Shown here piece by piece: positions 1 through 64,000 of a stretch of DNA of 64,000 nt. How positions within the stretch are numbered: position 1 is the stretch's first letter; the number at the start of each line of letters is the position of its first letter. The stretch is from a virus: positions 1 through 64,000 of IMG/VR virus record IMGVR_UViG_3300009181_000044, one strand, 5' to 3'. The position numbers and the translations under genes are program-made. Below the pieces are notes generated by a model that worked only from the letters and a program-made list of their open reading frames with translations, was not told the DNA's origin and ran no database searches.

Positions 1-95
1 ACCGCCACCGCCACCGCCCACTCAGCCACAGAATACAGCGGAAAAGATTGAGCGATTATTAACCGAACTAGAACTCTTAACTCAGCAATTACGAC

Positions 96-422
96 ATGAA
101 AACTCCAATGCAACTCCTACGGGAATTCGACCCAACACAACCGATTCCAGAACCCGTTCCACATAGCCAAAAAAATATACAGCGACTCCTAGACAAACTG
201 CAAGAGGAGTCAGCTGAAGTTATTCAAGCCATAAGCAAAGTCCGCAGATTTGGTGAACACAACCACCACCCAGATCGCAAAACCACTAATCACGAAGAAT
301 TCATTCAAGAAATAACAGATTTCCTGGCAATTGTTGCAGCCCTAGAACAACTAGAATATTGTAACTTAACTATACACCAACACTCCGTCTACCGGAAAAC
401 GCAAGCCTTAATCTCCTCATAA
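96..422 (+). CDS. MazG-like nucleotide pyrophosphohydrolase
   Basis: KLQEESAEVIQAISK...EEFIQEITDFLA matches the EExxE...ExxD helical MazG pattern. Confidence 0.7.
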   Translation: MKTPMQLLREFDPTQPIPEPVPHSQKNIQRLLDKLQEESAEVIQAISKVRRFGEHNHHPDRKTTNHEEFIQEITDFLAIVAALEQLEYCNLTIHQHSVYRKTQALISS

Positions 423-431
423 AAAATACGC

Positions 432-461
432 TTGTGCTTTATACAGTCGATATGATATAAT
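432..461 (+). promoter_or_regulatory. sigma70-type promoter
   Basis: TTGTGC...TGATATAAT (extended -10) with an A-rich upstream tract. Confidence 0.55.
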
Positions 462-481
462 TTAGTATAAATTGATAAAGT

Positions 482-625
482 TTAAGACTAGACACTTTGA
501 GTGGATTGCCTACAATCACGGAAATCTAGTGTGCTGGGAGGAGCTCGCGACTTACGGGGATCCAGTAACACACTAGAATTTGCGTAGATTTAGGGTCAAT
601 GCACAATCAAAGTAGACTAGTCTAA
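482..625 (+). ncRNA. long imperfect hairpin (5' leader or small RNA)
   Basis: Nested arms: AGACTAG/CTAGTCT, ACTTTGA/TCAAAGT, CTAGTGTG-CTGG/CCAG-CACACTAG. Confidence 0.5.
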
Positions 626-653
626 AGGTTTTGGGAAAACTACGTTTAAAAAA

Positions 654-1430
654 ATGCTACAATTAAGAAAACTAACTATAACTGAATTACCACTTAACTT
701 AATTGCTACAATGACGGAAACTGAATTGGAGGATTGGGCTGTAAAGAACCAACTCAATCGCATGGGATCGTGGCTCTTGCCCCAACTTGTGGCGGCTTTT
801 GGTTCGTGGCGACTCATCCTAGTTGACGGCAAACCAGATGTTAAACTGACCCTAAAGCACAACTGTGAGTCTAGTTTAGAAGCTCAGGCATACTGGCGGC
901 TAAGCCGAATTCCACGCACGTGCCTATTAACCAAGCAGGTAGCAATTCCAGAGTATGCTGTGTTAACTCCACTAATCCTAGCAGGATTTAAGCGTATGCA
1001 GGCAGTTGGCTATGCGTCATGGCAGGGTTTAGAAAATTTAAGCTATGTCATAGAACCCCGTCTCTTGGAGGCAGTTTGTGTTGATGTGCCTGACTTAGGG
1101 TCAGAGCGACTATTGGAGATTAGACAACAGGGGTTAACAACACGCAGTGGCAAAAGTGCAGGTCAACTAAAGTCAGCAGAAACTACTTGGAGCTTGAATG
1201 GAATATCGGACACTGAGTTGGGACATCTACCCAAATTAACACAATCCATATTAGCTCAAATCTGGCTGGCCCATCCGGTTCACAGAAGTGGGCTTATGAT
1301 TTTAGATCCGGGCAACTGGGATCACATGCCAGAACCACTAATTGCACCCACAATATTTAAACAACCCATTAAAGAATCTGAAGTAATAAACGCAAAAGAA
1401 ACAGCAAAAACACTACTACCGTGGATGTAA
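654..1430 (+). CDS. hypothetical phage protein (258 aa)
   Basis: Long ORF downstream of a promoter, abutting the next gene; no motif recognised. Confidence 0.75.
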   Translation: MLQLRKLTITELPLNLIATMTETELEDWAVKNQLNRMGSWLLPQLVAAFGSWRLILVDGKPDVKLTLKHNCESSLEAQAYWRLSRIPRTCLLTKQVAIPEYAVLTPLILAGFKRMQAVGYASWQGLENLSYVIEPRLLEAVCVDVPDLGSERLLEIRQQGLTTRSGKSAGQLKSAETTWSLNGISDTELGHLPKLTQSILAQIWLAHPVHRSGLMILDPGNWDHMPEPLIAPTIFKQPIKESEVINAKETAKTLLPWM

Positions 1431-1431
1431 G

Positions 1432-1749
1432 ATGAAATACAATAAAGAAATCACTGACCGTATTATAGCTGACTACAAGGCTAAGGTGCCAGTTCGAGAT
1501 ATAGCTAATGCAATTGACGTACCAGAACGCTCAATTATAGCAAAATTAAGCTCTTTAGGAGTTTACGAGAAAAAAACGTATGTTAATAAACGAGGTGAGC
1601 TGCCCGTAAAAAAATCCGAGCACATTGAACGCATAGCACAACTGCTTGAGGTCAATTCAGAGACCCTAGAATCGCTGGAAAAGGTAAATAAGGGAGTACT
1701 TAAGTTAATTGAACTTAAATTGACCAAATCTGACCCTAAACCAGAATAA
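1432..1749 (+). CDS. T5 A2-like DNA-binding protein, paralogue 1
   Basis: RSIIAKLSSLGVYEKK...LESLEKVNK aligns with the other three copies and with recalled T5 A2 (SVRSKL..AKAY..; LASLE). Confidence 0.65.
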   Translation: MKYNKEITDRIIADYKAKVPVRDIANAIDVPERSIIAKLSSLGVYEKKTYVNKRGELPVKKSEHIERIAQLLEVNSETLESLEKVNKGVLKLIELKLTKSDPKPE

Positions 1750-1767
1750 TTGCCCATAATTCGACAC

Positions 1768-1802
1768 AAGCCTACTTAATTTCGGTTAAGTAGGCTTTTT
1801 TG
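1768..1802 (+). terminator. intrinsic terminator
   Basis: AAGCCTACTTAA-TTTCGG-TTAAGTAGGCTT followed by a T run. Confidence 0.85.
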
Positions 1803-2009
1803 CGTCTGCTCTAATCAGGTCAAATCAGGCTATTTTGCGGCACCACTGCAATTGTTACGGTTTAGGGTCAGTAGAACTCAAAGGTTACACTTTAGGGTCA
1901 GAACAGGAACCTATGGGTAAAAATCAAGAATTTGCACTTGACAAGTTGAACACACACTGGTAAAATGGCGCAGGCACGTCGAAAATTTGCGATGTGGTTT
2001 ATTTTACGC

Positions 2010-2048
2010 AAAACAAAGCCCCCTCACCGCGACGTGTAGGGGGCTTTG
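2010..2048 (-). terminator. intrinsic terminator closing the RNA cluster
   Basis: Minus strand CAAAGCCCCCT...AGGGGGCTTTG followed by TTTT. Confidence 0.8.
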
Positions 2049-2066
2049 AACTCGCCAGTTTTTTAG

Positions 2067-2426
2067 TGGTTGTCTAAGTGCAGCTGCCAAGCCGCACACT
2101 GGTTTCCTCAGTGGTTCTCTAACAGGACTTCTGGAAGACGGTCTTCACGGCCTGACCCTAAACTGCACACTGCCTCACTGACGTTACTGTGAGCATACCG
2201 GTGGTTAGGGGAGTAATGCGCTACGCTTCCAACGCTTGCGCCCTTTTTAACGACTTAGGGTCGAGCCGGTTATATTGTTGCTCCCGCTCGGACTAAAGCA
2301 GGGACTAGCCTTGTAACGTGGACAATTACGACTGATTAGAGACCGCTGCAGTTTAGGGTCATTAACGCTACTGGGGGTTCCACCCAGATTACCTGACTCA
2401 TAGGTCAAGCTCTTAAGGTCTTAGAT
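2067..2426 (-). ncRNA. large structured RNA of unknown class, ending in CCA
   Basis: No ORF; 15-bp long-range helix 2347-2361/2153-2167; many hairpins with GNRA loops (GGAA, GCAA, GAAA) on the minus strand; 6-bp closing stem TCTAAG/CTTAGA then CAACCA. Confidence 0.6.
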
Positions 2427-2568
2427 GATAGCTGTATTTATAGAGTTCTTTCTCTTCTAGTTTTGTATTCACACTCATAGTGGAGTCGGGAGGAGTATAG
2501 ACTTTGCTCCGAGCCTAGGGTTACGTACTATTTACAAACTACCACAAGGGATTTATGTTTAGGTTCGG

Positions 2569-2666
2569 TTCCTGACCCTAAGCTGCGACTAGCGGTGTTG
2601 TAGTAACACGCACACTAGCTGCGATTGCTTGGGTTTCGCTAGACTTGCACTAGCTCATCAGAGGAA
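2569..2666 (-). ncRNA. hammerhead ribozyme (type I)
   Basis: TTCCT-CTGATGA-GCTAG(TGCAAGT)CTAGC-GAAA-CCCAAGC...GCTTAGGG-TC|AGGAA: full core, stems I-III paired, GUC cleavage triplet. Confidence 0.88.
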
Positions 2667-2668
2667 TA

Positions 2669-2738
2669 TGGTGGGCGGTGTGTAGCTTCTCACACCATCA
2701 AGTTGTTATCAGATTCGTAAATCTGTCGCATAACACCC
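2669..2738 (-). ncRNA. tRNA-sized CCA-ending non-tRNA RNA
   Basis: GGGTG/CGCCC-A-CCA closing stem; internal hairpins CAGATT-TACG-AATCTG and GGTGTG-N8-CACACC; no TTC T-loop. Confidence 0.6.
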
Positions 2739-2743
2739 AAAAC

Positions 2744-2818
2744 TGGTACTCGGCAGGAGAATCGAACTCCTCTTTCCGCCGTGAAAGGGCAGCGTCCTAA
2801 CCGATAGACGAGCCGAGC
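2744..2818 (-). tRNA. tRNA-Glu (TTC)
   Basis: GCTCGGC acceptor stem, anticodon arm CTGCC-CTTTCAC-GGCGG, T-loop GTTCGATTC, encoded CCA. Confidence 0.95.
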
Positions 2819-2918
2819 AGGATACTAAGGGCTGTGGCTCGGGTAATTTATTCCCCACAATTAAGACGCATAACGGATAAATCCCGTTTCCGCTGTCACC
2901 CTGAATTAATATATAATA

Positions 2919-2947
2919 ATTATAACGTAATCAAGCTCGGTAATCAA
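2919..2947 (-). promoter_or_regulatory. sigma70 promoter driving the RNA cluster
   Basis: TTGATT-N17-TATAAT on the minus strand. Confidence 0.75.
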
Positions 2948-3089
2948 GTAAAAATAAACAGTCGTTGTTATCAGAACTAACTTAGGTGAATTTAAAAAAA
3001 TTAATTAGGTTGACTAAGTGTTCATTAACAAACGGGCGGCCGGGTTTTCACGGTCATTCATTAAGCCCTTCCCGACTGTTTATAAATAA

Positions 3090-3118
3090 ATTATACAGCA
3101 AATAGGGTCGTCAATCAA
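3090..3118 (-). promoter_or_regulatory. second sigma70 promoter upstream of the RNA cluster
   Basis: TTGATT-N17-TATAAT on the minus strand. Confidence 0.7.
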
Positions 3119-3144
3119 GTGAAGATTTTCTGACCCTAAATTGC

Positions 3145-3453
3145 TCAAGGCAGGCGAGCTGCCAAGAGTTCGAGTGCTTCGTGGGTTGCCTTTTCCAGGC
3201 TTTCCAGCACTTCTTCACTAGCGCCCACTTTGTAGGCAATCAGGCTTACCAGCTGAGCCTTGGTCACGCGAGTGCCAGTAGCCTTGCTTTTGGCCTTGTA
3301 CACGCCTTCGCGGCTGAGCTTGGCCACGATGCTGCGGGTAGATTTGCCCAGTTGTAGGGCAAGGATTTCTACAGCCAAGCCTTGGCTGTAACCCTGCAAG
3401 AGTTCAGCCGTTTGTTCGGCGGTGTAGTTGGTTTTGGTAGCTTCAGTCATCAT
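3145..3453 (-). CDS. T5 A2-like protein, paralogue 2
   Basis: NYTAEQT...RSIVAKLSREGVY...LESLEKAT; AAAGGA RBS. Confidence 0.7.
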   Translation of the reverse strand: MMTEATKTNYTAEQTAELLQGYSQGLAVEILALQLGKSTRSIVAKLSREGVYKAKSKATGTRVTKAQLVSLIAYKVGASEEVLESLEKATHEALELLAARLP

Positions 3454-3499
3454 ATGTCCTTTTGGTTGGTTTCTGCGCTGTTAAAAGATTATTATACAA

Positions 3500-3634
3500 C
3501 TATTGCGGCACATCGTCAAATTCAAAAAACTTGTCGTGTACGTAGATAGTACCGAGATTTTTGGATAGCTCTGTCTCCACAAATTCTGCAAACCACTGCT
3601 CCTGGTTTAAGCTGAAAAATTCGTTGTCCGACAT
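3500..3634 (-). CDS. small acidic protein (44 aa, not in ORF track)
   Basis: AAGGA RBS; MSDNEFFSLNQEQWFAEFVETELSKNLGTIYVHDKFFEFDDVPQ; upstream TATAAT. Confidence 0.5.
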   Translation of the reverse strand: MSDNEFFSLNQEQWFAEFVETELSKNLGTIYVHDKFFEFDDVPQ

Positions 3635-3947
3635 TTGCCATTCCTTGTTATCATAAAATAAATTATACATAAATCAAAACTTTTTGGCAAATGTAAATTT
3701 TTTCGCTTGATTGCGCACTTGAATCGAAAATACACTTGACAACACTAGGTTTAGCACTGTATAATTTTGGCGCAGGTGACACGGTGATTTTTACACTTGC
3801 TTTCCCACTGGCGCAGCCGGTATACATGCTCGTTTTTACACTTGCTTTTCCACTGGCGCAGGGCATGCATGCCCTGTCGTACTAAAGTACCACAAAATCG
3901 CCGGCAAGTACTGAAAAAGTAGTACATCCGCAAAAATAGCCGCAAAC

Positions 3948-4009
3948 TGGCACAGAATCTGCTAATAGCAAGAATCGTGCCAGCCCCAGCGGCGCAAGAA
4001 GTATGCCAA
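3948..4009. promoter_or_regulatory. three sigma-54 (-24/-12) consensus sites
   Basis: TGGCACAGAATCTGCT (+, 3948), TGGCACGATTCTTGCT (-, 3967-3982), TGGCATACTTCTTGC (-, 3994-4008); all GG-N10-GC. Confidence 0.65.
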
Positions 4010-4265
4010 GTGGTAAGAAAACAACATCAGGGAAAACACCTACAAAATATTTCTTGACACGCGCCCCAAAATTGTGTTATAATTTTGGCGCCAATAACCC
4101 TACTGACTGTAGGGTTATTAAGCTAAAAAATAACCCTGCGCTGGGCAGGGTTACTAAAAATATGCTAGGGGGATTTTCACCCCCATGCCCGAATAAAAAA
4201 TCGGATATTAAAAATTATATGATAGCATATTTTTAAAAAGCCCCTGCTTTTGGCAGGGGCTGTAA

Positions 4266-4592
4266 TCAAATAGGTTTACTATTTGCCAAAGCGTCAAAAA
4301 TCGCTTTCAGTGCCGATTTATTGGCTTTTGTAAGACTTTCGATGTCATTTTCCGGCAAGCGGAGAATCGCACCGATAGCGTCTGCATGAGCGTCTTTTTT
4401 GACTACAGCTTCGCCCGTTTTGGAAACGTAAGTTTTAGCCACATAGACCTTTTCGCGTGACAATTTCGCCACAACGGAACGCACAGTTTTGCCCAAATTT
4501 TGGGCAATGGTTTCCACCGATACCCCTGAGGTATAATCGGCAATCATCGCAGAGGTTTGCTCTGGAGTGTAATTTACAACTTTCGCAGTCAT
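4266..4592 (-). CDS. T5 A2-like protein, paralogue 3
   Basis: KTVRSVVAKLSREKVYVAKTY; very similar to 9308-9631. Confidence 0.75.
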   Translation of the reverse strand: MTAKVVNYTPEQTSAMIADYTSGVSVETIAQNLGKTVRSVVAKLSREKVYVAKTYVSKTGEAVVKKDAHADAIGAILRLPENDIESLTKANKSALKAIFDALANSKPI

Positions 4593-4773
4593 TTTGCTTT
4601 CCTTTCATTTAAAAATAAATTATAACCCATAAACCAGAAAAAATCAAGTGTGTGCAAAAATACAACATAGGGGAAAACACCTATTGACAACCCCCAAAAT
4701 TATATGTTATAATTTTGGCGCAGCAAAGTAGTACTTTGGTTTCCAATTTTACTTGGAAACCAAAGTGTTACAA

Positions 4774-5448
4774 TCAGGCGAATTGTTCTAACAATTGTTC
4801 GCAGTGTAGCTGTACATCCAAAGTATCAACGCAATCTTTAAAATGCAGTAAAAATAACTCGGCATGATCGCCAGTAGTTATATGTGAGTGCCAAACCCCA
4901 GTATTAAAACTAAAGAAGTCACCATCACGAACATTTACAGATTCGGTAACCATTTCCTCACCCGAACCATTATCAAACAGATCAAAAATATGCTCGTCTG
5001 ACAATGCCAAATAGGGATTATTATCTGTATAATATTCAACTCCATGAAAATTCACAACTGCATCATTGTTACCTTTGATAAGCATACAAAGATTCATTGT
5101 GCTAGTGGTGTCATATATGTGACGATGTACACCCCAGTTTGCAACATAGTTTTTGCCTATGTAATAGTGCAAACCCATAGCATCCAACAATTCGATAAGC
5201 TCAGGGAAATTCTTCTCAATTTGAGACCATTCGACCTTTAGGGGTTTACCCTCTAAACCTTGGTCAAGCCTTACAATGGCATTTTCTTCGCCACCTTCGG
5301 CACAAATGCCCCAATAATCACAGTTAATGGCATTTTTATTTTTACCAAAAATATAACCTTCAACCAAGGTTAGCAAGCGTGACAACTCTTTTAAATTGTC
5401 ATCGGTTCTTTTAAATTTGACAAAATTATTGCCTACAGTTTTGATCAT
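4774..5448 (-). CDS. cupin / 2OG-Fe(II) oxygenase-like protein
   Basis: VHRH...NLCM...FNTGVWHS metal-binding jelly-roll pattern. Confidence 0.5.
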   Translation of the reverse strand: MIKTVGNNFVKFKRTDDNLKELSRLLTLVEGYIFGKNKNAINCDYWGICAEGGEENAIVRLDQGLEGKPLKVEWSQIEKNFPELIELLDAMGLHYYIGKNYVANWGVHRHIYDTTSTMNLCMLIKGNNDAVVNFHGVEYYTDNNPYLALSDEHIFDLFDNGSGEEMVTESVNVRDGDFFSFNTGVWHSHITTGDHAELFLLHFKDCVDTLDVQLHCEQLLEQFA

Positions 5449-5627
5449 TTTCGTTTCCTTCGTTTAAAATGAAATTATACCACAAAATCCAAAAAACACA
5501 CAAGTGTGCAAAAATACAACATCAGGGTTTATCCCCATTGACACCGGCTAAAATTATATGTTATAATTTTGGCGCAGCCCTGAAAACAAAAGTATTCAGT
5601 TTATTTCTAAACCGAAACCTTTTGTTT

Positions 5628-5840
5628 TCAGAAAAAGTTAAACAATCCGATTACGTTTGCAACAAAAAATGTACCATTAAGTACACCTAATGCTTTGTCC
5701 TTCTTTTGATAAGCAACCCACAACCAAGCAAGTGAGCCAAAAGTAAACAAAACATATCCAATTTGAAACATTTTGGTTGCAACGGCAAACGAACCAAAAA
5801 TACTAGTCAGAGTGCCGAACCAAGAAACAAAAGTAATCAT
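5628..5840 (-). CDS. small 3-TM membrane protein
   Basis: 70 aa with three hydrophobic segments. Confidence 0.65.
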   Translation of the reverse strand: MITFVSWFGTLTSIFGSFAVATKMFQIGYVLFTFGSLAWLWVAYQKKDKALGVLNGTFFVANVIGLFNFF

Positions 5841-5843
5841 TTA

Positions 5844-6197
5844 TTAAATCTCCATTGAGTGATATGCTTTAGCGGGTAAACCATATTTTACCATGATTTC
5901 AGACCATGTGCGCCCATGCCAGCGATTATTTTTTGGCAAGCCATGAAAAATATAATCAATTTGATGTGCAATTTCGTGTGGTAAAATAACATTAAGCATC
6001 TCAATTGAATGCTTTTGCATAAACTTCATGCCGAAATTAATACAATTGTTTTCAACCTCACAGTTAGCGGCAGTTACTGTAAACCTTTTGTTTGCAATAA
6101 TGACGGGTCGATCAATGCGAATCAATCGGGGATAGATTTCGCAAAATTCAAGCCATACCGAATCAGCTTTTTTGTTGATTGTTTTCATTGTGTCCAT
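5844..6197 (-). CDS. SprT-like zinc metalloprotease
   Basis: HEIAH...HGRTW motif; start uncertain (6197 or 6188). Confidence 0.8.
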   Translation of the reverse strand: MDTMKTINKKADSVWLEFCEIYPRLIRIDRPVIIANKRFTVTAANCEVENNCINFGMKFMQKHSIEMLNVILPHEIAHQIDYIFHGLPKNNRWHGRTWSEIMVKYGLPAKAYHSMEI

Positions 6198-6351
6198 GCC
6201 TGAATTATACATCAAAACCCCGTTGTTTTTTAATCACACACAAAAAATAAGTTATTAAATAATGCTTGACAAGCCCCAATTATATAATATATAATTGGCG
6301 CAGCCAGAAACGAAAGTATTACATTTCGTTTCTTTTTGAAAACCTGAGTTT

Positions 6352-6609
6352 TCAATTTTTCTTGGCTGGGCAAATTTTGTAGTACAAAATAATTGCAATA
6401 AAAATTAAGTTTGCGGCATAATTGAAAACCAAAGGTAACATCATGGTGGGAAAAACGAAAACAAAAGTAAACACCTCGCCAAAGCCCCACATAAGCAAAA
6501 ACCCCCATGTAAGCCCATCAGAGTTCTTATTTTGATAAGATTCGATAGCTTGTGGCAAGCCACAAAATGCCAACAAAATCGAACCAGCCCAACCAAAAAT
6601 TTCTAACAT
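6352..6609 (-). CDS. PQ-loop (SemiSWEET-like) membrane protein
   Basis: GWAGSILLAFCGLPQAIESY...GLTW, 3 TM segments. Confidence 0.8.
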   Translation of the reverse strand: MLEIFGWAGSILLAFCGLPQAIESYQNKNSDGLTWGFLLMWGFGEVFTFVFVFPTMMLPLVFNYAANLIFIAIILYYKICPAKKN

Positions 6610-6789
6610 AATTTCACCTATATAATTTTATCTACAGTCACGCACCGATTATAGGGCATCTCTGAATTGTCGTCAATATCATATCGTTTTTGTGTGTAAA
6701 AAAACAACAATAACAATATAACCCAATAAATGCGATATTTTGAAATAATAATCATTTTATTAATAATCGGGATTTCTCCCGATTATATT

Positions 6790-7488
6790 TTATTTTGCAA
6801 CAAAGTGGTTTTTAACCTGAAAATCTTGCCACGCATAAGGTTTGATATTATCAAGCCAATTGCGTTTTTTGATTATGTGCGAGAGAATGGGCAGTTCAAA
6901 ATCTCGGGCATCTTCTAATGCGGTATGCGGTTCAATAATAATATTATTATTAATAAAGCCACACACAATCTCAGCATTAGTTTTGAATGTCATATTGCCA
7001 TTTTTTGTGGCATTATTAAATTGGTGATTATCAAGCGCAAATTGTTTAAATGCTTTTTTATTGCAGATATTACCAACGCTCGCTTGCCAAAGGCAAAATC
7101 GAGAATTAAACCCTGATAAATCAATGCCAGTATTTGCACATTTTGACAAATCAAAAGCCAGATTATATGCAGTCAATGAGGGATTATATTTGCCAATGGC
7201 TTGATTAATCCATTTATTAATGGCATTAACTGAGGCGGACATTCTCGCCCCTGTTTCTAGCATGGCATTATATCCGGCTTTGCGTTTTTGCAAACCAGCA
7301 TAACCCCAAATATCATTTGCATTTTTATCATGGAATAATTCCATTGTGCTATAATGCCCGATTACCAAAACCGCACATTGATTGTAAATTTTACCATTAC
7401 GATCAACAATCACAATGGCAAAATCTGCCACAGTGTCATTAATGGTTGTCTCAGTGTCGAGAATTGCAAAAAATTGTTTTTTAGCCAT
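6790..7488 (-). CDS. DEDDh 3'-5' exonuclease
   Basis: DTET, AYNLAFD, HTALEDA motifs. Confidence 0.85.
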   Translation of the reverse strand: MAKKQFFAILDTETTINDTVADFAIVIVDRNGKIYNQCAVLVIGHYSTMELFHDKNANDIWGYAGLQKRKAGYNAMLETGARMSASVNAINKWINQAIGKYNPSLTAYNLAFDLSKCANTGIDLSGFNSRFCLWQASVGNICNKKAFKQFALDNHQFNNATKNGNMTFKTNAEIVCGFINNNIIIEPHTALEDARDFELPILSHIIKKRNWLDNIKPYAWQDFQVKNHFVAK

Positions 7489-7686
7489 TGTGTGCCATCG
7501 TGTTGTTGAAGTCCCAATTATACATCAAAAAACCGCCCCACGCACAAAAAATTTAAAAATATTTTTTTGTTGTATTTACGCAAATTAGGGGTTTACCCTA
7601 TTGACACGCGCCCAATTATACTAGTATAATTGGCGCAGCTAGAAACGAAAGTATTACATTTCGTTTCTTTTTGAAAACCTGAGTTT

Positions 7687-7881
7687 TCAAATTATGTGAA
7701 ATTTATCTTTGGGGGTTTCATCCCTTGCAAGTGAACAAATTATCACAGCTTGAAACCATCCGCAAAAATATAAACCAGCAATCCAAAGTAAACCGCCGTC
7801 TTCGTAAGCCCTTAGTCCACACAAAAGGGTTGTAACAGTAGTCAGAATAGTTAAAAAGATTTTGAAAACAGAAGTGTTCAT
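7687..7881 (-). CDS. small 2-TM membrane protein
   Basis: MNTSVFKIF... after AAGGA; two hydrophobic segments. Confidence 0.55.
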   Translation of the reverse strand: MNTSVFKIFLTILTTVTTLLCGLRAYEDGGLLWIAGLYFCGWFQAVIICSLARDETPKDKFHII

Positions 7882-7882
7882 T

Positions 7883-8359
7883 TTAATGTCCTTGTTTGCT
7901 TGGTACATATACGCCACGAATATCAAAACGATCACAAACCGCTTTTAGATAAGTAATATTATCTTCATAAAATGTAAATTCGGCATCTTTGAAATTTAGC
8001 AAATTAAAGAATTTAGCCAAACCTGCAATTTTAAGGGTTGCACCTGATACATTGTCGCCATCTTTGCGAGATATGATATAATCTGGTTCGCCTAGAATCT
8101 CGCTAATAAATTGATTATCAGCATCCCGCAAAACACGGGCAGTAGCAATAATAACAAAACAATTCTCATTTCTGAGGTCTGTTTTGTATTGTTCTGCCAA
8201 TGGTAAAAGTGAATCTTCCAATGCACGATATTCATTTTCACGCCAATAATCAAGGTCGATACGCTCGCCATTGTCGCCAATGATAGTGCGATACCGATGC
8301 AATGAGTCAACAATTGTGCCATCCATGTCATATATTGAAACCTTTGTGATTTTAGCCAT
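7883..8359 (-). CDS. HAD-superfamily phosphatase / nucleotidase
   Basis: DMDGT motif I, ATAR motif II, FYEDN motif IV. Confidence 0.8.
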   Translation of the reverse strand: MAKITKVSIYDMDGTIVDSLHRYRTIIGDNGERIDLDYWRENEYRALEDSLLPLAEQYKTDLRNENCFVIIATARVLRDADNQFISEILGEPDYIISRKDGDNVSGATLKIAGLAKFFNLLNFKDAEFTFYEDNITYLKAVCDRFDIRGVYVPSKQGH

Positions 8360-8784
8360 TTTTGCTTTTCCTTGTTACGATAGAGCAATTATACATCAAA
8401 AATCGCCCATACAACAAAAAATATTGAAAATAGCAAAAATACAACATAGGGGAAAACACCTATTGACAGACCCCAATTATATAACATATAATTGGCGCGC
8501 CCATGTAGTACCTTTGTTTTCAATTTTTCCTGAAAACAAAAGCATTACATTAATCAACCTGTATGTCTACAATTTTTTCTTGTGTGCTATCAGTCACAAT
8601 GTACATTGTGACCACGCCAAGTCCAACCATATACACACAATTTTGAATTGTGTGTATTATAGCATGAGGGTATTTTTTGCCAACATAATCAGCAACAACC
8701 AAGGGGATATTATTCATTTTGATAACCAATACAAAAGCGAAACCTTAACGGCAACAAACACAGAAAACCACAAAAGAAATTCAA

Positions 8785-8988
8785 TCATAACCAACCTTCT
8801 TCAGCTTTTTGATAAGAGTCCATGCTGTCCACAATCTTGTGCAAAGCCTCGAATTGTTCTTGCAGAAATTCTCTAGATTCCCATTCTTGTGGGGTGAAAT
8901 GTCTGGGACGCATACCATGTACATCCTTATAAAAATCCCAAATGGTATCCTGCAATTGTTGCAGGGTTGTGTGTTCGTTAAACATCAA
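8785..8988 (-). CDS. hypothetical phage protein (YKDVHGxRPR motif)
   Basis: Start overlaps the upstream stop; GAGGA RBS. Confidence 0.6.
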   Translation of the reverse strand: MMFNEHTTLQQLQDTIWDFYKDVHGMRPRHFTPQEWESREFLQEQFEALHKIVDSMDSYQKAEEGWL

Positions 8989-9116
8989 AGATCATCCTCA
9001 GAGAAAAATTGTTCAAGTGCCCCATTGTATTCGGAAAGGTTTGCAAACGCAAGACCATTACGATCACAGAATCGGTGAAAGCGGTTTAATTGTGCTTTAG
9101 TGTATTTTGTTTTCAT
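8985..9116 (-). CDS. hypothetical protein (43 aa)
   Basis: ATG 7 nt after TATAAT. Confidence 0.5.
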   Translation of the reverse strand: MKTKYTKAQLNRFHRFCDRNGLAFANLSEYNGALEQFFSEDDL

Positions 9117-9307
9117 GTTGTCTATTATACAAGGTTTTCTAAGATTTGCAAGCGTTTTGCGAAAATACCACATAGGGACAAACCCCTATTGACACACCCC
9201 AATTTTATGTGATAAAATTGGCGCAAACAAAGTAGTACCTTTGTTTGCAAAAGGGCAAGTAGTACCTTTGTTTGCAAAAGGGCAGGGTCAATAACCCTGC
9301 CCTTTGG

Positions 9308-9631
9308 TCAGGCTTTTTCAGCCTTGATAAAATCGGCAATTTTTGCCAATGCAGTTTTGTTAGCCTTAGTCAGCGAATCAGCATCAGCCTCAGAGAGTGC
9401 CAGTGCCTTAGCGATGAAATCAGCGAATTCATCTTTTTTAACAACGGCTTCACCCGTCTTGGTGGTGTATGTCTTGGCAACATAAACCTTCTCGCGAGAG
9501 AGTTTAGCAACAACAGATCGAACAGTTTTGCCAAGGGATTCAGCAATGGATTCGACCGATGTGCCAGCCTGATAGTCAGCGACCATTTTAGCGGTTTGTT
9601 CGGCAGTGTAGTTTACAGTTTTTGCAGTCAT
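9308..9631 (-). CDS. T5 A2-like protein, paralogue 4
   Basis: MTAKTVNYTAEQT...RSVVAKLSREKVY; GGAG RBS. Confidence 0.75.
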   Translation of the reverse strand: MTAKTVNYTAEQTAKMVADYQAGTSVESIAESLGKTVRSVVAKLSREKVYVAKTYTTKTGEAVVKKDEFADFIAKALALSEADADSLTKANKTALAKIADFIKAEKA

Positions 9632-9688
9632 AGAAAAATCTCCATTTAGTTGAGAGGTTGAAAAGAATTTATTATATCACACATTTAG

Positions 9689-9796
9689 TTAATAAAGCCA
9701 TACCCACAAAGGGGCAAAGGCTATTGCCACAAATAGGATAGCTTGCAGAAATTCAATAGCAAGTTGTTTCATGTTGGTCACCTTGTTTGTCATCAT
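9689..9796 (-). CDS. small membrane peptide (not in ORF track)
   Basis: MMTNKVTNMKQLAIEFLQAILFVAIAFAPLWVWLY downstream of a TATAAT promoter. Confidence 0.45.
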   Translation of the reverse strand: MMTNKVTNMKQLAIEFLQAILFVAIAFAPLWVWLY

Positions 9797-10019
9797 GTAT
9801 TTATTATAACATCAAAACAAAAAAAGATCAAGTGTGTGTTTAAATACAACATTAGGGAATGTACCTATTGACAGGGGGGTTAAGAGACATACTGTTACAC
9901 ACACGCTACTGGACCCACCCACACGGCCTATCAGGGGAAATTTTTGGAAACCCATCTGGGTGCGTAAACCACTGCACACAACAAAACACAACCGCAAAAA
10001 CCACCACAAAAAAATCAAC

Positions 10020-10048
10020 TTGCCACAGCCTACCCAAACTGATATAAT
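10020..10048 (+). promoter_or_regulatory. late-region sigma70 promoter
   Basis: TTGCCA-N17-TATAAT before TerS. Confidence 0.75.
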
Positions 10049-10068
10049 AGAACCAAAAAGGACAACCC

Positions 10069-10542
10069 ATGACACAAATGCTACCTGCTGAAGTCATTAA
10101 GATAGCCCCAGAAGCACTAGAAGTGGCCAATTGCTATCTACAACTTAACGACCCTAGAAAGGTCGCACACGAACTAGACCTGGATGTAGAAACTGTAACT
10201 GAACTACTAAAGCGACGTGAAGTTAAAGCTTACATAGACTCGGTATTTTTTGACTCGGGCTATAACAACCGCTTTCTTATGCGTCGAGCCATGGATGCAC
10301 TAATCAAACAAAAGTTTCAGGAATTAGAAGAAGCTGGAGCAGGCTCGCAAAAAGACATTTCAGAACTCTTAGCGCTTTCGCACAAGATGAGCATGGATCT
10401 CATGGACAAAGAAATTCAGCTGGAAAAAATCCGGGCAGGTACTGCACCGCAAAAACAAGTTAATGTGCAAATTAACGAAGGTTTAGATGGAAGCAAGTAT
10501 TCAAAGCTGGTACAGCAGTTAATCTCAGGAGAAGGTGTTTAA
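10069..10542 (+). CDS. terS: terminase small subunit (T5-like)
   Basis: EVKAYIDSVFFDSGYNNR...KFQELEEAGAGS.KDI resembles T5 TerS; upstream of TerL. Confidence 0.85.
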   Translation: MTQMLPAEVIKIAPEALEVANCYLQLNDPRKVAHELDLDVETVTELLKRREVKAYIDSVFFDSGYNNRFLMRRAMDALIKQKFQELEEAGAGSQKDISELLALSHKMSMDLMDKEIQLEKIRAGTAPQKQVNVQINEGLDGSKYSKLVQQLISGEGV

Positions 10543-11252
10543 TGAACCTTGCTAGTAAAATTACTATTGTTGTGCCTTGCAAAAATGAAGAAAACTATAT
10601 TGCCCACTTACTATACGCACTACGTGCTCAAGACGTTGGCAATACTAGGATTATTATTGCAGATTGTAGCACTGATACTACCAGAGCAGTTATTGCGGCT
10701 AACAGGTATGGTTTAAATGTTGAAGTTATTGAAGGCGGACCTGTATCAGTCGCAAAGAATCGTGGTGCTGCATTAGTCACTACACCTTATATCTTATTTA
10801 TTGACGCAGACGTAAGATTTTTTAACACTGGTGTTATTTGGGATGCTGTCCGCACCCTAGAAAACAAGAACTTAGATTTAGTGGGTTTAAATGTCCGCTG
10901 CTATGACGGCGACCGACGAGCACAAATTGGTTTCACAATATTTAATTGTGTAAATAATATCCTAAAGTACTTTGCGCCTTTTGCAGTAGGTGCGTTTATG
11001 CTAACACGTCGTGATAGATTTCAGGAACTAGGTGGTTTTCCAGAACAGTTCGCTACATCCGAAGATTACTTTTTATCGCGCAAGTATAGCACTCGCAAGT
11101 TCCGGTTACTTAAACACTACTTTGGACAAGACTCGCGTAGGTTTCGCAAGATGGGTTATTTTGGCATGACCAAGTATTTAGTTGTAAACTTTTTAAACAG
11201 AAATAACAAAGCCTACTGGGATAACCTAGACTCTTCAAAGTATTGGAGCTAA
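10542..11252 (+). CDS. GT2-family glycosyltransferase
   Basis: IVVPCKNEE, DCSTD, FIDAD, SED motifs. Confidence 0.9.
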   Translation: MNLASKITIVVPCKNEENYIAHLLYALRAQDVGNTRIIIADCSTDTTRAVIAANRYGLNVEVIEGGPVSVAKNRGAALVTTPYILFIDADVRFFNTGVIWDAVRTLENKNLDLVGLNVRCYDGDRRAQIGFTIFNCVNNILKYFAPFAVGAFMLTRRDRFQELGGFPEQFATSEDYFLSRKYSTRKFRLLKHYFGQDSRRFRKMGYFGMTKYLVVNFLNRNNKAYWDNLDSSKYWS

Positions 11253-11579
11253 ATGATTACCATAACCGCTGCGGCTCACAAACAAATTGCAGAAGTATTA
11301 GCTAAACGTGGTCATGGTATCGGTATTAAGATTGGTGTCAAAACTACTGGGTGTAGTGGGTTAGCTTATGTACTGGAATATGTAGATAGTATGGACTATA
11401 CAGAAAATACTGTGAATTATAGCCTAACAGACTTTTGTGTGCTAGTTAGTTTAAAGGACGAGCCTTACCTAAAAGGTTTAACAATGGATTGGGTTCGCGC
11501 AGGACTTAATACAGGTTTTGATTTCCAAAACCCAAATGAACGTGACCGCTGTGGTTGCGGAGAAAGTTTTCGAGTATAA
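11253..11579 (+). CDS. iscA: IscA/HesB A-type Fe-S carrier
   Basis: GVKTTGCSGLAY...NPN...CGCGESF. Confidence 0.92.
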   Translation: MITITAAAHKQIAEVLAKRGHGIGIKIGVKTTGCSGLAYVLEYVDSMDYTENTVNYSLTDFCVLVSLKDEPYLKGLTMDWVRAGLNTGFDFQNPNERDRCGCGESFRV

Positions 11580-12868
11580 TGAGCTTAATAATTTCCCGAC
11601 CAGACGTCAATTGTGACGTAATAGTTGACTTTCCCGCTACCACACGCTTTATCAAGCTGCCTATTACCAACTACCTAAAGTTATTAGATATCTACGATAC
11701 TATCAACCGACCCCAAATTGCATTAATCAACGCAGTCAACGATCCACAATACCGTTTTATCTGCGCAGCCCTAGCTCGCCGACTAGGCAAAACTTATATC
11801 GCCAACATTATTGGGCAATTAGTAACCTTAGTGCCTGGGTCTAATGTCTTAATTATATCGCCTAACTATAATCTCAGCTCAATCTCATTTGAGCTGCAGC
11901 GCCGCCTAATCAAACACTTTGACCTAGAAGTTTCACGAGACAACTTAAAAGACAAGATCATTGAACTTGAGAATGGCAGCACCATTCGCATGGGCTCACT
12001 TTCGACTGTGGACTCAACTGTGGGTCGCAGCTACGACTTAATTATCTTTGATGAAGCTGCATTGGGTGAAGGTGGTGAAGCTGCCTTTAACGTTGCACTT
12101 CGCCCAACCCTAGACCGACCAGGTGCTAAGGCCCTTTTCATCTCAACTCCACGTGGTCGCAACAACTGGTTCTCACAGTTTTACAATCGCGGATTTGATC
12201 CCAACTTTCCAGAATGGGTTTCGCTACAAGCTGACTATACAGAAAATACCCGCATGGCAGAATCAGATGTTGACGAAGCCCGCCGAAGCATGAGCAAGGC
12301 AGAGTTTGAGCAAGAGTACATGGCCAGCTTTACCACGTATGCAGGTCAAATCTATAACTATAGTGCCCAAGATGTAGAAACACCCGCAACCGACTTGATG
12401 GGCGAAGCCATTGCTGGCTGTGACCCTGGCTATCGCGACGAAACTGCGTTTGTGGCTGTGGTATACGATCATAAAACCGATTGTTTTTGGGTAGTAGACG
12501 AATACTTAAAAGCGGAAAAAACCACACGTGAGCATGCAGAGCAGTTTCAGCTGTTATGTGTGAAGTGGGGTATAGAAACCATTTTTATTGACTCAGCAGC
12601 TGCACAGTTTGCGTCAGACTTAGCTTACCTTTACAACTTGGCAACCACCAAGGCTAAAAAAGACGTGCTCCCCGGAATTGCTTATGTACAAACCTTAGTA
12701 CAACAAAATCGCCTTAAAGTGGCCCCACACTGCCAGCATGTGCTAGCTATGTTAGATCAATACCGCTGGGATGATAAAGAAGGCTTGCAACGCGAGCGTC
12801 CTAAGCACGATAAGTACTCTCACATGGCTGATGCCTTACGATATGCACTTTATACTTATACACTATGA
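11579..12868 (+). CDS. terL: terminase large subunit
   Basis: ARRLGKT Walker A, IIFDEAA Walker B, STPRG, C-terminal HMADALRY; start overlaps the iscA stop (TAATG). Confidence 0.95.
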   Translation: MSLIISRPDVNCDVIVDFPATTRFIKLPITNYLKLLDIYDTINRPQIALINAVNDPQYRFICAALARRLGKTYIANIIGQLVTLVPGSNVLIISPNYNLSSISFELQRRLIKHFDLEVSRDNLKDKIIELENGSTIRMGSLSTVDSTVGRSYDLIIFDEAALGEGGEAAFNVALRPTLDRPGAKALFISTPRGRNNWFSQFYNRGFDPNFPEWVSLQADYTENTRMAESDVDEARRSMSKAEFEQEYMASFTTYAGQIYNYSAQDVETPATDLMGEAIAGCDPGYRDETAFVAVVYDHKTDCFWVVDEYLKAEKTTREHAEQFQLLCVKWGIETIFIDSAAAQFASDLAYLYNLATTKAKKDVLPGIAYVQTLVQQNRLKVAPHCQHVLAMLDQYRWDDKEGLQRERPKHDKYSHMADALRYALYTYTL

Positions 12869-13539
12869 TACCTAATAGACCTATTAATGTACCACCTAGT
12901 TTTAGACCACAGGAGGCCCAAAACTTTCAAACTACGCCTGTAGTCAGTGAAATTACAGGCGATACGGCAGATAGTGATTATATACCAGACGCAGAATCTG
13001 TGATTGTGGCTACACCACTTAACTTAGACCCTGCATACTGGATTCAGCATGTAGGTGCTAAAGTTGACATTGTAGCAGGCAACTTAGTGCTGTCCGAAAC
13101 TGGCTTTTTAACTGTAAGCACAAGTCCCCAACAATACGCACTATATGTTGATACCTGGACTGGTTTGGTAGCACCCATATGCCCGCGCACAGATTATCGT
13201 GCTAGACGTTACGAGTATCGTAAACAAGACTGCATTACCCTAGTGGCAGAATGGGTAGATAACCATTTTAATTTAAATAGCTTAGCAGCTGTAAAAGCCG
13301 TTAATAGGGTCGAGTATAGAAATTTATACATGACAGGCTTTGTGGAAAAGATTATTGATTTTGGCTTTCAACTTGTTACTAACTTACAAGTAGGCGACGT
13401 TGTTATGTATGATGGGTACGCGCAGTGTGGAGTTATTGTGGAAGAGGGCAAGATCTTATATCAAGTATTAGACAAGTTTAGTTGCATAGACATCATAGAT
13501 ATGAGCAAGATACAAGGAATATATAGATATGCCAACTAA
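12865..13539 (+). CDS. lambda gpK-like NlpC/P60 tail-tip assembly peptidase (divergent)
   Basis: RRYEYRKQDCITLV...LQVGDVVM...QCGVIVEEGKILYQ parallels gpK GR.F..G..DCY.L...GD....H......G..LHH. Confidence 0.6.
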   Translation: MIPNRPINVPPSFRPQEAQNFQTTPVVSEITGDTADSDYIPDAESVIVATPLNLDPAYWIQHVGAKVDIVAGNLVLSETGFLTVSTSPQQYALYVDTWTGLVAPICPRTDYRARRYEYRKQDCITLVAEWVDNHFNLNSLAAVKAVNRVEYRNLYMTGFVEKIIDFGFQLVTNLQVGDVVMYDGYAQCGVIVEEGKILYQVLDKFSCIDIIDMSKIQGIYRYAN

Positions 13540-14143
13540 AAGACTTTATATAGATGGTAATGGCGTTTTAAGCATTACAAACTACGCAAATTCTACTAAT
13601 GCACACGCTAATCCTACTGCAAATATTGATGATGTACACTTACACAGCAGCTTACCTTACTTACGCTTAAAACAAACTTTTGGCCCTGTTAACGTTACCT
13701 TACCAGCAATTGCAAAAAGCACTTATGAGCCTCCTGCTGGTGGCGGCGGTAAGTCTGGCGGAGCAACTGGTCTTTGTGTAGTTGCCACAGAACTAACACA
13801 CCAAGGACAATGGACTAGACGTGACTATAATAGATTAACTTCGTGGAGCCGTAAAAAACTTGACAAAACGTTTTTAGGTCGTTGTTTACACTACGGATAT
13901 CCTGTAGTTGCTGAACGTTTTGTATTGCCGTACTTAAAACAACCCAATACTTGGTTGGCCAAATATTTGGCCTGGTCATTTAATAATGCTACTGCCATCT
14001 TACAAAATAAATCATTCTCTTGGTTAAGCTTACCCAGTGTAGCATTATGGGTTGTAGCTATGACTATAGTAGGTGTATTTATAACCAAAAAACAACACCT
14101 TAAAACTATTGAAAAGCTAACTGGGGGCAAGCATGGCCTATGA
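13529..14143 (+). CDS. tail-tip protein: pb5-like N-terminus + GGGGK linker + CFI-box-like domain + TM segment
   Basis: VLS...NAHANP...HSSLPY; GGGGKSGG..LCVVATE...LDKTFLGR...GY; hydrophobic C-terminus. Confidence 0.5.
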   Translation: MPTKRLYIDGNGVLSITNYANSTNAHANPTANIDDVHLHSSLPYLRLKQTFGPVNVTLPAIAKSTYEPPAGGGGKSGGATGLCVVATELTHQGQWTRRDYNRLTSWSRKKLDKTFLGRCLHYGYPVVAERFVLPYLKQPNTWLAKYLAWSFNNATAILQNKSFSWLSLPSVALWVVAMTIVGVFITKKQHLKTIEKLTGGKHGL

Positions 14144-14402
14144 CGTTGTATCGGGGTATATTAGTAATCATTTTTTAGGAACTACCACTGTTGCTGATCC
14201 AATTATTATGCTGGAGATTGATGGAGCTGTACAAGCATGCAGTTATATTGTACAACGCATAGGCAACAGTGTTAGGTACGTATATCCCAGAGTGATTACA
14301 GTTAGTGGAGTAAATAACGTATACTTAACCGCCATAAGTCAACTATACGGTAGCGATTTACCTGAAATAACAAAATCTATTAAAGTTTATGTATCGGAAT
14401 AA
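14133..14402 (+). CDS. small tail-tip protein
   Basis: Beta-rich 89 aa, translationally coupled. Confidence 0.55.
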   Translation: MAYDVVSGYISNHFLGTTTVADPIIMLEIDGAVQACSYIVQRIGNSVRYVYPRVITVSGVNNVYLTAISQLYGSDLPEITKSIKVYVSE

Positions 14403-14404
14403 CC

Positions 14405-15319
14405 ATGGTTGAAAGAGTAAGCATAACACCACAAGTAATGACACTACGAGATGCTGGAGGCAATCCTACATTTTCTACTGATTTTCGCTATATTAAAAAT
14501 ACTAGTCCAGGTACATTATCTTTAACGCAAGAAAACAAAATCCCCGTACCTTATAAGAGTTCAATTACTACTAGTCAAGATGGTGGACATACTACTTATG
14601 ACCCAGGAATACTTGACACTACTTTAAGTACAGGTACAAACTATAAACCATGGGATAGAATTGGTACTGCGCCAGCTAAAGGAACTTTTGTTATTACACC
14701 CCAAGCAATCTATAGATGGGGAATTGCTAGCCAGTCTGGCAGTAACGGTAGAATAACTAGATATTCTACTACTAACTTAAACAGTGGAACCCAAAATGTA
14801 CTACTTGCTTGGCCAGGATTAATAGGGTATATATTAGTAAATGGCCAGTATCAGAGTAGGTACTATCCAGAATATGGAGCAAGCTACTGGAGCGCATTAT
14901 ACGCATATTTATATGATTGGTATTACGTACGAGTAGTAGGTGCTAGTCAATATCAAACATTCTTTAGAGGCGATGTAGTAGGCAGAATACTTCAGACTTC
15001 GGCAAAGAGCGGCGACAATAACATCGACCCTTCCACCGCAACCACATTATATATACCAGTTGAAGCAGGAGATGTAGTTGACTTAGAGTATAACTATAAT
15101 TACGATTATAATTATTCTACTGGTCAATATGACTATGTAAGTCAAGGTCTGCGCATGTATTGGCAAAGCGTTAGTGGAGTAACAGACGGGTATTATAATG
15201 GATTTGGTATGCCAGCAGGAAGTATTAAATATTTAGGTGGTGTAGATGATACTGTTTACCCAATCAGGGCCAGATTTTACTCAGACACTGCAACTCTACC
15301 TTTAGGGGTTACAGCATGA
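14405..15319 (+). CDS. putative receptor-binding tail-tip subunit
   Basis: N-terminal TLRDAGGNPTFSTDFRY motif; Tyr/Gly-rich body. Confidence 0.55.
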   Translation: MVERVSITPQVMTLRDAGGNPTFSTDFRYIKNTSPGTLSLTQENKIPVPYKSSITTSQDGGHTTYDPGILDTTLSTGTNYKPWDRIGTAPAKGTFVITPQAIYRWGIASQSGSNGRITRYSTTNLNSGTQNVLLAWPGLIGYILVNGQYQSRYYPEYGASYWSALYAYLYDWYYVRVVGASQYQTFFRGDVVGRILQTSAKSGDNNIDPSTATTLYIPVEAGDVVDLEYNYNYDYNYSTGQYDYVSQGLRMYWQSVSGVTDGYYNGFGMPAGSIKYLGGVDDTVYPIRARFYSDTATLPLGVTA

Positions 15320-15822
15320 GTTTAAAAATTAGTGGTACAAATATAGTAGTTAACAATGCAAGTGGTGTAGAGCAGTTTAATAGTAATGACAAACTTGTTT
15401 ACAGAAAAGCTACGGTTACAGGTAGCACAACCCTTGGGGGTTCTAATTCAGCTCAAGTACTTCAAGCAATACCCAATGTACTATTAAACCCGCAAAAAGA
15501 CTTTTCTTTAATGTATATTAAAGTTACTGGTGGAACAGGTAACTTAATGAATACTTTTTTAAATTCTACTATTCAATTAAATTTCCCTCTACTTTTAAAT
15601 GTTGCTTACAGCACAACAAGTGCTGCTGTAACAGAATACGACGTACTATCTGGAATGATTAATCCAGGAGAAGGGTGGAATAGTACAGGATTTGTGCCCT
15701 ACGTAGAATTTGTAACAGTAAGTTACGCAAAATCAGGCGGTCCAGGGTATTTTGAAGAAAATCCCTTAACAACAGCAACAATAAGTTTTGACTGGAAAGC
15801 AGTCATTTTAAGCTATAGGTAA
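15316..15822 (+). CDS. putative tail-tip subunit
   Basis: N-terminal VVNNASGVEQFNSNDK, the same motif type as the previous gene. Confidence 0.55.
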   Translation: MSLKISGTNIVVNNASGVEQFNSNDKLVYRKATVTGSTTLGGSNSAQVLQAIPNVLLNPQKDFSLMYIKVTGGTGNLMNTFLNSTIQLNFPLLLNVAYSTTSAAVTEYDVLSGMINPGEGWNSTGFVPYVEFVTVSYAKSGGPGYFEENPLTTATISFDWKAVILSYR

Positions 15823-15825
15823 TAT

Positions 15826-16038
15826 ATGGATTTAACAAATAAACAAATTAGAATTAACAGTACTTCAATCGGAGGACTACCAGCAATAACAGTAGTAAAT
15901 GTATCCGTTATGCAGGAAGTAAGCCCTGGTATTAAACAAATATTGGGTACTTATGAGCTGCAGTTTGAGGAGGCATATAGCAATCCCGGAGACCCTAATC
16001 TGCTGAGTGCTATAACAGAAAAACTAACTGCGCTATAA
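15826..16038 (+). CDS. hypothetical protein
   Basis: 70-aa ORF in operon. Confidence 0.6.
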   Translation: MDLTNKQIRINSTSIGGLPAITVVNVSVMQEVSPGIKQILGTYELQFEEAYSNPGDPNLLSAITEKLTAL

Positions 16039-16077
16039 AACGCAACTACAGCAAAACTGGGTCATAAAAAATCCTCA

Positions 16078-16106
16078 TTGACTTTTATGTGCTTATCCAG
16101 TATAAT
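16078..16106 (+). promoter_or_regulatory. sigma70 promoter for head genes
   Basis: TTGACT-N17-TATAAT. Confidence 0.75.
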
Positions 16107-16160
16107 ACTAGGAAATGTACTGGCTGGTTTAAAGAAATTTTACGGCTAACAGGAAAAATT

Positions 16161-16601
16161 ATGGACAAAGAACAATACTTACAGGCATTACGCGTAGCGT
16201 TTGCTAGCGAATTCAGTTTTTTCTTAAAGGCTGCCAACTTCCACTGGAATGTAGAAGGGTCACTATTCCCACAATATCACGAATTGTTTGGTAATATTTA
16301 CCAAGAAGTTTATGGGTCAATTGATGCCTTTGCCGAGGAACTACGTGCTGCCCGAATTTATACGCCAGCGGCTTTTGAAACACTAGATGAGCTTTCAGAA
16401 GTTGAATGTCAAGAGCTAGTACCCAACGGTATGCAGATGACACAAGAATTATTGGCTGACTCAGACTTAATGGCAGAAATGTTTCATGAAGTGTTTATGA
16501 TGGCAGAAGCGCAACACGATCACGGTCTATCAAACTTTTTAGCAGACCGTCAAGATGCTCACCGCAAGCATTCATGGATGTTACGCAGCACACTAAAATA
16601 A
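16161..16601 (+). CDS. dps: Dps / ferritin-like DNA-protection protein
   Basis: FHWNVEG.LFPQYHELF...IDAFAEELR...HRKHSWML. Confidence 0.92.
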   Translation: MDKEQYLQALRVAFASEFSFFLKAANFHWNVEGSLFPQYHELFGNIYQEVYGSIDAFAEELRAARIYTPAAFETLDELSEVECQELVPNGMQMTQELLADSDLMAEMFHEVFMMAEAQHDHGLSNFLADRQDAHRKHSWMLRSTLK

Positions 16602-17033
16602 ATGGCTAAGAACACAAATAAACGTATTCCTGTTAAGTGGGTCAGAGACCGTGCTAAAGCAGCTTACGAAAAGAAGACTAGCTGTCACATCTGCGAAACC
16701 GCAGCAGACTTAGAGCTTCATCATTTACACTCAGTAACAATACTCTTAGAAACATGGGCTGAACAAAAAGGCTATGACATTTCTACTGATGATGGTATTT
16801 TAGCCGTAAGAGACGAGTTTATCAGCGAGCATCATGTTGAGTTGTATGAAGAAGTTTACACCCTTTGTAATCGTCATCATGTAGCGTTGCATAGTGTTTA
16901 TGGTAAGGCTCCACAACCTGGATCGGAACCGAAACAGGCCCGTTGGATCGGGATACAGCGTGAAAAATTCTTGACAGGTGGAACCGTTGTACCCACAACA
17001 AGTTCAGGTAGTTTTTTCTCTGAGTTTATCTAA
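16602..17033 (+). CDS. HNH nicking endonuclease (T5 portal-adjacent type)
   Basis: CHIC...LELHH...TLCNRHH..LH; same position as the T5 nickase. Confidence 0.8.
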   Translation: MAKNTNKRIPVKWVRDRAKAAYEKKTSCHICETAADLELHHLHSVTILLETWAEQKGYDISTDDGILAVRDEFISEHHVELYEEVYTLCNRHHVALHSVYGKAPQPGSEPKQARWIGIQREKFLTGGTVVPTTSSGSFFSEFI

Positions 17034-17044
17034 AGGGAAAAGTT

Positions 17045-18229
17045 ATGTCATGGATTACACGTACAGGTGATTGGTTTCGCACAAAGCTGAACCCAGCACA
17101 ATCAAGAATCGCACAAAGCGAAGGTAGCCGAATAGGTACTACCGCAAAAATTGGTTATTTACAAGCGTTTCAGAAACTAGAAGCTGTAAATAGATCAGTT
17201 AACATGGTAGTCTCAGCTTGCGCCAGCCTAGACTACGACGTTAAAGACAAAATACACGAAGGTATTGTTACTGGCATTCGTCAGAAACAACTATCTACAC
17301 TGCTGAACTTTAGGCCTAATCCTTATCAGTCAGCCCAAGATTTCAGAATGGCGATTTTCCAAGACTTAATCTTGGATGGTAATGTGTTTGTACACTTTGA
17401 TGGTGTATTTATGTATCACTTACCAGCCAAAGACGTACAAATTTTACCTGATACAAAAACGTTTGTTCAGGGTTACTTGTACAACGGATTAGTAGAGTTC
17501 AAAGAATCAGAAGTGTTCCACTTCAAAGATATTAATTCTAGAAGTATCTATCGCGGTAGTTCTAGAGTTGAAGCAGCAGACCAGTCAATCAATCTGCTAT
17601 ATTCAATGAAAGATTTCCAAGATCATTTCTTTGATAATGGAGCAGTTTTTGGATTAATCTTAACTAGTGATAATACACTATCACAAGTTGCTAAAGATAA
17701 AACTATTCAAAACTGGTTGCAACGATACAGTGCTAAATCCGGTGGTAAAAAGCCCGTAATCTTAGACTCAGGTTTAAAACCCCATTCAGTATCACAAACA
17801 AGTTTCAAGGAAATGGATTTTGATCTTTCAATCAAGACTCATTCAGCCATGATTATGCAAGCAATTGGAGTTCCGCCGATCTTAATGGAAGGTGGAAATA
17901 ACGCCAATATCAGCCCAAATTTACGACTATTTTACTTAGAAACAGTAATGCCTATTGTTAGAAGATTTACTTCTTCTTTAGAAAGATATTACGGTTACGA
18001 CATAGAAGCAATTACAAGCTCTGTTGGCGCATTACAGCCAGAATTAAAAGAGCTTGCCGCATACCACTCAACACTAGTTAATGCAGGAATTATTACTGCT
18101 AACGAAGCACGAAAAGAATTACGTTATGAGCCTATAGCAGGCAATGACGAAATAAGGATACCAGCTAATATTGCTGGTTCAGCTGCTAACCCAGCTCAAG
18201 GAGGACGTCCCGCCTCCGCTAAAGAATAA
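17045..18229 (+). CDS. portal protein (HK97/T5 pb7 type)
   Basis: RPNPYQSAQDF, GVPPIL, GIITANEAR. Confidence 0.95.
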   Translation: MSWITRTGDWFRTKLNPAQSRIAQSEGSRIGTTAKIGYLQAFQKLEAVNRSVNMVVSACASLDYDVKDKIHEGIVTGIRQKQLSTLLNFRPNPYQSAQDFRMAIFQDLILDGNVFVHFDGVFMYHLPAKDVQILPDTKTFVQGYLYNGLVEFKESEVFHFKDINSRSIYRGSSRVEAADQSINLLYSMKDFQDHFFDNGAVFGLILTSDNTLSQVAKDKTIQNWLQRYSAKSGGKKPVILDSGLKPHSVSQTSFKEMDFDLSIKTHSAMIMQAIGVPPILMEGGNNANISPNLRLFYLETVMPIVRRFTSSLERYYGYDIEAITSSVGALQPELKELAAYHSTLVNAGIITANEARKELRYEPIAGNDEIRIPANIAGSAANPAQGGRPASAKE

Positions 18230-18240
18230 CAAGGGGTAAT

Positions 18241-20187
18241 ATGGTAGACAAAAACAAAGTACTGCACCTAAACAGTACATTCATCAAAAGTGAAACACTA
18301 CCTACCAAAGACGGAATGATCGACTCTATCACAATCGAAGGTTACGCAAGTACCAATGATATGGATAGACAAGGTGACGTTGTCCCGACTAATGTCTGGG
18401 AAGCGGGAATGGAAAATTACTTAAAAAACCCAGTAATTTTAGCCTACCACGATCATTCAGAGCCAGTCGGTAGGATGATAGAACATAGAATTGACGGCAA
18501 AGGATTGTGGATTAAAGCCAGAATCTCAGCAGCTGCTGACGATGTGTTTAATCTTGTAAAGGACGGCATACTGACCGCATTTAGTATTGGATTCCGTATC
18601 TTAGATGCAGAGTACAACAGTGCAGCAGAAGTGTTTGTAGTTAAGGAACTGGAATTGCACGAAATATCAGTAGTGTCAGTACCAGCTAATCAAAATACAA
18701 TATTTAGTCTTTCTAAAGCGTTTAACGACGCAGAAGAATTTAAATCTTTCAAAATGCAATTTGCACCCAAAAGCGAGTCAGCTAAAGGGCTAGAATCCTC
18801 TACGGAAGCAAAAAGCGACATTAATAAGGAATGGAACATCATGGATCCAAAAGAATTAGAAACATTGTTAGCAGCTACAGCACAAAAAGCCGCTGAACAA
18901 ACAGCAAAAGCTATTGCAGATCAAAATGCAAAAGCACAAGCTGATCAAGCTGCAAAAGCACAAGCTGAAGCAGACTTAACAGCAAAAATCAAATCAGCAA
19001 TGAGCACAGTAGATACTGGTGCTGAGCGTTTACTAGCCGAAGTTGAAAAGCGTCTAGCTGCAACTGAAGAAAGCCACAAAGGTGCTCTAGAAGGTCTAGA
19101 AACTGCTCTAAGAGAAAAAGCTGCCGAAATTGAAGCTATCACAAAGTCTCGCATGACTTTCAGCGACAGCAAGCAAGATGGTATGGCTTACGCTGACAAA
19201 GAAAAAGCAGTTATGCTAGCTAAAATGACTGGCAAAGCTCTAGAAAGCACAAAACTAGGTCGTGATCTAGTACAAAAATACGGTGCTCACGTACCATCAG
19301 CTACCTGGGAACAAGAAGTATCTTTAAACCTAGAGTCTGAAGTTCGTCGTCGTTTAGTTGTTGCTCCTATTTTCCGCAACATTGCTATGCAGACCAACGT
19401 AATGACAATTCCAGTAAATCCAGAAGCAGGTACTGCTACTTGGGTTACTAACGCTGACTTTGGCGCTGTTCCTGGAAGTGTTGGTGTTGCTGGTGCAAGT
19501 GCTGGTGGCAATGCTACTCATGCATTAAAAGAGATTACTCTAAATGCATACAAACTAGCTACAAACGAGTACACAGCATACGAAGAAGAAGAAGACGCAC
19601 TATTGGCTCTAATGCCAATCATCCGTGACGGTATGGTTCGTCGTGTTGCTCGCGCTGTTGACAAAGCATTCTTGTTAGGTGCTGGTTCAGGCGGTGACCC
19701 TGTTAAAGGTCTAAGCATCTGGGCAAGCAATACTACAGCTACTGGTAACACAGTTGCTGCTGGTATGACAGTTGCTAAAATGCGCACTTTACGTCAAGGT
19801 CTTGGTGCTTGGGGTCTAGACCCACAAGAAGTAATTTATATCGTTAATACCGATGTATATTACCAGTTGCTAGAAGACACAGTCTTCCAGACAATGAACC
19901 AAGTTGGTACACAAGCTACATTACTAACTGGTCAAATCGGCCAGATCGGTGGCAGCCCAGTATTAGTTTCCGCAGAGTTTGCTACCCCAGGAACTGGTGT
20001 TGCAGGCGCAGTCTGTGTAAACCCAGGTAACTTCATTGTTGGTAACCAACGTGGTCTACGCATTGATACTCAAGAATTAGTTGAAACACAACGCCGTGTT
20101 ATGGTAGCTAGCCTACGTACCGGTATGACTCGTGTTACTACTAACCTAGGTAACGCTGTAACAGCACACAAGTACACAGCATCTTAA
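18241..20187 (+). CDS. fused prohead protease + major capsid protein
   Basis: N-terminal IEGYAST...HDH...FSIGF...EISVVSVPAN protease, then coiled-coil delta domain and HK97-fold capsid; internal AAGGA-ATG at 18841. Confidence 0.92.
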   Translation: MVDKNKVLHLNSTFIKSETLPTKDGMIDSITIEGYASTNDMDRQGDVVPTNVWEAGMENYLKNPVILAYHDHSEPVGRMIEHRIDGKGLWIKARISAAADDVFNLVKDGILTAFSIGFRILDAEYNSAAEVFVVKELELHEISVVSVPANQNTIFSLSKAFNDAEEFKSFKMQFAPKSESAKGLESSTEAKSDINKEWNIMDPKELETLLAATAQKAAEQTAKAIADQNAKAQADQAAKAQAEADLTAKIKSAMSTVDTGAERLLAEVEKRLAATEESHKGALEGLETALREKAAEIEAITKSRMTFSDSKQDGMAYADKEKAVMLAKMTGKALESTKLGRDLVQKYGAHVPSATWEQEVSLNLESEVRRRLVVAPIFRNIAMQTNVMTIPVNPEAGTATWVTNADFGAVPGSVGVAGASAGGNATHALKEITLNAYKLATNEYTAYEEEEDALLALMPIIRDGMVRRVARAVDKAFLLGAGSGGDPVKGLSIWASNTTATGNTVAAGMTVAKMRTLRQGLGAWGLDPQEVIYIVNTDVYYQLLEDTVFQTMNQVGTQATLLTGQIGQIGGSPVLVSAEFATPGTGVAGAVCVNPGNFIVGNQRGLRIDTQELVETQRRVMVASLRTGMTRVTTNLGNAVTAHKYTAS

Positions 20188-20277
20188 TTTTATTAAGTAG
20201 TTGATGTTGACAGGGCTTAACCGCCCTGTCTTTTAAAAGGATTTTCAGAGTCCTTTTAAAAGACAAGAGAGGCAAAT

Positions 20278-20844
20278 ATGGGATTAAATCTAACAACTAG
20301 AGCAGACTATAAAGCCTATGTGGGTATAAAAAGTACAACTCAAGACGCAGTAATTGACGCACTAATACCAAGAGTATCAGACTTTGTTAAAAACTACTGC
20401 AAAAGAACTTTTGTAGATAATTGGGATACTGCAAGAGTAGAAGCATTTGACGGCGGGTTTGATAGACTTATCTTAGCTGAGAATCCAGTTAGAGCTATTT
20501 CTACAGTACAATACAGTATTGACTTTGGTCAAACATTTACAGCTTTAACACAATATACAGACTACGTTATTGATGGATATACGGTACGAAGCACACTATC
20601 TTCAGGATTTCCATACTTACTACGCGGCTATAAAGTCACTTATACTGGTGGATACGAAGATACTCCTCAAGACCTAGAGCTAGCAATCTTTGATTTAATG
20701 AGCTACTACCTAAAAAATGATAGTGCAGTACATAGTCAAAAACTACCAAGTCCAAATACTACACAGATACAGTATATTAACGATTCACAGTTACCGGCCC
20801 ATATTAAACGTGTACTAGACAGTTATCAGGCGGATTATACATAA
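20278..20844 (+). CDS. head completion / adaptor protein
   Basis: YCKRTF...VTYTGGY...P.DL.LA; follows capsid gene. Confidence 0.8.
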   Translation: MGLNLTTRADYKAYVGIKSTTQDAVIDALIPRVSDFVKNYCKRTFVDNWDTARVEAFDGGFDRLILAENPVRAISTVQYSIDFGQTFTALTQYTDYVIDGYTVRSTLSSGFPYLLRGYKVTYTGGYEDTPQDLELAIFDLMSYYLKNDSAVHSQKLPSPNTTQIQYINDSQLPAHIKRVLDSYQADYT

Positions 20845-22241
20845 TGGCCAGTAAAGTAACTCTCAAAGATCTTATAAGCACACTAGATCCACAAATTAGG
20901 TCTAGCTTATTGTATGATACACGAACATTAGATTTAGACAAAAGACCGCACGTTTTAGATATTTCTAAAACGAGTTTACAGGTTAACAATCGTGGCAATA
21001 CTATTCCATCTTTTAACGAGTTATATAATACATTTATCGAAGTAGTAGCTAAAAAAGTACCGGCTTCTAGAACATTTAGTTCAATTGATCAGATACCAGG
21101 TAATTATTTTAAATCATCAAAACCTTATTTAATATATGTAAATAGTGGATCACTGCAGTTACTTTTGTCAATGTCTTTTAAGTCTATTCAAGAGTTTGTT
21201 AGTGATGTTGTCAGAGACCCTAAATTGGTTAAAACAGCATTTGGAGTACGAGAAAATAAAAAGCCAGAGTGGGAAGGTCAGCCAGTCGAAGACTGGAAAC
21301 TTGCCGGCACTACTAGCCTTTTAGACATAGGACATATTCCTAGTGCTGAATCTGCCGAATACTTTGTATCACCACTAGCACAAAAAATTGGCACAATTTT
21401 AGATAACTTTGAAGCAAGAGGTATTTCAGCTAATAGTGAGGCATATAAACTTGCGGTTGATAGTCTTAATAAAATAACAAGTATTCAAGCAAAAGTTGAT
21501 TACGAATTTAGAAACAGTACACCAGAAGTATTTCAAAAAGTAGAAAACCTATTTGGAACAATGTTTGTTGCAGTAACCATACAAACTTCCGATATTAACC
21601 AAAAAGAGTTTGGTGACAAAGAATTAAAGATATTTCAAGCATTTAAAGAAAAGCTAGCCATATACTTAGCAAAACCCAGTTTAGTTAAAAGTTACTTAGG
21701 TTTAAGTGGTTCAAATACCATATTACAAGATATAGAACAAGCTTTTGTTGATATATTAAAAACTGGTAAAAGTAAGTTAAAAATACACGCTAAACAAAAA
21801 AGTACTAAAGGCAAACAAACAAAAATTGGAGTAAGTAATAAACTACCAATAACTAGTACTATTAAATCAAAGATTGGTAAACCTGCAGCACCTGTTACTA
21901 AACAGCTTAATACCGTAAACTTACCTGTTCTTTTACTTTTTATAAATCAGCACCTACAAGATGTTATAAGCGCTAATATGGGTGACGGTTCCCGTAGCGA
22001 TATTTTAAACTACAGAACAGGTAGATTTGCTGCCTCTGCACAAGTTACGGCACTATCACAAAGTCGTGAAGGCCTGATAACTGCTTTTTATAGTTACATG
22101 AAGAATCCTTACGCAACTTTTAGTGACGGCGGCAAACAAGCAAGACCACGATCTAGAGATCCTAAACTGCTAATAGGTACTTCAATTAAAGAGATCGCTG
22201 CTCAGCAGGTAACAAATAGATTAAGGGCAGTATTAGTATGA
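20844..22241 (+). CDS. tail completion (neck) protein, T5 p143-like C-terminus
   Basis: LNYRTGRFA...YMKNPYATF...RDPKLLI; synteny. Confidence 0.65.
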   Translation: MASKVTLKDLISTLDPQIRSSLLYDTRTLDLDKRPHVLDISKTSLQVNNRGNTIPSFNELYNTFIEVVAKKVPASRTFSSIDQIPGNYFKSSKPYLIYVNSGSLQLLLSMSFKSIQEFVSDVVRDPKLVKTAFGVRENKKPEWEGQPVEDWKLAGTTSLLDIGHIPSAESAEYFVSPLAQKIGTILDNFEARGISANSEAYKLAVDSLNKITSIQAKVDYEFRNSTPEVFQKVENLFGTMFVAVTIQTSDINQKEFGDKELKIFQAFKEKLAIYLAKPSLVKSYLGLSGSNTILQDIEQAFVDILKTGKSKLKIHAKQKSTKGKQTKIGVSNKLPITSTIKSKIGKPAAPVTKQLNTVNLPVLLLFINQHLQDVISANMGDGSRSDILNYRTGRFAASAQVTALSQSREGLITAFYSYMKNPYATFSDGGKQARPRSRDPKLLIGTSIKEIAAQQVTNRLRAVLV

Positions 22242-22675
22242 GTCGTAGAACATCAATAATAACAGCATTAGCCACAAAGTTAAATACAATTAACGGCACA
22301 AGTCCTTATAGCACTAACTTGTTTAGTAATGCTTATGCTAAATTAAAATTCTGGGATGAAGTAAATGACTTTCCGTCAGTTTATATGAGTCCAGGAATGG
22401 AGCAACGTGAATATCTTCCAGGAGATTTTGCCTGGGGATACTTAGGCGTATCAATAAAAGTTTATTGCAAAGGCGAAGATTGCCAACAGCAACTAGAACT
22501 TTTATTACAAGATATAGAAACTTGTGTAGATGCAAATCGTAGATTGGTTTATAATAGTACCAACAACTTTGAGACAACAGAGATATTGGTTCAAAGTATA
22601 ACTACCGATGAGGGCTTACTATACCCTTACGCAGTCGGTGAAATTAACTTGCAAGTCCGATATCAGGTCATGTGA
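22238..22675 (+). CDS. tail terminator protein
   Basis: RRTSIITAL...FWDEVNDFP...SITTDEGLL.PY.VGEI, T5 p142-like. Confidence 0.8.
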   Translation: MSRRTSIITALATKLNTINGTSPYSTNLFSNAYAKLKFWDEVNDFPSVYMSPGMEQREYLPGDFAWGYLGVSIKVYCKGEDCQQQLELLLQDIETCVDANRRLVYNSTNNFETTEILVQSITTDEGLLYPYAVGEINLQVRYQVM

Positions 22676-22750
22676 GCAACCATGCGGCAGTGCTAACAAC
22701 AGATAAATGTCTAGTTTATGTACTAAAGCATTAACAAAAAAGGAAATGAA

Positions 22751-23971
22751 ATGGCATTTAATTTAATTCGTAACGCCAGAGTATTCTTTACCACAAATAC
22801 TAACTCTTTTGGAGTAGTTAATACTGGTACAATGACCAGCACTAACACCTTTGAATTACAAGTTTTAGATGGTTTAAGTTTTACTCAGAACACAACAACA
22901 GAAACAATTACGCTAAACGAAGCAGGTGCAACACCTAATCGTGGTCAGCGTAACTTCAACACTGCCTTAGAGCCAGTTGACTTTTCGTTTAGTACTTATA
23001 TTCGCCCACGCGATCTTGACCCACAACCAAGTGGAACAGGCTCACACCAAGTTACTGCTGAAGAAAGACACTTGTGGAACGCAATGTTTGGCTACACAGC
23101 ACTAGGTGCCGCTGGCGCAACTGGTGCCGCAGGTCAAGCTTGGTCTGATGGTCCCGATGATGCAGTTACAACAAGCTACGCTACTGTAACACTAAGCAAT
23201 TCTAACAGAAATCAACTACTACAGTTTGGCTTAATTATTGTTCTAGATGACGCAACTTTTGTTATTGACAATTGCGTTATGGATACAGCAACCATGGACT
23301 TTGGTTTAGATACAATTGCTATGGTACAGTGGGCAGGTAAAGCTAGTGCTATTCGTCAGTTTGACAAAACTACATTAACTAACGGTTCTGGTATAGTTAC
23401 TGCAACAGCAGTAAACTCAAGTAATACACCGTTCACTGGTACCGCTGTTCTTAAAGATACACAAGCTGCTTATCTAGCTAATAAATTAAGCACAGTTACC
23501 CTAAAATCAGGTATCTCAGGTTCTGGCTCTACTTATGATATTGCCCTAACAGGTGGTTCAGTAACTATTGCTAACAATATCACGTACTTAACACCAAGTA
23601 ACTTGGGCGTTGTTAACCAGCCAATTACCTACTTTACAGGTACACGTTCTGTAACTGGATCTATTAATGCTTACCTACGTACTGGTTCACTAAGTGCAAC
23701 AGCACTTTATAATGCATTGGTTACAGCAAGTGCAACAGATGTTAACCCAGCGTATAACTTGTCTTTAAGTGTTGGTGGTAGCTCAAGCGCAACAACTCGC
23801 GTTGACTTGTTAATGCCAGCTGTTGTATTGCAGATTCCTACAATTGCAACTGAACAAGTTATTTCTACCACAATCGGATTTACTGCGCAAGGTTATGCCA
23901 GCACTTCATTCGACATTGGTGCAAACAACGAAATTGAACTTCGTTACTTCGTAGCTAATACTAACTATTAA
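22751..23971 (+). CDS. major tail tube protein (T5 pb6-like)
   Basis: LIRNARVF...ITLNEAG..P.RG...FN.AL.P...SFSTYIRP. Confidence 0.9.
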   Translation: MAFNLIRNARVFFTTNTNSFGVVNTGTMTSTNTFELQVLDGLSFTQNTTTETITLNEAGATPNRGQRNFNTALEPVDFSFSTYIRPRDLDPQPSGTGSHQVTAEERHLWNAMFGYTALGAAGATGAAGQAWSDGPDDAVTTSYATVTLSNSNRNQLLQFGLIIVLDDATFVIDNCVMDTATMDFGLDTIAMVQWAGKASAIRQFDKTTLTNGSGIVTATAVNSSNTPFTGTAVLKDTQAAYLANKLSTVTLKSGISGSGSTYDIALTGGSVTIANNITYLTPSNLGVVNQPITYFTGTRSVTGSINAYLRTGSLSATALYNALVTASATDVNPAYNLSLSVGGSSSATTRVDLLMPAVVLQIPTIATEQVISTTIGFTAQGYASTSFDIGANNEIELRYFVANTNY

Positions 23972-24049
23972 TCATAGTTTTATAGATGCCGGCACGATCA
24001 CCGGCATCTCTTTTTAACCATCCATATTAAATTAATAACAAGGGCAATA

Positions 24050-24466
24050 ATGTCTCAACTTTCTTTAAAATCAATGCTAGTACCAAGTAAAACCAATGTG
24101 GTTGAATACCCAGGTATGCCAGGCCTTGAAATTACTATCAACTTTTTAAGCCGAGAAATTTTACAAACAATTCGTAAAAAAGCAACTAAAACTAGTTTTA
24201 AGAATCGCCAAGCAGTCGAAGAACTGAATGACGATTTATTTCTGGACTTATATGTTCAGAACTCAATTAAAGGCTGGAAAGGATTTAAAATGTCCTATCT
24301 AGAACAACTAGCACCAGTTGAAGTGGCTGAAGGTGAAGCGGATACTGAACTAGAATATACACAAGACAATGCTCTCGCACTAATGAAAGCATCTAGTAGC
24401 TTTGACAGTTTTATTAGCGAACAGGTTACAGACCTGGGAAACTTTTCGACGAACAAACAGAGTTAG
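24050..24466 (+). CDS. tail assembly chaperone (G-like)
   Basis: EYPGMPGL...IKGWKG; lies between tube and tape measure genes. Confidence 0.8.
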   Translation: MSQLSLKSMLVPSKTNVVEYPGMPGLEITINFLSREILQTIRKKATKTSFKNRQAVEELNDDLFLDLYVQNSIKGWKGFKMSYLEQLAPVEVAEGEADTELEYTQDNALALMKASSSFDSFISEQVTDLGNFSTNKQS

Positions 24467-24480
24467 TCGTAAACTGTTTG
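24436..24480 (+). other. -1 programmed frameshift site with pseudoknot
   Basis: G GGA AAC slippery heptamer; CGAC/GTCG and CAAACAG/CTGTTTG crossing stems; next ORF is in the -1 frame. Confidence 0.75.
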
Positions 24481-24840
24481 GAAAACTACTTTCAAAACTC
24501 TGACGTTGGTATGACCAAGGATCAATATTTTGAAATGTGTGAAGCACTAAATACTGAACCAGTTGACTCAGATATACCAGTAGAATACTTAGACTTTCCT
24601 GTTGAAATACAGCAAGTTTTTAATATTTACTTTTTAATGAGCGACATATGGGATGGAATGAATGGAACCTATCAAGGTAAGAATACTTCAATAATTTTTG
24701 AACTATTGAATGTGTATGATATACCGCACGAAGATAGATTAATCTATTTAACGTTTATTCGTGCTATGGATAATATCCGTAAGCGACTGATAAATGAAAA
24801 GGTAAGACAAGCGCACGATAAAAAGCCCTCCACAAGTTAG
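24478..24840 (+). CDS. tail assembly chaperone frameshift extension (T-like)
   Basis: -1 frame ORF lacking a good start of its own. Confidence 0.7.
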   Translation: MENYFQNSDVGMTKDQYFEMCEALNTEPVDSDIPVEYLDFPVEIQQVFNIYFLMSDIWDGMNGTYQGKNTSIIFELLNVYDIPHEDRLIYLTFIRAMDNIRKRLINEKVRQAHDKKPSTS

Positions 24841-24874
24841 TTGAGGGCTTTTTTATTGCTTGAAATTTTTTGGT

Positions 24875-24903
24875 TTGACAGTTTTTAGTCCACGTGATAT
24901 AAT
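24875..24903 (+). promoter_or_regulatory. sigma70 promoter for tape measure operon
   Basis: TTGACA-N17-TATAAT right after a terminator (24823-24855). Confidence 0.8.
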
Positions 24904-24967
24904 GAGTGACAGTTATGAATATTTGCTGTAGAAGTGTTTCTACAGCCATATAATGCCGGGAGAATCC

Positions 24968-27900
24968 ATGAGCAATGAGACGATTAAAATTGGTATAGAC
25001 GTTAGTTCCAACGGAACCCTACCTAAAAGTGAAAAAGAAGCCGCCGCACTAAATAAGCAATTAGAAGCTTTGGCTAGAAATGCTGATCGCGCAAATAAAG
25101 CTCAGCAAGGTGGTACTGGCGGCAGCCGTAAAGCTGCGGCTACTATGGACAATACGGGCTATAGAAATTTACAAGGCACTGCTCAAACAAGCGGTGCTGA
25201 AGGACGAGACTTTGCAAAACAGTCGCAAGGTCTTGGTGGATTGGTACGTGTGTACGCTACCTTTGCTGCAAACATATTTGCTGTAAGTGCAGCATTTACT
25301 GCCTTGAAAGAAGCTGCAGCAACAGAAAACATGGTTAAAGGACTTGACCAACTAGGTGCAGCAAGCGGCCGTAATTTGGGTACGCTTTCTAAACAAATTG
25401 CCGCAAGTGTGGACGGAGCAGTATCACTTAGAGAAGCAATGACTTCTGTGGCTCAAGCTAGTTCTGCAGGTTTAAATACTAAACAAATAAAAGATTTAGC
25501 GTTAGTAGCCAATAAAGCATCTCAAGCTTTAGGCTTAAATATGTCTGATGCTATGAGCCGTCTAAGTCGCGGTATTAGCAAGATTGAGCCGGAACTATTA
25601 GACGAATTAGGTATTTTTGTTAAAGTTGATGAAGCAACGCAAAAGTATGCCTTAGCTGTTGGTAAAACTACAGCCTCATTATCAGACTTTGAAAAACGCC
25701 AAGCTTTTGCTAATGCAGTACTTGACCAAGCAAAAGAAAAATTTAGTGCTATTGACGTAGCCGCTAATCCTTATGATAAACTACTAGCCAGTGTTAAGAA
25801 TCTAGCAACAAGTGGATTAGAGCTAGTCAATACATTTTTAGCACCTGCTGTTAAATTTTTAGCTGAGTCTCCTACAGCTTTAGCAGTTGTTTTTGCTAGC
25901 ATTGCTGGAATACTATTAAAACAAGCACTGCCTGCATTAGGCGAATTTCGTCGTGGCATAGAGTCCACTAGAAAAGCATCGGCAGATGCGGCTGCTGCTT
26001 TTGCAAAAGCCTTCCCAGATACTTTCCAAGAAAAATTACTTCGTCAGTTTCAAATACCAGATCTAGAAAAATCTGTAGCTAGAGCAGAAGCAAATTTAAA
26101 TAGACTAAACAAAAACCCAGCACTTGATAAAACACTTGCTAATAATTTATCTAGTGCTATTGCTGCAGACCCTAAAGCGCTAGCCAGTGCTAAAGAAATA
26201 TTAGAAAATCGTAATAAAATTATTGAAACCGGTAAAAAAGGCAGTGCGCAAGCAACAGCTGCTCAAATTGAGAATGCTAGAGCAGATAAACTACAGCTAG
26301 AAGGAGCTATTGCAGTTTATAAAGCTAAACTTGATCTAATAAAAGCCAACAGCTTATTAACGGCAGGACAAGATAAGATGGAAACAAAGGCAGGAGCCCC
26401 TATTAGTAAGTGGGACCCTGAAACTTTAGCTTTAGCAAGATATATAAAATTACGAAAAGAAGTTACTAAAAGTGAATTAATTTCAGGTGCAGCCGAAACT
26501 GCTTCTATTTTAGGAGTTAGAGCTGCTTGGTCAGAACTTCATGCAAATGTACAAAAAGAAGGCTTGGGAACTTGGGATAAATATACTACGCTTGCCAAAG
26601 GCACACTAGCTGCCGTAACTACAAGAATTATGGGAATTGTGGGTGCGCTAGGCACTCTAGGACAAATGGCAGGTGCTGCTATAGCAGTATTTTCACTAAT
26701 TGACTCTTTTGCATCAAGCGCTACAAAAGAAGTAGAAGCTTTTAATGCTGCAACCGATGCTACTAAAGCAGCATTAAAAGGCGTAAACGATACGTACGAT
26801 CTATATCTTATAAAGAAAAAAGAAAGTTTTAGTCTTGAAAGTATTTCTGCATTTACAAACGCACTAGGCGGACTAACAGATGCGTTTGAAAGCCAGATAT
26901 TAGCGGTTAGAAAGTTTGATGCAGCTGCAAATGACTGGGATAGATTTAAAGACAGTTTTGCTAGTTTATTTGGTGGCGGTAATGCCAATAAGTTAAAACA
27001 AGGTGCAAAAGATACTGTTCAGGGCGTGTTAAAGTCACTAGAATTTAGCTCTTATAAGAAACAAGATGAAAGTCTGCTAGCTAGTGTTTTAGGGCTAGAT
27101 GACCCTAAACTTTTGTATGATACAAAAGCACTAGATAAAGCACTAGAAGCAATACCGGATGCTGAATTACTAAGAAAACTGGATCAAGTAAAAGCAACGG
27201 TACAAGGTATTAGAGAGCAAGAAGAGTATGCAACAAATGCTGCAAAAGCTTTTGCAGAAAGTTTAGGCACAATTGGTAAAATTACTGATCAGATGATTCA
27301 AGCTAATGCTTTTACAGATCTTCAAGGTAAACTAGGAGTAGAATTAGTAAATGCTTCAGATAGGTTTGCTCAGTCTTTACAAGACCCACTAAAAGCTTTA
27401 GAAGCGATAGCCAAACTTAGTAAGGATCCTAAAGCTTTAGCTGCTTTAAATATTACTGATTTGACAGAATTAGCACAAGCTGCAAAATTTGAAAGAGAAA
27501 TTAGCGTTGCTACTAAAGAAAGAGTTGAAGCTGAAAAAGAACTAGAACAAGCAAAAGCAGGCAAAGGTAAGCTTAGTACTGCTCCTGATGCAGGAACTTT
27601 TGGACAGGGTGGAGTAGGTTTTCTAGAAACTACAAAGCAAAGAGACATAGAAAACGCAAATGCTGCACTACAAAAAGCAATTAGTCAGGTAGAGAAAGCT
27701 CAAAAAGAAGGAGCTAACTTTGCTATTAGTCAAGTTGGTTTAATAGATAAGATTGCTAGTGCTGGACTTGAGAAAATTGAATTAGGGTTGAAGAAAACAA
27801 AAGAACTTGCAGCTATATCTCTTGCACGAGCACAACTAAGTTTTGCAGCATCTGCAGGATTTGACACGTCTAACGATGAATACAAGTTACGTATACAAGA

Positions 27901-30900
27901 GCTAAAAATACAAGAAAGTTTAATAGAAGCTAGTTATAATGCACAAATTATAACGCAGAAAAATACTGATGCATTAGGCTTACTGAGCGCAGCATTGCAG
28001 CAACAAGTAGCAACCGCAATGAAAGAGAAAACTGGCGCTAAACCAGAAGAAATTGCATTAGCTGAAACTATGTTAAAGCAAGCAGAAGGTGCTATACTTA
28101 AACTTACTGCAAAAAGCCTACTACAAGAAGGCATGAGTGTTAGTAGTATTCGCTCAACACTGGGTGAAAGAGAAGACGGTGTTCCCAGTGAAAAAATAAA
28201 ACTAGCTCTTTTACAGGCACAAGCTTCTCAAAGAGCCGATAATTTGGCTAAAGCTCAGCGAGAAGCTCAACTTGAACAAATTGGTGTTGACAGACAAATA
28301 GCTGGTTATGATAAAGAAGCAAAAGCTAAGAATTATCAGCTTAAAATAACACAAGACGCGATAGCAATTAGTAAAACTAGGTTAGAGATAGAAGGCCAAC
28401 TACTTGGTATATACGAACAAGTAAATGCTTATAGCTCAGAAGAAATTATTAAGTTAAAAACTGCTAATCAGCAGGCAAAAGATAACGCTGATTTTGCTAG
28501 CAAACAGGCGCAACTTGATAAAGAATTGCGCGATTTAAATGATGCAGCTAAAATAGCTACTATAACAAACGAAAAACAACAATTAGCTTTATTGACTGCA
28601 CAAAACAAAGAAAAACAAGTTAACTTAGACTTAGAAAAGGCTACTAAAGTATTTGGTCAAGAAATAGCTGATATTAAAGCACGATCAGCAATAGCACAGG
28701 CTAAATTAGCTTTACAAACAAGTTTAGAAGCAGAAAAACTAAGATTAACTAATTCTCTTGAAGAAGCCAAACTTAGCAATAAACAGCGCGAAATAGAACT
28801 AAAATTACAGTTAAATCAACTAGACGAAATTACTGCTAATAGACTTAGAACTCAAAACGATTTAGCCTCACAAAACCTAAAGTTTACTGAACAAGATTTA
28901 AAACTTAAGTCAGACTTATTGCAAAAAGAAGAAGCCGCAAGACAAGCACAAAAGATATTTGATGCTGCAGCTGCACAAGCTGTTGCAAATCCAACCGAAG
29001 CAAGCACGGGTGCTTTAGCTAGTGCAGGTGAAGGGTTAACCAATGCTCAAAAACAAGTTGACGTAAGTACGCAAGCAATTAGCATTAATAATCAAGTAAA
29101 CGAAACTGTTAAAACAGGTATCCAACTACAAGCTGAATTAAACGAAAAATTATTAAGACAAGCTGAACACCTAAAACTAGTTCAAAGTACCGCAGAAAGT
29201 TTAGGCGTAGTATTTGGCGAAACAGGTAAAGCTATGGGCGATACCTTAACTGCATTTGATGCATTACAAACTAACCAGAAAAATCGTGCTGAGCAACTTA
29301 AAAATGCTGCAGGCGATGAAGCACGTCAAGCTGAACTTAAAAAGCAATTTGCTAAAGAAGAAGTTGGAGATCAAGCAAGGGTTATCGGTGCCGCAAAAGG
29401 TATGTTTGATAAAAAGAGCTTAATATACAAACAGCTAGAAGGAATTGAAAAAGCTTATCACTTATTTAAATTAGGCACATTTATAGCAGAAACAGCTATG
29501 AGTGCCTGGGCTACTGCAATGCAGATTAAAGATACAGTTACTAAGACCATGGCTGCACAAACAGAAGGGGTTGCACAAGGTGCTCTAGCTGTTATAAAAT
29601 CTTTAGCCAGCTTACCATTTCCAGCTAACTTAGCTGCGGGAGCTGTAACGGCAGCAGTTGTAGCAGCTTTACTGAGTAAACTTGGCAGCGGTGGTCCTTC
29701 GGTTAGTACAGGCGGTTCGTTTGCCATGAACAGTGCACAAATGCAAGAAACACAAGGTACTGGAACAACTTACGATGCTAGCGGCAATAAGATTGAAACT
29801 GGTGGTGGAGTATTTGGTGATAGTACCTCAAAAGTTGATAATATCAATAAGTCTTTAGAAATTATCAGAGATAATTCTGTAGATGGATTGGCATATGATG
29901 ACAGGTTACTAAAATCATTTGAGCGTGTAGCTAATGCTATGACTGGTGCAGCTCAGGCAATTTACACAATTCCTGGACTTCGTCAGGGCGGTAAGTTTGG
30001 TACCCAAGCGGGAGAAATTAGTTCTGCTTCAGGCTGGAACAGCATTCCTCTCATTGGTGGACTATTGGGCAATATTTTTGGTGGCGGAACTAGCGCAGCT
30101 ACAAGTATTGAAAGTTCAGGTATACAATTACGCGGTAGTTTAGAACAAATTATTACAGATACTAGCAATAGTATTAAACAATATAAAGATGTTTTACAAC
30201 AATTTCACCGTGATGGAGGCTGGTTTGGTCAAGACGATGATTGGACAGTGAGATGGCGTGAAACTATGACAATTAAAAGCGAAGTGGGGGATGCCATTAA
30301 AGACATATTTGTTGAGTCCAAAAATATGTTTATTGAAGTAGGTAAAAGTGCTGGAGTTAGTGTTTCTCAAGTACAACGAGCATTTGAGACTTTAGCAACT
30401 AATCTTGATCTAGATTTGCGTGGATTGACTGGCGATCAGATTGTAAAAGAACTAAACGCAGTTATTGGTAGTAAGCTAGATGAGGCAGCCAAAATTTTAT
30501 TTTCAAGTTTTGATAAATATAAAAAGTTTGGTGAAAGTTACTTAACTACTGTAGTCAGAGTTGTTGATGCTAATACTAAAATTCAGCAAGTTCTTACAAA
30601 TATTGGTATTGATAAACTTGTAACCGGGTTATTTGATATAACTGAAGCAATGGTTACTACTGCCGGAGGTCTAGATAAGTTTATTAGTCAATATGATTTC
30701 TTTAAATCTAATTTCTTAAGTGCAACAGAGCAACTAGTTCCTGTACAAAAAGCAGTAAACTATGAATTAGATAGACTAAAAATTACTACTGCAACTAGCC
30801 GCGAAGGTTTTGCAGCATTAATAAGATCATTAGACGTTACTACCCAAACGGGTCGCGATACTTATCAAGCTTTAATGAATTTAGCTCCTGGAATTGATCA

Positions 30901-31897
30901 AGTGTTTAAAGCACAGGAAAAGGTAGCCGCAGAGCGCGAAGGCTTACAAAAGAAGATTTTAGAATTAGAGAATGATACAGTAACTTTACGTAATAAAGAG
31001 CTGTTAGCGCTTGATGCAAGTAATCAAGCACTGCAAAAACAAATCTGGGCTCTTGGTGAACAACAAACTGCTGCTAAAAACTTAAAGTCAAATCTTGACA
31101 GTGTAACCAAAACCATTAAAGGTCAAATTACTAGCCTAACAGACTATAAAAATGCACTACTAACAGGCGACAAAGGTTCAATGACTACAAGTCAACAATA
31201 TCAATCTGCAAAAGACGATATTACTAACCTGCTATCTATTATTAACGGTATACCAAAAACCAAAGAAGAAGAAGACGCACGTAATTTAGCCATTAGTAAA
31301 TTATCGGGTTCAACTGATAAGTTCTTAGGTTTAAGTCGTGAACTTTTTGCAAGTGGTGCTCAATATACTGCTGACTTTAATACAGTACTTGCTATAGTTG
31401 CACAAACAAGTAGTACCCTAGAAACTCAGTTAACAGATTCACAAAAACAACTAGATGCATTAAAAACTTCTGAAAGCTATTTATTTAGCATTGAAGCCAG
31501 TAGCAAAACAACTGCAACATTAATGCAAGAATACATAGATGCTACTTCTAAGCTAATAGGTACTGGTTATTCTAAGGTAATGGCAACAGGTACAAATTAC
31601 GTGCCACAAGATATGACAGCGTTAATTCACAAAGGTGAACGCGTTATTCCTGCAGCAGATAACTTTGTGCTAATGTCTAGACTAACTACTACTGATAACT
31701 ATACTCGCGATATGTCTATTCAAATCCGTGAATTAAATCAGAAAATAACAAGTTTAGAACGTACTGTTGCAGAAGGTGCTGTTATGAATGCTCAAGCTAC
31801 TGATCGTAACACTGAGCAAATTGCTCAAGCAGTTACAGATGGATCTGATAAAACAGTTCAAGTAACTCGTATTCAGAATAAGGCTACGATTAAATGA
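24968..31897 (+). CDS. tape measure protein (~2310 aa)
   Basis: Ala/Lys/Gln-rich helical; GGLVRVYATFAANIFAVSAAF and ELLDELGI as in T5 pb2; C-terminal ATGTNYVP...HKGERV. Confidence 0.92.
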   Translation: MSNETIKIGIDVSSNGTLPKSEKEAAALNKQLEALARNADRANKAQQGGTGGSRKAAATMDNTGYRNLQGTAQTSGAEGRDFAKQSQGLGGLVRVYATFAANIFAVSAAFTALKEAAATENMVKGLDQLGAASGRNLGTLSKQIAASVDGAVSLREAMTSVAQASSAGLNTKQIKDLALVANKASQALGLNMSDAMSRLSRGISKIEPELLDELGIFVKVDEATQKYALAVGKTTASLSDFEKRQAFANAVLDQAKEKFSAIDVAANPYDKLLASVKNLATSGLELVNTFLAPAVKFLAESPTALAVVFASIAGILLKQALPALGEFRRGIESTRKASADAAAAFAKAFPDTFQEKLLRQFQIPDLEKSVARAEANLNRLNKNPALDKTLANNLSSAIAADPKALASAKEILENRNKIIETGKKGSAQATAAQIENARADKLQLEGAIAVYKAKLDLIKANSLLTAGQDKMETKAGAPISKWDPETLALARYIKLRKEVTKSELISGAAETASILGVRAAWSELHANVQKEGLGTWDKYTTLAKGTLAAVTTRIMGIVGALGTLGQMAGAAIAVFSLIDSFASSATKEVEAFNAATDATKAALKGVNDTYDLYLIKKKESFSLESISAFTNALGGLTDAFESQILAVRKFDAAANDWDRFKDSFASLFGGGNANKLKQGAKDTVQGVLKSLEFSSYKKQDESLLASVLGLDDPKLLYDTKALDKALEAIPDAELLRKLDQVKATVQGIREQEEYATNAAKAFAESLGTIGKITDQMIQANAFTDLQGKLGVELVNASDRFAQSLQDPLKALEAIAKLSKDPKALAALNITDLTELAQAAKFEREISVATKERVEAEKELEQAKAGKGKLSTAPDAGTFGQGGVGFLETTKQRDIENANAALQKAISQVEKAQKEGANFAISQVGLIDKIASAGLEKIELGLKKTKELAAISLARAQLSFAASAGFDTSNDEYKLRIQELKIQESLIEASYNAQIITQKNTDALGLLSAALQQQVATAMKEKTGAKPEEIALAETMLKQAEGAILKLTAKSLLQEGMSVSSIRSTLGEREDGVPSEKIKLALLQAQASQRADNLAKAQREAQLEQIGVDRQIAGYDKEAKAKNYQLKITQDAIAISKTRLEIEGQLLGIYEQVNAYSSEEIIKLKTANQQAKDNADFASKQAQLDKELRDLNDAAKIATITNEKQQLALLTAQNKEKQVNLDLEKATKVFGQEIADIKARSAIAQAKLALQTSLEAEKLRLTNSLEEAKLSNKQREIELKLQLNQLDEITANRLRTQNDLASQNLKFTEQDLKLKSDLLQKEEAARQAQKIFDAAAAQAVANPTEASTGALASAGEGLTNAQKQVDVSTQAISINNQVNETVKTGIQLQAELNEKLLRQAEHLKLVQSTAESLGVVFGETGKAMGDTLTAFDALQTNQKNRAEQLKNAAGDEARQAELKKQFAKEEVGDQARVIGAAKGMFDKKSLIYKQLEGIEKAYHLFKLGTFIAETAMSAWATAMQIKDTVTKTMAAQTEGVAQGALAVIKSLASLPFPANLAAGAVTAAVVAALLSKLGSGGPSVSTGGSFAMNSAQMQETQGTGTTYDASGNKIETGGGVFGDSTSKVDNINKSLEIIRDNSVDGLAYDDRLLKSFERVANAMTGAAQAIYTIPGLRQGGKFGTQAGEISSASGWNSIPLIGGLLGNIFGGGTSAATSIESSGIQLRGSLEQIITDTSNSIKQYKDVLQQFHRDGGWFGQDDDWTVRWRETMTIKSEVGDAIKDIFVESKNMFIEVGKSAGVSVSQVQRAFETLATNLDLDLRGLTGDQIVKELNAVIGSKLDEAAKILFSSFDKYKKFGESYLTTVVRVVDANTKIQQVLTNIGIDKLVTGLFDITEAMVTTAGGLDKFISQYDFFKSNFLSATEQLVPVQKAVNYELDRLKITTATSREGFAALIRSLDVTTQTGRDTYQALMNLAPGIDQVFKAQEKVAAEREGLQKKILELENDTVTLRNKELLALDASNQALQKQIWALGEQQTAAKNLKSNLDSVTKTIKGQITSLTDYKNALLTGDKGSMTTSQQYQSAKDDITNLLSIINGIPKTKEEEDARNLAISKLSGSTDKFLGLSRELFASGAQYTADFNTVLAIVAQTSSTLETQLTDSQKQLDALKTSESYLFSIEASSKTTATLMQEYIDATSKLIGTGYSKVMATGTNYVPQDMTALIHKGERVIPAADNFVLMSRLTTTDNYTRDMSIQIRELNQKITSLERTVAEGAVMNAQATDRNTEQIAQAVTDGSDKTVQVTRIQNKATIK

Positions 31898-33597
31898 AAA
31901 CAGTAACAGAAATGGTGACCTGGCTTAATACGCCAGGTCATATTAAATGTGTATTAGCAGATATTACAGAAGTTGGAAACTCCGCAGTTTCCAACTTCTT
32001 TTTATCTAATGTTGCTTATTTTGGCGACAATCAAAACTATAACGCCGCTATAACAGGCGGCTTAAGTTTTTCAGAAAGTTTAAATGTTGACGGTCAAGCT
32101 TCACTTAGTTTTGGTAGTCTTGAAATTGTTAATACTGGTGGTGTTCATGACGCATATTTAACGTATGTGTGGAGCAAGCGACCAATTAAAGTTTACTTAG
32201 GCGATCCCAGTTGGCCTAAATCAGATTTTGTACTAATCTTTGATGGTTTAATACAAGAGATAACTGCGCCTGGCGAAAATGCTTTAAGTTTTACACTATT
32301 TGATAAACTACAGCGTTTAAACGACCCTATTTCAGAGCGTACTATAGCAGATACAAATTACTCACAGAATACCTTAAAAAATGTTTTACCACTGTTATTT
32401 GGCGAAGCATTTAATATTCAACCGCTATTGGTAGACAAAGGCGGTGCTAGTGGCATACCTGGAGTTATAACTACTTCAGCTACTACATCAACAATAACAG
32501 GTATCACATCTACTCTTAGTATGCTGGAAGGGCAAGTATTAACAAAAGTAAGTGGTACAGGTGCATTTGGCACTAATCCAACTATTATAAGCGTAAATAG
32601 TGCCACACAAATTACAATCACAAGTGCATCTTCAAATACCGCAGGCTCACTAACTTTTAATGTGGGTGGCGTGAGTGGCGCAGGCCAAACGTACATGATT
32701 CATGATGGTGCTATAAATGGTTTAATTGAAGCCAGGGATAGTGGGGTTCCAATTACAGTAACTGAAAATAATGGTTCAGGTACTTTTACACTACTAACTA
32801 GTCCAGTAGGAACTATTACTTGTAGTGCGCAGGGCAGAACTACATACACTAATACAGTACCTGGAATTATTAGACAAATAGTAACTAACTACGGTACTAC
32901 CGCAAATAGGTTTACAGATAGCGAAATAAGTTTTGATGACTTTACTAACGCAAGTGCAGTAGGTTTTTATTCTAGTGATCGCACAAATATCTTAGATGCT
33001 TGCAATCAATTAGCAAAAAGTTTAAATGCAAACTTAATATGTCCGTCAATTGTGGTAACAAGCGGCGTTGTAAGTGCTAGTAAATTAAGGTTAGTAGAAA
33101 TTAAAGCGCCAGCAGGAACAGCAAAATATACGCTTAATGACGATAACATGATACTTAACTCTTTAAGTATTCAACAAATGTTTCCAGTCAAACCCAGTAT
33201 TAAATTAGGTTATTGCAAAAATTATACTATTCAAACCACAGTAGCCGGCGGCGTAAATCCTGAAAGTAGGTTCGACGAACCTTATATTTACTTGCCCTTA
33301 GAAAATACCGATAAAAAGACCTTATACAGAGACAGTGGGACTGTTAGTGAAGAAGAAACACTACTGTTAGTTACTACAGAAGCTACTACAGAAGCACAAA
33401 AACGTCTTAGTTTATGGGAAACACAAAGATACGTAATTACTGCCAACTATTTACCGCACTTAATGTTTGTGCAATTAGGTGATATAGTAACAATACAGAG
33501 CGCTAGATTTGGATTAGGTGCAGGAAAATTAGGCATGGTATATTCCGTAACCCGTAATTGGACCACCGGAATAGTCAGCATAGGAGTTTTAGTATGA
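31894..33597 (+). CDS. baseplate hub / tail-tip protein
   Basis: Follows tape measure; IFDG.I...LPLLFGEAFNIQP. Confidence 0.65.
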   Translation: MKTVTEMVTWLNTPGHIKCVLADITEVGNSAVSNFFLSNVAYFGDNQNYNAAITGGLSFSESLNVDGQASLSFGSLEIVNTGGVHDAYLTYVWSKRPIKVYLGDPSWPKSDFVLIFDGLIQEITAPGENALSFTLFDKLQRLNDPISERTIADTNYSQNTLKNVLPLLFGEAFNIQPLLVDKGGASGIPGVITTSATTSTITGITSTLSMLEGQVLTKVSGTGAFGTNPTIISVNSATQITITSASSNTAGSLTFNVGGVSGAGQTYMIHDGAINGLIEARDSGVPITVTENNGSGTFTLLTSPVGTITCSAQGRTTYTNTVPGIIRQIVTNYGTTANRFTDSEISFDDFTNASAVGFYSSDRTNILDACNQLAKSLNANLICPSIVVTSGVVSASKLRLVEIKAPAGTAKYTLNDDNMILNSLSIQQMFPVKPSIKLGYCKNYTIQTTVAGGVNPESRFDEPYIYLPLENTDKKTLYRDSGTVSEEETLLLVTTEATTEAQKRLSLWETQRYVITANYLPHLMFVQLGDIVTIQSARFGLGAGKLGMVYSVTRNWTTGIVSIGVLV

Positions 33598-36500
33598 CAG
33601 TAACAGCCGTGAATGCCAGAGACGTAGCTTTAAAAAATACTGCTATTAGAGTAGTAGGAGTATCTACTAATTATATTAGTTTGACTTGCCCTACTCAACA
33701 GTTTAAATATGGATCTGATAATCAACCTCAACCTGTTGCCGCCGTAGTTACCGCAACTTTAGCAGGTTACTTACAAGGCACAGTTACATTTACTTATTCT
33801 GGATTTATTACAGCACCAACAATTAGTGGTAATCAACTTTCTATTAACCCCGATAATTTTACAGGGGATGTAGCTACTGTAAATGCTAGCTTAAACTACC
33901 AAGGTGTAAACTACCAGGCAGTGCCCATTACAATTTCCAAAATATTTAATCAACTAGTAGCAAAAACTACTAGAACTATTGATTTATTACCCGCCTACAC
34001 AGACGGTACAGGATACACATTACCTGCTGCAGATAACTATCTTGAGCTATACAATGGTATATCTAAAGTAACTACTGGTGTAGCATATAGCCCCGGATCT
34101 CAAACAAAAAATGGTGTAACCGTTGCAGTAAACACATCAACTGGTTTAATCACTGTTAGTGAGGCTACACCCAATGCCTGGACTAGTAATTCAGAAAATT
34201 TTACACTTACTGCAACTAGAAATTTAATTGCATATACTACAACTTATACCATAACTAAAGCCAAACAAGGTACCGGTGGAGCACAACTTGCAGAAATTGC
34301 ACTTTATCAGTGGGCAACAACACAGCCAGCTACTCCAACTGGAACAAGTACTTATACGTGGTTAAGTAAAAGTCATGCTTATATAGGCACGGATACTTGG
34401 AAAGAAACTGTACCTACTAGTCCAGGTGGTGTAGGTATCAAACTATGGCAAATTACGGTAGCTATATTAGCACAATCTTCACTTAGTACAACTACTTATG
34501 TAGTTAATAGTACAAGTTGGGCTGGCGGAACTGTAAGACAAATAACAACGGAAGCTAATGCCTTAATTAAAACCTATACTGCTATTGTGTACCAAAATGC
34601 ACTAAGTGGTGCGCCAACTATTGCAGGAGCTACAACGTATAGTTGGATAACAAATACCATGGCAGCAGAGCCAGGCAATTGGACTTTTGCTCCGCCTGCA
34701 GCTCAAACTGGTTATACATTATATCAAGCTGCAGTTAGTATAATAGCGGCTCAAACAGATACAGTTACTGCCGTAAATTGGGTATCTGCAAGCATTACTC
34801 CAGTAAGATATTATGGTACAGATGGTGCTAGTGCTCGCAGAGCGTACATTTTAGTACCCTCTGCGGTTACCCCCGCAAGTACCCCCGCAACAGTTTCTAC
34901 TACAGGAAATAGTACATACCCTACTAGTGGTACTTGGTTTACTACTAATTCAAACGGTATAACTTGGACTGTAACCTGGTTAGCAAATGCTCCTAACTCT
35001 ATTAGTGAGGGATATACCCTTTACCAAAGTGATGGTGTGTTTGTTACTAATGGCAATACTAGTTGGGGCTTTCCATACATTAGTTCTTTAAAGGTAGGTA
35101 ACTTAGCAGCAATCAGTGTAAATACTGGTGGTTTAACAATTTCAGATTACATTAAAGGTGGTAACGCCACTAGTCTTACAACCGGTAATGGTTTTTATGT
35201 AGACTCAAGTGGGTATATTAGAGTAGGCACTCCTGGAGCTGCTCAACTAAAGTTTGATGCTAGTGGATTAAAAATATCGGACTCCACAGGTACGGATATT
35301 TTTACTGTAGTTAGTACTGCTAGTACAAATGCAACTACAGCACTACAAACTGCAGGAAGTGTTACTTGGCTGGGCGATGATGCAGTACAAATAATTACCG
35401 GCACTCAACTAAAGAAAATAAGCGGTAATAATCTGGCTTGGGATTCCCAAAGATATTCAGCCGAAAGTTACGTAAATGGTGCCTACATAACTTTTATTCC
35501 TGTTAGTACAGCCAATGATTTCATGATAGGTTTAAATGCTGACCCAACTACTAATTCAAGTTACAGTACTCTTGACTTTGCTTGGTATTGCACTGTTGCC
35601 GGCACTTTAGAAATATATGAAAACAATACTGGACAAAGTTTTGACGCAGGTATACCTGCTCAAACATATAATAGTAGCACAGTTTTAGGTATTGTATATG
35701 ATGGTAAAACTGTAAAATATTACAAAGATGGAACAGTAATAAGAACAGTAACAAAAAGTGCTAATATAAGACTTTATGCAGATAGTAGTTTTTGTACACT
35801 TAATGCAGAAGCTAAATCTATCAGATTTGGTCCTGTAGGTGCAGCAGGTACTGATGGCATTACTCCTACTATAGCAGTAGGTACAATAACTACAGGGGGT
35901 GCTGGCAGCTCTGCATCAGTTACTCCAACTACTAGTGGCACAAATACAACACTAAATTTTACTATTCCTCAAGGATATAAAGGCGATAATGGAGTATCTT
36001 ATTCATTACTAGCAAGTCAACAAGTAATACGTAAACTAGCAAATGGAACCTTTAGTATCCCGTATGTAACGGGTTACATTAAAAAATCAGATGGAACTAC
36101 TGTTAGTGACTACAACGGATATTTTAAAATTTACAATGATAGTACAGGCTTAGTATATACTAGTGCCGCAGCAGAAAGTAATAAAACGTATAATTTTTCT
36201 AGTGTTCCCGCCACAATGGCAGTAGATATATACGCATACGTTGATAGTGGATTTACTCAACTAATAGGTAGAATATCTATACCTGTAATTAAAGATGGTG
36301 CAGACTCTATAGTTCCCGGAGATGCAGGAGCTCGAGGTAGTTTACAAGGTTACGGTTCAAAGTATGGTATTACCACAGATTCTTGGAATAATAACTTAGC
36401 TAATCGTGTAATTTTTAATCTTGTTAATGGTTCTGCCGCGACAAGTGAAGTAACTTTTACAAGTTACAATCAAATAGGTGATACGGTTACCTTTACAAAT

Positions 36501-36713
36501 TCTGCACAAACAGCATCGTTTACTAAATTCTGGGATGGCACTACATGGCTAGATCCTGCCGTAATTATAAATGGCAACCTAATAGCTACTGGAACTATTG
36601 CTGCTAATAGACTAGCGGCTAACTCACTGTTAGTAGGGCACAGAATTGAAAATACCGCAGGCACTTTTGTTATGAATTTTGGTGCTACGCCATCTATCTC
36701 GATCTCAGTTTAA
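33594..36713 (+). CDS. central tail fibre / spike
   Basis: Thr-rich Ig-like repeats, lectin-like insert, C-terminal INGNLIATGTI spike motif. Confidence 0.7.
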   Translation: MTVTAVNARDVALKNTAIRVVGVSTNYISLTCPTQQFKYGSDNQPQPVAAVVTATLAGYLQGTVTFTYSGFITAPTISGNQLSINPDNFTGDVATVNASLNYQGVNYQAVPITISKIFNQLVAKTTRTIDLLPAYTDGTGYTLPAADNYLELYNGISKVTTGVAYSPGSQTKNGVTVAVNTSTGLITVSEATPNAWTSNSENFTLTATRNLIAYTTTYTITKAKQGTGGAQLAEIALYQWATTQPATPTGTSTYTWLSKSHAYIGTDTWKETVPTSPGGVGIKLWQITVAILAQSSLSTTTYVVNSTSWAGGTVRQITTEANALIKTYTAIVYQNALSGAPTIAGATTYSWITNTMAAEPGNWTFAPPAAQTGYTLYQAAVSIIAAQTDTVTAVNWVSASITPVRYYGTDGASARRAYILVPSAVTPASTPATVSTTGNSTYPTSGTWFTTNSNGITWTVTWLANAPNSISEGYTLYQSDGVFVTNGNTSWGFPYISSLKVGNLAAISVNTGGLTISDYIKGGNATSLTTGNGFYVDSSGYIRVGTPGAAQLKFDASGLKISDSTGTDIFTVVSTASTNATTALQTAGSVTWLGDDAVQIITGTQLKKISGNNLAWDSQRYSAESYVNGAYITFIPVSTANDFMIGLNADPTTNSSYSTLDFAWYCTVAGTLEIYENNTGQSFDAGIPAQTYNSSTVLGIVYDGKTVKYYKDGTVIRTVTKSANIRLYADSSFCTLNAEAKSIRFGPVGAAGTDGITPTIAVGTITTGGAGSSASVTPTTSGTNTTLNFTIPQGYKGDNGVSYSLLASQQVIRKLANGTFSIPYVTGYIKKSDGTTVSDYNGYFKIYNDSTGLVYTSAAAESNKTYNFSSVPATMAVDIYAYVDSGFTQLIGRISIPVIKDGADSIVPGDAGARGSLQGYGSKYGITTDSWNNNLANRVIFNLVNGSAATSEVTFTSYNQIGDTVTFTNSAQTASFTKFWDGTTWLDPAVIINGNLIATGTIAANRLAANSLLVGHRIENTAGTFVMNFGATPSISISV

Positions 36714-36721
36714 GGAACACC

Positions 36722-37543
36722 ATGGCAAACCTAAGAGTAATTTACAACAATTTGGCAGATGCGGCTGTTATTACAGCAAGCACAACTGCCTCAGGTTTTA
36801 GTGTTGATAACCTTAAAAATACTCAAAAAACCAGCGTTCATCGTAGTACTGGTGCTGCTGTAACTTATACACTAACTTGGTCAACCGCACAAAGCATTAG
36901 TTGTGTAGCCCTGCCTGCAACAAATTTGCAGGCAGGCGATACCATTAAAATTGTAGGGTACACAGAAACCGCAGACACTACGCCTATTTACGAAACTGAC
37001 AATCTACCGGCTTGCACAGGTCGAGTAACAACACTGTATAATAAATACACGCTGCCAACTTACGTTGATTTTGGTTTTGGCGGAGCTACTAAAACCAGTT
37101 TTTGGTTTCCCACAACTTATCAGCTTAAAAAGCTAGTAATTACCTTAACTAGTACTACAGTTACAGCAATTGACTGTGCTAGACTTATTTGTGGCACATA
37201 CTGGGAAAGCACTAGACAAGCTAGTAATGGTATTCAATTAGGCTACGAAGATTTAAGTGAAATTACTACAACTCGTAGTGGTAACACGTACGAAGACCGA
37301 AAGCCTATCTCAGAAACTATGCAGTTTGATTTAGAATACCTGCCAGACGCAGACCGTAAACAACTACAAACACTAATGCGTAGCTGGGGTTCTAGTGCAT
37401 TAATATACTACTGTATATTTCCTAGCAATACTAATCCTGAGTTAACTCAAAGCTATAGTATATATGGTCGCAGTAATTCTAACAGTTTACAATATCAGTT
37501 CTTTAGTTTCTATAACACCAATCTTGATATAAAAAGTTGGTAA
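36722..37543 (+). CDS. distal-tail-like virion protein
   Basis: NLRVIYNN...VDNLKN...ARLICG.YW; last gene before terminator 37548-37579. Confidence 0.55.
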   Translation: MANLRVIYNNLADAAVITASTTASGFSVDNLKNTQKTSVHRSTGAAVTYTLTWSTAQSISCVALPATNLQAGDTIKIVGYTETADTTPIYETDNLPACTGRVTTLYNKYTLPTYVDFGFGGATKTSFWFPTTYQLKKLVITLTSTTVTAIDCARLICGTYWESTRQASNGIQLGYEDLSEITTTRSGNTYEDRKPISETMQFDLEYLPDADRKQLQTLMRSWGSSALIYYCIFPSNTNPELTQSYSIYGRSNSNSLQYQFFSFYNTNLDIKSW

Positions 37544-37582
37544 AATAAAAAATACCAGTCTTAGGGCTGGTATTTTTTTATG

Positions 37583-37611
37583 TTGACATTAGCCTGCCCT
37601 TATGATATAAT
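37583..37611 (+). promoter_or_regulatory. sigma70 promoter for fibre operon
   Basis: TTGACA-N17-TATAAT. Confidence 0.8.
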
Positions 37612-37736
37612 AATACAAAATGTCTAGACGTGTCGAATTTTTTTCTTGACAGGCTTTAGACGCTAATTAAATTGGTTTAACTATGTTATAGCAGGTTGTT
37701 TATAGAATAAACCTCCTGATAGGGGAGATATATTTT

Positions 37737-38084
37737 ATGGAGCATACAAGTCCAGACGACATAATACAAACACTTATGATGCTTGCTGTGGGAATAATTG
37801 CGGCTTTATTTGTATTTAAAAAGTTAATAAAAGATTGGCTTAGTAATGATGTTGAGTCAAATCTTATTAAACTTATGCATACTGAGCTAGAACGTCTAAG
37901 TGAGCAAAATACGGCTCTTAGCCTGGAATTAGGTCGCTTACATACTGAAGTAATTGCACTAAATCACGAACTACAAAAGTTAACTGTAGAAAATCAGCGA
38001 TTACAAACCGAGGTTATTGCTCTTACAAACGAAGTAAGTAGCTTTAAACTATTAAGACAAGGGAGTATTTATGGCAAGATCTAG
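37737..38084 (+). CDS. membrane-anchored coiled-coil protein
   Basis: N-terminal TM plus heptad repeats. Confidence 0.65.
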   Translation: MEHTSPDDIIQTLMMLAVGIIAALFVFKKLIKDWLSNDVESNLIKLMHTELERLSEQNTALSLELGRLHTEVIALNHELQKLTVENQRLQTEVIALTNEVSSFKLLRQGSIYGKI

Positions 38085-38694
38085 ATTATTAGACCCCATC
38101 AATGATTTAATTACAGATGGTGGTGACGTACTTTGGAGTTTTGTGCGTGGAGAACAATTAGAGTTTCCTATTACACTAAATTTTGTAGAAGACGCCCTTA
38201 GTTGGTATGGAAATGCTAATAACAGAGGATATGTTTACGAAGCTGTAGTAGTAGAAGCAAATAATACTGTCGGACAAATCACTACACCAACTACAATTAA
38301 ACCAAACGGAATTACTAATGTATTAACTGTTAGGGTGCCCTCACTTATTGGTAACTGGGACGCAGCTTCAGCTTATAATAAAGAAGAAGTAGTCTACTAC
38401 ACTGTAAACGGAAAATACTATAAATTATTAACTGGTGCAGCCAGAACAAGCGCAGTAACTCCAGTTTTAGATACTGCATTTTGGGCTGAAACCACAATAA
38501 ATAAAGTTTACTTACAATTTCCAAAAACATTGGGCACAACTTGGACTCAAACACCAACTGTAGAAACTCCAGTTTATGGCTTCTTTGAGCTACGTGTAAC
38601 AGAACCACAAGATGCTACTTTTATACGCACTTGGAAACCTGTTAGAGGAATGGTAGAGCTTTTATTTAGTCCTACATATAGCTCTAACGATTAA
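38071..38694 (+). CDS. collar / fibre-attachment protein (T5 p132-like)
   Basis: DGG.VLWS...GEQ...WKPVRGMVELLFSPT. Confidence 0.55.
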   Translation: MARSRLLDPINDLITDGGDVLWSFVRGEQLEFPITLNFVEDALSWYGNANNRGYVYEAVVVEANNTVGQITTPTTIKPNGITNVLTVRVPSLIGNWDAASAYNKEEVVYYTVNGKYYKLLTGAARTSAVTPVLDTAFWAETTINKVYLQFPKTLGTTWTQTPTVETPVYGFFELRVTEPQDATFIRTWKPVRGMVELLFSPTYSSND

Positions 38695-38702
38695 GGAAAA
38701 TT

Positions 38703-40784
38703 ATGGCAGATATTAAACAAATTTCAGTATCTGCTTCTATTAATACTGCTCAAGATAATAGTAGCACTACAAATATAGTAACAAGCGTATCTACAACTAG
38801 TGTATCTACAAGCACTTTAGCTAGTATTACACCTAATACTCTAACACAAACTGAAAATACAGAGTTAAACGTAGTAGTTACAAATATGGGCGAGGAAAGT
38901 ATTCCAGAACCCACCTTATTTAAACGGTTAGACGATACCTTTGGGTACAGCGAGCAATTAATAAAGGTCATAGCTAAAGTACTGGTGGACTTAGCAGGTA
39001 CACAATATCAAGTTAGCGCAGCAGTCACAAAAGTATTGGCTGACCCCGCTACAGCCTCAGAAATATTTAGTAGAGTTGTAGAGTACTATAGAACATATAC
39101 AGATGCTACCACCAATACCGAACAATTGCAATTAGCCGTTGCAAAAGTATTTGCAGATATTACCGCTAATACTGAAACACTATCAAAAATACTAGATAAA
39201 ACAGCACAAGATTTAACAACTACTAGTGAGCAGCAAGTATTTCAAGCAGATAAAGTATTAGAAGACTGGGTAGACGCCACAGATGACATACTTGGCGAAG
39301 CAAACATAGATGATGATGAATATGCAGATGTTGGTAAAACTTTATCAGACTACGCAACTACCAACGATCAATTTGACAGAACTGTTACTTTTGACAGACA
39401 AGTTGCAGACGCAGATAGCGTTACAGATTTAGCACAATTTGCAGTTGATGTCAATAAAGTAGATACTGCAACTAATACAGAACAAAGAACACTAGCCGTA
39501 GATAAAATAGCACAAGATCAAGTTGCTACTACTGAACAAGCTTATTTAAACACAAATAAAGTAACACAAGAAACTACAACTACTAGTGAAACTACGCAAC
39601 TTGCAGCTGATGTTAGCAAACTTGATCAAGTAACTACTAATGAAACTAGTAGTAAAGATATTTTTCCGGTTGTGGCGGATCAAGCAGTTACAGCTGAAAC
39701 ATTTGACAGAACCGTTCAGTTTAATAGAACACTTACAGAGTCTAGTGCTACCACAGAACAAGTGCAAAAATCCGTTGAGCCTGTATTAACGGAAACTATA
39801 ACTACAAGCGAGCTAACAACACAACTTGTAGATAAGGTCGCACAAGAAAATATAACTACTACTGAACAACAAGTATTTGAAGCAACTAAAGTCTTAGAAG
39901 ATTTAGTTGATGCCACAGACGATGTGCTTGGAGAAGCAAATGTTGATGATGATCAGTATGCTCAAGTAGATAAAACAGTATCCGATTACTTGGCTACAAG
40001 TGATCAATTTGATAGAACTGTTGATTTTAATAGAACAGTTACTGATACTGATACTACTGTAGATTTAGTAACATTTGCAGCTGAAATAGTGCGTCAAGAT
40101 AACGCAATAACTTCAGAAACATTTGACAGAGTTGTTGGTTTTAATAGAGACTTTACTGATCAAACTATTAACGCAGAACAAGTGCAAAAAGTTGTTGCAA
40201 CAGTACTTGCAGAAATTACTGCTATTACAGAAGTTATAACTCAATTAATAGATAAAGCAGCTCAAGATTTAACAACTACTAGTGAATACCAGGTATTTCA
40301 AACAAACAAAGTTTTAGAAGACTGGGTAGATGCTACAGATGATTTTGATGGTGCCGCCACGATCGAAGACGATCAGTATGCTCAAGTAGATAAAACTCTA
40401 TCAGACTACGCAACTACTAGTGATTTAATTAGTACAAGTGCTAGTTATAATAGAACAGTTACTGATACTGATACTACTGTAGATTTAGTAACACTTGCAA
40501 TTCAACCAGCTTATCAAGAAACTGTAAATAGTCAAGAACAACTTGTTAAAGATGTTACAACAACTTTAACAGAATCAAAAATTTTATCTGAGGTATTCGC
40601 TGCTGCAACTGACAAAGCACTTTCAGATAATACAAACAGTAGCGATACTGTAACTCTTGTTGGAGCACTTTCTAAAACGGAAACTGTTTCAATATCAGAA
40701 ACAAAAACACTTGCTATGCAAAGCTACTTCGCTACAGACGATTACGTAGAAGCTGGGTATGTGGGTGAATACTATACTTATTAA
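38703..40784 (+). CDS. acidic Thr/Asp-rich repeat virion protein
   Basis: ~20-aa D..T.E....K repeats; three DATDD..G.A..DDD.YA blocks. Confidence 0.7.
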   Translation: MADIKQISVSASINTAQDNSSTTNIVTSVSTTSVSTSTLASITPNTLTQTENTELNVVVTNMGEESIPEPTLFKRLDDTFGYSEQLIKVIAKVLVDLAGTQYQVSAAVTKVLADPATASEIFSRVVEYYRTYTDATTNTEQLQLAVAKVFADITANTETLSKILDKTAQDLTTTSEQQVFQADKVLEDWVDATDDILGEANIDDDEYADVGKTLSDYATTNDQFDRTVTFDRQVADADSVTDLAQFAVDVNKVDTATNTEQRTLAVDKIAQDQVATTEQAYLNTNKVTQETTTTSETTQLAADVSKLDQVTTNETSSKDIFPVVADQAVTAETFDRTVQFNRTLTESSATTEQVQKSVEPVLTETITTSELTTQLVDKVAQENITTTEQQVFEATKVLEDLVDATDDVLGEANVDDDQYAQVDKTVSDYLATSDQFDRTVDFNRTVTDTDTTVDLVTFAAEIVRQDNAITSETFDRVVGFNRDFTDQTINAEQVQKVVATVLAEITAITEVITQLIDKAAQDLTTTSEYQVFQTNKVLEDWVDATDDFDGAATIEDDQYAQVDKTLSDYATTSDLISTSASYNRTVTDTDTTVDLVTLAIQPAYQETVNSQEQLVKDVTTTLTESKILSEVFAAATDKALSDNTNSSDTVTLVGALSKTETVSISETKTLAMQSYFATDDYVEAGYVGEYYTY

Positions 40785-40793
40785 GGATTTTAT

Positions 40794-41261
40794 ATGTTAT
40801 TAGAAAACATCAAAACTAAAGGTACGTTGACCCTAATTCTAACAGATGAATTCGGCAACGTAAAACAACAAGCAGAAGAAAACTTAGTTGTTTCCACAGG
40901 TTTAGCTTATATTGCTAGCCGTATGAAAGATACTACACTAGCTGCAACAAGCTATATGAGTATTGGTACAGGTTCAGTAGCAGCAGCTGCAGCAAACACA
41001 CAATTGGGTGCTGAAAGCGCACGAGTTACGTTAACTTCTACTACCCTAGTAACAACAACTGTAGCTAACGATGCTATTCAGTATGTTGCATCTTTCCCAG
41101 CCGGTACAGGTACTGCAGCAATTACTGAGGCGGGTCTACACGCAGGTGCTGCAACCGCAACCGTAAATAGCGGAACACTAGTAGCTCGCACCGTATTCTC
41201 AGTAATTAACAAAGGTGCACTAGATACCTTGACAATTACTTGGAAAATTACTGTAGCTTAA
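40794..41261 (+). CDS. virion structural protein
   Basis: NLVVSTG...ITEAGL...LVARTVFSVINKG..DTLTITW. Confidence 0.7.
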   Translation: MLLENIKTKGTLTLILTDEFGNVKQQAEENLVVSTGLAYIASRMKDTTLAATSYMSIGTGSVAAAAANTQLGAESARVTLTSTTLVTTTVANDAIQYVASFPAGTGTAAITEAGLHAGAATATVNSGTLVARTVFSVINKGALDTLTITWKITVA

Positions 41262-41279
41262 TTTTAACAGGGGATACTT

Positions 41280-41501
41280 ATGGCGACTATTATTACACGA
41301 GTATTGGGGGTTTCGCCAAAAAATACTCCCCTTACTAATTCAGAAGTTGATAATAACTTTATTAACTTAAACACAGAACTTGGTGAAAAGTTGGTTAAAA
41401 CGTCAAATTTAAATGATTTAAGTAACGTGGCAACCGCAAGAACAAATTTAGACGTATACAGTCAAGCAGAAGCAGTGGGTTTAGCTATTGCTTTAGGATA
41501 A
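41280..41501 (+). CDS. fibre anchor-like small protein
   Basis: PLTNSEVDNNFINLN...ARTNL...AIALG. Confidence 0.65.
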   Translation: MATIITRVLGVSPKNTPLTNSEVDNNFINLNTELGEKLVKTSNLNDLSNVATARTNLDVYSQAEAVGLAIALG

Positions 41502-41510
41502 GGATACAAA

Positions 41511-41837
41511 ATGGCTTTCAAATCAAAAATAACAGCAAATATTGGAATAGATGCCAGTCCTAGTACCATAACTCCTACCATTACTGCAGGTCAGACTGGT
41601 ACCTTAATCGGTTTATCTATTGCCAACACAACTGCTGCAACAATTACCGTTTCAGCACGTTTAGTAAAAAATGGTGGAACATCAGCATTTTTAGTTAAAA
41701 GCGCCGCAGTACTTCCTGGCGGCGCTCTTGCCATTGTAGGCGGCGATCAAAAATTAGTTATTGAAGAAGGTGATTCAGTCACAGCCAGCGCAAGCGCAGC
41801 AACTTCAGCAGACGCAATTATTTCATACTTAATATAA
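41511..41837 (+). CDS. small virion protein
   Basis: Beta-rich 108 aa in fibre operon. Confidence 0.65.
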   Translation: MAFKSKITANIGIDASPSTITPTITAGQTGTLIGLSIANTTAATITVSARLVKNGGTSAFLVKSAAVLPGGALAIVGGDQKLVIEEGDSVTASASAATSADAIISYLI

Positions 41838-41847
41838 GGAGTACACT

Positions 41848-44073
41848 ATGGCAGTCATAGGAAATGCTCCATTTCAGGGCTTAGTCTCTGGTGGTGAGAT
41901 TTTAGACGGTTCGATTGAAGGTGTAGACTTAAGTACTAGTGCAATTGCAGCTAGACTTGGTTATACTCCTGTCAATCCAGGTGCGGCAGCTATTACAGCT
42001 GGTTCAATTAATAACACTACAATAGGTGCCACCACAGTTTCTACAGGTGCGTTCACAACCTTAACAAGCAATGCTGCAGTAACTTTCACTGCAGGCACTG
42101 CTTCTACTACTACCGGGACAGGAACACTTGTAATCACAGGTGGTTTAGGGGTAAGCGGAAGAATTAACGCAGCCAACTTTGACGGTATTGTTGGTGCTAA
42201 TACGGCGGCGGCTGGTTCGTTTACTACGCTGAGTGCTACGAGTGCAACTACTATTACAGCCCAACTTACAGCATCGACTGGTGATGGAACATACCCAATA
42301 ATCAGCAAAGATACCAGAGCATTTAGTGCGGGTGTTACCGGCCCACAGTTAGGGTTTTTTGGGCTGGATTCAACCTCAACAAATAATTCACTTGGTGCAA
42401 TTCGTGCGCTTGCACAAACCAGTCAAAACGGAACACTAGAGGCACGAGTTTTATCAAACGGTTCCATAACCACTATCGGCACATTCTCCTCCACTGGCCT
42501 TGCAGTCACTGGAACGCTGAGTGCTACGAATACGATTACTCAAACAGGGTCAAGCGGCACATTAGCATTTAACCAAAATCAAACTATCACTGGGGCAATA
42601 GTAAATACAAAAACAGCGGTAGGGGCAAATTCCCTTGGAGCCTACGATCAATTTGCTACAAAAGACAATACTGGAGCGACAAATACATGGGCTGTTGGTG
42701 TAAATGTTAATTCAGCCAATAGCAGTTGGGAACTCTATAACGGCGGCACAAAATTTTTAATAACTCAAGCTGGCAGTGTTAGTATTGGGGGACATTCGCC
42801 TAACGCACGACTAGATGTGCGGGGTGATACTGGTTCTAGCGTAAATGCAATTATGAGAATAAGAGGCACAAACACTACCTCAAGAACAACTAGGTTGCAG
42901 TTTGAAGATTATTTGGGAACACTAGCAGATGCTACGATCGATTTTAAAATACCAACAGCAAGTTCTGCCGCTTCAGCCCTATTGCAAATGGGTATTAACG
43001 GCGCTGCTGCACTTGCTATAGACGTTAATTCTAACGTAGGTGTTGGGACTACTGCCCCACAAAACAGATTACAAGTAGTGACCACAACAAGGCCTCAATT
43101 TTCTGTAAGTTATGACGGCACAACAGGTTTGTATCTTGAAGATTCAAGTAACTCAGTTGGTAAAAGTTGGAAAATTGCTACTTCTACAGCGGTGGCAAGC
43201 GCATTAGAATTTTATCAATCAACTGCAACAAGCGGTGTTCCTGTTTGGTCAGCATCAGCGGCAATGACCCTTGATGCAAGCGGTAGGTTGTTAATTGGAA
43301 CAACTACTCCTACACAAACTTCTAACTTACTGGAAGTAAATAAAAGTCAAGGTGGTCAAACTGGTGCCCATGTTGTTAATACTTCAACCAGTAGTGCTTA
43401 TGCTGAAGCCGTACTTACTACGTCTGCATATAATACAGGATTACTCATAGGATCTGTTGGAGGAAACGTTACCACATTCGGAATTGCAACTATTGCAGGA
43501 GTAGCACCGGCTGGCGTTAGTTATATAATGCAGTTTAGTGCGTATCCAATGGTTATCAATCATTATGCGGCACAACCAATTGTATTTGGTACCGGCAATG
43601 CAAACCGCCTGACCATTGGCTCCACTGGTAACATTGGTATTGCTACCACAGCTGTCTACAACAGCGCAAAACTTTCTATTGCTGGTGACCTTGAGGCTCG
43701 TGGCAACATGAAGTCTTATAACGGAAGTAGAGGAGGTTTAGCAATTGGAGCATCGGTAAACTTATTTACTATAAATACTGGCTCTTATGGTACGGCTGTT
43801 AGCATGATTGCCTACGTTCAGCAACGAGACGATAACGTTGGTGCTTTAAGTAACTATCAATACAGCATCACTGGCTGGGGTGGCTCTGGCGTAACCGTCA
43901 ATGTTGCCAGCTCTCAAAATTACGGTGTTGCTTCTGCACTTACTGTAACTACCTCAGGTTCTAGCGGCGGTGCAGTCGTCACCCTCACAAATGCTTCAGG
44001 AAGAGCAAGCACCTCAGTGGCTGTGGTAGCCATCGTGCTGATTGGATATGAGTCAGTTAACTGGGGCTTCTAA
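41848..44073 (+). CDS. tail fibre protein
   Basis: GNVGIGT-type repeats, Gly/Thr/Ser-rich. Confidence 0.75.
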   Translation: MAVIGNAPFQGLVSGGEILDGSIEGVDLSTSAIAARLGYTPVNPGAAAITAGSINNTTIGATTVSTGAFTTLTSNAAVTFTAGTASTTTGTGTLVITGGLGVSGRINAANFDGIVGANTAAAGSFTTLSATSATTITAQLTASTGDGTYPIISKDTRAFSAGVTGPQLGFFGLDSTSTNNSLGAIRALAQTSQNGTLEARVLSNGSITTIGTFSSTGLAVTGTLSATNTITQTGSSGTLAFNQNQTITGAIVNTKTAVGANSLGAYDQFATKDNTGATNTWAVGVNVNSANSSWELYNGGTKFLITQAGSVSIGGHSPNARLDVRGDTGSSVNAIMRIRGTNTTSRTTRLQFEDYLGTLADATIDFKIPTASSAASALLQMGINGAAALAIDVNSNVGVGTTAPQNRLQVVTTTRPQFSVSYDGTTGLYLEDSSNSVGKSWKIATSTAVASALEFYQSTATSGVPVWSASAAMTLDASGRLLIGTTTPTQTSNLLEVNKSQGGQTGAHVVNTSTSSAYAEAVLTTSAYNTGLLIGSVGGNVTTFGIATIAGVAPAGVSYIMQFSAYPMVINHYAAQPIVFGTGNANRLTIGSTGNIGIATTAVYNSAKLSIAGDLEARGNMKSYNGSRGGLAIGASVNLFTINTGSYGTAVSMIAYVQQRDDNVGALSNYQYSITGWGGSGVTVNVASSQNYGVASALTVTTSGSSGGAVVTLTNASGRASTSVAVVAIVLIGYESVNWGF

Positions 44074-44089
44074 TTTTTAAAGGAAAATC

Positions 44090-44422
44090 ATGACAACATG
44101 GACAATTGAACAACTGGAACGTGAAACTCAGACTGGTTTAGTAACTCAAGTGCACTGGCGTGCAACTGCCACAGACACAGTTGGAACTGGCGACGATACA
44201 AAAAACTACTCAGCTACCGCATACGGCTCACTAGGCTTAACAGCTGGCGATACCGTAATCCCATTTGCTGACTTAACCAAAGATGTGGTAGTTGGCTGGG
44301 TAAAAGATAAACTGGGCACAGAAGCTGTCACAACTACAGAAGCCAGCCTAGCCCAACAGCTTGCAGACCTAAAAGCACCAAAATCTACAGCAGGCTTTCC
44401 AACCAGTTGGACTGCAGTTTAA
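44090..44422 (+). CDS. fibre-associated / chaperone protein
   Basis: TWTIEQLER...VHW...IPFADLT...GWVK. Confidence 0.6.
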   Translation: MTTWTIEQLERETQTGLVTQVHWRATATDTVGTGDDTKNYSATAYGSLGLTAGDTVIPFADLTKDVVVGWVKDKLGTEAVTTTEASLAQQLADLKAPKSTAGFPTSWTAV

Positions 44423-44440
44423 TATACCGGAGAACAACCC

Positions 44441-44857
44441 ATGAGTAAAGCATTAGAATTAGCCAAGTTTGGTAGGGAAACTATTCCTGCTGGTGCGGTC
44501 GTGGGTGACTCTGACACGCAAACTTTAAGCAATAAGCGTATTACGCCAAGAATTTTAGCAAGCACTAGTAATAGTGCTACACCTACATTAAATACCGATA
44601 GTTATGACATAATGGTCATTACTAACCAAACTGTTGCTATTACGTCATTTACTACTAATTTGACGGGTACGCCAACAAACGGACAAAAACTTTGGATTTC
44701 AATTACTGGTACTGCTGCTGTTGCTATAACGTGGGGTGCTTCATTTGAAGCATCTACAACAGCATTACCAACTACCACAGTTACTACTGCACGTTTAGAT
44801 GTAGGGTTTGTGTGGAATTCAACAACTACAAAATGGCGTTGCGTGGCAGCGGCATAA
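44441..44857 (+). CDS. fibre adaptor-like protein
   Basis: TQTLSNK...GTPTNGQKL...KWRCVA. Confidence 0.6.
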   Translation: MSKALELAKFGRETIPAGAVVGDSDTQTLSNKRITPRILASTSNSATPTLNTDSYDIMVITNQTVAITSFTTNLTGTPTNGQKLWISITGTAAVAITWGASFEASTTALPTTTVTTARLDVGFVWNSTTTKWRCVAAA

Positions 44858-44868
44858 GGAAAAAAAGC

Positions 44869-45084
44869 ATGAAAATAGACTTTGAATTTGACTCAACTTA
44901 CGGCGTATTTCGTGACGCCTTACACTTACCAGACAATCATACGTTTACAGATACAGAAATTAGCACAATGAAGCAACAACGTTTTGATAACTGGATTGCA
45001 GTAGTTACGGCTCCGCCACCAAATTACGTGCTAGATGCTGATGGAAATGTGGTGTTAGATGAAAACGGTAATCCTATAATTTAG
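44869..45084 (+). CDS. small fibre-associated protein
   Basis: AAGGA RBS; IDFEF...FRDALHL. Confidence 0.6.
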   Translation: MKIDFEFDSTYGVFRDALHLPDNHTFTDTEISTMKQQRFDNWIAVVTAPPPNYVLDADGNVVLDENGNPII

Positions 45085-45093
45085 GAGTAACAT

Positions 45094-48000
45094 ATGGCCA
45101 ATAGATATTGGGTAGGTGGCACAGGTGCGTGGAGTAGTACAAGCACCGCAAACTGGTCTGCGGCGACTGGCTTGTCTTTTACCGCCAGCCGTACTGGTAC
45201 TACTTTAACCACTGTTGGTTCGCCTGCACTTGCGGTTGGTATGACTGTTTGGGGTTCAACTGGCACTAATCTTGGAACAATAAGCAGTGGCAGTGTTAAT
45301 ACGTGGACTATGAACACAAGTGGAACTGTGTCATCTCAAAGCATGAGTGCGGCGACTATTGGTGCATCTGTACCGACCGCGGCAGATTCTGTATTTTTTG
45401 ATGCCAATTCAAATAGCAGTACTACGGCATTTACAGTAACAATGTCTGTAACGCCAAGGGTCTGTAATGACTTCACAGCGTCAGGTCTCGATGGGGTTAT
45501 GACCCTTGCGGGTTCAGCTATTGGCTTGACAGTATCAGGCAGTCTTACATTTCACGCCACAAACTTTAGCCGCACCTATACGGGTACAACAACATTTAAT
45601 GCCACGACAACAGGAAAAACTGTAACCACTAATGGTGTTGCTTTTGGTTCGGTGGTTACGTTTGATGGTGTTGGCGGTGCATGGACTTTAGGTTCTGCGT
45701 TTAATTGCGGCACTAGCGACTTAACAGTTACCAACGGCACATTTGATACTTCAGCAAGTAATTATTCTGTAACTGCTGGCCGTTTATTTTCAAACAACGC
45801 AAACGTCAGAACGATAAATTTGAACGGATCAACTGTTGCTGTATCTAGTTCTAGCCCTGTCACATTTACTACAACAAACCTTACATTTAACGTAGGAACA
45901 TCAACACTTAATTGTTCTAACGTATTTCCAACATTTTCTGGTAGCGGGCTAACTTATTACAACGTATCTTTTACATCTACAACAGCATTACCAATAATCA
46001 CAGGCGCAAACACATTTAATAATTTAACTTTTGCGGGTAGAACTACTGTTGGTGTCGGCGCAGTAAGTATTTATGCAAACCAGACAATTAACGGGACGTT
46101 TACAGTAAGTGCGGGTACTGCTTCTGCATACCGCATACAAATTAACTCTGACACTTTTGGCACAATACGCACATTAACTTGTGCGGCAGTATCTTTAACT
46201 GATGTTGATTTTAGGGATATAACTATTGCAGGGGCGGCGGCCCCTGCTACTGGAACAAGAATTGGAGATGGCAAAGGCAATAGTGGAATTACATTTCCTG
46301 CGGCTAAGACTGTTTACTATCGTGCACTTGTTTCTGCGGGTTGGGGTGGTACTGGTGGTGGTCTTTGGTCTGCTACATCAGGCGGTGCAGTAGACGGAAC
46401 CATGTTCCCATTAGCACAAGACACTGCTGTATTTCCTGCGGATACATATCCTGCAAGTGGTTCAACGACAACTATCAATGATAATTACTACATTGGCACA
46501 ATAGATATGTCGTTAAGAACGTCAAATACCATGACGTTAGCAACAGGCACAACTGCACCATTTATTTACGGTAGTTGGATAAATGGTACGGGTATAACAA
46601 TATCTGGAACAGGAATACTTACATTTGCAGGGCGCACTACACAACAAATTACAAGTGCGGGTATAACATTTACTCAGCCTATAACGATTAATAGTTCAGG
46701 TGGTTCGGTTACTTTACAAGATGCATTAAATATTGGCACTAACAACCTGTTAATTCCACGGGGCACTTTTGATACATCGTCATCTGGAAATTATGCTGTA
46801 ACTGCTGCTTCTTTGCAGCTGAATCAAACCAATCCAAGAGGCGCTAATTTAAACGCATCTACTATTACGTTAAGCTCACAGTATCCAATTAGTATTCCTT
46901 CTACACTTGGTGGTTTAACATGGAATGCAGGAACATCAACCATAAATTGTACATCTCCAATAGTAGGTTGGTTCCCCGGTTCTACACAAACTTATTACAA
47001 CGTAGCATTTACATCTACTGCACTAACCACTCCGCAATTGGGTGTAACTGCATCTGATGCAAGCATATTTAATAATTTAACAATTACTGGTAGAGCTACT
47101 ATTGGCATAGGTGTTTTATCCGTTGCTTCAAATCATACAATTAACGGAACATTTACAGTAAATGCTGGCGCGGTGGCATCATGCCGCATAGCCGTTTTCT
47201 CTAGCACTTTTAACACTACACGCACATTAACTTGTGCGGCTGTATCTTTAGCGGATGTTGATTTTAGAGATATAACCATTGCAGGGGCGGCATCTCCTGC
47301 GTCAGGAACTCGACTAGGTGATTGCAAAGGCAATAGTGGAATTACATTTCCTGCGGCTAAGACTGTGTTTTATGGGGAAACTGGGTCTAGCAGTTGGGGT
47401 ACTGGAGGCATTGGTTCTTGGTCTGCTACGTCTGGTGGGGGTAGAGATTCAACGCAGTTCCCATTAGCACAAGATACTGCTGTATTTCCTGCGGCAACTT
47501 ATCCTGCCTCTGGTTCAACGACAACTATTAACGCTGAGTACAACATTGGCACAATAGATATGTCGTTGAGAACGTCAGACACGATGACGTTGGCAACAGG
47601 TGGAAATTCACTATCAGTTTATGGTAATTGGATAAATGGAACTGGGATTACATTAACTGGTACAGGTCGAATAACATATTCGGGACGAACTACACAAACA
47701 ATTACAAGTTCGGCTAAGACTTTTACACAGCCTTTTAGTGTTACCTCTCCAAGTGGTTCAGTTGTTTTGCAAGATGCGTTTACAACAAGTTCAACCCTTG
47801 CAACAAATTTAAACTATGGAACTTTAGACCTTCAGTCATACACATTAACTACAAGTTTATTTAGTTCAGCTAACTCCAACACTAGAACCATTGCTTTTGG
47901 TACAGGTCAAATATCTTGTACTGCTACAGGTACTCCGTGGGATACGCAAACAGTTACAGGACTTACTACAACAGGAACACAGGTAGTTAACATAACATAT

Positions 48001-48993
48001 ACAGGCTCTACTACTATTACAGTATTTTCAGGTCCATTATCAGAAGCAAATTCAATTAGTTTTAACTTTACTGGAGGAACTTATGGACTGTTGTTTTTAA
48101 GTATCGCTGGATATACTGCAAGAAGCGTTAACTTTACTGGTTATGCCGGAGGAGTGAGCGTAATAGCCTCAACTATTATATATGGAAGTTTAACTCTTTC
48201 TGCAAGCATGACGCTTACTTCCTTCACAGGCGGACTAACATTTGGCGCAACAAGCGGCACTCAGCAAATAACAACAAACACAAAAACAATACCTTTTCCA
48301 CTTAACTTTGATGGAGTTGGGGGCACATTCCAACTTCAAGATACGTTGACAATGGGTACTAGTAGATCCATTACATTAACTAACGGCACATTAAATTTAA
48401 ATGGTCAAACATTAACATTTACTGCTGGAAGCTTTATAACTGCAACAGGCACAAAAAATTTAACCTTTAATGGCGGCACATTAGTTGTCCCATCCTCTGC
48501 ATTTAACAACGCTGCACCCACAGGATTTACCACCACAGCAGGAACAGGAACAGGCACAATTTCCATGACTAGCGCAACCGCCAAGACGTTTGTTGGCGGT
48601 GATTCTACATTTAATTGCACAATTAACCAAGGTGGTGCTGGTGCATTGTTTATTACAGGTTCAAACACTTTCAGCAATATCACAAACACAGTACAACCAG
48701 CGTCTGTGCTATTTACCGCAGGAACCACCACCACATTCAGCAATTTCAGTTTGTCAGGCACGGCGGGAAATTTGATAACGATTGGTTCTGACACTGCCGC
48801 AAGCCACACACTGTCAAAGGCAAGCGGTACTGTAAGCAGAGACTATTTGTCAATTAGTCAGTCCATAGCTACTGGTGGGGCCAATTGGTATGCAGGGGCA
48901 AATTCCACAGACGGCGGCAATAACTCAGGGTGGGTGTTTACTGTACCCCCTACGCCTACTTCAAATGGCAACTTCTTTTTAATGTTTAATTAA
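45094..48993 (+). CDS. large beta-helix-like adhesin / fibre (1299 aa)
   Basis: RYWVGGTG.W...; Thr/Gly-rich with long internal duplication. Confidence 0.7.
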   Translation: MANRYWVGGTGAWSSTSTANWSAATGLSFTASRTGTTLTTVGSPALAVGMTVWGSTGTNLGTISSGSVNTWTMNTSGTVSSQSMSAATIGASVPTAADSVFFDANSNSSTTAFTVTMSVTPRVCNDFTASGLDGVMTLAGSAIGLTVSGSLTFHATNFSRTYTGTTTFNATTTGKTVTTNGVAFGSVVTFDGVGGAWTLGSAFNCGTSDLTVTNGTFDTSASNYSVTAGRLFSNNANVRTINLNGSTVAVSSSSPVTFTTTNLTFNVGTSTLNCSNVFPTFSGSGLTYYNVSFTSTTALPIITGANTFNNLTFAGRTTVGVGAVSIYANQTINGTFTVSAGTASAYRIQINSDTFGTIRTLTCAAVSLTDVDFRDITIAGAAAPATGTRIGDGKGNSGITFPAAKTVYYRALVSAGWGGTGGGLWSATSGGAVDGTMFPLAQDTAVFPADTYPASGSTTTINDNYYIGTIDMSLRTSNTMTLATGTTAPFIYGSWINGTGITISGTGILTFAGRTTQQITSAGITFTQPITINSSGGSVTLQDALNIGTNNLLIPRGTFDTSSSGNYAVTAASLQLNQTNPRGANLNASTITLSSQYPISIPSTLGGLTWNAGTSTINCTSPIVGWFPGSTQTYYNVAFTSTALTTPQLGVTASDASIFNNLTITGRATIGIGVLSVASNHTINGTFTVNAGAVASCRIAVFSSTFNTTRTLTCAAVSLADVDFRDITIAGAASPASGTRLGDCKGNSGITFPAAKTVFYGETGSSSWGTGGIGSWSATSGGGRDSTQFPLAQDTAVFPAATYPASGSTTTINAEYNIGTIDMSLRTSDTMTLATGGNSLSVYGNWINGTGITLTGTGRITYSGRTTQTITSSAKTFTQPFSVTSPSGSVVLQDAFTTSSTLATNLNYGTLDLQSYTLTTSLFSSANSNTRTIAFGTGQISCTATGTPWDTQTVTGLTTTGTQVVNITYTGSTTITVFSGPLSEANSISFNFTGGTYGLLFLSIAGYTARSVNFTGYAGGVSVIASTIIYGSLTLSASMTLTSFTGGLTFGATSGTQQITTNTKTIPFPLNFDGVGGTFQLQDTLTMGTSRSITLTNGTLNLNGQTLTFTAGSFITATGTKNLTFNGGTLVVPSSAFNNAAPTGFTTTAGTGTGTISMTSATAKTFVGGDSTFNCTINQGGAGALFITGSNTFSNITNTVQPASVLFTAGTTTTFSNFSLSGTAGNLITIGSDTAASHTLSKASGTVSRDYLSISQSIATGGANWYAGANSTDGGNNSGWVFTVPPTPTSNGNFFLMFN

Positions 48994-49031
48994 AAATACT
49001 TTGCAAATAAAAATAAATACGGAGGTAACAC

Positions 49032-49718
49032 ATGAGTTACATAGGAAATAGTCCAGGAGTAGCGTCACAAAGGGTGACTACTAACATAACAGCCACGGCC
49101 GGGCAAACTCAGTTTACCACCTTGTCCGGGTACATTTTAGGATACGTGGACGTATACCTAAACGGTTCTAAGCTAATAAATGGCGTAGACTTTGAAGCTA
49201 TTACAGGCACCTACATTACACTATTCACAGCTGCTGAGCTTAGTGATGTGGTAGAACTGGTCAGTTATATACCGCGTGGTTTAACTGACGGATACACCAA
49301 AGCCGAAGCAGATGCTAAATTTTTAGACGTCGCTGGTGATACTGCCACAGGTACAGTTACCCTACCCACCCTAAACTTGACCAATGCGCTGGGTACGCAA
49401 TATGGTGGTACTGGGGTTATTAATAATGTGGCAGCAACTGTTACCAGTTCTGGTAACTTTGCGTATACCAGAACTCTTACTGCCACAACAAACGTAACAT
49501 TTCCAACAACTGGTACCCTAGCTACTATAGCAGGTACAGAAACCCTAACAAACAAAACTGTTAGTGCAGGTATTTTAACAGGTACTGTAACAGCGGGCGG
49601 CGGGGTGGGCACTAGTGGACAATTTTTACAGTCCACTAGTACAGGCGTACAGTGGGCTAGTGTTGTTTCGGCGCCTCCCATTACTAAACTACAAGCACAA
49701 TCATTTGGAGGCTTTTAA
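49032..49718 (+). CDS. fibre protein
   Basis: MSYIGN.P...TAGQT.F...DVYLNG.KL; ETLTNKT. Confidence 0.65.
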   Translation: MSYIGNSPGVASQRVTTNITATAGQTQFTTLSGYILGYVDVYLNGSKLINGVDFEAITGTYITLFTAAELSDVVELVSYIPRGLTDGYTKAEADAKFLDVAGDTATGTVTLPTLNLTNALGTQYGGTGVINNVAATVTSSGNFAYTRTLTATTNVTFPTTGTLATIAGTETLTNKTVSAGILTGTVTAGGGVGTSGQFLQSTSTGVQWASVVSAPPITKLQAQSFGGF

Positions 49719-50141
49719 ATGGCACAAAATACAAACCCAATCTTTCCTTTAGTTCCAGTAGTAACATGGGTCAATGCGGCAGGTCTTGTTGCAAACACAA
49801 CCACCGATTTAACTGCTGGTACTAACTACAATTCTAACTTTACTGCCAATGCAATAAATGGTTCTAGAGTTGACTTTATCCGCGTAAGAACATTAGGTAC
49901 AAACGTAGCAACAGTTATTCGCGTTTGGATTAACAATGGTTCAACTACAGCAACAGCCGCTAATAATACGCTATTTTTTGAAAGAACACTGGCTGCAACA
50001 ACTGTTTCACAAACCGCAGAACAAATTGATACAGTTCTTCCAGTAAATATATCTTTACCAGCAAGTTATAAAATTTACTACACATTTGGAACTGCTGTAG
50101 CAGCTGGCTATAGCATACAAGTAGTTGGCGGAGATTACTAA
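49719..50141 (+). CDS. virion protein
   Basis: NTNPIF...GGDY, coupled ORF. Confidence 0.6.
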   Translation: MAQNTNPIFPLVPVVTWVNAAGLVANTTTDLTAGTNYNSNFTANAINGSRVDFIRVRTLGTNVATVIRVWINNGSTTATAANNTLFFERTLAATTVSQTAEQIDTVLPVNISLPASYKIYYTFGTAVAAGYSIQVVGGDY

Positions 50142-51268
50142 TGTTTAACGGCTTTCCTACAACTGTTAGCCCATTAGTCCAGCAATGGGATTTTTCAAAC
50201 GCAAATTCAGCGCAACTAAGTAACCCTAGTAATCAAGTTGCATTAGCAGACGACTGTGCACCTACGCAACTTTTTTATGTTGGCGGTAGTTATTACCCAG
50301 TAAGGGTAATACTCCCTGCTGCGTCTGCTCTTGGAAAAATCATAAACATAAGAGTTGAACAAGTTGGAAGTGTTGTTAATTCAGGTAGTAATGGAGTTTG
50401 GGTATATGATCTACTAGCCCATCCCAATTCAAATAATGAAGGTACTGTTGTAGCAAAAATTGGAACTCCTGGAGACTTGTCTTTTGTCTGTGTTGCATAT
50501 TCAGTAAAGGATGCATCTACTCGTAGCAACTACAAATGGGCGGTTCTTAGTGGAAGTACTTCATCTTCCAATGCATTAGGAACCTACTCAGGTACAGGTT
50601 CTGCTCAGTTTGGTTATAACACAGTTTCTAGCGTTGGCTCTTTTGCCGCAGGTTCGGGCAATACTGTTTCAGGTTGGAATAGTGTTGCTTTTGGGCAGGG
50701 CCACACTGTGTCCAGTTTATATACTGGCGCTTTTGGAGGAAACTCAAACGTAGTAGATGCGGTAAACGCAACTGCTATAGGTGGGTTTTACGGAACAACA
50801 AACGGCGTAGCTTTTAAAACCGTATTTCCCGGCGATAGTCTTGGAACTTTTGGCAATAGAGGTTTAAGTCAAGCAGGGCTTTTGTCTCTTGCAGTCCAAA
50901 CAACAGATGCCACAGCAACTGCATTAAGAAGTAATTCAAGCGCCGCTGGGACAACAAACCAACTTGTTCTTCAAAACAATTCTGCAATGTACGTATCAGG
51001 GAGCATTATTGCCAACGTAACGGCAGCGGGTAATACGGCTGCTTGGAGTTTTGAGGCGGTTATTAAGCGAGGGGCTAACGCAGCCTCTACGGTGCTTGTT
51101 GGTACACCAGTAGTAAACCTAGTTGCTCGAGACGCTGGTGCTTCTACATGGATTGTTGCACTTACCGCAGACACAACAAACGGAGCATTAATGTTTACGG
51201 TAACGGGACAAGCCGCAACGACAATTCGTTGGGTGGCTAATCTTCGCTCGAATGAAGTTGGATTTTAA
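50141..51268 (+). CDS. fibre protein with YadA-like beta-roll repeats
   Basis: Repeated G..NTVS...S.A.G motifs. Confidence 0.6.
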   Translation: MFNGFPTTVSPLVQQWDFSNANSAQLSNPSNQVALADDCAPTQLFYVGGSYYPVRVILPAASALGKIINIRVEQVGSVVNSGSNGVWVYDLLAHPNSNNEGTVVAKIGTPGDLSFVCVAYSVKDASTRSNYKWAVLSGSTSSSNALGTYSGTGSAQFGYNTVSSVGSFAAGSGNTVSGWNSVAFGQGHTVSSLYTGAFGGNSNVVDAVNATAIGGFYGTTNGVAFKTVFPGDSLGTFGNRGLSQAGLLSLAVQTTDATATALRSNSSAAGTTNQLVLQNNSAMYVSGSIIANVTAAGNTAAWSFEAVIKRGANAASTVLVGTPVVNLVARDAGASTWIVALTADTTNGALMFTVTGQAATTIRWVANLRSNEVGF

Positions 51269-51277
51269 GGAACAATC

Positions 51278-51547
51278 ATGGCAATAGAAACAAATATACA
51301 AGAAACAGGAATTGGTGTGTCTTTTCCAACCGCATACGCACGAATTGTTGAATTTCGTGGAGACAAAACCAGCGTTCAATATCATGTCGCTGTATATGCA
51401 ACAGCAGAAGCTAGAGAAAAGAGTTTTTCTCCTATAGAGACTCACATGTTTGCATGCCCATTGCCGCAAGGAGCAGTAGAATTATTGCCATATCTTTACA
51501 GTAATTTAAAGCAACAAGCTAGGTTTGAAAACGCGGAGGATTGCTAA
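51278..51547 (+). CDS. fibre chaperone-like protein
   Basis: AYARI...YLYSNLK...FENAEDC. Confidence 0.55.
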   Translation: MAIETNIQETGIGVSFPTAYARIVEFRGDKTSVQYHVAVYATAEAREKSFSPIETHMFACPLPQGAVELLPYLYSNLKQQARFENAEDC

Positions 51548-51865
51548 ATGCCTATTCCATTAAACCATGCAGGTGCAGGAACTGTAACTCTTGCAGCTCC
51601 TGCAAGCGGGTCATATACTTTAACATTTCCTACGGCAGTTGCTGCCGTAAATGGGTATATGTTATCATCAGATACTAGTGGTAATTTAAGTTGGGTAGTA
51701 GTCCCTGACCCTGTAGCCACCAACGGTATAGTAGTGAACAGTTTAACGGTATCTACCAACTATACAATCGCCGCAGGCTATTCAGGGTCATCGGCAGGCC
51801 CCGTAACACTGGCTTCAGGAGTTACAGTAACAGTCGCATCCGGTTCACGCTGGGTTGTTTTATAA
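51548..51865 (+). CDS. fibre adaptor protein
   Basis: SAGPVT..SGVTVTV..GSRW.V C-terminus. Confidence 0.6.
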   Translation: MPIPLNHAGAGTVTLAAPASGSYTLTFPTAVAAVNGYMLSSDTSGNLSWVVVPDPVATNGIVVNSLTVSTNYTIAAGYSGSSAGPVTLASGVTVTVASGSRWVVL

Positions 51866-51875
51866 AGGAAAGAAT

Positions 51876-53114
51876 ATGAGTATTGTTTTACTCGGAGCAA
51901 CAAGCGGAAGTGTTACCTTAGCCGAACCAGCCGTTGGTGGAAGTACCACTATTAATATTCCTGCTGTTTCAGGCACTATGGCTGTGTTGCCCACTGCTAC
52001 TGGGGTTCTTGCAGAAGCCAGTGGCGGCACTGGTACTGCGGTGGGTTATACAGGATTCAAGAATCGTATTATTAATGGTGCGATGGCGATTGACCAGCGT
52101 AATGCTGGGGCAATTATTAATAATGCTGGAAGCGGTGCTGGTGCATATACGCTGGATAGATTTGTTATATTTGAAAATGGGTCAATGGCATTCTCTGTTC
52201 AGCAAACTCCAAGCACAACTGAAACTGGCTATGCTGTGCGTGTTGCCGCCGGATTTCAAAATTATTTAGCAGTAACTACAACAACTGGAGCAAGCCCAGG
52301 TACAGATGTTAGATCACAACTCTATCAAAGTATTGAAGGTTATAACATTGCAGATTTTGCATGGGGAACTGCTTCTGCAAAAACTGTTACTTTATCATTT
52401 TGGGTACGAAGTTCATTAACAGGCCAATTTGGTGGTACTCTACAAGGTGGGGCTGGTCAGTCATATCCTTTTATTTACACAATCTCTGCTGCAAATACTT
52501 GGGAACAAAAATCTATTACTGTACCAGGTGCAACAGCAGGAACCTGGGTAGTTAACAACAACGCAGGTTTAACTTTAGTACTTGATCTTGGCGGCGGTTC
52601 AAATTTACTTTCGCCAACAAGCGGAGCATGGGTCACAGCAGATTATCGTGGTGTAACTGGTGATACAAAAATAAGTGAAACTACGGGAGCCACCTTCTAC
52701 ATCACAGGCGTTCAACTGGAAAAAGGCTCAACAGCAACTGCGTTTGACTTCCGCCCATATGGGACTGAGTTGGCTTTGTGTCAGCGGTATTATGAAAAAT
52801 CATATGATATTGGAACTGCAATAGGAACAAGTTCAGCTGGAATAGTTGCTCCTCAGATTACTACAACAAATTATTACAATAATGGTTTGCCTAGATGGAT
52901 GGTTGAAAAAAGAGCTACACCAACAGTTGTAATTTACAACTCTAATACTGGTACAGTAAACTCTTTGTATAATACAGATAGTGGAGCAAATGTTACTATT
53001 AGCAGTTTAACTGGTGTGAATACAAAAGGATATCAGTATATTTACAGTAGTGCTGCTGTAGCATCAGCTGGACAACGATTGGAATATCATTACACGGTAA
53101 GTGCGGAACTATAA
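51876..53114 (+). CDS. tail fibre with carbohydrate-binding-like domain (copy 1)
   Basis: [15 protein letters not shown]...[12 protein letters not shown]...EL.LCQRYY. Confidence 0.7.
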
Positions 53115-53118
53115 TTAT

Positions 53119-53283
53119 ATGTACAAATTAACTAATATAAATCCAAGAACAAATATCGTTGAGTGTTTAATACGTTTATCTGACGGAGCATTCATCCCAT
53201 TTGCCCCCGACAACACAGACTACCAAGCCTTTCTTGCTTGGTGCGCAGAGGGCAACACGCCTGAACCAGCAGAAGGAGCATAA
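53119..53283 (+). CDS. fibre assembly chaperone (copy 1)
   Basis: IPF..DNTDYQ.FL.W.AEGNTP. Confidence 0.7.
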
Positions 53284-53285
53284 CC

Positions 53286-54530
53286 ATGGCGATCACGCTA
53301 GACGGAACTTTGGGCATCACAACCCCAGGACTGACAAACACAGGCACAGAAATCCTTGTTAATTTAACTACAACAGGCAACACCATTTTAGGTGACGCAA
53401 GCACAGACACTGTGTTAATGACTGGAGCGCCTTCTATTGGCGGTGCTGGCTTGGGCATGGGCATGGGGTTTCGCAATCGTATTATTAACGGGGATATGCG
53501 GATTGACCAGCGTAATGCTGGGGCGAGTTTGTCGCTTACTAGTGTTTCTGGATTTCCTGTTGACAGATGGAATCCTGTTATCAGACCAACGGGCGGCGGT
53601 ACTGCTACCGGACAACAAGTCTCAGATGCACCAACAGGATTTTCTAATAGTTTAAAACTAACAGTTGCAACAGCAGATACTAGTCTTGCATCACAAGATT
53701 ATTATTTTTTGTGGCAAAAAATTGAAGGATTTAATTCATACGATTTTCTGTTTGGTACCGCTAACGCATCTTCTGTAACCTTATCGTTTTGGGTTAAATC
53801 TAGCGTTACGGGACAGCTGAGTGCATTTTTACAAAACTCAGCAGAATCATATATATGCCCTATTTCATATACAATTAATGCCGCAAATACTTGGGAAAAG
53901 AAAACAATCACTTTTTCCGGTGCAACTGCTGGAACTTGGGTTGGTGCAACTAACGGTGATGGATTGCATGTTGGATTTTCATTAGCTAATGGCACCGGTC
54001 TACAAAGCACCTCTGGTGTTTGGACTGCATCTAATTTATATGGTTCCACTGGAGATATTAATTGGATGGCAACATCTGGTAATACATGGCAAATTACAGG
54101 CGTTCAGCTTGAAAAAGGCAGTACCGCAACATCGTTTGACTTTCGTGATTATGGGACTGAGTTGGGTTTGTGTCAGAGGTACTACTGGCAATTAAGCAGT
54201 TCCGACAAAGGCGGCTACACAAACGGGTTGATTTATCAAGGGTGGGCCGACACAGCCACGAGTTCAATTGGCATCGCTCAGTTTCCTGTGACCATGAGAA
54301 CTGCTCCAACGCTTTCTACAAGCGGCACAGTGGCTGACTATGTATTTAGAGCGCCACAGAGCCAAGGCATTTCCCCTGTTTGCAATGGCGTCCCAACAAT
54401 TTCAACTAGCGGAACAAATTACGTTCGCATGGGTGCAACAACAAGCAGTACGTTCACTATTGGCGCTGGTCACTATTTTAGTTTTTCTGGCAACACAACG
54501 GGCTTTGTTGGTTTTTCTGCGGAGTTATAA
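53286..54530 (+). CDS. tail fibre with carbohydrate-binding-like domain (copy 2)
   Basis: FRNRIINGDM.IDQRN...EL.LCQRYY; paralogue of 51876-53114. Confidence 0.7.
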   Translation: MAITLDGTLGITTPGLTNTGTEILVNLTTTGNTILGDASTDTVLMTGAPSIGGAGLGMGMGFRNRIINGDMRIDQRNAGASLSLTSVSGFPVDRWNPVIRPTGGGTATGQQVSDAPTGFSNSLKLTVATADTSLASQDYYFLWQKIEGFNSYDFLFGTANASSVTLSFWVKSSVTGQLSAFLQNSAESYICPISYTINAANTWEKKTITFSGATAGTWVGATNGDGLHVGFSLANGTGLQSTSGVWTASNLYGSTGDINWMATSGNTWQITGVQLEKGSTATSFDFRDYGTELGLCQRYYWQLSSSDKGGYTNGLIYQGWADTATSSIGIAQFPVTMRTAPTLSTSGTVADYVFRAPQSQGISPVCNGVPTISTSGTNYVRMGATTSSTFTIGAGHYFSFSGNTTGFVGFSAEL

Positions 54531-54698
54531 ATGACTACATACAAACTTTTAAAAGTAGATGGTGTTGAAATTGGCGTTTTTCGTAACGATAAAGACAGCA
54601 TCCCCTTTGTTGAAGACAACACTGACTACCAAGCATATTTGAAATGGCTTGCAGAGGGCAACACGCCCCTACCAGCAGACACACAAGGAGCTGTATAA
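54531..54698 (+). CDS. fibre assembly chaperone (copy 2; not in ORF track)
   Basis: MTTYKLL...IPFVEDNTDYQAYLKWLAEGNTP. Confidence 0.7.
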   Translation: MTTYKLLKVDGVEIGVFRNDKDSIPFVEDNTDYQAYLKWLAEGNTPLPADTQGAV

Positions 54699-56033
54699 AT
54701 GGCATCAATAATTAACGCAGCAACATCAGGTGGTTTAATTACCACCGCAGACACTTCAGGTATTTTAAACCTTCAAACTGCTGGAACCACAGCGATCACT
54801 GTAGATGGCTCACAAAATGTGGGTATTGGTACTACAAGTCCTTATCGTAAATTTCAAGTAGGAAACTACAGCGCAAACGCAGTAATGGCTCTTGGTTCAT
54901 CACCAACTGGTACAGGCACGCTTGTTTTTTCAACATCAGATAGTGCGCCAGGTAGATATGTGGGGACAATTGACTACAACCACACAAGCAATTATCTAGC
55001 ATTTACTACAAATGCTTCAGAGGGTATGCGTATCGACTCAAGTGGTAACTTGGGTATCAACCAATCAACACCCGCTGGAAAACTTCATGTTGTCGGTGCA
55101 ACAAATAACTGGACTCAAGTTGTTGCTGGTAGCACTACCTCTACACAATCTTATGGATTACGCATACAAGCGGGAACTACTTCCGCTGACTTTTCATTTT
55201 TAATCAGAGATGCAACTAATGCCACTGATTATTTGACGGTGACTGGAAATGGTAATGTAGGTGTTGGAACCAGCTCGCCAACTGTTAAGTTCCAAACGGT
55301 TCAAACTATTGCTGATTGGACGGGAGATTTTAAAAATTACACAGCAGGGGCTTATGGGTTAAGAGTAGATTTATCGGGTTCGTCTGGCAGCCAAGCCGCT
55401 TTACAAGTATACACTGCGACAGGTAGTGGAATAATAGTAAAAAACGATGGTCTTGTTGGTATTGGGACTTTTACGCCTTATCGTCAATTTCAAGTAGGAA
55501 ATTACAGCACAAACGCAATAATGGCCCTTGGTTCATCACCAACTGGTACAGGCACGCTTGTTTTTTCAACATCAGATAGTGCCCCTGGCAGATATGTAGG
55601 CTCGATTGACTACAATCACACAAGCAATTATCTAGCATTTACCGCAAATGCTTCAGAGCGTATGCGTATCGACTCCAGCGGTAACTTGCTTTTCAACTCA
55701 GGTTATGGGTCTGTTGCTACAGCCTACGGCTGTCGTGCTTGGGTAAACTTTAACGGCACAGGTACTGTGGCAATTCGTGGAAGCGCTAACGTATCAAGCC
55801 TCACAGATAACGGGGCGGGTAATTACTCAGTTAATTACACGACGGCAATGCCCGATGCAAACTATGCAGGTCTTGCAACTTGCAGAAGGTCCGCAGCCTA
55901 TACACTTTATGGGAATGCAACTTTTTTGCCAACATCTACATCTGCTGGACAAGTATGTACTGGCATTGAAGATTCTTACTCAGGTGAAATCCCGAATGAC
56001 TCTGAGTGGGTGCACGTTGCAATTTTTAGATAG
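54699..56033 (+). CDS. tail fibre protein
   Basis: NVGIGT / MRIDSSGN repeats; C-terminal CRAWVNFNG domain. Confidence 0.75.
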   Translation: MASIINAATSGGLITTADTSGILNLQTAGTTAITVDGSQNVGIGTTSPYRKFQVGNYSANAVMALGSSPTGTGTLVFSTSDSAPGRYVGTIDYNHTSNYLAFTTNASEGMRIDSSGNLGINQSTPAGKLHVVGATNNWTQVVAGSTTSTQSYGLRIQAGTTSADFSFLIRDATNATDYLTVTGNGNVGVGTSSPTVKFQTVQTIADWTGDFKNYTAGAYGLRVDLSGSSGSQAALQVYTATGSGIIVKNDGLVGIGTFTPYRQFQVGNYSTNAIMALGSSPTGTGTLVFSTSDSAPGRYVGSIDYNHTSNYLAFTANASERMRIDSSGNLLFNSGYGSVATAYGCRAWVNFNGTGTVAIRGSANVSSLTDNGAGNYSVNYTTAMPDANYAGLATCRRSAAYTLYGNATFLPTSTSAGQVCTGIEDSYSGEIPNDSEWVHVAIFR

Positions 56034-56041
56034 GAGAAAAC

Positions 56042-56233
56042 ATGAACTCAAGAATTATTTATCCAACTGACGATGGTGGGGTTGCCGTCGTCATTCCAGC
56101 ACCAGAGTGCGGTTTAACCATTGAAGAAATTGCCGCCAAGGATGTTCCTGCTGGCAAAGCGTACAAAATTGTGGATGTTACTGACATTCCCTCAGACCGA
56201 ACATTTAGAGCTGCATGGGAGTACACAGCATGA
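56042..56233 (+). CDS. fibre chaperone
   Basis: IAAKDVP.G..YKIV....IPSDRTFR.AW. Confidence 0.65.
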   Translation: MNSRIIYPTDDGGVAVVIPAPECGLTIEEIAAKDVPAGKAYKIVDVTDIPSDRTFRAAWEYTA

Positions 56234-56466
56234 TTATCATCAACATTAACAAAGCAAAAACAATTGCTCACGAAAAGCGTAGGCAAGCAAGGTCTGCTGA
56301 GTTTGCTCCGCTAGACATTAAAGCAACTATTCCAAGTGAAGCAACAGCCGCAGAAGCAGCTAGACAAGTTATCAGGGATAAGTATGCTACCATGCAAGTT
56401 GCAATTGACACAGCTGCCAATTTAGACGCAATTAAAATTGAACTAAATAGCCTATCACCCACATAA
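56230..56466 (+). CDS. fibre chaperone (second part)
   Basis: KAK.IAH..RR.AR..EF.PLD. Confidence 0.6.
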   Translation: MIIININKAKTIAHEKRRQARSAEFAPLDIKATIPSEATAAEAARQVIRDKYATMQVAIDTAANLDAIKIELNSLSPT

Positions 56467-56493
56467 CCGCTTTGGAAAGTGCATAAATAAACT

Positions 56494-56910
56494 ATGTGGT
56501 TCTTTAACTTTATACCTGAAATCTTGTTTTATGTGTTATTTATTGCAGCAGCAATAGGCTATTTAGTTAGCTTATTGCTGCCCAATAGCATACTTAAAAA
56601 ACAAGTAAAAATTACTAGTATAGTTGTGCTAGTAATATCAATATACTTACTTGGTATGTTGAAAGTAAACAACTGGTGGAAAGACAAAGCGGCCGCTCTT
56701 GAACAACAAGTTGTTGAATTAGCGGCAAAAAGTGCCGAAACAAATGTGGTAATTGAAAAACAACTAGTAACTAAAACTCAAGTTGTTAAAGTGCGCGGCG
56801 AGGAAATTGTCAAGTACATTGACAGGGAGATCGTCAAGTACAACACACAATGCGAAATTCCCAAAGAATTTATTACTCAGCACAATCGTGCTGCGGAGCA
56901 GCCCAAATGA
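56494..56910 (+). CDS. Rz-like inner-membrane spanin
   Basis: N-terminal TM segments, coiled coil, late Cys; overlaps a lipoprotein gene. Confidence 0.65.
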   Translation: MWFFNFIPEILFYVLFIAAAIGYLVSLLLPNSILKKQVKITSIVVLVISIYLLGMLKVNNWWKDKAAALEQQVVELAAKSAETNVVIEKQLVTKTQVVKVRGEEIVKYIDREIVKYNTQCEIPKEFITQHNRAAEQPK

Positions 56911-57215
56911 AACACGAAGATCAAGGTGTTATTAGCTCTATGCTAACAGTTACCATTATACTTTTACTTGTTTTAGCACTTTCTGCTTGTTCAACTGTAG
57001 TACCGGTTACCGCAAAATTTCCAGAAGCGCCGGCTAAACAAGCCTTAGTAGCGTGTCCACAGCTAAACACACTACAAGAAACTGCACAGCTTTCTGATGT
57101 AGCAAAAACTGTGGTAATTAATTACACAGAGTACTATACTTGTGCAGTTAAAATGGATGCGTGGATTGAGTGGTATCAAAAACAAAAAATTATTTTTGAG
57201 GGATTAGGTAAATGA
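56907..57215 (+). CDS. Rz1-like outer-membrane spanin lipoprotein
   Basis: LALSAC lipobox, Pro-rich, CP.L. Confidence 0.65.
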   Translation: MKHEDQGVISSMLTVTIILLLVLALSACSTVVPVTAKFPEAPAKQALVACPQLNTLQETAQLSDVAKTVVINYTEYYTCAVKMDAWIEWYQKQKIIFEGLGK

Positions 57216-57832
57216 ATATAACTTTACAGCAATTACAGCAATTAATTCCTAAAAATCCTTATGTAAAGCAATGGCATAACGCCTTGTCACAGCTGCTTCC
57301 AGACTACGAGATCAACACTGCTGAGCGCATAGCTGCTTTCGTTGCACAGTGTTCACATGAGTCCGGAGGTTTTACTGCACTAAAAGAAAATTTAAATTAC
57401 AAAGCAGCTACCCTACGCAAGATATTTCCAAAATATTTTCCAGATGATGCTACTGCTGCACACTATGCCAGCTTGCCTAATAAGCAGGAAGCTATTGCTA
57501 ACAAAGTATACGCTAGTCGTATGGGCAATGGTCCAGAAGAATCAGGCGATGGATACCGTTTTTGTGGTCGTGGCTTAATTCAGCTTACAGGACGCGACAA
57601 CTATTCGTGGTTTGCAGCTAGCTTAAACATTTCAGTAGAAGAAGCATCACAATATCTTCAAACATTTGAGGGTGCTGCACAATCGGCTTGTTGGTTTTGG
57701 GAAACCAATAGTTTAAATCGTTGGGCAGATGCCGGCGACATACTAACATTAACCAAAAAGATTAATGGCGGTACAATCGGCCTAGAAGACCGTAAAAAAC
57801 ACTATGAGCATGCGTTGCATGTTTTAACCTAA
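57212..57832 (+). CDS. endolysin, glycoside hydrolase family 19
   Basis: AQCSHESGGF...GRGLIQLTGRDNY...INGG. Confidence 0.9.
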   Translation: MNITLQQLQQLIPKNPYVKQWHNALSQLLPDYEINTAERIAAFVAQCSHESGGFTALKENLNYKAATLRKIFPKYFPDDATAAHYASLPNKQEAIANKVYASRMGNGPEESGDGYRFCGRGLIQLTGRDNYSWFAASLNISVEEASQYLQTFEGAAQSACWFWETNSLNRWADAGDILTLTKKINGGTIGLEDRKKHYEHALHVLT

Positions 57833-57938
57833 TTTCGATTTTATAGAGGTTGCTTTATCGAAACCACGTAACTATAGGAAACTAATATGTCTGACTCTAA
57901 ACCGCTGTATTACAGCAAACTACAAGTAGTTTTGTAAC

Positions 57939-58703
57939 ATGGATCCCTTTACACTCTTTGCATTAGCCAATGGTGCTGTGTCTGCTGTAAAAGCAGGGTG
58001 TAAACTCTACAAAGATATAAAGGGAGCTGCTGGTGAGGTTAAAGATGTACTTAAGGATCTTGACAAGCAGTTTAATAAACAATACGAAGGCAAGCCTATA
58101 CCCAGGGAAGCCAAGCAGCAACTTCACGAAGAAAAAGAACGAATTGTTGAGTTAAGCAAAAAAGACCCTGGTGATGTGTACACACAAATTGGCGACCAAT
58201 TAGGCGTGTACTTTGACAACATGGCTAAGTGCATGGCTATTTTTGCTGAAGAAGAACGTCGCAGCAAAGAACTATATACAGGTGAAGAAAGTTTAGGCAA
58301 GCGTGCCCTGCAACGTGTGTTAATGCGTAAAAAGTTGGAACAGATGGCTAAAGAATTGCGCCAGCTGCTAATCTACGAAAGCCCTCCAGAACTAGGTGCC
58401 TTATACACTGACGTTTCTGAAATGATGGAGAAGATCAATAAGGAACAAACAACAGCCCTAGCTAAAAAAATGCGTGAAGATTACGCACGTGAGCAGCGTA
58501 AAAAACATAGAATGCGTAAATTATATGCAGAAGCTGTTTGGGGTATAGTAGCTGTTGCCGTTTGCTGTAGTGTTGGAATATTGTTTGCAGTTATAGTAGA
58601 AGATCGCATTAGAAAATATCCCCATCTTGGCACAGGATGGATCCCTAAATCAGAAGTTCAGCAGCGCACAGACGCAATACCACCAACCTATTTAGGACGT
58701 TAG
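57939..58703 (+). CDS. coiled-coil membrane protein
   Basis: MDPFTL N-terminus, helical body, C-terminal TM. Confidence 0.7.
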   Translation: MDPFTLFALANGAVSAVKAGCKLYKDIKGAAGEVKDVLKDLDKQFNKQYEGKPIPREAKQQLHEEKERIVELSKKDPGDVYTQIGDQLGVYFDNMAKCMAIFAEEERRSKELYTGEESLGKRALQRVLMRKKLEQMAKELRQLLIYESPPELGALYTDVSEMMEKINKEQTTALAKKMREDYAREQRKKHRMRKLYAEAVWGIVAVAVCCSVGILFAVIVEDRIRKYPHLGTGWIPKSEVQQRTDAIPPTYLGR

Positions 58704-58711
58704 GAGATTGT

Positions 58712-58861
58712 ATGAGCGATGAAGATAAATCAACTACTCAGTCTTTTTGTGCTTGGTTGTTATCAATGAGATTTTGGCCAGCAATTTTAATTGTTTGGCT
58801 TGCAGAATTAATTGCAGCAGTTGTAACACTTTTATTAATGTGGTGGTACTTAAAACACTAA
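58712..58861 (+). CDS. small membrane protein (49 aa; not in ORF track)
   Basis: AGGAG RBS, hydrophobic. Confidence 0.5.
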   Translation: MSDEDKSTTQSFCAWLLSMRFWPAILIVWLAELIAAVVTLLLMWWYLKH

Positions 58862-58870
58862 GGAAATTTA

Positions 58871-59173
58871 ATGCACAATGATTTAAAACTATTTAAATGG
58901 GTAGTAATTTTGCTCATGTTACCCTTAGCACTGGCATTTTTTGGTAAAGAAAGTTTTCGCTATCCTTGCCAAGACCCCGCAAACTGGGACAAAGACTTTT
59001 GTAAAATACCTATTTGTGACGTTACCAGAACTTGTCCAGAACATATTTTTAAAGGTCAACGTGACCCTAGATTAGGACCCCCAAAAGATGGGCAAACTCA
59101 AGCACCTGTACCAGTGGCTCCAGCAATGGCATGCCAAGCACGACCAACACAAGGAACCAATTGTGGAAAATAA
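58871..59173 (+). CDS. Cys-rich exported protein
   Basis: Signal/TM segment then RYPCQDPANW...C..P.C....TCP. Confidence 0.7.
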   Translation: MHNDLKLFKWVVILLMLPLALAFFGKESFRYPCQDPANWDKDFCKIPICDVTRTCPEHIFKGQRDPRLGPPKDGQTQAPVPVAPAMACQARPTQGTNCGK

Positions 59174-59600
59174 TTCAATTATCTTTACTGAAGATCAGCT
59201 AATGGCTCGTCTTAAGTTTTTTATTGGTATTTGTTTAGCTCTTACCTTAACTGGTATTGTATTTGTAGTTTTATACTCAATTATTTTTATTACCCAGCCC
59301 CTAAACGCAATCAGCCCAATTGACCAAAAGTTTTTTGAAATGATTATTCCAATTGCTACTTTTTTAACCGGTACATTAAGTGGAATTATGTTATCTGGTG
59401 GCAGTAAAGAAGAAATGGAAATGAAACGCGACATGATTAAGCAAGCACAAGAAAATTCAAATACTTATGCTAAAGCTAATCCTGTTAAGATTGAACCGGT
59501 ATTTCAGTCTGGAATGTCTACAACAGCAGTAGCGCCTGCCACAGTTATTATGATTAACGGCAAACCAGCACCACAACAACCGCCCCAACCGGAGATTTAA
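59163..59600 (+). CDS. 2-TM membrane protein (holin-like candidate)
   Basis: GTG start after AAGGA; two TM segments, IATFLTGTLSG. Confidence 0.6.
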   Translation: MENNSIIFTEDQLMARLKFFIGICLALTLTGIVFVVLYSIIFITQPLNAISPIDQKFFEMIIPIATFLTGTLSGIMLSGGSKEEMEMKRDMIKQAQENSNTYAKANPVKIEPVFQSGMSTTAVAPATVIMINGKPAPQQPPQPEI

Positions 59601-59819
59601 ATGAATAATTTAAAAGCTATGCTATCCGACGATACTGCCGTTAGCAGTAAACGTGTAATTACTTTTCTTGCTTTTTTACTATGTGCTGGCGCTTTTATAG
59701 CAATGGTATATGGTTACACAGTAGATCAAAAACTATTTGATTCTATGATGTATATTGTAATTGCAGGAATAGGATTTACCGCAAGCGAAAAGTTTGCACC
59801 AACCAAGGAACCTAAATGA
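59601..59819 (+). CDS. putative holin
   Basis: SSKR followed by 2 TM segments, SEKF. Confidence 0.55.
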   Translation: MNNLKAMLSDDTAVSSKRVITFLAFLLCAGAFIAMVYGYTVDQKLFDSMMYIVIAGIGFTASEKFAPTKEPK

Positions 59820-60037
59820 AGAATCTATTTTATTCAGTATGCGTAGTTCTAGGAGTTACTTTCCTAACTTTAAACAACCCAGTACTTGCGGAAGCATCAA
59901 CTAAACGGGTATGCGTTGATGTTAAAGATAAAGACGGCAAAGTTGCTAAAGATGCTAAAGGCAATCCAAAACAAAGTTGTAAAGATGTCAAACAGCATAA
60001 AAAGCTAGAAGGCACAGCAGTTCCAGAAAAGAAGTAA
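59816..60037 (+). CDS. small secreted Lys-rich protein
   Basis: Signal peptide, two Cys. Confidence 0.6.
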   Translation: MKNLFYSVCVVLGVTFLTLNNPVLAEASTKRVCVDVKDKDGKVAKDAKGNPKQSCKDVKQHKKLEGTAVPEKK

Positions 60038-60097
60038 CTTAAATAAGCTCCCAGGGCTTATTTAGGCCCTGGTTTTATTAACTAACCAGGCGCAAGT

Positions 60098-60781
60098 ATG
60101 TCAAATTCATCAGGAAAAAAAGCTCGTAGATCTCAAACTCAACCAAATCCTATTGAGTTTGGATTCAAAGATGTTAAACCCTTAAATTATATTCAGGGTG
60201 AGTACTTAGAAGCAATCAAAAATAATGAGATTATATTTGGTATAGGTTCAGCAGGTACTGGAAAAACATATGTGCCAGCATCATATGCTGCTGGCGAGTT
60301 ATTTCACAGACGAATTCAAAAAATTATTTTAACAAGACCTAATGTAGAGACAGGGCGAGGTTTAGGCTTCTTGCCTGGAGAATTAGAGGAGAAATATGCT
60401 CCTTACTTAGATCCATTTGACCAAGTTTTCAGTCGCACGCTTGGCGCAGGTTTCTACGAATACGCTCTAAAATCTAAAGCTATTGAACCAAAACCGCTAG
60501 GTTTTATGCGCGGTGTATCATTTGAAAACGCTATCCTTTTAGTTGATGAAGTTCAAAACATGACTAAAACTGAGTTTAAAATGTTACTATCTAGAATTGG
60601 TAAAAACTGTAAAGTTATCCTTTCTGGAGATCCAGACCAAACTGATATTGCGGATAGTGGCTTACCAGACGCTGTAAATAGATTAACGGACATTCCTGGC
60701 ATTGAAATTGTTAGGTTCTTAGACGAAGACATTGTACGTAGTAAAATGTGTAAACAAATTATTATGGCTTATAGAAATTAA
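60098..60781 (+). CDS. phoH: PhoH-like ATPase
   Basis: GSAGTGKT, LGFLPG, FMRG, DEVQN, GDPDQ. Confidence 0.95.
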   Translation: MSNSSGKKARRSQTQPNPIEFGFKDVKPLNYIQGEYLEAIKNNEIIFGIGSAGTGKTYVPASYAAGELFHRRIQKIILTRPNVETGRGLGFLPGELEEKYAPYLDPFDQVFSRTLGAGFYEYALKSKAIEPKPLGFMRGVSFENAILLVDEVQNMTKTEFKMLLSRIGKNCKVILSGDPDQTDIADSGLPDAVNRLTDIPGIEIVRFLDEDIVRSKMCKQIIMAYRN

Positions 60782-60816
60782 AAAAGCCCCTAAGTAGCAA
60801 TACTTAGGGGCTTTTT
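60781..60816. terminator. bidirectional terminator
   Basis: AAAAAGCCCCTAAGTA-GCAA-TACTTAGGGGCTTTTT between convergent operons. Confidence 0.9.
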
Positions 60817-60831
60817 GTTTTACAGCAAAAT

Positions 60832-61011
60832 TTATTGCATGGTAGCAGCTTCTGGAGCGCTATCTTGCTTTGGCAATTGTGCTTCAGCTTGCTCACGAAC
60901 TTTTTGTGTCAAAGGATTAGCAATTTTGGCAGGCAGCTCTTGCAAACCAGCTAAAATAGCGTTTATTTCGTCAACGGAAAGTTCGGTTAAGGTAAATTTA
61001 GTATCGTTCAT
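60832..61011 (-). CDS. hypothetical protein (59 aa; not in ORF track)
   Basis: MNDTKFTLTELSVDEINAILAGLQELPAKIANPL..., co-oriented with RNR. Confidence 0.6.
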   Translation of the reverse strand: MNDTKFTLTELSVDEINAILAGLQELPAKIANPLTQKVREQAEAQLPKQDSAPEAATMQ

Positions 61012-61029
61012 GTTTATATAGATAAAGGG

Positions 61030-62994
61030 TTATTTAATTGGGCAACTACCCATGGCACAGTCAGCATCTAGAATTTCATCGAAGCTATTGGTGTTTTCTA
61101 AGTTGACTTCTAAGAGTAATTTTACATACTCACTATGGTCTTCTTCAGTTACTACTTCTTGTGGAAGATATAAGTAACCTAAGTCTTTAGCAGTTTTAGT
61201 TGGGTCTGTACGATAGATGAAACTAACGCCTACATAACAATCCCAGTTTTCAAGTAACCAGTCAATAATAGCAGGTACTTCTTCTGTACCATAGCTAATT
61301 GTTACACTAGTGTTTTGCTGTGTCCAACTGGTTTGAATTAGTTTATACTTTTCTAGCTGTTCAATTGCGGAATCTAAATTAACTTCTTTTCCTTCGTGCT
61401 TATGAAATGGAACGTCGTCCCAACAAACTGGGAAAGTTACTAATACACCACTATCATCAGTCGGATGATTAATTACCCTGTAGTTAGCTTCGCGAAGTTT
61501 ATCAACAACAGGGTCATGCTTGGAGAACTGAACATTGTTGAAAATATACTTACCTAACGGCTTATGAATACCTTCTGTAGTATCCATGATCTTTGATAAG
61601 GTACCGGATGGCTTAACACAAGTAATATTTTTAGGAGCTGGCAACCCTAGTTCTTCCGCCATACCTACAGCTGCAGCAGTTGCAGTACGCTTTAGGTACT
61701 CATAGTCATAGCCAGTCATATCAGGACGCTTAGCGATCCCCGTGAGACCGACTCCACAAAGACGCAAGAAGTAATTGTTGAGGTGCCAGGATTCTTGTAA
61801 GATACCATCTTGTAAGTTAACACAAGTCTGTCTGTAATTTGCTCTAGCCGCCAGTCTAATGGCTTTGTGTAACCCTGCGGTGTCGCCCTTGAACTTGCCA
61901 ATGTCCGTTTCCGTAAGGTTACAGAAACTTTTGTTTCCAAGCAAGATCTCGACACAAGGATTGGCACCCTTAAACCAAGGGGCTCTGCGTAACGCCTCAA
62001 CTTCATTGATAAAACCTGGTTCACTTCCACCTGCCTCCAACATTAGTTGAAAAATCTTTTCTAGGTCGCTGCGATGCGGCTTTTCTTTGAATACTAGGCT
62101 ATTATTTGATTGCTGACGGTGACTGTTATTATGTAACCACCAATCTTTTTTAGCTACTGCAAATTCTTCCCATTCTGGTTGTCCGTAATCAAAGAGGGCG
62201 ATCTCAGCGCTACGACGACTAGATAATATAGTGCCCAGATGATTAACAATATCCAGAATATCCATCCGGCTAAGTAAGCTATCAGCACGACCGTTAAGAA
62301 TATTGGCAATAGCAACATAAGCGCTACTAATCGCACTATCACCACTAGAAATCCAACCATAGCCTTTTAACCTTTCGCCAGCAGGACGTAATTGTGAGAA
62401 GTCTAGCACTAATGTATCTGCTGGATATTTACCTGCTAACAACTTACCAATAGACTTTGCCCAAGCTTCTGCTGAGTCACCAATTTGCAGAGTCCACGTT
62501 TTGGTTTGTGAATCCCAAGTTTCGCTATTACTTTCTCGACCACCTTTAGCAGTGCGTTCGCTGCGTACTACACGAATATTTTTGATGGGATTTGAGAATC
62601 CGTTCAGTGTACCAACAATAGGTTTAAATCCTACTCCACAACCTTGTAACAGCAACCATAGAACATCTACTACGTCATAGACTGTTTCAACTTGTGTAAA
62701 ACTGCAATTAAATTGTGATGCTTCACGAGTCTGTGCTACGTTTGTGCCGCCTAACCAAAGTGTGCGACCACTCATTGAAACTTTACGATCTAGCATTAAC
62801 TGCTCAAGATCATAGAGTTCTGCGTATTCTTTGTCATCAAGATCACGTCCAGCAGCTCGCTGCCACAACCATTCTTGGTGATCTACTACTCGGGCAACTG
62901 TATCTTGCCAAGTTTCAAATTGTTTTCCGTCGTCTGAAATTGGTCTATTATATGTACGACGTGTTATTACTTGTGCTCTTGTACTGAATGTCAT
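61030..62994 (-). CDS. nrdJ: class II (AdoCbl-dependent) ribonucleotide reductase
   Basis: FNCSF, GANPCVEI, CNLTE, VKPSGT, C-terminal CxxGxCP. Confidence 0.9.
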   Translation of the reverse strand: MTFSTRAQVITRRTYNRPISDDGKQFETWQDTVARVVDHQEWLWQRAAGRDLDDKEYAELYDLEQLMLDRKVSMSGRTLWLGGTNVAQTREASQFNCSFTQVETVYDVVDVLWLLLQGCGVGFKPIVGTLNGFSNPIKNIRVVRSERTAKGGRESNSETWDSQTKTWTLQIGDSAEAWAKSIGKLLAGKYPADTLVLDFSQLRPAGERLKGYGWISSGDSAISSAYVAIANILNGRADSLLSRMDILDIVNHLGTILSSRRSAEIALFDYGQPEWEEFAVAKKDWWLHNNSHRQQSNNSLVFKEKPHRSDLEKIFQLMLEAGGSEPGFINEVEALRRAPWFKGANPCVEILLGNKSFCNLTETDIGKFKGDTAGLHKAIRLAARANYRQTCVNLQDGILQESWHLNNYFLRLCGVGLTGIAKRPDMTGYDYEYLKRTATAAAVGMAEELGLPAPKNITCVKPSGTLSKIMDTTEGIHKPLGKYIFNNVQFSKHDPVVDKLREANYRVINHPTDDSGVLVTFPVCWDDVPFHKHEGKEVNLDSAIEQLEKYKLIQTSWTQQNTSVTISYGTEEVPAIIDWLLENWDCYVGVSFIYRTDPTKTAKDLGYLYLPQEVVTEEDHSEYVKLLLEVNLENTNSFDEILDADCAMGSCPIK

Positions 62995-63002
62995 GATTTC
63001 CT

Positions 63003-63476
63003 TTATGTACCAGTACTGCCGAAGCCGCCAGTACCGCGTTCTGTGTCGTTCCAAATATCCGTAAATGCAGGCAGCAGAACTGGGATAAGTACCAGCTGTG
63101 CAATTCTATCGCCGCGTTGAATTTTATACGGGTCTTCGGAAATATTTTTTAAGAGAACTTTGATTTCGCCACGATAGTCCGCATCAATGACGCCTACGCT
63201 ATGAGGCATAGTAATTCCCTTTTTTCCTTGACTGCTTCTGTTAAATATAAAGCCTGCGTAACCCTCTGGAAGTTTTATCGCTACTCCTGTACCAACAAGT
63301 TTTTGTTCTCCAGGATAGATTTCCAAATCTTCCATACTCATTAAATCTGCACCAGCGTCAGTGGGGTTAGCACGTTTTGGCAAGAATGCTTCGTCTTCTA
63401 CTAGACAAGGGATTTGTTGTTTGATCGCAACTGCACGATTGTGGTCGTAGGTTTGGTTAATGTTTAAAAAGCTCAT
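63003..63476 (-). CDS. dut: trimeric dUTPase
   Basis: AGADL, RSS, GVIDADYRGE, RGTGGFGSTG. Confidence 0.95.
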   Translation of the reverse strand: MSFLNINQTYDHNRAVAIKQQIPCLVEDEAFLPKRANPTDAGADLMSMEDLEIYPGEQKLVGTGVAIKLPEGYAGFIFNRSSQGKKGITMPHSVGVIDADYRGEIKVLLKNISEDPYKIQRGDRIAQLVLIPVLLPAFTDIWNDTERGTGGFGSTGT

Positions 63477-64000
63477 TTTATATATAGTTCTAGGGTTTCG
63501 TCTATTTGTTTACAATTATCTGCACCAATGGCTTCTTCACAGTACGTGACCAAGTCCATTAGTTGATAGTTTAGCATTAGTTGTTCTCGGCACTGGTTGA
63601 GTGCTTCAATATATTTATATTTACCAGTAAGTGGAATACTTGCAATAATATCGTAAGTACTGCCGTATTCATTAATAAGTCCCACGGCTCGTTTAGGCCC
63701 AATACCAGGTACGCCAGCAACATTGTCACCACTATCGCCTGTAAGACACTTAATACTAATGTAGTCTTCTGGCTCAAAATCATAGTGATCGTGCCAGTTA
63801 TTAAAGGTCACTTCTTTTCTGGTAACATAGCTAAATCTTGAAATATTGTTTTGAACTAACAAGTCCCAGTCTTTATCGCTTGATACAAGCCAGATATTTT
63901 CTACAGGCAGTTTTGATTTTTTACTAACAATGTACGCAGCTATGTCATCTGCCTCAACACCCTGAAACTTAATAACTGGATATTCTGTATTTTCTTGAAT
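63473..64000 (-). CDS. 5'-3' exonuclease / flap endonuclease (T5 D15-like), 5' part outside window
   Basis: EADDIAA, SSDKDWDLL, GDSGDNV.GVPGIG.K.A. Confidence 0.9.
   Translation of the reverse strand: MQENTEYPVIKFQGVEADDIAAYIVSKKSKLPVENIWLVSSDKDWDLLVQNNISRFSYVTRKEVTFNNWHDHYDFEPEDYISIKCLTGDSGDNVAGVPGIGPKRAVGLINEYGSTYDIIASIPLTGKYKYIEALNQCREQLMLNYQLMDLVTYCEEAIGADNCKQIDETLELYIK

Follow-up and report, generated by a model that had tools for sequence, protein, structure and literature searches.

A dense, two-orientation array of a conserved 13-bp box, and its oriented dispersed copies, in a T5-like phage genome

What might explain why one 10-bp word, TGACCCTAAA, is packed in both orientations into a few kilobases of a phage genome? 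In the window, by which we mean the whole 64-kb stretch of DNA that was analysed, the word occurs exactly nine times, compared with a mean of 0.09 and a maximum of 1 in shuffled sequences. Eight of the nine lie within 589-3140, at positions from 589(-) to 3131(+) identical to those of the eight exact copies counted in the earlier note, and the ninth is at 27100. The "about six" near copies also counted there were roughly right in number, although some are probably due to chance: one mismatch separates the sites at 1094(-) and 2573(+) from the word, two separate that at 2254(-), and a few others are weaker. The whole genome (98,857 bp) is a circular assembly, and because the contig was opened inside an ORF, a ninth cluster copy lies beyond coordinate 1, so that nine of the 13 exact copies in the genome fall within the 3.2 kb of 98794..3140. 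Coordinate 1 was considered as a DNA end and rejected; the contig ends overlap by 18 nt, and the break is an arbitrary one of assembly. K-mer enrichment across the full genome ranks the motif first, TGACCCTAAA being the most frequent 10-mer and GACCCTAAA the most frequent 9-mer. The box consensus, derived from 231 instances, is yTGACCCTAAACyG, which is asymmetric and has approximately 13 specified positions. No paper describing the motif was found in the literature.

The boxes occupy very different kinds of sequence. ORF2 (654..1430, plus strand) encodes a conserved 258-amino acid protein, whose high-confidence model matched no known fold, and it contains two boxes. An exact box at 589..598 (minus) is located in the ORF2 5' leader, 56 bp before the ORF2 start, and its place and orientation recur in relatives at about -65 to -90 from ORF2. 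Within the gene, the exact box at 847..856 (plus), read L-T-L-K, is a conserved site in relatives at about +195 to +214 into ORF2, and the one-mismatch box TGACCCTAAG at 1094..1103 (minus), antisense and read L-G-S, is replaced at the same place by an exact copy in L005, L006 and many other relatives. ORF3 (1432..1749, plus) carries an exact box, 1731..1740 (plus), at its 3' end, where it is read S-D-P-K-P-E-stop, and most ORF3 orthologues have a C-terminal DPK(L/P). An intergenic direct pair of exact boxes with 30 bp spacing, 1861..1870 and 1891..1900 (both minus), lies between a terminator, 64 nt from the first box, and a plus-strand promoter (1938-1966) whose -35 element is 38 bp beyond the second. 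Exact boxes at 2153..2162 (plus) and 2352..2361 (minus) form part of a 15-bp inverted repeat (2153-2167 and 2347-2361), with a degenerate, two-mismatch box, CGACCCTAAG, at 2254..2263 (minus). A one-mismatch, box-like site follows at 2573..2582 (plus), then a tRNA-Glu(UUC) gene in the non-coding core (2744..2818, minus) that is absent from relative L004, a stretch of 76% A+T at 2901-3000, and a final exact box at 3131..3140 (plus), which follows the stop codon of an A2-like gene (3145-3453) by 4 nt and lies 12 bp upstream of the -35 element of a minus-strand promoter (3118-3090). These positions bear out the earlier description of a motif that crosses ORFs in different reading frames, intergenic DNA and ncRNAs.

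The cluster is present in all 30 closer relatives, which were found in IMG/VR through ORF2, and in 13 related records, which are whole or partial. Relatives keep the boxes at fixed places and in mostly alternating orientation, while a control word, the motif reversed, gives 0-1 matches per strand per record. Within ORF2 and ORF3 the boxes stay at fixed positions, on either strand and in more than one frame, and they also persist in non-coding DNA that can no longer be aligned between relatives. In the most distant lineage TGACCCTA is kept and the 3' half of the box has changed. Invariant in more than 30 related phages, the motif has the conservation to be expected of a site recognised by its sequence, and to that extent the earlier proposal of binding sites for a protein is supported.

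Some copies are also parts of RNA structures. The 2573 box, which on the minus strand reads CUUAGGGUC↓A, provides the stem III 3' strand and the cleavage site of a type I hammerhead ribozyme (2566..2667, minus) located downstream of the tRNA-Glu gene. The minus-strand core is CUGAUGA...GAAA...GGGUC↓A, with GUC↓A supplied by the box. In an alignment of 17 sequences from relatives, the core is invariant, 88.9% of cells are paired, both partners have changed in 9 of 17 pairs, and the covariation score was reached by none of 500 shuffles. Compensatory changes occur in stems I and II and, within stem III, in its outer part. The core and covarying stems confirm that one copy is a hammerhead cleavage site. 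Like other type I hammerheads (Rfam clan Hammerhead_1/3/II), the ribozyme has a complete core and three covarying stems; unlike them it matches no Rfam model, a search of 1-4500 with E values up to 10 calling no hammerhead family, probably because of a 45-50-nt insertion in stem III. One box per genome serves the hammerhead, and two relatives have a second such ribozyme elsewhere. The claim that two copies form a large RNA helix likewise holds, as the minus strand has a minimum-energy fold (z = -2.6) in which base pairing between 2153-2167 and 2347-2361 closes a structure of 219 nt. RNA structure may be the reason why some copies are kept, since at least two box pairs are also RNA helices.

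Outside the cluster the motif had appeared to be merely scattered. It is scattered, but the dispersed copies, about ten in the rest of the genome, are far above chance. They include AGACCCTAAA at 21215..21224 (plus), read in frame as D-P-K-L, the same sequence at 26167..26176 (plus) in the tape-measure gene, read in frame as D-P-K, and the exact copy at 27100..27109 (plus), also in the tape-measure gene and read in frame as D-P-K-L. Asp-Pro-Lys occurs 36 times in three genomes against 9 expected, and 21 of these 36 are spelled GACCCTAAA. In this genome DPK has the highest observed/expected ratio of 4,086 tripeptides, and 11 of its 14 occurrences are written in the motif codons, where 1.8 would be expected. 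Lineages have gained and lost sites via amino acid changes, and the dispersed copies are kept by selection, through protein re-coding. They are also oriented: 65 of the 66 counted in nine genomes face away from the cluster, and there is a single switch on the far side, near 61 kb, approximately mid-genome on the T5-oriented map, leaving unequal arms of about 59 and 40 kb. Polarity apparently holds even where genes face the cluster, since in such blocks about eight informative sites follow cluster polarity and one follows gene sense. Among 42 LGS or FRV tripeptides able to carry the antisense word synonymously, one does so. Sites that separate polarity from gene orientation are few and partly non-independent, and elsewhere the two are mostly confounded. 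GC skew follows gene orientation only and adds nothing on replication.

Where in the genome does the cluster sit? A dmp-like phosphatase gene (7883..8359, minus; T5 dmp tblastn E = 2.5e-9) serves as a pre-early-like marker, and together with three of four A2-family paralogues it makes up a pre-early-like block. The terminase small subunit gene (10069..10542, plus; phrog_3802, E = 4.6e-36) is the first late gene past the outer side of that block, and the gene order runs from terS/terL and the late genes through the pre-early-like block and the cluster to early genes transcribed toward the cluster. Whole-genome synteny with T5, in mirror orientation, supports the earlier placement of the cluster where T5 has its injection-stop signal (iss); because the terminal repeat is collapsed in the circular contig, it is synteny that suggests this equivalence. 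The array does not resemble the T5 region at the level of DNA. When 1-6000 was compared by blastn with 50,697 phage records, the tRNA was the only match and no similarity to T5 DNA appeared. The array shares no sequence with the T5-group repeat elements (DRD, DRE and the palindromes), the T5 iss words were not found here, and GACCCTAAA was not found in the parts of T5 examined. DnaA boxes with up to one mismatch were not found at 0.4-4.4 kb, and the genome nowhere contains TTATCCACA in exact form; the T5-type paired DnaA/DnaA* architecture (TTWTNCACA, IRD'-spacer-IRC') is absent. A search for an A1 homologue found none.

The proteins that might read the box are encoded nearby. ORF3, a candidate binder, is assigned to the A2 family (phrog_1725/phrog_323, GcrA-like helix-turn-helix) and converges across the non-coding core of the cluster with a paralogue at 3145..3453 (minus). 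A third paralogue in the pre-early-like block (4266..4592, minus) is 72% identical to a fourth at 9302..9631 (minus). Profile matches to phrog_1725, the PHROG family of T5 A2 itself (E = 4.3e-52), make the "A2 paralogues" of the earlier note genuine members of that family, with E values of about 1e-5 for 3145-3453 and 4266-4592 and 4e-3 for ORF3, and a common RS(V/I)IAKLS...LESLEK pattern runs through the family alignment. The link is a weak one at the sequence level, and BLASTP of ORF3 and the paralogues against T5 A2 gave nothing significant. The strongest A2 homologue is located outside the cluster, at 79,799-80,161. No visible change affects the putative ORF3 recognition segment in the lineage whose box is variant.

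We therefore favor, with a probability of roughly 0.45, the view that the boxes are recognised by a DNA-binding protein with sequence specificity, the flanking A2-family paralogues being the probable readers. The 10-bp motif would be the core of the asymmetric box of approximately 13 bp and would be read as DNA. The phage's own A2-family helix-turn-helix proteins would be the likeliest readers; a convergent pair of their genes flanks the non-coding core, and two more are found in the adjacent pre-early-like block. Some eleven boxes, mostly alternating, could assemble one large nucleoprotein array at the pre-early-like/early border, and with about ten further boxes pointing outward, the array could be viewed as one pole of a DNA signal that spans the genome and depends on orientation. 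Such an array might form a polar barrier to, or a loading centre for, some DNA transaction that reaches it along both arms. Replication forks or end-processing would be examples, and a pause in DNA entry might be an added role of the same complex. A more specific version, in which a lytic T5-like clade has a 13-bp polar architecture motif read by A2-family proteins, maintained on both arms by selection that is strong enough to alter amino acid usage, and the array is a polar barrier or organising pole resembling Ter or dif, is one that we put forward only tentatively.

The alternative closest to current knowledge of T5 is that the array is purely a T5-type injection stop, a cis site at which a host or phage protein brings first-step transfer to a halt. 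The iss-equivalent position suggested by synteny fits this, as do the repeat-rich array's adjoining pre-early-like genes, dmp-like and A2-like ones included, and the fact that the T5 iss is also a complex two-orientation repeat array. DNA entry and packaging, however, are both one-directional, and neither an injection stop nor a packaging signal as a full account predicts some ten selected dispersed copies or a polarity flip in mid-genome. The DnaA-box set, DNA similarity to T5 and an A1 homologue are all lacking, and half of the array is coding, unlike the untranslated T5 region. We regard this explanation as unlikely, though it is the foremost of the alternatives. A second alternative makes the array a terminus of replication or a fork trap (similar to Ter/Tus or RTP), or else an origin, with the dispersed boxes as the same polar element along both replication arms. 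In its favor are an asymmetric, information-rich box, two polarity groups that oppose each other, close opposed sites at the pole with candidate binder genes adjacent, and a box polarity that depends on where a site lies with respect to the array. The switch near 61 kb would fall about mid-genome, and T5 origins were mapped near the centre of T5 DNA according to earlier work, as cited. The A+T-rich stretch at 2901-3000 also fits this alternative. Against this, Pfam and PHROGs scans of the flanking ORFs found no Tus or RTP homologue, GC skew is uninformative, the arms are unequal, and there are neither DnaA boxes nor iteron-like direct repeats, the pair at 1861/1891 being the only direct one while other boxes alternate. 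No initiator was recognised among the genes examined. This explanation ranks next and seems to us rather improbable.

The RNA structures raise the question of whether the boxes are RNA-level elements, M and anti-M copies being pairing modules in transcripts that form closing helices of ncRNAs, hammerhead stem III, alternative helices in the ORF2-ORF3 mRNA and targets of anti-M ncRNAs. Stem III does consist of a degenerate M and an anti-M, with compensatory changes in its outer pairs, the 2153/2352 pair closes the large fold, the dispersed copies are mostly on the sense strand, and near-strict alternation makes inverted repeats of adjacent copies. Yet the word is frozen and does not co-vary, the GGGU side of stem III stays constant while its partner wobbles, and pairing seldom goes past the consensus. 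Where blocks are transcribed toward the array, their sites are antisense or anti-oriented, the 1861/1891 boxes lie past a terminator and before the next promoter, and no Rfam family was found here. As a general explanation we consider it doubtful, behind the two DNA-level alternatives. Finally, the reverse complement of the box might be a host-read, Chi-type motif, seen by an enzyme of the RecBCD/AddAB class and guarding the linear genome from both ends, with the double-orientation cluster near the entering end. The orientation fits an enzyme entering from ends near the array, the frame-specific coding excess resembles that of Chi, which is over-represented frame-specifically in bacterial coding DNA, and how T5-like DNA evades RecBCD is an open question. 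But known Chi sites have 5-8 specified positions compared with about 13 here, the array sites have long been positionally fixed, unlike statistical Chi enrichment, and a sister lineage keeps TGACCCTA with an altered 3' half. A search of 201 Burkholderiales and 4 other genomes, which may not be the host's group, showed no enrichment of the 11-mer. We consider a Chi-type role very improbable. A DNA box read by an A2-family protein remains our preferred reading.

What would such a reading mean? The stop and restart of DNA entry in T5-type phages and the target of A2 have been open questions for decades, and in T5 the repeats of the region are of many kinds and entangled. A much cleaner system is available in this clade, with a single invariant word, boxes at fixed positions, four A2-family proteins encoded nearby as candidate readers, and hundreds of metagenomic variants. 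What is new here is the selection on about ten copies outside the cluster. We know of no described phage motif that combines a dense array with strand- or arm-specific dispersed copies via Asp-Pro-Lys re-coding. If the reading is correct, the 50-year-old iss/A2 puzzle of T5 would be tied to a defined DNA word and a protein, and a virus genome of 100 kb could hold a polar organising signal like those of bacterial chromosomes.

The array is reminiscent of several known systems. The T5 iss, annotated with Repeat Region 3 at 9140-10149 of NC_005859 (Davison 2020 preprint, doi 10.1101/866236), and this array both sit between a pre-early or pre-early-like block and early genes facing it, both are dense arrays of short repeats in two orientations spanning 1-3 kb, and both have A2-family genes nearby and an unexplained function. 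The word differs from the T5 iss repeats, of the two only the T5 region has DnaA-box pairs, and about half of this array is in coding DNA and ncRNA genes whereas the T5 region is untranslated. The T5 iss repeats are confined to their region, unlike this word, which also occurs genome-wide with set polarity; because they are local, T5 offers no precedent for the genome-wide part. Chi, KOPS and uptake-signal oligomers do resemble that part, each being likewise the most over-represented word, with one preferred frame, an amino acid cost and an orientation tied to the chromosome arm, but the present word is longer, has only about ten dispersed copies, has a fixed dense array as its pole and resides in the genome of a virulent-type phage. 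The Ter sites read by Tus in E. coli or by RTP in B. subtilis are also asymmetric and information-rich, in opposed groups with close opposed sites at the pole. The gene for the binder adjoins its sites, tus lying next to TerB and rtp next to TerI/II, an arrangement that the A2-family genes may parallel here. Unlike Ter, this array belongs to a phage, has no Tus or RTP homologue among the flanking ORFs scanned, and packs its 11 sites, much more densely, into 3 kb.

What might explain why a single 10-bp word, TGACCCTAAA, is the commonest 10-mer of a 98,857-bp viral genome? This one contig has 39% G+C, and the window covers its first 64 kb; the large terminase shares ~50% identity with its counterparts in Vibrio T5-like phages (Demerecviridae). 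After the large terminase come the portal, protease-capsid, major tail and tape-measure genes on the plus strand (10-61 kb), and a T5-like replication block occupies the minus strand at 61-92 kb, with genes for ribonucleotide reductase, an SbcC-like protein, helicases, DNA polymerase, a DnaB-like helicase, a D5-like regulator and a split NAD ligase. Hundreds of relatives of this phage are present in IMG/VR, and among cultured phages the only DNA match to the flagged region is in the tRNA. All eight exact copies of the box located by the earlier note between 589 and 3140 are present, in a window total of nine (shuffled sequences have a mean of 0.09), and near copies of the same set have one mismatch at 1094 and 2573 and two at 2254. 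With a further exact copy at 98794, across the contig junction, 9 of the 13 genomic copies fall within 3.2 kb. The 9-mer GACCCTAAA is likewise the commonest of its length, above every A/T-rich word. The cluster does cross different reading frames, being read as L-T-L-K (847) and antisense L-G-S (1094) in ORF2 and as D-P-K (1731) in ORF3, and its remaining copies lie in intergenic DNA and the ncRNA region.

Using ORF2 (654-1430, plus strand) as query, we recovered 31 related loci. In all but the most distant, 5-12 copies of GACCCTAAA are found around ORF2, ORF3 (1432-1749, plus strand) and the downstream non-coding DNA, for the most part in alternating orientation and at recurrent positions (about -460, -75, +200 and +440 from the ORF2 start, then the ORF3 end and onward). 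The boxes are kept even in the ~1.8-2.9 kb non-coding stretch, which is unalignable between relatives and in which the tRNA-Glu comes and goes (present in the window at 2744-2818 and in locus L005, cleanly missing from L004). Relatives swap the ncRNA modules that lie between boxes but keep the boxes at the module edges, as if these were cassette-border marks. Pooling 231 instances gives the consensus yTGACCCTAAACyG; the most distant lineage (locus L034 of genome G008) keeps TGACCCTA followed by RGTTG, its box variant being TGACCCTARGTTG, and a reversed-word control gave 0 or 1 match per strand in every record. The exact word is frozen, not just any complementary pair, and many of the sites in coding DNA are on the 'wrong' strand, a combination that a sequence-specific DNA reader would predict. 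Locus L034 also has a 43-bp tandem repeat of about six units at 2400-2700, with the palindrome CCCTAGGG in each. Separately, at 9365-9680, CCAAAGATCG recurs in 10 copies spaced 18 or 36 nt apart.

Outside the cluster the earlier note had seen only scattered copies. Scattered they are, but they are not noise: nearly every GACCCTAAA elsewhere in the window genome is an in-frame, sense Asp-Pro-Lys. This tripeptide is about five-fold over-represented; by rank it comes first among 4,086 tripeptides in this genome and third among 4,494 in the relative G006. Of its 14 occurrences in the window genome, 11 use exactly the motif codons, against 1.8 expected from codon usage and about 3.5 with codon-pair bias. 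At many dispersed sites it continues as DPK(L/P), extending the box consensus AAAC(T/C)G. Among three genomes, which together hold 36 DPK (9 expected), 21 of them motif-coded, some dispersed sites are orthologous and others belong to a single lineage, where relatives have other residues, e.g. ETP, HPD or SER in place of DPK. The excess of DPK, its codons and the gain and loss of sites by lineage indicate that selection preserves these copies even though the proteins pay some cost. The reverse word occurs in just one of the 42 LGS or FRV tripeptides in these three genomes that could carry it by synonymous change alone. A late-promoter role is ruled out by the mid-gene position of the dispersed copies.

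Not only are the dispersed copies selected, they are also polar. Nine records, whole or large, together have 66 of them, of which 65 are aimed away from the cluster on either side of it; the direction switches once, at the far side of the genome (near 61 kb in the window genome, 52.6/53.2 kb in G006). Both this polarity and the genome-wide recoding are new here. Over most of the genome polarity equals gene orientation, the two being separable only in two short blocks transcribed toward the cluster. In these blocks there are antisense sites in a thymidylate-synthase-like gene (loci L018/L021) and in another plus-strand gene (L007/L008), and several intergenic sites aim away from the cluster, including one between minus-strand genes in genome G010. 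Just one site follows gene sense, so the tally, partly of shared ancestry, is about eight against one, which favours, although not conclusively, a position-dependent polarity acting at the DNA level over a rule at the mRNA level. Extra relatives sought through the thyX and phrog_11543 proteins were mostly unrelated phages without the motif, and gave no sister motif and no further sites for polarity.

The claim that one box forms a hammerhead cleavage site was borne out. The minus strand at 2566-2667, downstream of the tRNA-Glu, reads ...UUCCU CUGAUGA G-stem II-C GAAA C-stem III-GGGUC↓AGGAA, a type I hammerhead ribozyme, and 24 of the 31 related loci share this arrangement. Across 17 aligned sequences the core does not vary, 88.9% of cells are paired and 9 of 17 pairs have changed on both sides; the covariation score is reached by none of 500 shuffles. 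An Rfam search does not report this hammerhead, probably due to the long insertion in stem III. That stem is a degenerate box copy paired with its own complement, its GGGU side unvarying and the opposite strand tolerating C-to-U wobble. Two relatives (L025 and L031/L032) have a second hammerhead elsewhere, with a GUA cleavage site. Trans-cleavage of other box copies by the hammerhead can be discarded, since none of the other sites shares more than 2-3 nt of stem I. The claim of a large RNA helix holds as well: the copies at 2153 and 2352 make a perfect inverted repeat of 15 bp, which is the closing helix of the minimum-energy structure of the minus-strand RNA (z = -2.6).

Four things are shown: the box is invariant and asymmetric, the double-orientation array is fixed, the dispersed copies are under selection, and the layout about the array is bipolar. 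DNA entry and packaging are one-directional and do not predict a polarity flip in mid-genome, whereas a flip is predicted by processes that near the array from both arms, such as replication forks, nucleases coming from both ends or convergent transcription. For this reason we interpret the array as one pole of a polar DNA signal that would extend genome-wide and be read by a phage protein, and a complex formed there might additionally hold entering DNA at the position of the T5 injection stop signal (iss). On sequence evidence we give this protein-box reading as a whole a probability of about 45%; within it, the chance that an injection pause is the main role is roughly one in three.

That the array is purely an injection-stop signal is consistent with its place in the gene order, and the far-side flip argues against it; we regard this as unlikely. 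A Ter- or ori-type replication element, as a distinct claim, would meet forks from both arms, and the GC skew of the genome tracks gene orientation only; such an element seems to us a quite unlikely explanation. RNA pairing modules would account for stem III and the closing helix at 2153 and 2352, but the freezing of the exact word goes beyond complementarity, and we consider pairing distinctly improbable as the basis of the array. A Chi-type word of the host is highly improbable, box length and the fixed array both speaking against it. When 185,579 species genomes were scanned for pairs of copies within 30 nt, at least 120 matches turned up, scattered over unrelated taxa; they look like local tandem repeats and indicate no host. 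The 11-mer is at background level in 201 Burkholderiales genomes (including the unpublished G044) and 4 other genomes, and a metagenome-assembled genome with five matches (G131) has no ORF2 homologue. We found no paper that describes the word in a phage context, and none on this clade.

If the boxes have a protein reader, our best guess from sequence is the A2 family. ORF3 is paralogous to three genes, at 3145, 4266 and 9302. These paralogues match the PHROG family containing T5 A2 and have the common pattern RS(V/I)IAKLS...LESLEK; pairwise BLASTP of these proteins against T5 A2 is not significant. ORF3 and the 3145 gene are transcribed toward each other from the two sides of the non-coding core, with a box at the 3' end of each. 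The closest T5 A2 homologue is in the replication block at 79.8 kb (phrog_1725, E = 1.4e-24). At 79136-80161 (minus strand) this A2 homologue is directly upstream of a phrog_3611 'helicase' gene with a weak match to the N-terminus of T5 A1, an A2-then-A1-like order far from the pre-early-like block. ORF2 encodes 258 amino acids, contains two boxes and is well conserved, with 22 residues unchanged in all of 18 sequences. AlphaFold models it with confidence (pLDDT 87, pTM 0.81); sequence searches gave no Pfam, PHROG or PDB match and none in the phage collection, and fold searches gave no Atlas neighbour and no Foldseek match, the best VIA-align Z being 3.8.

The last 18 nt of the contig (98840-98857) equal the first 18 (1-18), within an (ACCGCC)n run inside an ORF, so the record is a circular assembly that was cut open at an arbitrary place, and coordinate 1 does not mark an end of the DNA. 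The number of hexamers there may be mis-assembled. Contigs of near-complete relatives likewise end in repeats or strain-variable DNA: those of G006 in the promoter-cassette region, those of G008 in a 254-bp overlap. The ends of the 100-kb relative G007 (L037 1-1000 and L038 5163-6000) share an imperfect ~1-kb overlap in the tRNA-Glu/hammerhead region: 127 nt are identical and the next 697 nt match at 90%. The assembly seems to have joined two strain versions of this hypervariable stretch into one contig. With such ends, and no contig of the clade larger than about 102 kb, the terminal-repeat boundary is not readable from contigs.

Gene order and orientation nevertheless match T5 throughout, read in mirror image. 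Beside the outer end of the T5 repeat, pb5, terS, terL, portal, capsid and tail genes are transcribed away from the right terminal repeat; here terS (10,069), then terL, portal, capsid and tail genes are transcribed away from the small-gene block. In T5 the pre-early block has dmp, A1 and A2, followed by iss where the repeat ends on its inner side (9140-10149 of 10,219), and the pre-early-like block of the window genome, from 9.9 to 3.1 kb, has a dmp-like gene, three A2-family paralogues and strong sigma-70-type promoters. Repeated near-consensus promoters ending TATAATTTTGGCGCAG, with palindromes, lie at 3736-9900 (e.g. 3735-3780, 4056-4100, 4696 and 5550), directed against the minus-strand pre-early-like genes. 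Beyond iss, T5 early genes, including those for phosphoesterases and endolysin, are transcribed toward it; beyond the cluster, ORF3, ORF2, MazG-like, thyX, metallophosphoesterase and endolysin genes are all transcribed toward the cluster. This mirror-image order puts the cluster at the place of T5 iss (Repeat Region 3), and to that extent the proposed injection-stop placement stands, as a position suggested by gene order. The DnaA-box pairs that are the hallmark of T5 iss are absent from the cluster, and we found no homologue of T5 A1 in the window genome. Nick sites of the T5 type are excluded, Pu↓GCGC being on one strand only and the boxes on both strands, sometimes about 10 bp apart. Unlike the words of T5 iss, which are limited to the iss region, the word described here is also dispersed through the genome.

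Follow-up and report, generated by a model that had tools for sequence, protein, structure and literature searches.

A large structured RNA, probably released by a hammerhead ribozyme, and a dispersed DNA element in uncultured freshwater T5-like phages

The window, the whole stretch of 64,000 nucleotides analysed here (positions 1 to 64,000 of IMG/VR record IMGVR_UViG_3300009181_000044), carries on its minus strand an operon composed only of RNA units. A sigma-70 promoter is followed by a leader, tRNA-Glu, a 70-nt tRNA-like element, a type I hammerhead, a large RNA and an intrinsic terminator (Table 1). The same promoter block, followed by TATTATATAAATTGAT, is found upstream of the homologous operons. 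The leader shows 67-76% blastn identity to relatives and is possibly folded, maybe as a second tRNA-like element. The tRNA-like element between tRNA-Glu and the hammerhead shows compensatory changes in the hairpin GGTGTG...CACACC, and neither ARAGORN nor Rfam calls a tRNA there. Some relatives carry the tRNA-Glu and others do not; relatives L002 and L004, which have no tRNA at all, still keep the hammerhead and the RNA. The RNA gene adjoins genes like the pre-early ones of T5, and the clade consists of widespread T5-like freshwater phages. Four small DNA-binding paralogues are encoded at 1432-1749, 3145-3453, 4266-4592 and near 9308. A neighbouring gene encodes a 258-aa protein, which is syntenic and has more than 270 homologue clusters. 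It falls into no Pfam or PHROG family, and its structural model (pLDDT 84) gives no Foldseek match at E ≤0.001 (best 2.1) and VIA-align Z ≤4.5. This lack of a fold match is no sign of a new fold and no clue to function.

Table 1. Features of the RNA operon and of the dispersed element, in window coordinates
Feature	Position	Strand	Evidence or content
Sigma-70-type promoter of operon	2919-2947	minus	TTGATT, 17-nt spacer, TATAAT; consensus scan 10/12 matches
Conserved leader between promoter and tRNA-Glu	2825-2900	minus	block GGGTGACAGCGGAAAC...CCACAGCCC in window, L091, L129, L151
tRNA-Glu (UUC), CCA encoded	2744-2818	minus	Rfam tRNA 50.9 bits; ARAGORN
70-nt tRNA-like element, ACCA end	2669-2738	minus	conserved in L002, L004, L003
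Type I hammerhead ribozyme	2574-2666	minus	core CTGATGA..CGAAAC at 2661-2633; GUC cut site 2574/2573; ~45-nt stem III insert
Large structured RNA body (probable)	2055-2573	minus	homologue alignment, RNAalifold, RNA contigs
5' core	2492-2517	minus	hairpin H3 pairs 2512-2517 with 2498-2503
Small hairpin ACUC/GAGU	2473-2486	minus	predicted; A-U in window, G-C in L004 and L070
Small hairpin AGAG/CUCU, AAAGAA loop	2442-2455	minus	helix 4; A-U to U-A swaps
Invariant 19-mer AAAUACAGCUAUCAUCUAA	2421-2439	minus	unique in window; nearly invariant in subfamily b
Three-way junction after 19-mer	2367-2439 (19-mer included)	minus	closing helix 2429-2432/2367-2370; hairpins ~2393-2409, 2371-2387
P5 long-range helix, 5' arm UGACCCUAAACUGCA	2347-2361	minus	15/15 complementary to 2153-2167
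Central module inside P5	2197-2270	minus	hairpin CGAC-CCUAA-GUCG 2251-2263, GUUAAAAAG, hairpin 2218-2241, block CUCCCCUAACC 2203-2213
P5 long-range helix, 3' arm UGCAGUUUAGGGUCA	2153-2167	minus	15/15 complementary to 2347-2361
Intrinsic terminator	2011-2050	minus	perfect 11-bp arms 2038-2048 and 2014-2024, then U-tract
Element cluster TGACCCTAA(A) / TTTAGGGTCAG	590-3139	both orientations	10/12 exact copies

A ribozyme had been placed upstream of the large RNA by the original prediction, which was made from the sequence alone, and a complete hammerhead is indeed present directly upstream. Its core match is unique in the window (0 expected), and the core columns are invariant across 36 homologues. 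GUC followed by A occupies 2576-2573, and the A15.1-U16.1 pair is kept in 36/36 sequences. The arrangement is that of a three-helix type I ribozyme, in which stems II and III are closed and stem I, of just 3-5 bp, is open. Stems I, II and III covary among the 36 homologues (score 0.331 vs 0.129 shuffled, 0/500), with 3 compensatory pairs in stem II (21 sequences each), 5 in stem III and 4 in stem I. None of the Rfam hammerhead models reports the window copy at E ≤10, because of the ~45-nt insert in stem III and the very short stem I; one relative reaches 23.5 bits, against a threshold of 48.5. A second possible substrate at 2153/2154 (GGGUC then AGG) was rejected on inspection, as in relatives such as L004 neither stem I nor stem III would pair with it. 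T5 and Vibrio phage vB_ValS_X1 (TerL ~50% identical) gave no hit in a pattern search for this type of hammerhead. Like the type I hammerheads of phages and prophages (RF00163; Perreault et al. 2011, PMC3088659), the present one has a full core, three covarying stems and a GUC site, and it would also cut a longer phage transcript into pieces. It differs from them in its structured stem III insert, its short stem I and the missing Rfam call. Moreover, those ribozymes separate mRNAs, whereas the present one would release a non-coding RNA, being a processing device and not the RNA in question. Cleavage at 2574/2573 would make the 5' end of this RNA, bearing a 5'-OH by hammerhead chemistry.

We found 36 distinct homologues of the large RNA, 310-861 nt long, in IMG/VR phage contigs, and the layout of hammerhead, RNA and same-strand terminator is kept in all of them (36/36). 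In every homologue the RNA-sense strand carries a conserved terminator, GCCCC...GGGGCTTTTGTTT, whose stem positions covary (helix 13). Homologue collection and a covariation test had been proposed together with the prediction; compensatory changes exceed those in shuffled and slid controls, occurring in 22 of 67 consensus pairs (10.6 ± 1.8 in shuffles), and the covariation score is 0.247, compared with 0.123 in shuffles (0/500) and 0.04-0.065 in slid controls. The stretch had been described as ORF-free, and its open frames are short and non-conserved; no reading frame is conserved in the homologue family, and where homologues resemble one another in translation, the similarity is short and jumps from frame to frame. 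G+C is 0.46-0.52 in the RNA stretch vs ~0.35 nearby.

A search of the window with Rfam 15 (4227 families) returned nothing in 2055-2573 at E ≤10, and the homologous RNAs of nine diverse relatives gave no match at E ≤1. The families without a match include GOLLD, ROOL, HEARO, raiA, OLE, tmRNA, RNase P RNA, 6S, SRP and group I/II introns. ARAGORN calls no tmRNA in the window, permuted forms included. These searches bear out the claim that the hallmarks of tmRNA, RNase P and SRP are lacking, and they leave standing the proposal of an unrecognised class: the RNA is large, structured and phage-encoded, and no family of Rfam 15 covers it. Among cultured phages (50,697 phage records), the region and one subfamily-a member gave a tRNA match only, or nothing, by blastn, and the RNA family is so far confined to uncultured freshwater T5-like phages. 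Nothing relevant was found in the full-text literature on the element described below, or by way of a T5-like, hammerhead or non-coding-RNA description.

The RNA folds into a 5' core of a hairpin and a pseudoknot, followed by small hairpins and a three-way junction, and a long-range helix of 15 bp (P5) closes variable hairpin modules. In the local hairpins, the three-way junction and the 5' pseudoknot, compensatory changes clearly exceed those of the shuffled and slid controls. The H3 stem covaries (helix 3), and its loop (2507-2510, GGAG) pairs with 2492-2495 (CUCC) to form the pseudoknot, which is maintained across the family by at least 7 different sequence pairs (self mean 3.81 vs cross mean 2.98). 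In the 19-mer, 17/19 columns are identical in all 15 rows of subfamily b, and its complement occurs nowhere else in the window. The junction that follows is supported in helices 5-7, helix 7 being compensatory in 4/5 pairs. The central module is common to subfamily a, with 88% identity to L008 over 50 nt, and is present 2-3 times in L007. Its outer stem varies (GGCAC/GUGCC, GGUGC/GCACC, GCGC/GCGC), and the hairpin 2218-2241 has the form GCGC...GCGC with a UGGAA loop. The hairpin CGAC-CCUAA-GUCG, for which the original prediction had suggested a possible pseudoknot, has an invariant stem that speaks neither for nor against one; the pseudoknot supported in the 5' core is a different one. Because the centre of the RNA is a mosaic between relatives, comparative support is limited to part of the fold drawn for the window.

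Three further candidate contacts or sites were discarded. A closing helix P1 (AGGA 2570-2573 / UCCU 2124-2127) is indistinguishable from chance (self 4.73 vs cross 4.68). UGGA hairpin loops as a repeated protein site, in the manner of a CsrA sponge, number 30, against 21 ± 4.6 after shuffling, and have a loop that varies. A kissing interaction between 2286-2298 and 2502-2514 (13 nt, 85% complementary) would compete with the pseudoknot, is not seen in relatives and is taken as a chance match.

Evidence for the transcript comes from assembled metatranscriptome contigs of lake samples from three studies, which carry no strand information. RNA contigs cover 2059-2562 (exact match), 2055-2557 and 2064-2553. 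The contig 2055-2557 has a depth of 194, as compared with 2.2 for the single flank contig (1749-1996) in the same run, a difference of ~90-fold in that one run. All three RNA runs have zero depth in the bins 2564-2725, into which the hammerhead and the greater part of the tRNA-like element fall, and no RNA contig covers the terminator at 2009-2054. A run without a library record, guessed to be DNA, spans the hammerhead to 2668 and also the terminator. It is strongly supported that the RNA accumulates far above flanking sequence in lake metatranscriptomes, and the large transcript that had been predicted is there as an abundant, discrete RNA of ~505 nt. At the 5' side, the contigs stop at 2553-2562, that is, 11-20 nt short of the hammerhead cut and not at 2573. 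With no RNA contig upstream and with stems I-III covarying, the original prediction that hammerhead cleavage sets the 5' end gains support as a reading of the sequence. No circular joint was seen in the RNA-run contigs, which could miss one.

The 3' end had been attributed to tRNA-type processing on account of a CCA at 2067. An ACCA is indeed present at 2070-2067, ahead of the terminator hairpin, but only the window has it: in homologues this position is taken by A-rich tails, and this part of the proposal is unsupported. Because the RNA contigs end near 2055-2064, upstream of the terminator hairpin, some 3' trimming to about these positions is likely.

Covariation above controls, the lack of a conserved ORF and abundant contigs in three metatranscriptome studies are what is generally asked of a structured non-coding RNA. 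We consider it quite probable that 2055-2573 (minus strand) encodes a genuine non-coding RNA of ~510 nt that is stable and highly structured, forms the last unit of the RNA-only operon, and is folded, hammerhead-released and abundant.

The locus also holds a dispersed DNA element of 12 bp. TGACCCTAA occurs as 12 exact copies in 64 kb vs 0.53 expected, and most of these fall in the cluster 590-3139. The hammerhead-RNA unit contains four copies of the element, three of them exact and one near, and the others are in flanking genes and upstream of promoters, ~13-20 bp ahead of the -35 box. In relatives, copies of the element stand at syntenic positions as far as ~2.5 kb past the RNA gene. The two arms of P5 are inverted copies of the locus-specific form TTTAGGGTCAG, so their perfect 15-bp match is partly inherited from the element. 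Thus the helix that the original prediction had singled out does exist, 15/15 complementary and enclosing ~180 nt that fold into several hairpins, but its arms are not independent. A P5-equivalent helix of 9-18 bp is found in most homologues, with some compensatory changes in the flanks, whose complementarity is modestly above cross-pairing between members (4.47 vs 3.85). The P5 core (helix 8) is nearly invariant, unlike the other helices, which covary freely. The hammerhead cleavage site is also built from TTTAGGGTCAG.

These repeats raise the question of whether the region is mainly an array of binding sites at the DNA level, like the T5 iss or an iteron-type origin, with the RNA incidental or secondary. 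The copies stand in both orientations and some are inside ORFs, relatives keep them at distant syntenic sites and upstream of promoters, and there is hardly any variation in the core of the 15-bp helix, all of which would be expected of such an array. T5 itself has in iss an untranslated and likewise repeat-rich stretch, 1.2-1.7 kb long, at the inner edge of the terminal repeat (Davison, bioRxiv 10.1101/866236; NC_005859 annotation). That region has its own 14-nt repeat in 7 copies, and the present locus resembles it as a gene-free region of about 1-1.7 kb beside pre-early-type genes with dense direct and inverted repeats of short motifs. The T5 iss region, however, contains no GACCCTAA element and no hammerhead, and no RNA product is described there, whereas in the present locus the inverted repeats largely belong to covarying RNA helices. 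Furthermore, hairpins, junction and pseudoknot that are free of the element covary as RNA, the stretch is bracketed by a covarying hammerhead and a same-strand terminator, and its contigs have discrete ends and, in one RNA run, the ~90-fold excess over the single flank contig. We thus regard an array with an incidental RNA as unlikely; a DNA role can coexist with the RNA, and it is unlikely only as the sole explanation.

The RNA might alternatively be a spacer or trailer that is processed out of a tRNA operon, stable merely through its structure and with no function of its own. It does lie downstream of a tRNA and a tRNA-like element in the same operon, and its central modules are freely exchanged between relatives. 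Nevertheless, the hammerhead and the RNA persist in L002 and L004 where the tRNA is gone, conserved blocks and covarying helices are kept across 36 homologues that range from 310 to 861 nt, and it is the large RNA that is the covered product in the RNA runs, the bins 2564-2725 being empty. A mere spacer is, on this evidence, quite improbable.

A diverged member of a known family that Rfam under-scores (GOLLD, ROOL, tmRNA, RNase P RNA, a group I/II intron or another) is very improbable. Large phage RNAs beside tRNAs do exist, GOLLD and ROOL among them, and Rfam misses the genuine hammerhead of this locus as well, owing to the stem III insert; against this stand the 4227 families without a match in the window or in the nine relatives, at the thresholds given above, and the absence of an ARAGORN tmRNA call. 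To our knowledge, none of the conserved blocks of the RNA family recalls signature motifs of GOLLD, ROOL, tmRNA, RNase P or introns.

The strand cannot be read from G-U pairs, which the original prediction had taken to favour minus: in the pairs predicted on both strands, G-U vs A-C is 10 vs 7, and the fold of each strand yields its own G-U-rich extra pairs, so the counts leave the strand undecided. A functional plus-strand RNA, driven by the near-consensus plus promoter that faces the region at 1938-1966 (11/12, with TG) through a bidirectional terminator, would suit the symmetric G-U counts, the strand-less contigs and the better single-sequence folding z-score on plus (-3.1 vs -1.2 on minus, 20 shuffles), but it is extremely unlikely, given that this promoter is separated from the region by two terminator-like hairpins (1975-1996 and 2014-2048), that hammerhead, tRNA, promoter and terminator U-tract are all on minus and conserved, that RNA coverage sets in only past the terminator and stops where the hammerhead cuts, and that the RNAalifold energy favours minus (-49.2 vs -37.6).

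Taken together, the original observation of a real structured RNA next to a hammerhead is largely upheld, with exceptions in the G-U argument, the helix arms and the CCA at 2067, which homologues do not keep; its interpretation as a novel large RNA with a hammerhead-made 5' end is supported in part, apart from the tRNA-type 3' processing.

The minus-strand RNA invites comparison with two kinds of phage RNA. GOLLD (RF01998) and ROOL (RF03087) are intricately folded, ORF-free, phage-encoded RNAs of >500 nt that were found in metagenomes, often lie beside tRNA genes and have no known function; self-assembly into multimers has been reported for both. The present RNA is likewise a large, folded, ORF-free phage RNA beside a tRNA, but it matches neither in sequence or structure, has other conserved blocks, belongs to freshwater T5-like phages and has a 5' end set by a hammerhead. 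The tRNA clusters of T4 and T5 contain stable non-tRNA RNAs of ~100-140 nt, whose function is unknown, and which are co-transcribed with tRNAs and cut from a common precursor by tRNA-type enzymes. The likeness here is a stable phage RNA co-transcribed with a tRNA and cut from a common precursor; the difference is that the present RNA has ~510 nt, is ribozyme-released and has no conserved CCA end.

The RNA and the DNA element probably share a sequence-specific partner, because the element that fills the adjoining 2.5 kb also makes up the long-range helix and the site of hammerhead cleavage. Made from a strong T5-type promoter beside genes of DNA-binding proteins, the RNA may act in trans early in infection as a protein-binding or scaffold RNA, and it is a possibility, by analogy with the reports on ROOL and GOLLD, that it could form a self-assembling particle. 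A more specific and doubtful reading is that the RNA and the TTTAGGGTCAG element are one system, in which the abundant ribozyme-released RNA would work with the reader of the element, or pair with the element, and thereby control an early T5-specific step. This step may be the pause and restart of the two-step DNA entry, or the switch-off of early (in T5, pre-early) promoters. If RNA and element do form one system, the repeat-rich iss regions of T5-like phages would be RNA genes, at least in this clade.

Large, intricately folded RNAs of no known role are rare, and each new class has opened new biology. The present one comes with a defined transcription unit (promoter, ribozyme-made 5' end and terminator), a set of 36 distinct natural variants whose centre is modular, and high abundance in lakes as starting material. 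The link between the long-range helix and the element offers a concrete handle on its function and possibly on how the early (in T5, pre-early) DNA boundary is organised in T5-like phages.

The source record is a 98.9-kb IMG/VR virus whose large terminase is ~50% identical to the terminases of Vibrio T5-like phages (Demerecviridae). No credible ORF was found between 1750 and 3140, where the G+C content is 0.46-0.52 versus ~0.35 in the adjoining genes. The search for homologs of the RNA body (2055-2573, minus strand) started from the 258-aa protein syntenic with it, from a conserved 20-mer and the pattern of the hammerhead core, and from two subfamily motifs; it yielded 36 distinct homologous units from IMG/VR contigs. 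The layout is constant in all 36: a type I hammerhead comes first, followed by the RNA (310-861 nt) and then, on the same strand, by an intrinsic terminator; every hammerhead bears an insert of ~45 nt in stem III and the junction GGGUC then AGGA, and every terminator has the motif GCCCC...GGGGCUUUUGUUU on the RNA's own strand. A true tRNA lies directly before the hammerhead in some relatives and only tRNA-like elements do so in others, while the loci L002 and L004 are without any tRNA. The subfamilies of the RNA have a common 5' core and 3' part with swapped central modules, and the window RNA joins a subfamily-b 5' half to the kind of central module that characterizes subfamily a. These results show that the RNA-only operon is a conserved unit around the RNA body.

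Features of the RNA operon, the RNA body and the neighboring genes (window positions)
Feature	Position	Strand	Remark
Sigma-70-type promoter	2947-2919	-	operon start
Conserved leader	2825-2900	-	between operon promoter and tRNA-Glu
tRNA-Glu	2818-2744	-	covariance/tRNA calls (Rfam, ARAGORN scans)
Conserved 70-nt tRNA-like element	2738-2669	-	ends ACCA
Hammerhead, core CUGAUGA...CGAAAC	directly upstream of RNA body	-	core unique in window
Hairpin H3	2512-2517 with 2498-2503	-	among best-supported elements
AAAGAA-loop hairpin	2442-2455	-	among best-supported elements
Three-way junction (closing helix)	2429-2432 with 2367-2370	-	among best-supported elements
Intrinsic terminator, perfect 11-bp hairpin then U-tract	2038-2048 with 2014-2024	-	complementarity search
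258-aa protein, syntenic with RNA	654-1430	+	>270 homolog clusters in metagenomes, all unnamed
Paralogous proteins of 102-108 aa	1432-1749; 3145-3453; 4266-4592	+; -; -	weak match to PHROG 'DNA binding protein', 'D5-like transcriptional regulator'

Several smaller elements accompany the operon. The tRNA-like element combines a short acceptor-like stem with a long UACG-loop hairpin, and was called by none of the tRNA finders used; its T-arm-like hairpin covaries in relatives. The leader is folded (GGGUGACAGCGGAAAC...CCACAGCCC), is common to the relatives L091, L129 and L151, and may be another tRNA-like element. A second minus-strand sigma-70-type promoter (3090-3118; TTGATT, 17-nt spacer, TATAAT), with a copy of the repeated element treated below just upstream, is followed by ~100 nt of conserved non-coding sequence (2960-3085) that contains a GGGC...GCCC hairpin and ends in a tail rich in U; this stretch may be a further small RNA. 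On the plus strand, a promoter within 1938-2050 (near-consensus TTGACA, 17-nt spacer, TAAAAT, with TG) is directed at the RNA's terminator and immediately followed by a terminator-like hairpin (1975-1996); it is kept in relatives and would give a tiny convergent transcript.

The hammerhead at the 5' junction of the RNA body is genuine. In the alignment of 36 hammerhead sequences the catalytic core is invariant, three pairs of stem II show compensatory change (21 sequences each), and so do five pairs of stem III and four of stem I. The covariation score is 0.331, versus 0.129 +/- 0.010 in shuffles (0/500) and at most 0.121 in slid controls. Rfam does not call the hammerhead at this locus in the window or in nine relatives, and the insert in stem III is the most likely reason. 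Cleavage of long transcripts by phage and prophage hammerheads is well documented (PMC3088659). For stem II, the pattern CTGAYGAGC-NNN-TGNAANT-NNN-GCGAAAC was found in at least 120 stretches of viral contigs (loci L011-L127), and most of the matches listed are hammerheads unrelated to the present RNA family; this stem II loop type is thus widespread in phages. In addition, 19 nt of the cleavage-site strand (2568-2586) match the long-range helix's 5' arm (2348-2366) with 84% complementarity, and so an alternative pairing could form in the uncleaved transcript.

The stretch is present in 24 public runs (19 studies). All samples are from freshwater or lakes, and six of the runs are RNA libraries. 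We compared the assembled contigs of four runs over 1700-3300; such contigs give neither strand nor exact ends. A 504-nt contig of RNA run X19 equals 2059-2562 with no difference (depth 46.7). RNA run X8 gave a 529-nt contig on 2055-2557 at depth 194, with sequencing adapter directly after 2557, and a flank contig (1749-1996) at depth 2.2; in RNA run X23, pieces extend from 2064 to 2553, again with adapter directly after the last position. Depth in the RNA runs is zero in bins 2564 to 2725, which span the hammerhead and the greater part of the tRNA-like element, and the terminator hairpin is uncovered. Run X4, which has no library record and is guessed to be DNA, has contigs across the hammerhead (2113-2668) and the terminator (2009-2106) at depth ~23. 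The contigs thus reveal a discrete and abundant RNA of ~505 nt. Its boundaries agree with the hammerhead site at one end and, at the other, with a position just 5' of the terminator hairpin, and abundance is high for exactly the post-cleavage body. The predicted cleavage after GUC, between 2574 and 2573, coincides with the upper coordinate of the original prediction (2067-2573), which was right to ~10 nt at each end, and its proposal that hammerhead cleavage sets the 5' end agrees with the conserved ribozyme and with RNA contigs stopping 11-20 nt inside the cut. A 5' loss of this size is usual with standard second-strand cDNA protocols, and we infer that it accounts for the missing nucleotides. 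The proposed tRNA-type 3' processing is unsupported, because the CCA at 2070-2067 is unconserved in homologs, though RNA contigs end close by.

The RNA body has a covarying multi-domain fold. RNAalifold on 15 subfamily-b sequences gave 67 consensus pairs, of which 22 show compensatory change versus 10.6 +/- 1.8 in shuffles (0/500). Paired cells amount to 95.5%, versus 35-49% with partners slid, and the covariation score is 0.247, versus 0.123 in shuffles and 0.04-0.065 in slid controls. The terminator is also among the best-supported elements, and the second hairpin of the three-way junction (2371-2387) shows compensatory change in four of its five pairs. Throughout the family the H3 loop pairs with a segment just downstream, by means of seven or more distinct complementary sequence pairs (for example, GCAG/CUGC, GCAUG/CAUGC, GCGUG/CACGU and GCUG/CAGC; GGAG/CUCC in the window). 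The mean score of this pairing is 3.81 within members versus 2.98 across them, and scores of at least 4 make up 58% versus 21%. Because the pairing is kept with varied sequences, the 5' core shared by the whole family is a pseudoknot of the hairpin type. The predicted hairpin CGAC-CCUAA-GUCG (2251-2263), for which the original prediction suggested a possible pseudoknot, is a module found widely among relatives, and its stem never varies. G-U versus A-C counts favor neither strand and do not sustain the claim that G-U pairs point to the minus strand; the single-sequence folding z-score is better for the plus strand, and the consensus energy is better for the minus strand (-49.2 versus -37.6). 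Assignment of the RNA to the minus strand rests on the conservation of the hammerhead, the tRNA, the promoter and the U-tract of the terminator on that strand, and on the limits of RNA coverage.

The RNA family is new and absent from the Rfam 15 catalog, as had been anticipated. Rfam 15 gave no match in the RNA body (E up to 10) or in nine relatives (E up to 1), ARAGORN found no tmRNA, in line with the reported lack of tmRNA hallmarks, and in BLASTN searches the RNA occurs in none of the cultured phages searched. T5 and a Vibrio relative are without a hammerhead of the present type, and full-text literature searches returned no description of the RNA. The region has no credible ORF, in agreement with the original prediction: homologs share no conserved reading frame, and translated similarities are short and frame-hopping. 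It is a real, expressed, structured RNA.

The 15-bp helix of the original prediction is real (2153-2167 and 2347-2361, complementary at 15/15). In most members, a GACCCUAA-type segment can pair with a 3' UUUAGGGUC segment in a long-range helix (9-18 bp). Compensatory differences occur in some of its flanks (ACUGCA/UGCAGU in the window, GCCACAGU/ACUGUGGU in L002/L166, AUCGUGGC/GUCACGGU in L033), but the flanks are semi-conserved, and self-pairing is only modestly higher than cross-pairing between members (4.47 versus 3.85). By pair counts, the core of this helix (helix 8) is nearly constant, whereas other helices, such as helix 7, covary freely. This constancy arises because each arm is a copy of an element specific to the locus, TGACCCTAA (also counted as TGACCCTAA(A); extended consensus TTTAGGGTCAG). 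The window holds 12 exact copies versus 0.53 expected, and 10 of the 12 fall within 590-3139 (at 590, 847, 1095, 1731, 1862, 1892, 2153, 2353, 2573 and 3131) in alternating orientation. Besides both helix arms, the element occupies the site of hammerhead cleavage, precedes two promoters (13-20 bp upstream of the -35 box), and occurs within the 3' ends of flanking genes and in frame inside the 258-aa ORF; a near copy (CGACCCUAA) lies in the central hairpin 2251-2263. In relatives, copies lie at syntenic positions that reach ~2.5 kb past the RNA gene on one side and are absent on the opposite side.

The cluster is probably a protein-binding array, comparable to the repeats in the injection stop signal (iss) region of phage T5. 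The annotated T5 iss region (NC_005859, 9100-10936) carries a different repeat, TGTGCAAATCCGAC, which occurs 5-7 times (from counts of the 10-mers it contains, both strands), and has no hammerhead and no GACCCTAA. A purely DNA-level element, iss-like or an iteron array, cannot explain all the data, however, as it leaves the covarying hairpins, the ribozyme and the RNA abundance unexplained. Inspection found no extra flank complementarity between paired element copies outside the RNA gene, whereas inside it the element-based helix is lengthened to 15-18 bp; we therefore interpret it as a real RNA helix made from an element with a sequence-specific role elsewhere. A DNA role of the element beside the RNA is likely.

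For the RNA itself, co-transcriptional self-cleavage would free it with a 5'-OH, the 3' trailer including the terminator hairpin would be removed, and the compact RNA would persist. It would then act in trans, and its most plausible role is that of a protein-binding scaffold or a decoy in early infection. Since the adjoining DNA and promoters are marked by the element of which the RNA is built, a sequence-specific partner is probably common to the RNA and that DNA. Four small putative DNA-binding paralogs (PHROG 1725, 323) are candidates for this partner; two of the three paralogs of 102-108 aa flank the RNA operon and are convergent. The orphan 258-aa protein is another candidate. It has no Pfam or PHROG family, and its confident AlphaFold model (pLDDT 84) gave no Foldseek match at E <= 0.001 (best 2.1) and no VIA-align Z above 4.5. 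Large phage RNAs of this general kind are already known; the present one is well defined and has an unusual tie to a DNA element.

Follow-up and report, generated by a model that had tools for sequence, protein, structure and literature searches.

Why would a phage carry a self-cleaving RNA among its non-coding RNAs, and what would the cut be for? The question is raised by positions 2569-2666 (minus strand) of the sequence analysed here, a window of 64,000 nucleotides from the start of an IMG/VR virus record 98.9 kb long. A first-pass annotation had described a complete hammerhead ribozyme at this position. Judged from its TerL, a split ligase and a dmp homologue, the uncultured phage is T5-like (Demerecviridae-related). 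Its TerL was ~50% identical to Vibrio Demerecviridae TerL, a T5-type split NAD-dependent DNA ligase was encoded at about 76.9-78.8 kb of the source record, and a homologue of the T5 pre-early gene dmp (31% identity over 85 aa) was located at 7883-8359 on the minus strand. A 'polynucleotide kinase' PHROG match at 7883-8359 was rejected, the product being a dmp-like HAD phosphatase. Three small paralogous D5/GcrA-like regulators were also observed, at 1432-1749 (plus), 3145-3453 (minus) and 4266-4592 (minus).

Direct reading of the minus strand from 2666 to 2569 identified every core nucleotide and all three stems of a type I hammerhead ribozyme. Stem I (5 bp) was formed by 2666-2662 and 2573-2569, and was followed by the core strand CUGAUGA (C3 U4 G5 A6 N7 G8 A9) at 2661-2655, by stem II, in which 2654-2650 paired with 2642-2638 (5 bp) below a 7-nt loop, and by the core strand GAAA (G12 A13 A14 plus A15.1) at 2637-2634. 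Stem III, with an extension of ~50 nt, spanned 2576-2633, and was joined to the closing strand of stem I by U16.1 at 2575 and C17 (H17) at 2574. The hammerhead consensus was present in full (C3-A9, G12-A14, an A15.1-U16.1 pair and a nucleotide other than G at H17), and the closing pairs 1.1-2.1 and 10.1-11.1 were Watson-Crick. Stem I is the open helix that holds both ends of the RNA and stems II and III are closed hairpins, which defines the type I arrangement. Stem III opened with 3 bp, continued past a bulged A (2579) with another 4 bp and ended in a long hairpin; in its extension, a proximal helix was followed across an internal loop by two further helices capped by an apical loop.

The scissile bond was predicted from the hammerhead consensus to lie 3′ of C17, between 2574 and 2573. 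Hammerhead cleavage is established to leave a 2′,3′-cyclic phosphate and a 5′-OH, and the predicted products are an upstream RNA ending in C2574 with a 2′,3′-cyclic phosphate and a downstream RNA starting at A2573 with a 5′-OH. The same complete structure, the same cleavage position, the long extra hairpin in stem III and a distance of 2 nt between the ribozyme and an upstream CCA had been proposed in the first-pass annotation, and all were reproduced here; the CCA occupies 2671-2669, two bases ahead of stem I.

The minimum-free-energy fold of 2675-2560 was the exact three-way junction (-30.9 kcal/mol), with a folding z-score of only -1.3 and thus an energy unremarkable for its composition. 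In a 383-nt context, the minimum-free-energy and centroid folds retained stems II and III and lost stem I. A looser parser (minima of 4 bp for stem I, 4 bp for stem II and 3 bp for stem III) returned one site in the window; of 300 dinucleotide-shuffled versions, only one contained a site. Covariance model R1, built from the relatives described below, gave a single match (85.5 bits) in the whole 98.9 kb record. A tertiary contact between stem I and loop II is needed for fast hammerhead cleavage at physiological Mg2+. The loop II sequence (UGNAAKU) was kept across the alignment of relatives, and a search for such a contact found no partner of consistent register in the flanks or in element B, the RNA directly upstream. 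Pairing of loop II with the element B joiner in a pseudoknot was rejected; 5-6 complementary bases were present in some lineages, in differing registers, and none in others.

To identify relatives, the small D5-like regulator gene directly upstream of the operon (3145-3453, minus) was used as an anchor, yielding 80 related loci, 73 of which had at least 800 nt of downstream sequence and were considered evaluable. The hammerhead was present in 47 of these 73 loci, all from uncultured phage contigs; 36 were recognized by the parser and 11 by covariance model R1 alone, including the marginal match in L084 (16.5 bits, E 0.075). The ribozyme started ~330-560 nt past the anchor gene in 34 of the 36 parser loci and ~3.3-3.6 kb downstream of it in the other two (L046 and L058), and the 11 matches made by R1 alone lay ~430-1100 nt past it. 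Several anchor loci without a ribozyme were paralogous gene matches on the same contigs. Among cultured phages relatives were not encountered: R1 had no match in T5 or Vibrio phage vB_ValS_X1, the flanking D5-like ORF had no tblastn match in 50,697 phage records, and the sole match in a distant blastn search of 1800-3200 against phage records was the tRNA.

In the trimmed alignment A3, which contained 32 distinct sequences, the core was invariant except at N7 (U/C) and H17 (C/A), in agreement with the core conservation that the first-pass annotation had named as decisive. N7 and H17 are the two positions that the hammerhead consensus leaves free. The A15.1-U16.1 pair was kept in 32 of 32 sequences, paired cells amounted to 92.4% as against 82.7% in column shuffles, and double changes were seen at 9 of 14 pairs, with covariation at 4 of the 5 pairs of stem II. 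RNAalifold, given no structure, recovered all three helices from A3; from the wide alignment A2, which covered element B and the ribozyme, it had returned only fragments due to misalignment by MAFFT, and A3 was used instead. Stem I, fully paired over 5 bp in the window, was effectively 3-4 bp in many relatives (family range 3-5 bp). In sequence, stem II was by far the least conserved of the three stems. The layout of the stem III extension, in three parts, was found in 27 distinct relatives with distal helices that differed in sequence by lineage, a small bulge between the two further helices and an apical loop that was often U/C-rich. Stem II was enlarged by 30-70 nt at L027:4724-4897, L063:4835-4957, L085:4735-4863 and L084:1842-1983. 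The comparative evidence indicates that the hammerhead is a genuine, evolutionarily conserved self-cutting RNA motif.

This motif was silent in Rfam. Infernal cmscan with the hammerhead models, the check suggested in the first-pass annotation, produced no hammerhead family in the window with Rfam 15, either at the gathering threshold or at E≤10; the only family reported in the window was the tRNA-Glu, with no hammerhead, GOLLD, ROOL or other family in any part of 1950-3150. When viral contigs were searched for the same stem II (GCUAG/CUAGC) between both core strands, 24 loci were obtained, and complete type I hammerheads were parsed in 20 of the 23 other than the window's own. Stem I measured 5 bp in 16 of these 20 loci, 4 bp in three and 6 bp in one. 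Across the 20 unrelated contigs, stems I and III differed freely. No hammerhead was parsed in L009, its near-duplicate L024 or L020, the last of which had a stem I and an irregular stem III. Most of the short hammerheads directly followed UAA, and several lay between a stop codon and the ribosome-binding site of the next gene. All 12 of the short-hammerhead loci that were scanned scored below every Rfam gathering score; the hammerhead of L003, for example, had its best match with RAGATH-1-hammerhead (RF03152), at 28.6 bits (cut-off 56.3), and reached 21.4 bits with HH9 (cut-off 52). The Rfam hammerhead models thus under-call the short phage hammerhead class, and since textbook members of the class are also below threshold, the Rfam miss was not counted against the ribozyme. 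The insert of ~50 nt in stem III aggravates the under-scoring.

The predicted transcript around the ribozyme has the order (5′ to 3′) leader, element A, tRNA-Glu, element B, ribozyme and RNA C. Two candidate promoters of the sigma-70 type, both TTGATT-17-TATAAT on the minus strand and both matching the consensus at 10 of 12 positions, were located by consensus scan at 3090-3118 (P1) and 2919-2947 (P2). P1 was flanked by copies of the motif TAGGGTC, and its block was kept in L010, L054 and L068; P2 lay directly upstream of element A, and an equivalent TATAAT box preceded element A in relatives. The transcript leader was kept in distant relatives. Element A (2829-2901, minus), a structured leader in which a GGGU...GCCC helix closes two hairpins linked by a UUAAUUG joiner, was 93-94% identical over 74 nt to the corresponding sequence of L041 and L056, despite only 57-60% identity in the flanking protein of these loci.

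The tRNA-Glu (anticodon UUC, encoded CCA) was called by ARAGORN at 2744-2818 on the minus strand and matched the Rfam tRNA model with 50.9 bits (2818-2747). Between it and the ribozyme lies element B (2669-2738, minus; alignments A1 and A2), a two-hairpin RNA directly 5′ of the ribozyme with covarying hairpin stems, an invariant joiner and a 4-bp closing helix. The first-pass annotation had placed the ribozyme in a tRNA and non-coding RNA operon. The operon does contain a tRNA, but the upstream RNA that ends in CCA is element B and not a tRNA. Element B was rejected as a tRNA because it had no cloverleaf and both ARAGORN and Rfam called only 2744-2818; its terminal ACCA was replaced by other bases in relatives. 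Elements A and B were observed to share a layout of GGGU...GCCC closing helix, variable hairpin, UUAAUUG-like joiner and second hairpin. This common plan suggests that the two are tandem copies of a single uncatalogued RNA module, ~75-85 nt long. L030 and L048 had element B only and no element A.

The position of the tRNA varied. A tRNA-Glu(UUC) occurred in the operon of the window and of L017, L051, L052, L087, L054, L072 and L084; the closest relative, L026, had no tRNA at this position, and most relatives had none in the operon. The tRNA-Glu precedes element B in the window. In L051, L052, L087 and L072 it followed element B, and the ribozyme started 1-4 nt past its CCA; in L017 it stood immediately before the ribozyme, and element B was not evident in the sequence read.

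Downstream of the cut, RNA C (2010-2572, minus) extends to a putative intrinsic terminator at ~2046-2010, which was read by eye and had been missed by the scan. RNA C contained a 15-bp helix (2361-2347 with 2167-2153) and had no Rfam family match. The sole ORF of at least 50 aa on either strand of the region was a 53-aa frame with a TTG start (2247-2408, minus), and the short AUG frame of the window was not kept in relatives, being interrupted by a stop after two codons in L043; a coding function was therefore rejected and RNA C was treated as non-coding. A 19-nt block at 2439-2421 (minus) recurred, altered at no more than 3 positions, in 20 related loci. Two of these (L054 and L032) had no ribozyme; in the other 18, about half of the ribozyme loci, the block lay 110-236 nt past the cut. 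In the window this distance is 134 nt. The block was not found in L026, L028, L034 or L038. In the L068-L077 subfamily an intrinsic terminator followed 5-8 nt past the cut, so that the 3′ product would be the terminator only and self-cleavage would merely strip the terminator hairpin from the upstream RNA; this arrangement of ribozyme and strong terminator was seen at L068:4647-4770 and also in L070-L077. An operon without a ribozyme, consisting of promoters, elements A and B, tRNA-Glu, RNA C core and terminator, was observed at L054:660-2060. Facing the operon terminator of the window is a near-consensus plus-strand promoter at 1938-1966 (TTGACA-17-TAAAAT, extended TG), conserved in L010, L017, L054 and L068; transcription from this candidate promoter would produce either an antisense RNA or a plus-strand RNA of very small size.

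The neighbours of the ribozyme are thus exchangeable on both sides: element B or a tRNA-Glu fused 1-4 nt past its CCA on the 5′ side, and RNA C or a terminator alone on the 3′ side. It is this constancy of the ribozyme between exchangeable modules that leads us to read it as RNase-independent punctuation. From the comparison of loci, it looks like a separator, or a device that forms the 3′ end of the upstream RNA, rather than one dedicated to the 500-nt RNA downstream. The ribozyme most likely divides a single long transcript into individual RNAs, and we consider it likely, with some confidence, that it is a functional type I hammerhead that acts as an RNase-independent separator in an early non-coding transcript.

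Catalytic activity, co-transcriptional timing, end chemistry in vivo and biological purpose are what we infer for the ribozyme, in the following sequence. A non-coding transcript of ~0.9-1.1 kb would be made from the two sigma-70-type promoters P1 and P2. The operon stands at the end of a pre-early-like gene block and is probably expressed first after infection. Once RNA polymerase has passed ~2569, the three-way junction could form and the RNA would cut itself after C2574. The upstream product would consist of leader, element A, tRNA-Glu, element B and ribozyme, with its 2′,3′-cyclic phosphate end held in a compact fold, and the downstream product would be RNA C with its terminator, carrying a 5′-OH at A2573. 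With a stem I as short as 3-5 bp, the 3′ product should come away readily, which would render the cut irreversible and avoid religation. Product release through a short stem I is established hammerhead behaviour. The ribozyme would serve as a punctuation mark between the modules of a polycistronic non-coding RNA with no need for an RNase; the cut would define the 3′ end of the upstream RNA and, in this phage, would also free RNA C.

A search for enzymes that might seal the ribozyme ends found no RtcB in the phage genome, and no RNA ligase or RtcB able to act on such ends was found there. The T4 Rnl1 model, run in the same search, matched none of the control genomes, and its outcome was given no weight. 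A weak RNA_ligase match was rejected as an end-sealing enzyme, corresponding instead to the T5-type split NAD-dependent DNA ligase.

The cleavage site coincides with a DNA repeat. A copy of the 9-mer TTAGGGTCA, identified by motif count, covers the 3′ strand of stem III and the cleavage site at 2573-2581 (minus). The window contained 12 copies, where 0.40 would be expected, and 10 of the 12 fell in the interval 590-3139, distributed over both strands. Copies of TTAGGGTCA(G) were located within ORFs and non-coding RNAs, RNA C among them, and next to the -35 box of P1; two copies 30 bp apart preceded a plus-strand promoter. The TTAGGGTCA cluster was kept in related contigs (for example L028, L040, L043, L048, L050 and L082), and the overlap of the repeat with the cleavage site was retained in most relatives, which probably accounts for the low variation of stems I and III relative to the free variation of stem II. 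Antisense copies were present on the same strand within a few hundred nt in most relatives: at 2361-2347 in the window, upstream in L066-L077 and inside stem II in L027, L063, L084 and L085, where the inserts that enlarge the stem open with an antisense copy, partly in an internal loop. The TTAGGGTCAG repeat, doubling as the substrate strand of the ribozyme, marks a region of ~2.5 kb in both orientations.

Complementarity between the repeat and its antisense copies was confined to the shared motif, the flanks showing no covariation. Where the motif overlapping stem III was mutated (L030, L034 and L037), the stem was compensated on both strands, and L010 and L017 had the ribozyme with no repeat at the site. 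For these reasons the repeat was taken to be a site at the level of the DNA, accommodated by the RNA, and from its distribution it is probably a protein-binding DNA site. That the TTAGGGTCAG overlap is more than coincidence, with antisense copies gating cleavage or one protein reading the sequence both as DNA and as RNA, we regard as quite doubtful; if true, such dual reading would couple the state of the T5-like early region to processing of the early non-coding RNA.

The first-pass annotation had proposed that the cut serves the downstream RNA, and a specific role of the ribozyme in making the 5′-OH end of RNA C, for example for its stability or for folding of its 5′ end, is the form in which this proposal was weighed. 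Its first part stands as a prediction, in that the cut sits at the 3′ end of the ribozyme and RNA C would start at A2573 in this phage. In favour of the specific role are this position of the cut, the presence of the RNA C core block 110-236 nt further on in 18 ribozyme loci, and the near identity of the first 40 nt past the cut in the L040-L061 clade, where stem II varied. RNA C is not, however, a constant partner of the ribozyme. The L068-L077 subfamily has only a terminator past the cut, L026, L028, L034 and L038 have a ribozyme without the core block, and L054 and L032 have the core block without a ribozyme, which together make a role specific to RNA C rather unlikely. A role in maturation of the tRNA-Glu appears highly improbable. 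The recurrence of tRNA-Glu(UUC) in the operon and its position against the ribozyme in L017, L051 and L072 would suit it, but most relatives have no tRNA here, element B intervenes in the window, and the cut lies ~100 nt 3′ of the CCA, so that the ribozyme stays on the tRNA and cannot mature its 3′ end. The first-pass annotation had likewise argued that a type I hammerhead, cutting at its 3′ end, would not trim the tRNA.

The repeat raises two further readings. Antisense copies of TTAGGGTCA in the transcript might pair with the cleavage strand and switch cleavage on or off, a form of regulation to which the same-strand copies nearby in most relatives, the copy inside the enlarged stem II of four variants and the much greater sequence conservation of stems I and III than of stem II would all be favourable. 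We hold it to be very unlikely, given that complementarity stops at the shared motif without covarying flanks, that L030, L034 and L037, mutated in the motif, keep the fold without an antisense partner, and that the motif occurs in both orientations in protein-coding ORFs and at promoters, a pattern consistent with a site at the level of the DNA. Alternatively, inverted copies of a DNA repeat flanking a hairpin might by chance produce a hammerhead-like pattern with no function. The identity of the cleavage site with a repeat copy, the lack of an Rfam match and the z-score of -1.3 are compatible with such a chance pattern, but it is barely credible in the face of a catalytic core that varied across 32 distinct sequences at N7 and H17 alone, of compensation within stem II and, where the repeat is mutated, within stem III as well, and of L010 and L017, which carry the same ribozyme without the repeat.

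Most known bacterial and phage hammerheads lie between protein genes. Processing of long transcripts by phage hammerheads has been known since 2011, when Perreault et al. reported that phage and prophage hammerheads cleave polycistronic RNA fragments of ~2 kb in vitro and that one prophage hammerhead set also cleaves in vivo, in E. coli (PMC3088659). Punctuation of a non-coding transcript would extend the role reported there for hammerheads that flank protein genes. The ribozyme described here shares with the phage and prophage type I hammerheads (PMC3088659; Rfam CL00010: RF00163, RF02275) the 13-nt core and three helices, and with those of PMC3088659 the open stem I, the cut 3′ of H17 and the location in phage transcripts. 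It differs in that those hammerheads flank protein genes whereas the present one lies in a non-coding operon, and in its single genome copy, the conserved stem III extension of ~50 nt and the stem I of 3-5 bp; unlike the CL00010 hammerheads, it scores below every Rfam hammerhead model. RAGATH-1 (RF03152; PMC11300833) resembles it in a 5-bp stem I, a preceding A/U-rich linker and an upstream structured element; in RAGATH-1, however, helix II is replaced by a pseudoknot with the loop of an upstream hairpin, whereas the present stem II is an ordinary covarying hairpin.

Theta ribozymes, which Kienbeck et al. (2024) postulate to process tRNA 3′ trailers (PMC10879173), are small self-cleavers located directly after tRNAs in Caudoviricetes, as is the ribozyme in L017, L051 and L072. 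They have an HDV-like fold and cut at their own 5′ end, whereas the present hammerhead, cleaving at its 3′ end, remains attached to the tRNA; the first-pass annotation had drawn the same distinction, which agrees with PMC10879173. Hammerheads are not mentioned in Kienbeck et al. 2024 (PMC10879173), and among the papers searched none was found that links hammerheads with T5-like phages or Demerecviridae. A further likeness is to tRNA punctuation, in which a structured RNA between modules (RNase P and RNase Z sites) likewise sets where the precursor is cut; L054, with a tRNA-Glu but no ribozyme between the same modules, may be compared with it. Unlike tRNA punctuation, the hammerhead needs no host enzyme, and it leaves a 2′,3′-cyclic phosphate and a 5′-OH.

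The catalytic core of this ribozyme is ordinary; what is unusual is its elaborated stem III and its setting in an uncatalogued early non-coding operon. The family, with at least 47 loci undetected by the Rfam models, could serve as the seed of a new one, and draws attention to several phage RNAs not yet catalogued, namely elements A and B and RNA C. A single hammerhead amid interchangeable modules offers a clean test case for host-independent punctuation or 3′-end formation in phage RNA.

Follow-up and report, generated by a model that had tools for sequence, protein, structure and literature searches.

In the genome of this phage, small gene cassettes are separated by conserved intergenic modules, and these modules mark the places at which cassettes are swapped or lost between strains. 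We tentatively regard them as portable boundary elements of earliest-expressed cassettes resembling the pre-early genes of phage T5, i.e. as recombination modules similar to inverted promoter-early stem-loops (PeSLs). For the promoter within each module, which faces backwards against the genes, we favour a role in insulating cassettes from each other along with production of a short RNA, the main rival being a T5-type nick or DNA-entry signal. What is new is the location of cassette borders at the modules, a co-varying dyad and the likeness to the T5 injection stop signal (iss).

Results

Backward promoters of near-consensus quality

The window, i.e. the whole stretch of 64,000 nucleotides analysed here, belongs to a 98.9 kb contig of a lake virus, an uncultured relative of phage T5. 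It contains nine complete modules and a truncated one, each complete module carrying on the plus strand a TTGACA-17/18-TATAAT promoter followed by GGCGC and hairpins (table 1); the repeat family is confined to 1.9–9.9 kb of the contig. About nine cassette-separating copies, some of them partial, had been claimed in the original prediction. The number holds, with one copy, at 1938, lying outside the region then covered, and some copies are indeed partial: the left-hand motif AAATAC(A/C)ACAT is confined to five of them (4658, 5512, 8437, 9163 and 9842), a small TAGG..CCTA inverted repeat is found in a subset only, and the copy at 9842–9873 breaks off directly after TTGACA, where the terminase genes adjoin. 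This truncated module, which in one variant carries 20 extra nt inserted at 9872, may mark where a terminal repeat, or the physical DNA, ends.

A promoter scan returned seven perfect 12/12 matches to TTGACA-N18-TATAAT, all on the plus strand (3736, 4054, 4684, 5538, 6266, 7601 and 8463), as well as two plus-strand 11/12 matches with TAAAAT (1938 and 9189), and no promoter of 11–12/12 quality on the minus strand; from base composition, we estimate a chance expectation of about 0.01 perfect promoters per 8.4 kb. Between 1900 and 9900, TTGACA occurs 12 times on the plus and never on the minus strand, and TGGCGCAG eight times versus none. All backward promoters oppose minus-strand genes and are convergent with a gene 3′ end each time, the one at 1938 pointing at the end of a minus-strand non-coding RNA/tRNA operon. 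As had been proposed, they have no ORF to drive: an ATG ORF of at least 50 aa begins within 150 nt downstream in just six of 65 units from the window and its relatives. The forward promoters of the genes match the consensus less well in all cases of the same scan; the two kinds of promoter stand back-to-back, each with A/T-rich sequence around −45 to −60.

GGCGC closes every copy, 0–3 nt past the −10 box. In the window and relatives together, the −35 box matches at five or six positions in all 67 units that have a −10 box and GGCGC, the spacer measures 18 nt in 53 of 65 units, and a TGn extended −10 box is present in 45 of 65. Promoter hexamers, spacing and GGCGC are retained across the 65 copies; spacers, dyads and downstream palindromes vary.

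Table 1. Modules, neighbouring signals and cassette genes in the window (nucleotide positions).
Feature	Position	Strand	Basis
Class A backward promoter (no dyad), TTGACA-17-TAAAAT-GGCGCAGG, 1938–1971	unit 1938–2048	+	promoter scan, folding
3′ part of 1938 unit: U-tract hairpin, then GC-rich hairpin	1975–1996; 2014–2048	+	folding
iss-like array: class A promoter (3736–3773), then two promoter-less repeats (3779–3816, 3824–3861)	3736–3875	+	repeat search
Both promoter-less repeats end in GGCGCAG; palindrome CAGGGCATGCATGCCCTG next	within 3736–3875	+	repeat search
Class B backward promoter (dyad across spacer and −10 box), tail GGCGCC	4054–4091	+	promoter scan
Hairpin run closing minus-strand gene array	4093–4262	−	folding, reading of sequence
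Three terminator-like hairpins in this run	4155–4129; 4185–4166; ~4262–4240	−	folding, reading of sequence
Forward gene promoter TTGATT-17-TATAAT, back-to-back with 4684 promoter	4619–4647	−	promoter scan
Further forward gene promoters	3491–3519; 3662–3690; 6204–6233; 9124–9151; 9803–9831	−	promoter scan
Full module: AAAATACAACAT block, small TAGG..CCTA inverted repeat, promoter 4684–4721	4655–4771	+	promoter scan, folding
Hairpin of 4684 module, 19 pairs, abutting stop codon 4774	4728–4771	+	folding
Full module: promoter 5538–5575; hairpin 5580–5631 covering stop codon 5628	5509–5631	+	promoter scan, folding
Module: promoter 6266–6301; hairpins 6306–6333 (then TTTTT), 6336–6355	6266–6355	+	promoter scan, folding
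Module: promoter 7601–7636; hairpins 7641–7668, 7670–7691	7584–7691	+	promoter scan, folding
Full module: promoter 8463–8498, tail GGCGCG; hairpin 8503–8550	8434–8550	+	promoter scan, folding
Full module: promoter 9189–9224 (TAAAAT; compensating left arm ATTTTAT); hairpin 9223–9248	9160–9313	+	promoter scan, folding
Extras of 9189 module: 27-nt tandem duplication; GC-rich two-way terminator	9230–9283; 9277–9305	+	repeat search, folding
Truncated module: left half and TTGACA, then no similarity	9839–9873	+	repeat search
D5-like DNA-binding protein	4266–4592	−	
D5-like paralogues	3145–3453; 9308–9631	−	
D5-like paralogue	1432–1749	+	
224-aa gene, weak cupin match; strain-specific cassette	4774–5448	−	
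Cassette: 70-aa protein and SprT-like protein (families F4 and F2)	5628–6215	−	
Cassette: 85-aa and 232-aa proteins (families F7 and F3)	6352–7488	−	
Cassette: 82-aa protein and 158-aa homologue of T5 pre-early dmp (5′-deoxynucleotidase)	7687–8359	−	

A co-varying dyad and downstream hairpins

The palindrome that had been described as covering the −10 box is real for the seven copies from 4054 to 9189, in which a perfect dyad of 9–13 pairs with a centre of 1–5 nt spans spacer and −10 box, but is absent from the class A units at 1938 and 3736. In the window and relatives, the dyad arms co-vary, matching length changes included: a TTT linker goes with the left arm CCAAAATTATA in 25 of 25 cases, T with CCAATTATA in eight of nine and ATT with CCAATATTATA in three of four, and the −10 variant TAAAAT is paired with ATTTTAT. 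Because the arms co-vary with symmetric length changes, a hairpin or cruciform suits the dyad better than a fixed operator.

The segments behind GGCGC fold much better than shuffled sequences (z −3.4 to −6.5). Their hairpins end at or over stop codons (4774, 5628, 6352, 7687 and 9308, as had been noticed before, and also 8550). By the criteria of the terminator scan, a canonical plus-strand terminator is present in the 1938 unit only, those at 6266 and 7601 consist of a hairpin plus TTTTT, and the remaining module hairpins have no U tract on either strand; with most hairpins lacking U tracts, neither a short RNA nor a transcription stop is assured. Nor is one strand favoured in hairpin stability (mean −25.1 versus −25.8 kcal/mol, p = 0.24; few G–U pairs), which suits a role at the level of DNA no less than one at the level of RNA. 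Rfam covariance models gave no matches at the modules, the sole pass being a tRNA-Glu at 2747–2818.

Cassettes are exchanged at the modules

In keeping with the original prediction, the region is pre-early-like: it encodes a T5 dmp homologue at 7883–8359 and lies between the iss-like array and the terminase genes, a position corresponding to that of the T5 terminal repeat. Another 56 module copies are present in 13 related viral contigs (2–8 per contig), and none in cultured phages. The gene blocks, separated here by slashes, follow the order F1 / F7 F3 F4 F2 / F5 in most relatives, whereas the window has F1 / cupin / F4 F2 / F7 F3 / F5, i.e. F7–F3 and F4–F2 are swapped; in the relatives L053 and L043, block orders are different again. 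A half-module of 69 nt is duplicated on either side of the moved block (6290–6358 and 7625–7693, 97% identical), the downstream half of the 7601 module being a duplicate of that of the 6266 module. Moreover, a 1267-nt metagenome contig (97–98% identical) joins 4683 to 5557 via its own promoter copy; in that lake strain, the cupin cassette (4684–5556) is missing exactly from module to module. The array is cassette-like, as had been suspected, with a gene order that varies among relatives and cassettes that are permuted, gained and lost with borders at the modules. Most other module joints in metagenome contigs have short sides (24–39 nt) and may only be contigs ending in repeats. The 1938 unit with its GC-rich terminator is retained in L021, L052, L053, L075 and L033.

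Discussion

A tentative explanation of the modules as portable boundaries would run as follows. In a module, a near-consensus host σ70 promoter directed against the genes lies inside a hairpin-forming dyad, ends in GGCGC and is followed by one to three perfect hairpins; the next cassette has a weaker promoter of its own, back-to-back with the module. Host RNA polymerase may bind this backward promoter and initiate at or near GGCGC(A), giving only a short non-coding hairpin RNA, and the bound or initiating polymerase together with the hairpins would keep transcripts of the preceding cassette from reading through. Each cassette would then be expressed from its own promoter and could be moved without disturbing its neighbours, while exchange would rely on the homology of the conserved module of about 100 nt, much as it relies on PeSLs in T4-type phages. 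The module may also share descent with the T5 injection-stop region, i.e. its repeat, R^GCGC and palindrome. Contigs from RNA libraries, which carry no strand or end information, include one that spans the 9189 module and another that spans the 4684 module; if these are truly RNA, some read-through does take place. Insulation leaves the invariant GGCGC tail unexplained.

The main rival starts from this tail and takes GGCGC as a T5-type strand-specific DNA signal, either an R^GCGC nick site or a sequence with injection-stop function, which we consider possible but unlikely. If so, virion DNA would be nicked at every module, on the template strand of the cassette genes, and each module would be a small injection-stop copy that pauses DNA entry or cuts transcription of the incoming DNA, cassette by cassette, with the promoter hexamers as an added or targeting layer. 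The agreement of GGCGC with the T5 nick consensus had been missed before, and it gives the earlier idea of a ‘brake during DNA entry’ a version at the level of DNA rather than of polymerase. In T5, the nick consensus is R/GCGCRGG (PMC3517423), the major nicks are annotated at NPu^GCGCN on the minus strand (AY543070), three of the actual sites reading R^GCGCAGGG and one G^GCGCGGGC, and the pauses of ejection in vitro coincide in position with the nicks (review PMC2771126). Since the T5 late genes are on the minus strand beside the right repeat, the window is in reverse-complement orientation relative to the T5 map, and its plus strand therefore corresponds, by synteny, to the nicked strand of T5. 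Site 3855 (repeat, G^GCGCAGGGCA..TGCCCTG) mirrors T5 9748 (repeat, A^GCGCAGGGCAATTGCCCTG), GGATTCGCAC-like words are common to the T5 DRD repeat and the class A spacers, the iss-like region of a cultured Vibrio T5-like phage includes ATTTCGCACT-N6-G^GCGCAG on the same strand, and in L053, AATGCGAAT palindromes of the T5/Vibrio iss type follow four to five of the backward promoters. Full R^GCGCRGG sites, however, are found at 1967, 3769 and 3855, whereas the inter-cassette (class B) tails have only R^GCGC(A/C) without the complete RGG, and the tail reads GGCGCC in 24 of 65 units from window and relatives. The genome has 24 additional plus-strand GGCGC words elsewhere and does not clearly avoid the word, the (C/T)GTAAY box upstream of T5 nick sites is not evident in the window modules, and the cited T5 literature names no enzyme for nick formation. 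Finally, because the nick-type sites of T5 and the Vibrio phage have no promoter, a nick signal does not explain the strict conservation of the −35 and −10 boxes.

The backward promoters could also be genes for regulatory RNAs, either short cis-antisense RNAs of the lambda oop kind that overlap the preceding cassette mRNAs at their 3′ ends and set their stability, or decoy small RNAs for a host factor. A strong promoter with stable hairpins immediately behind it, convergent with a gene 3′ end in every case, would suit such RNAs, as would a core, AAAC(A/C)AAAGTAKT, found lineage-wide in about half of the units and always in plus orientation. Yet this core is a lineage-specific filling, with unrelated palindromes in its place in L053, L113 and L114, and a conserved single-stranded seed is absent; together with near-perfect Watson–Crick hairpins on both strands without bias, canonical terminators missing in most units and the negative Rfam search at the modules, this makes regulatory RNAs quite improbable. 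We find it very doubtful that the promoters serve as polymerase-binding sites as such, be it as an antenna that captures or recycles host RNA polymerase near the weaker gene promoters or as a device that traps, ratchets or brakes while DNA enters. Combining TTGACA, TGn and TATAAT, they are better than plain consensus, and consensus promoters of that kind show tight polymerase binding and poor escape; the back-to-back geometry, the A/T-rich block of both promoters and, by T5 synteny, the orientation of all backward promoters towards the first-entering end would also be in keeping with such a role. Nine to nineteen sites are, however, too few to titrate a cell's polymerase, GGCGC, co-varying dyad and hairpins are all left unexplained, and we know of no precedent for a polymerase antenna or trap. 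That function resides in the palindromes, serving as protein operators or cruciform recombination targets, and the promoter likeness is incidental seems hardly credible: three to four D5-like DNA-binding paralogues encoded in the region, the perfect dyads with their short centres and the SbcCD-like, hairpin-attacking nucleases annotated in T5-type phages would be in keeping with it, but dyad-less class A units still retain TTGACA, spacing, TATAAT and GGCGC, and symmetric changes in arm length speak against an operator of fixed geometry.

Comparison with known systems

In phage lambda, oop is a convergent antisense RNA gene opposite the end of cII; the modules resemble it in having a promoter that lies after a gene, faces its 3′ end and would give a short hairpin-ended RNA, but differ in occurring in at least nine copies per genome, with a common promoter core and unrelated RNA bodies without conserved RNA sequence. 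The leftward minor promoter A0 of T7, near the first-entering end, is likewise host-type, directed towards the entering end and without a gene to drive; unlike the window modules, it is single-copy and has no dyad, GGCGC tail or link to cassettes.

The likeness to the T5 iss is at the level of motifs and position. The 3736–3875 array mirrors the repeat–nick–palindrome order of T5, with GCAC-core direct repeats, the counterpart of the T5 DRD repeats, just 5′ of R^GCGC and a palindrome just 3′ of it (3779–3875, compared with T5 9700–10000 and Vibrio phage X1), and like the T5 injection stop signal/Repeat Region 3, it is separated from the terminase genes by the pre-early genes (AY543070; Davison 2020, bioRxiv 10.1101/866236). 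Of the paired DnaA boxes (TTWTNCACA) that characterize the T5 iss, no paired array and only three loose matches were found in 1–11 kb. T5 and its cultured Vibrio relative also differ in that they have a single such region without a consensus promoter, whereas here −35 and −10 boxes are present in about ten scattered intergenic units.

As portable boundary elements, finally, the modules compare with the PeSLs of the T4-type phages RB49 and phi1 (Arbiol et al. 2010, PMC2839356; Comeau et al. 2014, PMC4122927). In a PeSL, the promoter drives the ORF behind it, with a Shine-Dalgarno site and start codon following on the same strand; in the modules, by contrast, the conserved promoter opposes all genes and has no ORF to drive, while the genes use a promoter of their own that is weaker and less well conserved. 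The modules also differ by their additional hairpins and the GGCGC tail that never varies, and they reside in a phage that is T5-like rather than T4-like. The comparison drawn in the original prediction is nevertheless apt (PMC2839356): a strong σ70-like promoter with −35 and −10 boxes is located inside an intergenic repeat, the elements are closely packed in a plastic region whose genes are small and for the most part unknown, and close relatives gain, lose or replace cassettes between two elements.

Phage and gene region

The source contig of the window is linear, 98.9 kb long and about 93% complete, and belongs to an uncultured virus whose large terminase (TerL) finds its closest match, at about 50% identity, in Vibrio T5-like phages (family Demerecviridae); the DNA runs holding this virus are freshwater and lake metagenomes. 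A head-and-tail gene block of the siphovirus type occupies the plus strand from 10.07 kb onward, and the 2.2–9.9-kb region consists of small genes on the minus strand, including one homologous to dmp, the pre-early 5'-deoxynucleotidase of T5 (table). Homologues of T5 A1 or A2 were not found in the 98.9-kb contig. In cultured T5-like phages, a plus-strand block encoding an A2-like DNA-binding protein, A1 and dmp separates the pre-early genes on the minus strand from the terminase genes (e.g. Vibrio phage X1, 9569–13091); the lake clade has no such block (window 9.9–10.07 kb), and its dmp homologue sits among the minus-strand cassettes instead.

Modules and genes in the window (modules are named by promoter start; class B modules carry a dyad, class A modules do not)
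Feature	Position	Strand	Basis
Class A promoter	1938	+	promoter scan
Class A promoter	3736	+	promoter scan
Class B promoter	4054	+	promoter scan
Class B promoter	4684	+	promoter scan
Class B promoter	5538	+	promoter scan
Class B promoter	6266	+	promoter scan
Class B promoter	7601	+	promoter scan
Class B promoter	8463	+	promoter scan
Class B promoter	9189	+	promoter scan
Cut-off tenth copy	9842-9873		
D5-like DNA-binding protein, three paralogues	2.2-9.9 kb	-	sequence similarity
D5-like DNA-binding protein, fourth paralogue	1432-1749	+	sequence similarity
SprT-like protein; protein with weak cupin match	2.2-9.9 kb	-	
dmp homologue	7883-8359	-	tblastn, E = 2.5e-9

A repeated module with a promoter directed against the genes

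The original prediction described a repeated promoter/palindrome element between these genes, and this is what the promoter scan returned: seven perfect (12/12) TTGACA-N18-TATAAT matches and two 11/12 matches, every one on the plus strand, i.e. backward with respect to the minus-strand genes, where about 0.01 perfect matches would be expected by chance (estimate). Plus-to-minus strand counts in 1900–9900 are 12:0 for TTGACA and 8:0 for TGGCGCAG, and the promoters of the genes themselves are weaker than the backward ones (TTGATT, TTGCAA and TTAAAA on the minus strand). Each complete copy is closed by GGCGC, 0–3 nt past the -10 box. Seven copies carry a dyad of 9–13 pairs over the spacer and -10 box, which is absent from the other two. 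The 70–95 nt 3' of GGCGC fold far better than shuffled sequences (z -3.4 to -6.5), and the hairpins formed there end at, or extend across, the stop codons of the minus-strand genes that precede them, just as had been claimed for the last palindrome. Some copies were rightly called partial: a AAAATACAACAT block with a small TAGG..CCTA inverted repeat occurs in about half of the window copies, and the tenth copy ends directly after TTGACA. The claim that the backward promoters have no ORF to drive also stands, with an ATG ORF of at least 50 aa within 150 nt downstream in just 6 of 65 units from the window and its relatives. A search for hidden plus-strand genes yielded none, the seeming plus-strand families F14–F17 being translated module DNA. 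Outside its array, the module family has no further occurrence in the 98.9 kb.

By the scan criteria, a plus-strand terminator is present only at 1938; at 6266 and 7601 the hairpin is followed by TTTTT, and the remaining hairpins have no U tracts. In two copies, the small TAGG..CCTA hairpin with its AAAATACAACAT block can be read as a weak terminator for the minus strand. Three consecutive terminator-like hairpins on the minus strand (4129–4262) end the gene array of that strand, immediately ahead of the iss-like repeat array (iss, the T5 injection stop signal).

Several copies have peculiarities of their own. At 7601, the AAATACAAC block is inverted (TTGTTGTATTT, 7568–7580). The 9189 promoter is followed by an exact 27-nt tandem duplication (AAGTAGTACCTTTGTTTGCAAAAGGGC, 9230–9283), which is single-copy in a contig of RNA-library run X23. 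GCAAGAATCGTGCCA with a partial inverted partner (TGGCACAGAATCTGC; window 3948–4020) is kept immediately 5' of the first class B promoter in the related contigs L021, L043, L053 and L113, and TGACCCTAA, with five copies per strand in 598–3131, directly adjoins the 1938 class A promoter and lies beside the class A promoter in L021, L052 and L075 as well. The cut-off copy lies about 200 nt ahead of the small terminase gene and has a 20-nt insertion at 9872 in one lake strain; it may mark a terminal-repeat edge or a physical genome end.

Conservation among relatives

Viral contigs were scanned for the pattern and the hits passed through a regular-expression filter, leaving 13 related loci with 1–8 copies each, i.e. 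65 units together with the window. The spacer is 18 nt long in 53 of these, and the -10 box is of the extended TGn type in 45. When units were instead picked with the -10 box and GGCGC as sole criteria, all 67 had a -35 box matching at least five of six TTGACA positions (exact in 59) at a spacing of 17–18. Spacers, sequence left of the -35 box and downstream palindromes vary by lineage: AAAC(A/C)AAAGTAKT is common to about half of the units, those of L053 carry AAATGCGAAT..ATTCGCATTT and TGTTTCACGTGAAACA, and some palindromes in L113 and L114 read ATATAAGC..GCTTATAT. Selection therefore acts on the promoter hexamers, their spacing and GGCGC. On the plus strand outside the array, GGCGC occurs 24 times against about 34 expected (Markov); a genome-wide avoidance of GGCGC is unsupported, and its strand asymmetry tracks the coding strand. 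Among 50,697 phage records, which cover the cultured relatives, neither the modules nor the D5-like and 232-aa proteins had a DNA or protein match, and the equivalent region of T5 and Vibrio phage X1 contains no backward consensus promoter. The module is a real, conserved and undescribed element.

Modules as cassette borders

The ORFs of the window and its relatives were clustered into numbered families (F) and their DNA was compared by blastn. Most relatives (L039, L090, L113, L052, L021) share the order F1 / F7 F3 F4 F2 / F5 (dmp) / ... / F1, followed by the small terminase gene; the window reads F1 / cupin / F4 F2 / F7 F3 / F5, and L053 and L043 have other orders again. Block borders carry modules in every order compared. 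Half of a module (6290–6358) is repeated with 97% identity at 7625–7693, flanking the moved F7-F3 block, a duplication of the kind that a recent module–module exchange should leave. Moreover, in a 1267-nt lake-metagenome contig with 97–98% identity on either side, 4683 is connected to 5557 via the contig's own promoter copy, so that precisely the module-to-module stretch with the cupin cassette is missing. Further joints (6259>5538, 9195>7601, 6259>7613, 8469>9310, 7496>9170) were not counted because their sides of 24–39 nt may belong to contigs ending in a repeat. The cassette array originally proposed is thereby supported; gene order, whose invariance among relatives would have spoken against it, differs between the window and its relatives. 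The role of the module as a cassette border is well supported.

Possible functions of the backward promoter

As to what the promoter contributes to such a border, our preferred but tentative reading is that the module is a boundary element: polymerase would load on the backward promoter and produce a short hairpin RNA, the loaded polymerase together with the hairpins would end transcription arriving from the preceding cassette, and each cassette would thus be a self-contained movable unit, with homology supplied by the module. Contigs from RNA-library runs X23 and X24 extend over the genes and through the modules at 4684 and 9189; these contigs give neither strand nor ends nor proof of RNA. 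What the boundary reading leaves unexplained is the invariant GGCGC.

That GGCGC is a nick or iss-type signal is somewhat doubtful, yet it would account for this sequence, the strand bias and the parallels with T5, whereas the strict promoter hexamers would remain unexplained. In the T5 record AY543070, the major single-chain interruptions are annotated on the minus strand with the consensus NPu^GCGCN; three of the four sites read R^GCGCAGGG and the fourth G^GCGCGGGC, and a consensus of R/GCGCRGG has been reported (PMC3517423). At all four (L127, 9749–9790; L128; L129; L130), a (C/T)GTAAY word starts 34–36 nt 5' of the nick, and Vibrio phage X1 has CGTAAC at -36 of two nick-type sites. This suggests a two-part nick signal, and we found no description of the word at T5 nicks in the literature searched.

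The T5 late genes lie on the minus strand and adjoin the right terminal repeat, so the window corresponds to the reverse complement of the T5 map. By synteny, its 9.9-kb side would be the counterpart of the repeat end that is first to enter the cell, its 3.7-kb side that of iss and its plus strand that of the nicked T5 strand; G^GCGC is on the plus strand at every module. At 3736–3875, a promoter is followed by two promoter-less repeats ending ..CCACTG^GCGCAG and then by GGCATGCATGCCCTG; the T5 counterpart has nine ..GGATTTGCACA repeats, AAA^GCGCAG and then GGCAATTGCCCTG, and the core of the T5 repeat, GGATTCGCAC, is present in class A spacers of relatives. Vibrio phage X1 shows, in the same orientation, repeats, ATTTCGCACT-N6-G^GCGCAG, AATGCGAAT-type palindromes and DnaA boxes, then opposite-strand genes, and in L053 a AATGCGAAT palindrome stands directly 3' of four to five intercassette promoters. 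From this motif-level likeness, the modules can be read as scattered derivatives of an iss-type unit that acquired -35 and -10 boxes.

Within the iss palindromes lie near-perfect Fur-box cores, AATGATAATCATT in Vibrio phage X1 (5590–5700, 5975–6040) and AATGATAATGATT in T5 (9540–9720, minus strand), to which the L053 palindromes AATGCGAAT..ATTCGCATT after backward promoters are related. A Chi-like protection of the entering end, with which the orientation would agree, was also considered and dropped; neither the host nor its Chi is known, and within the left repeat of T5, E. coli Chi stands in the inactive orientation only.

During T5 ejection in vitro, pauses occur at nick-matching positions (reviewed in PMC2771126), which gives the originally proposed brake during DNA entry a DNA-level form. 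At its strongest, this would make every module a working injection-stop/nick unit, with virion DNA nicked at G^GCGC on the early-gene template strand at each border, entry and transcription proceeding stepwise by cassette, and the promoter marking or licensing the sites. We regard this version as rather unlikely.

Quite unlikely, too, is a production of regulatory RNAs from the backward promoters. No Rfam match was found at the modules. Hairpin energies and G-U pairs were compared as pointers to the RNA strand in use and cannot decide, as the downstream hairpins favour neither strand (mean -25.07 versus -25.76 kcal/mol, p = 0.24; G-U pairs 91 versus 119 of about 1500). Capture or trapping of polymerase by these promoters seems very unlikely. 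N4-type hairpin promoters were rejected in view of the clear -35 and -10 boxes; the 2314-aa protein is a tape measure protein rather than a virion polymerase.

The dyad itself seems to be under structural constraint. The left arm changes in step with the linker that separates TATAAT from GG: TATAAT-TTT-GG is paired with CCAAAATTATA in 25 of 25 units, TATAAT-T-GG with CCAATTATA in eight of nine and TATAAT-ATT-GG with CCAATATTATA in three of four, and both TAAAAT-T units have ATTTTAT on the left. Pairing is thus kept through symmetric length changes and double substitutions, which points to a hairpin or cruciform rather than a fixed operator. Since a plus RNA would start past the dyad, such a structure would be possible only in DNA or in RNA from minus-strand read-through. 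That the modules are purely protein-binding or cruciform sites is highly improbable.

Relation to known systems

If the modules are boundary or recombination linkers, modular shuffling of the kind mediated by the promoter-early stem-loops (PeSLs) of the T4-type phages RB49 and phi1 (PMC2839356) is not peculiar to T4-like phages. Large lytic phages would then have a convergent or shared route for trading early accessory genes, and the inverted promoter would insulate cassettes in a new manner. If the link to T5 holds, these phages offer a natural experiment on two open questions, i.e. the purpose of the nicks and what stops first-step transfer: the core (GCAC repeat, R^GCGC, palindrome) would here have been multiplied and tied to polymerase binding sites, and this would guide the choice of T5 iss parts for mutation. 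Should the modules even be working nick/stop units, the unexplained T5 nicks and iss would become a general modular mechanism staging DNA entry. As phages of the lake clade are uncultured, tests are limited to cloned modules or to T5.

Overall, the lake-phage modules share the defining behaviour of the PeSLs of RB49 and phi1, i.e. cassettes change between elements, but differ in that their conserved promoter is antisense to the genes. The module is a PeSL variant with a credible, testable link to the iss/nick problem of T5.
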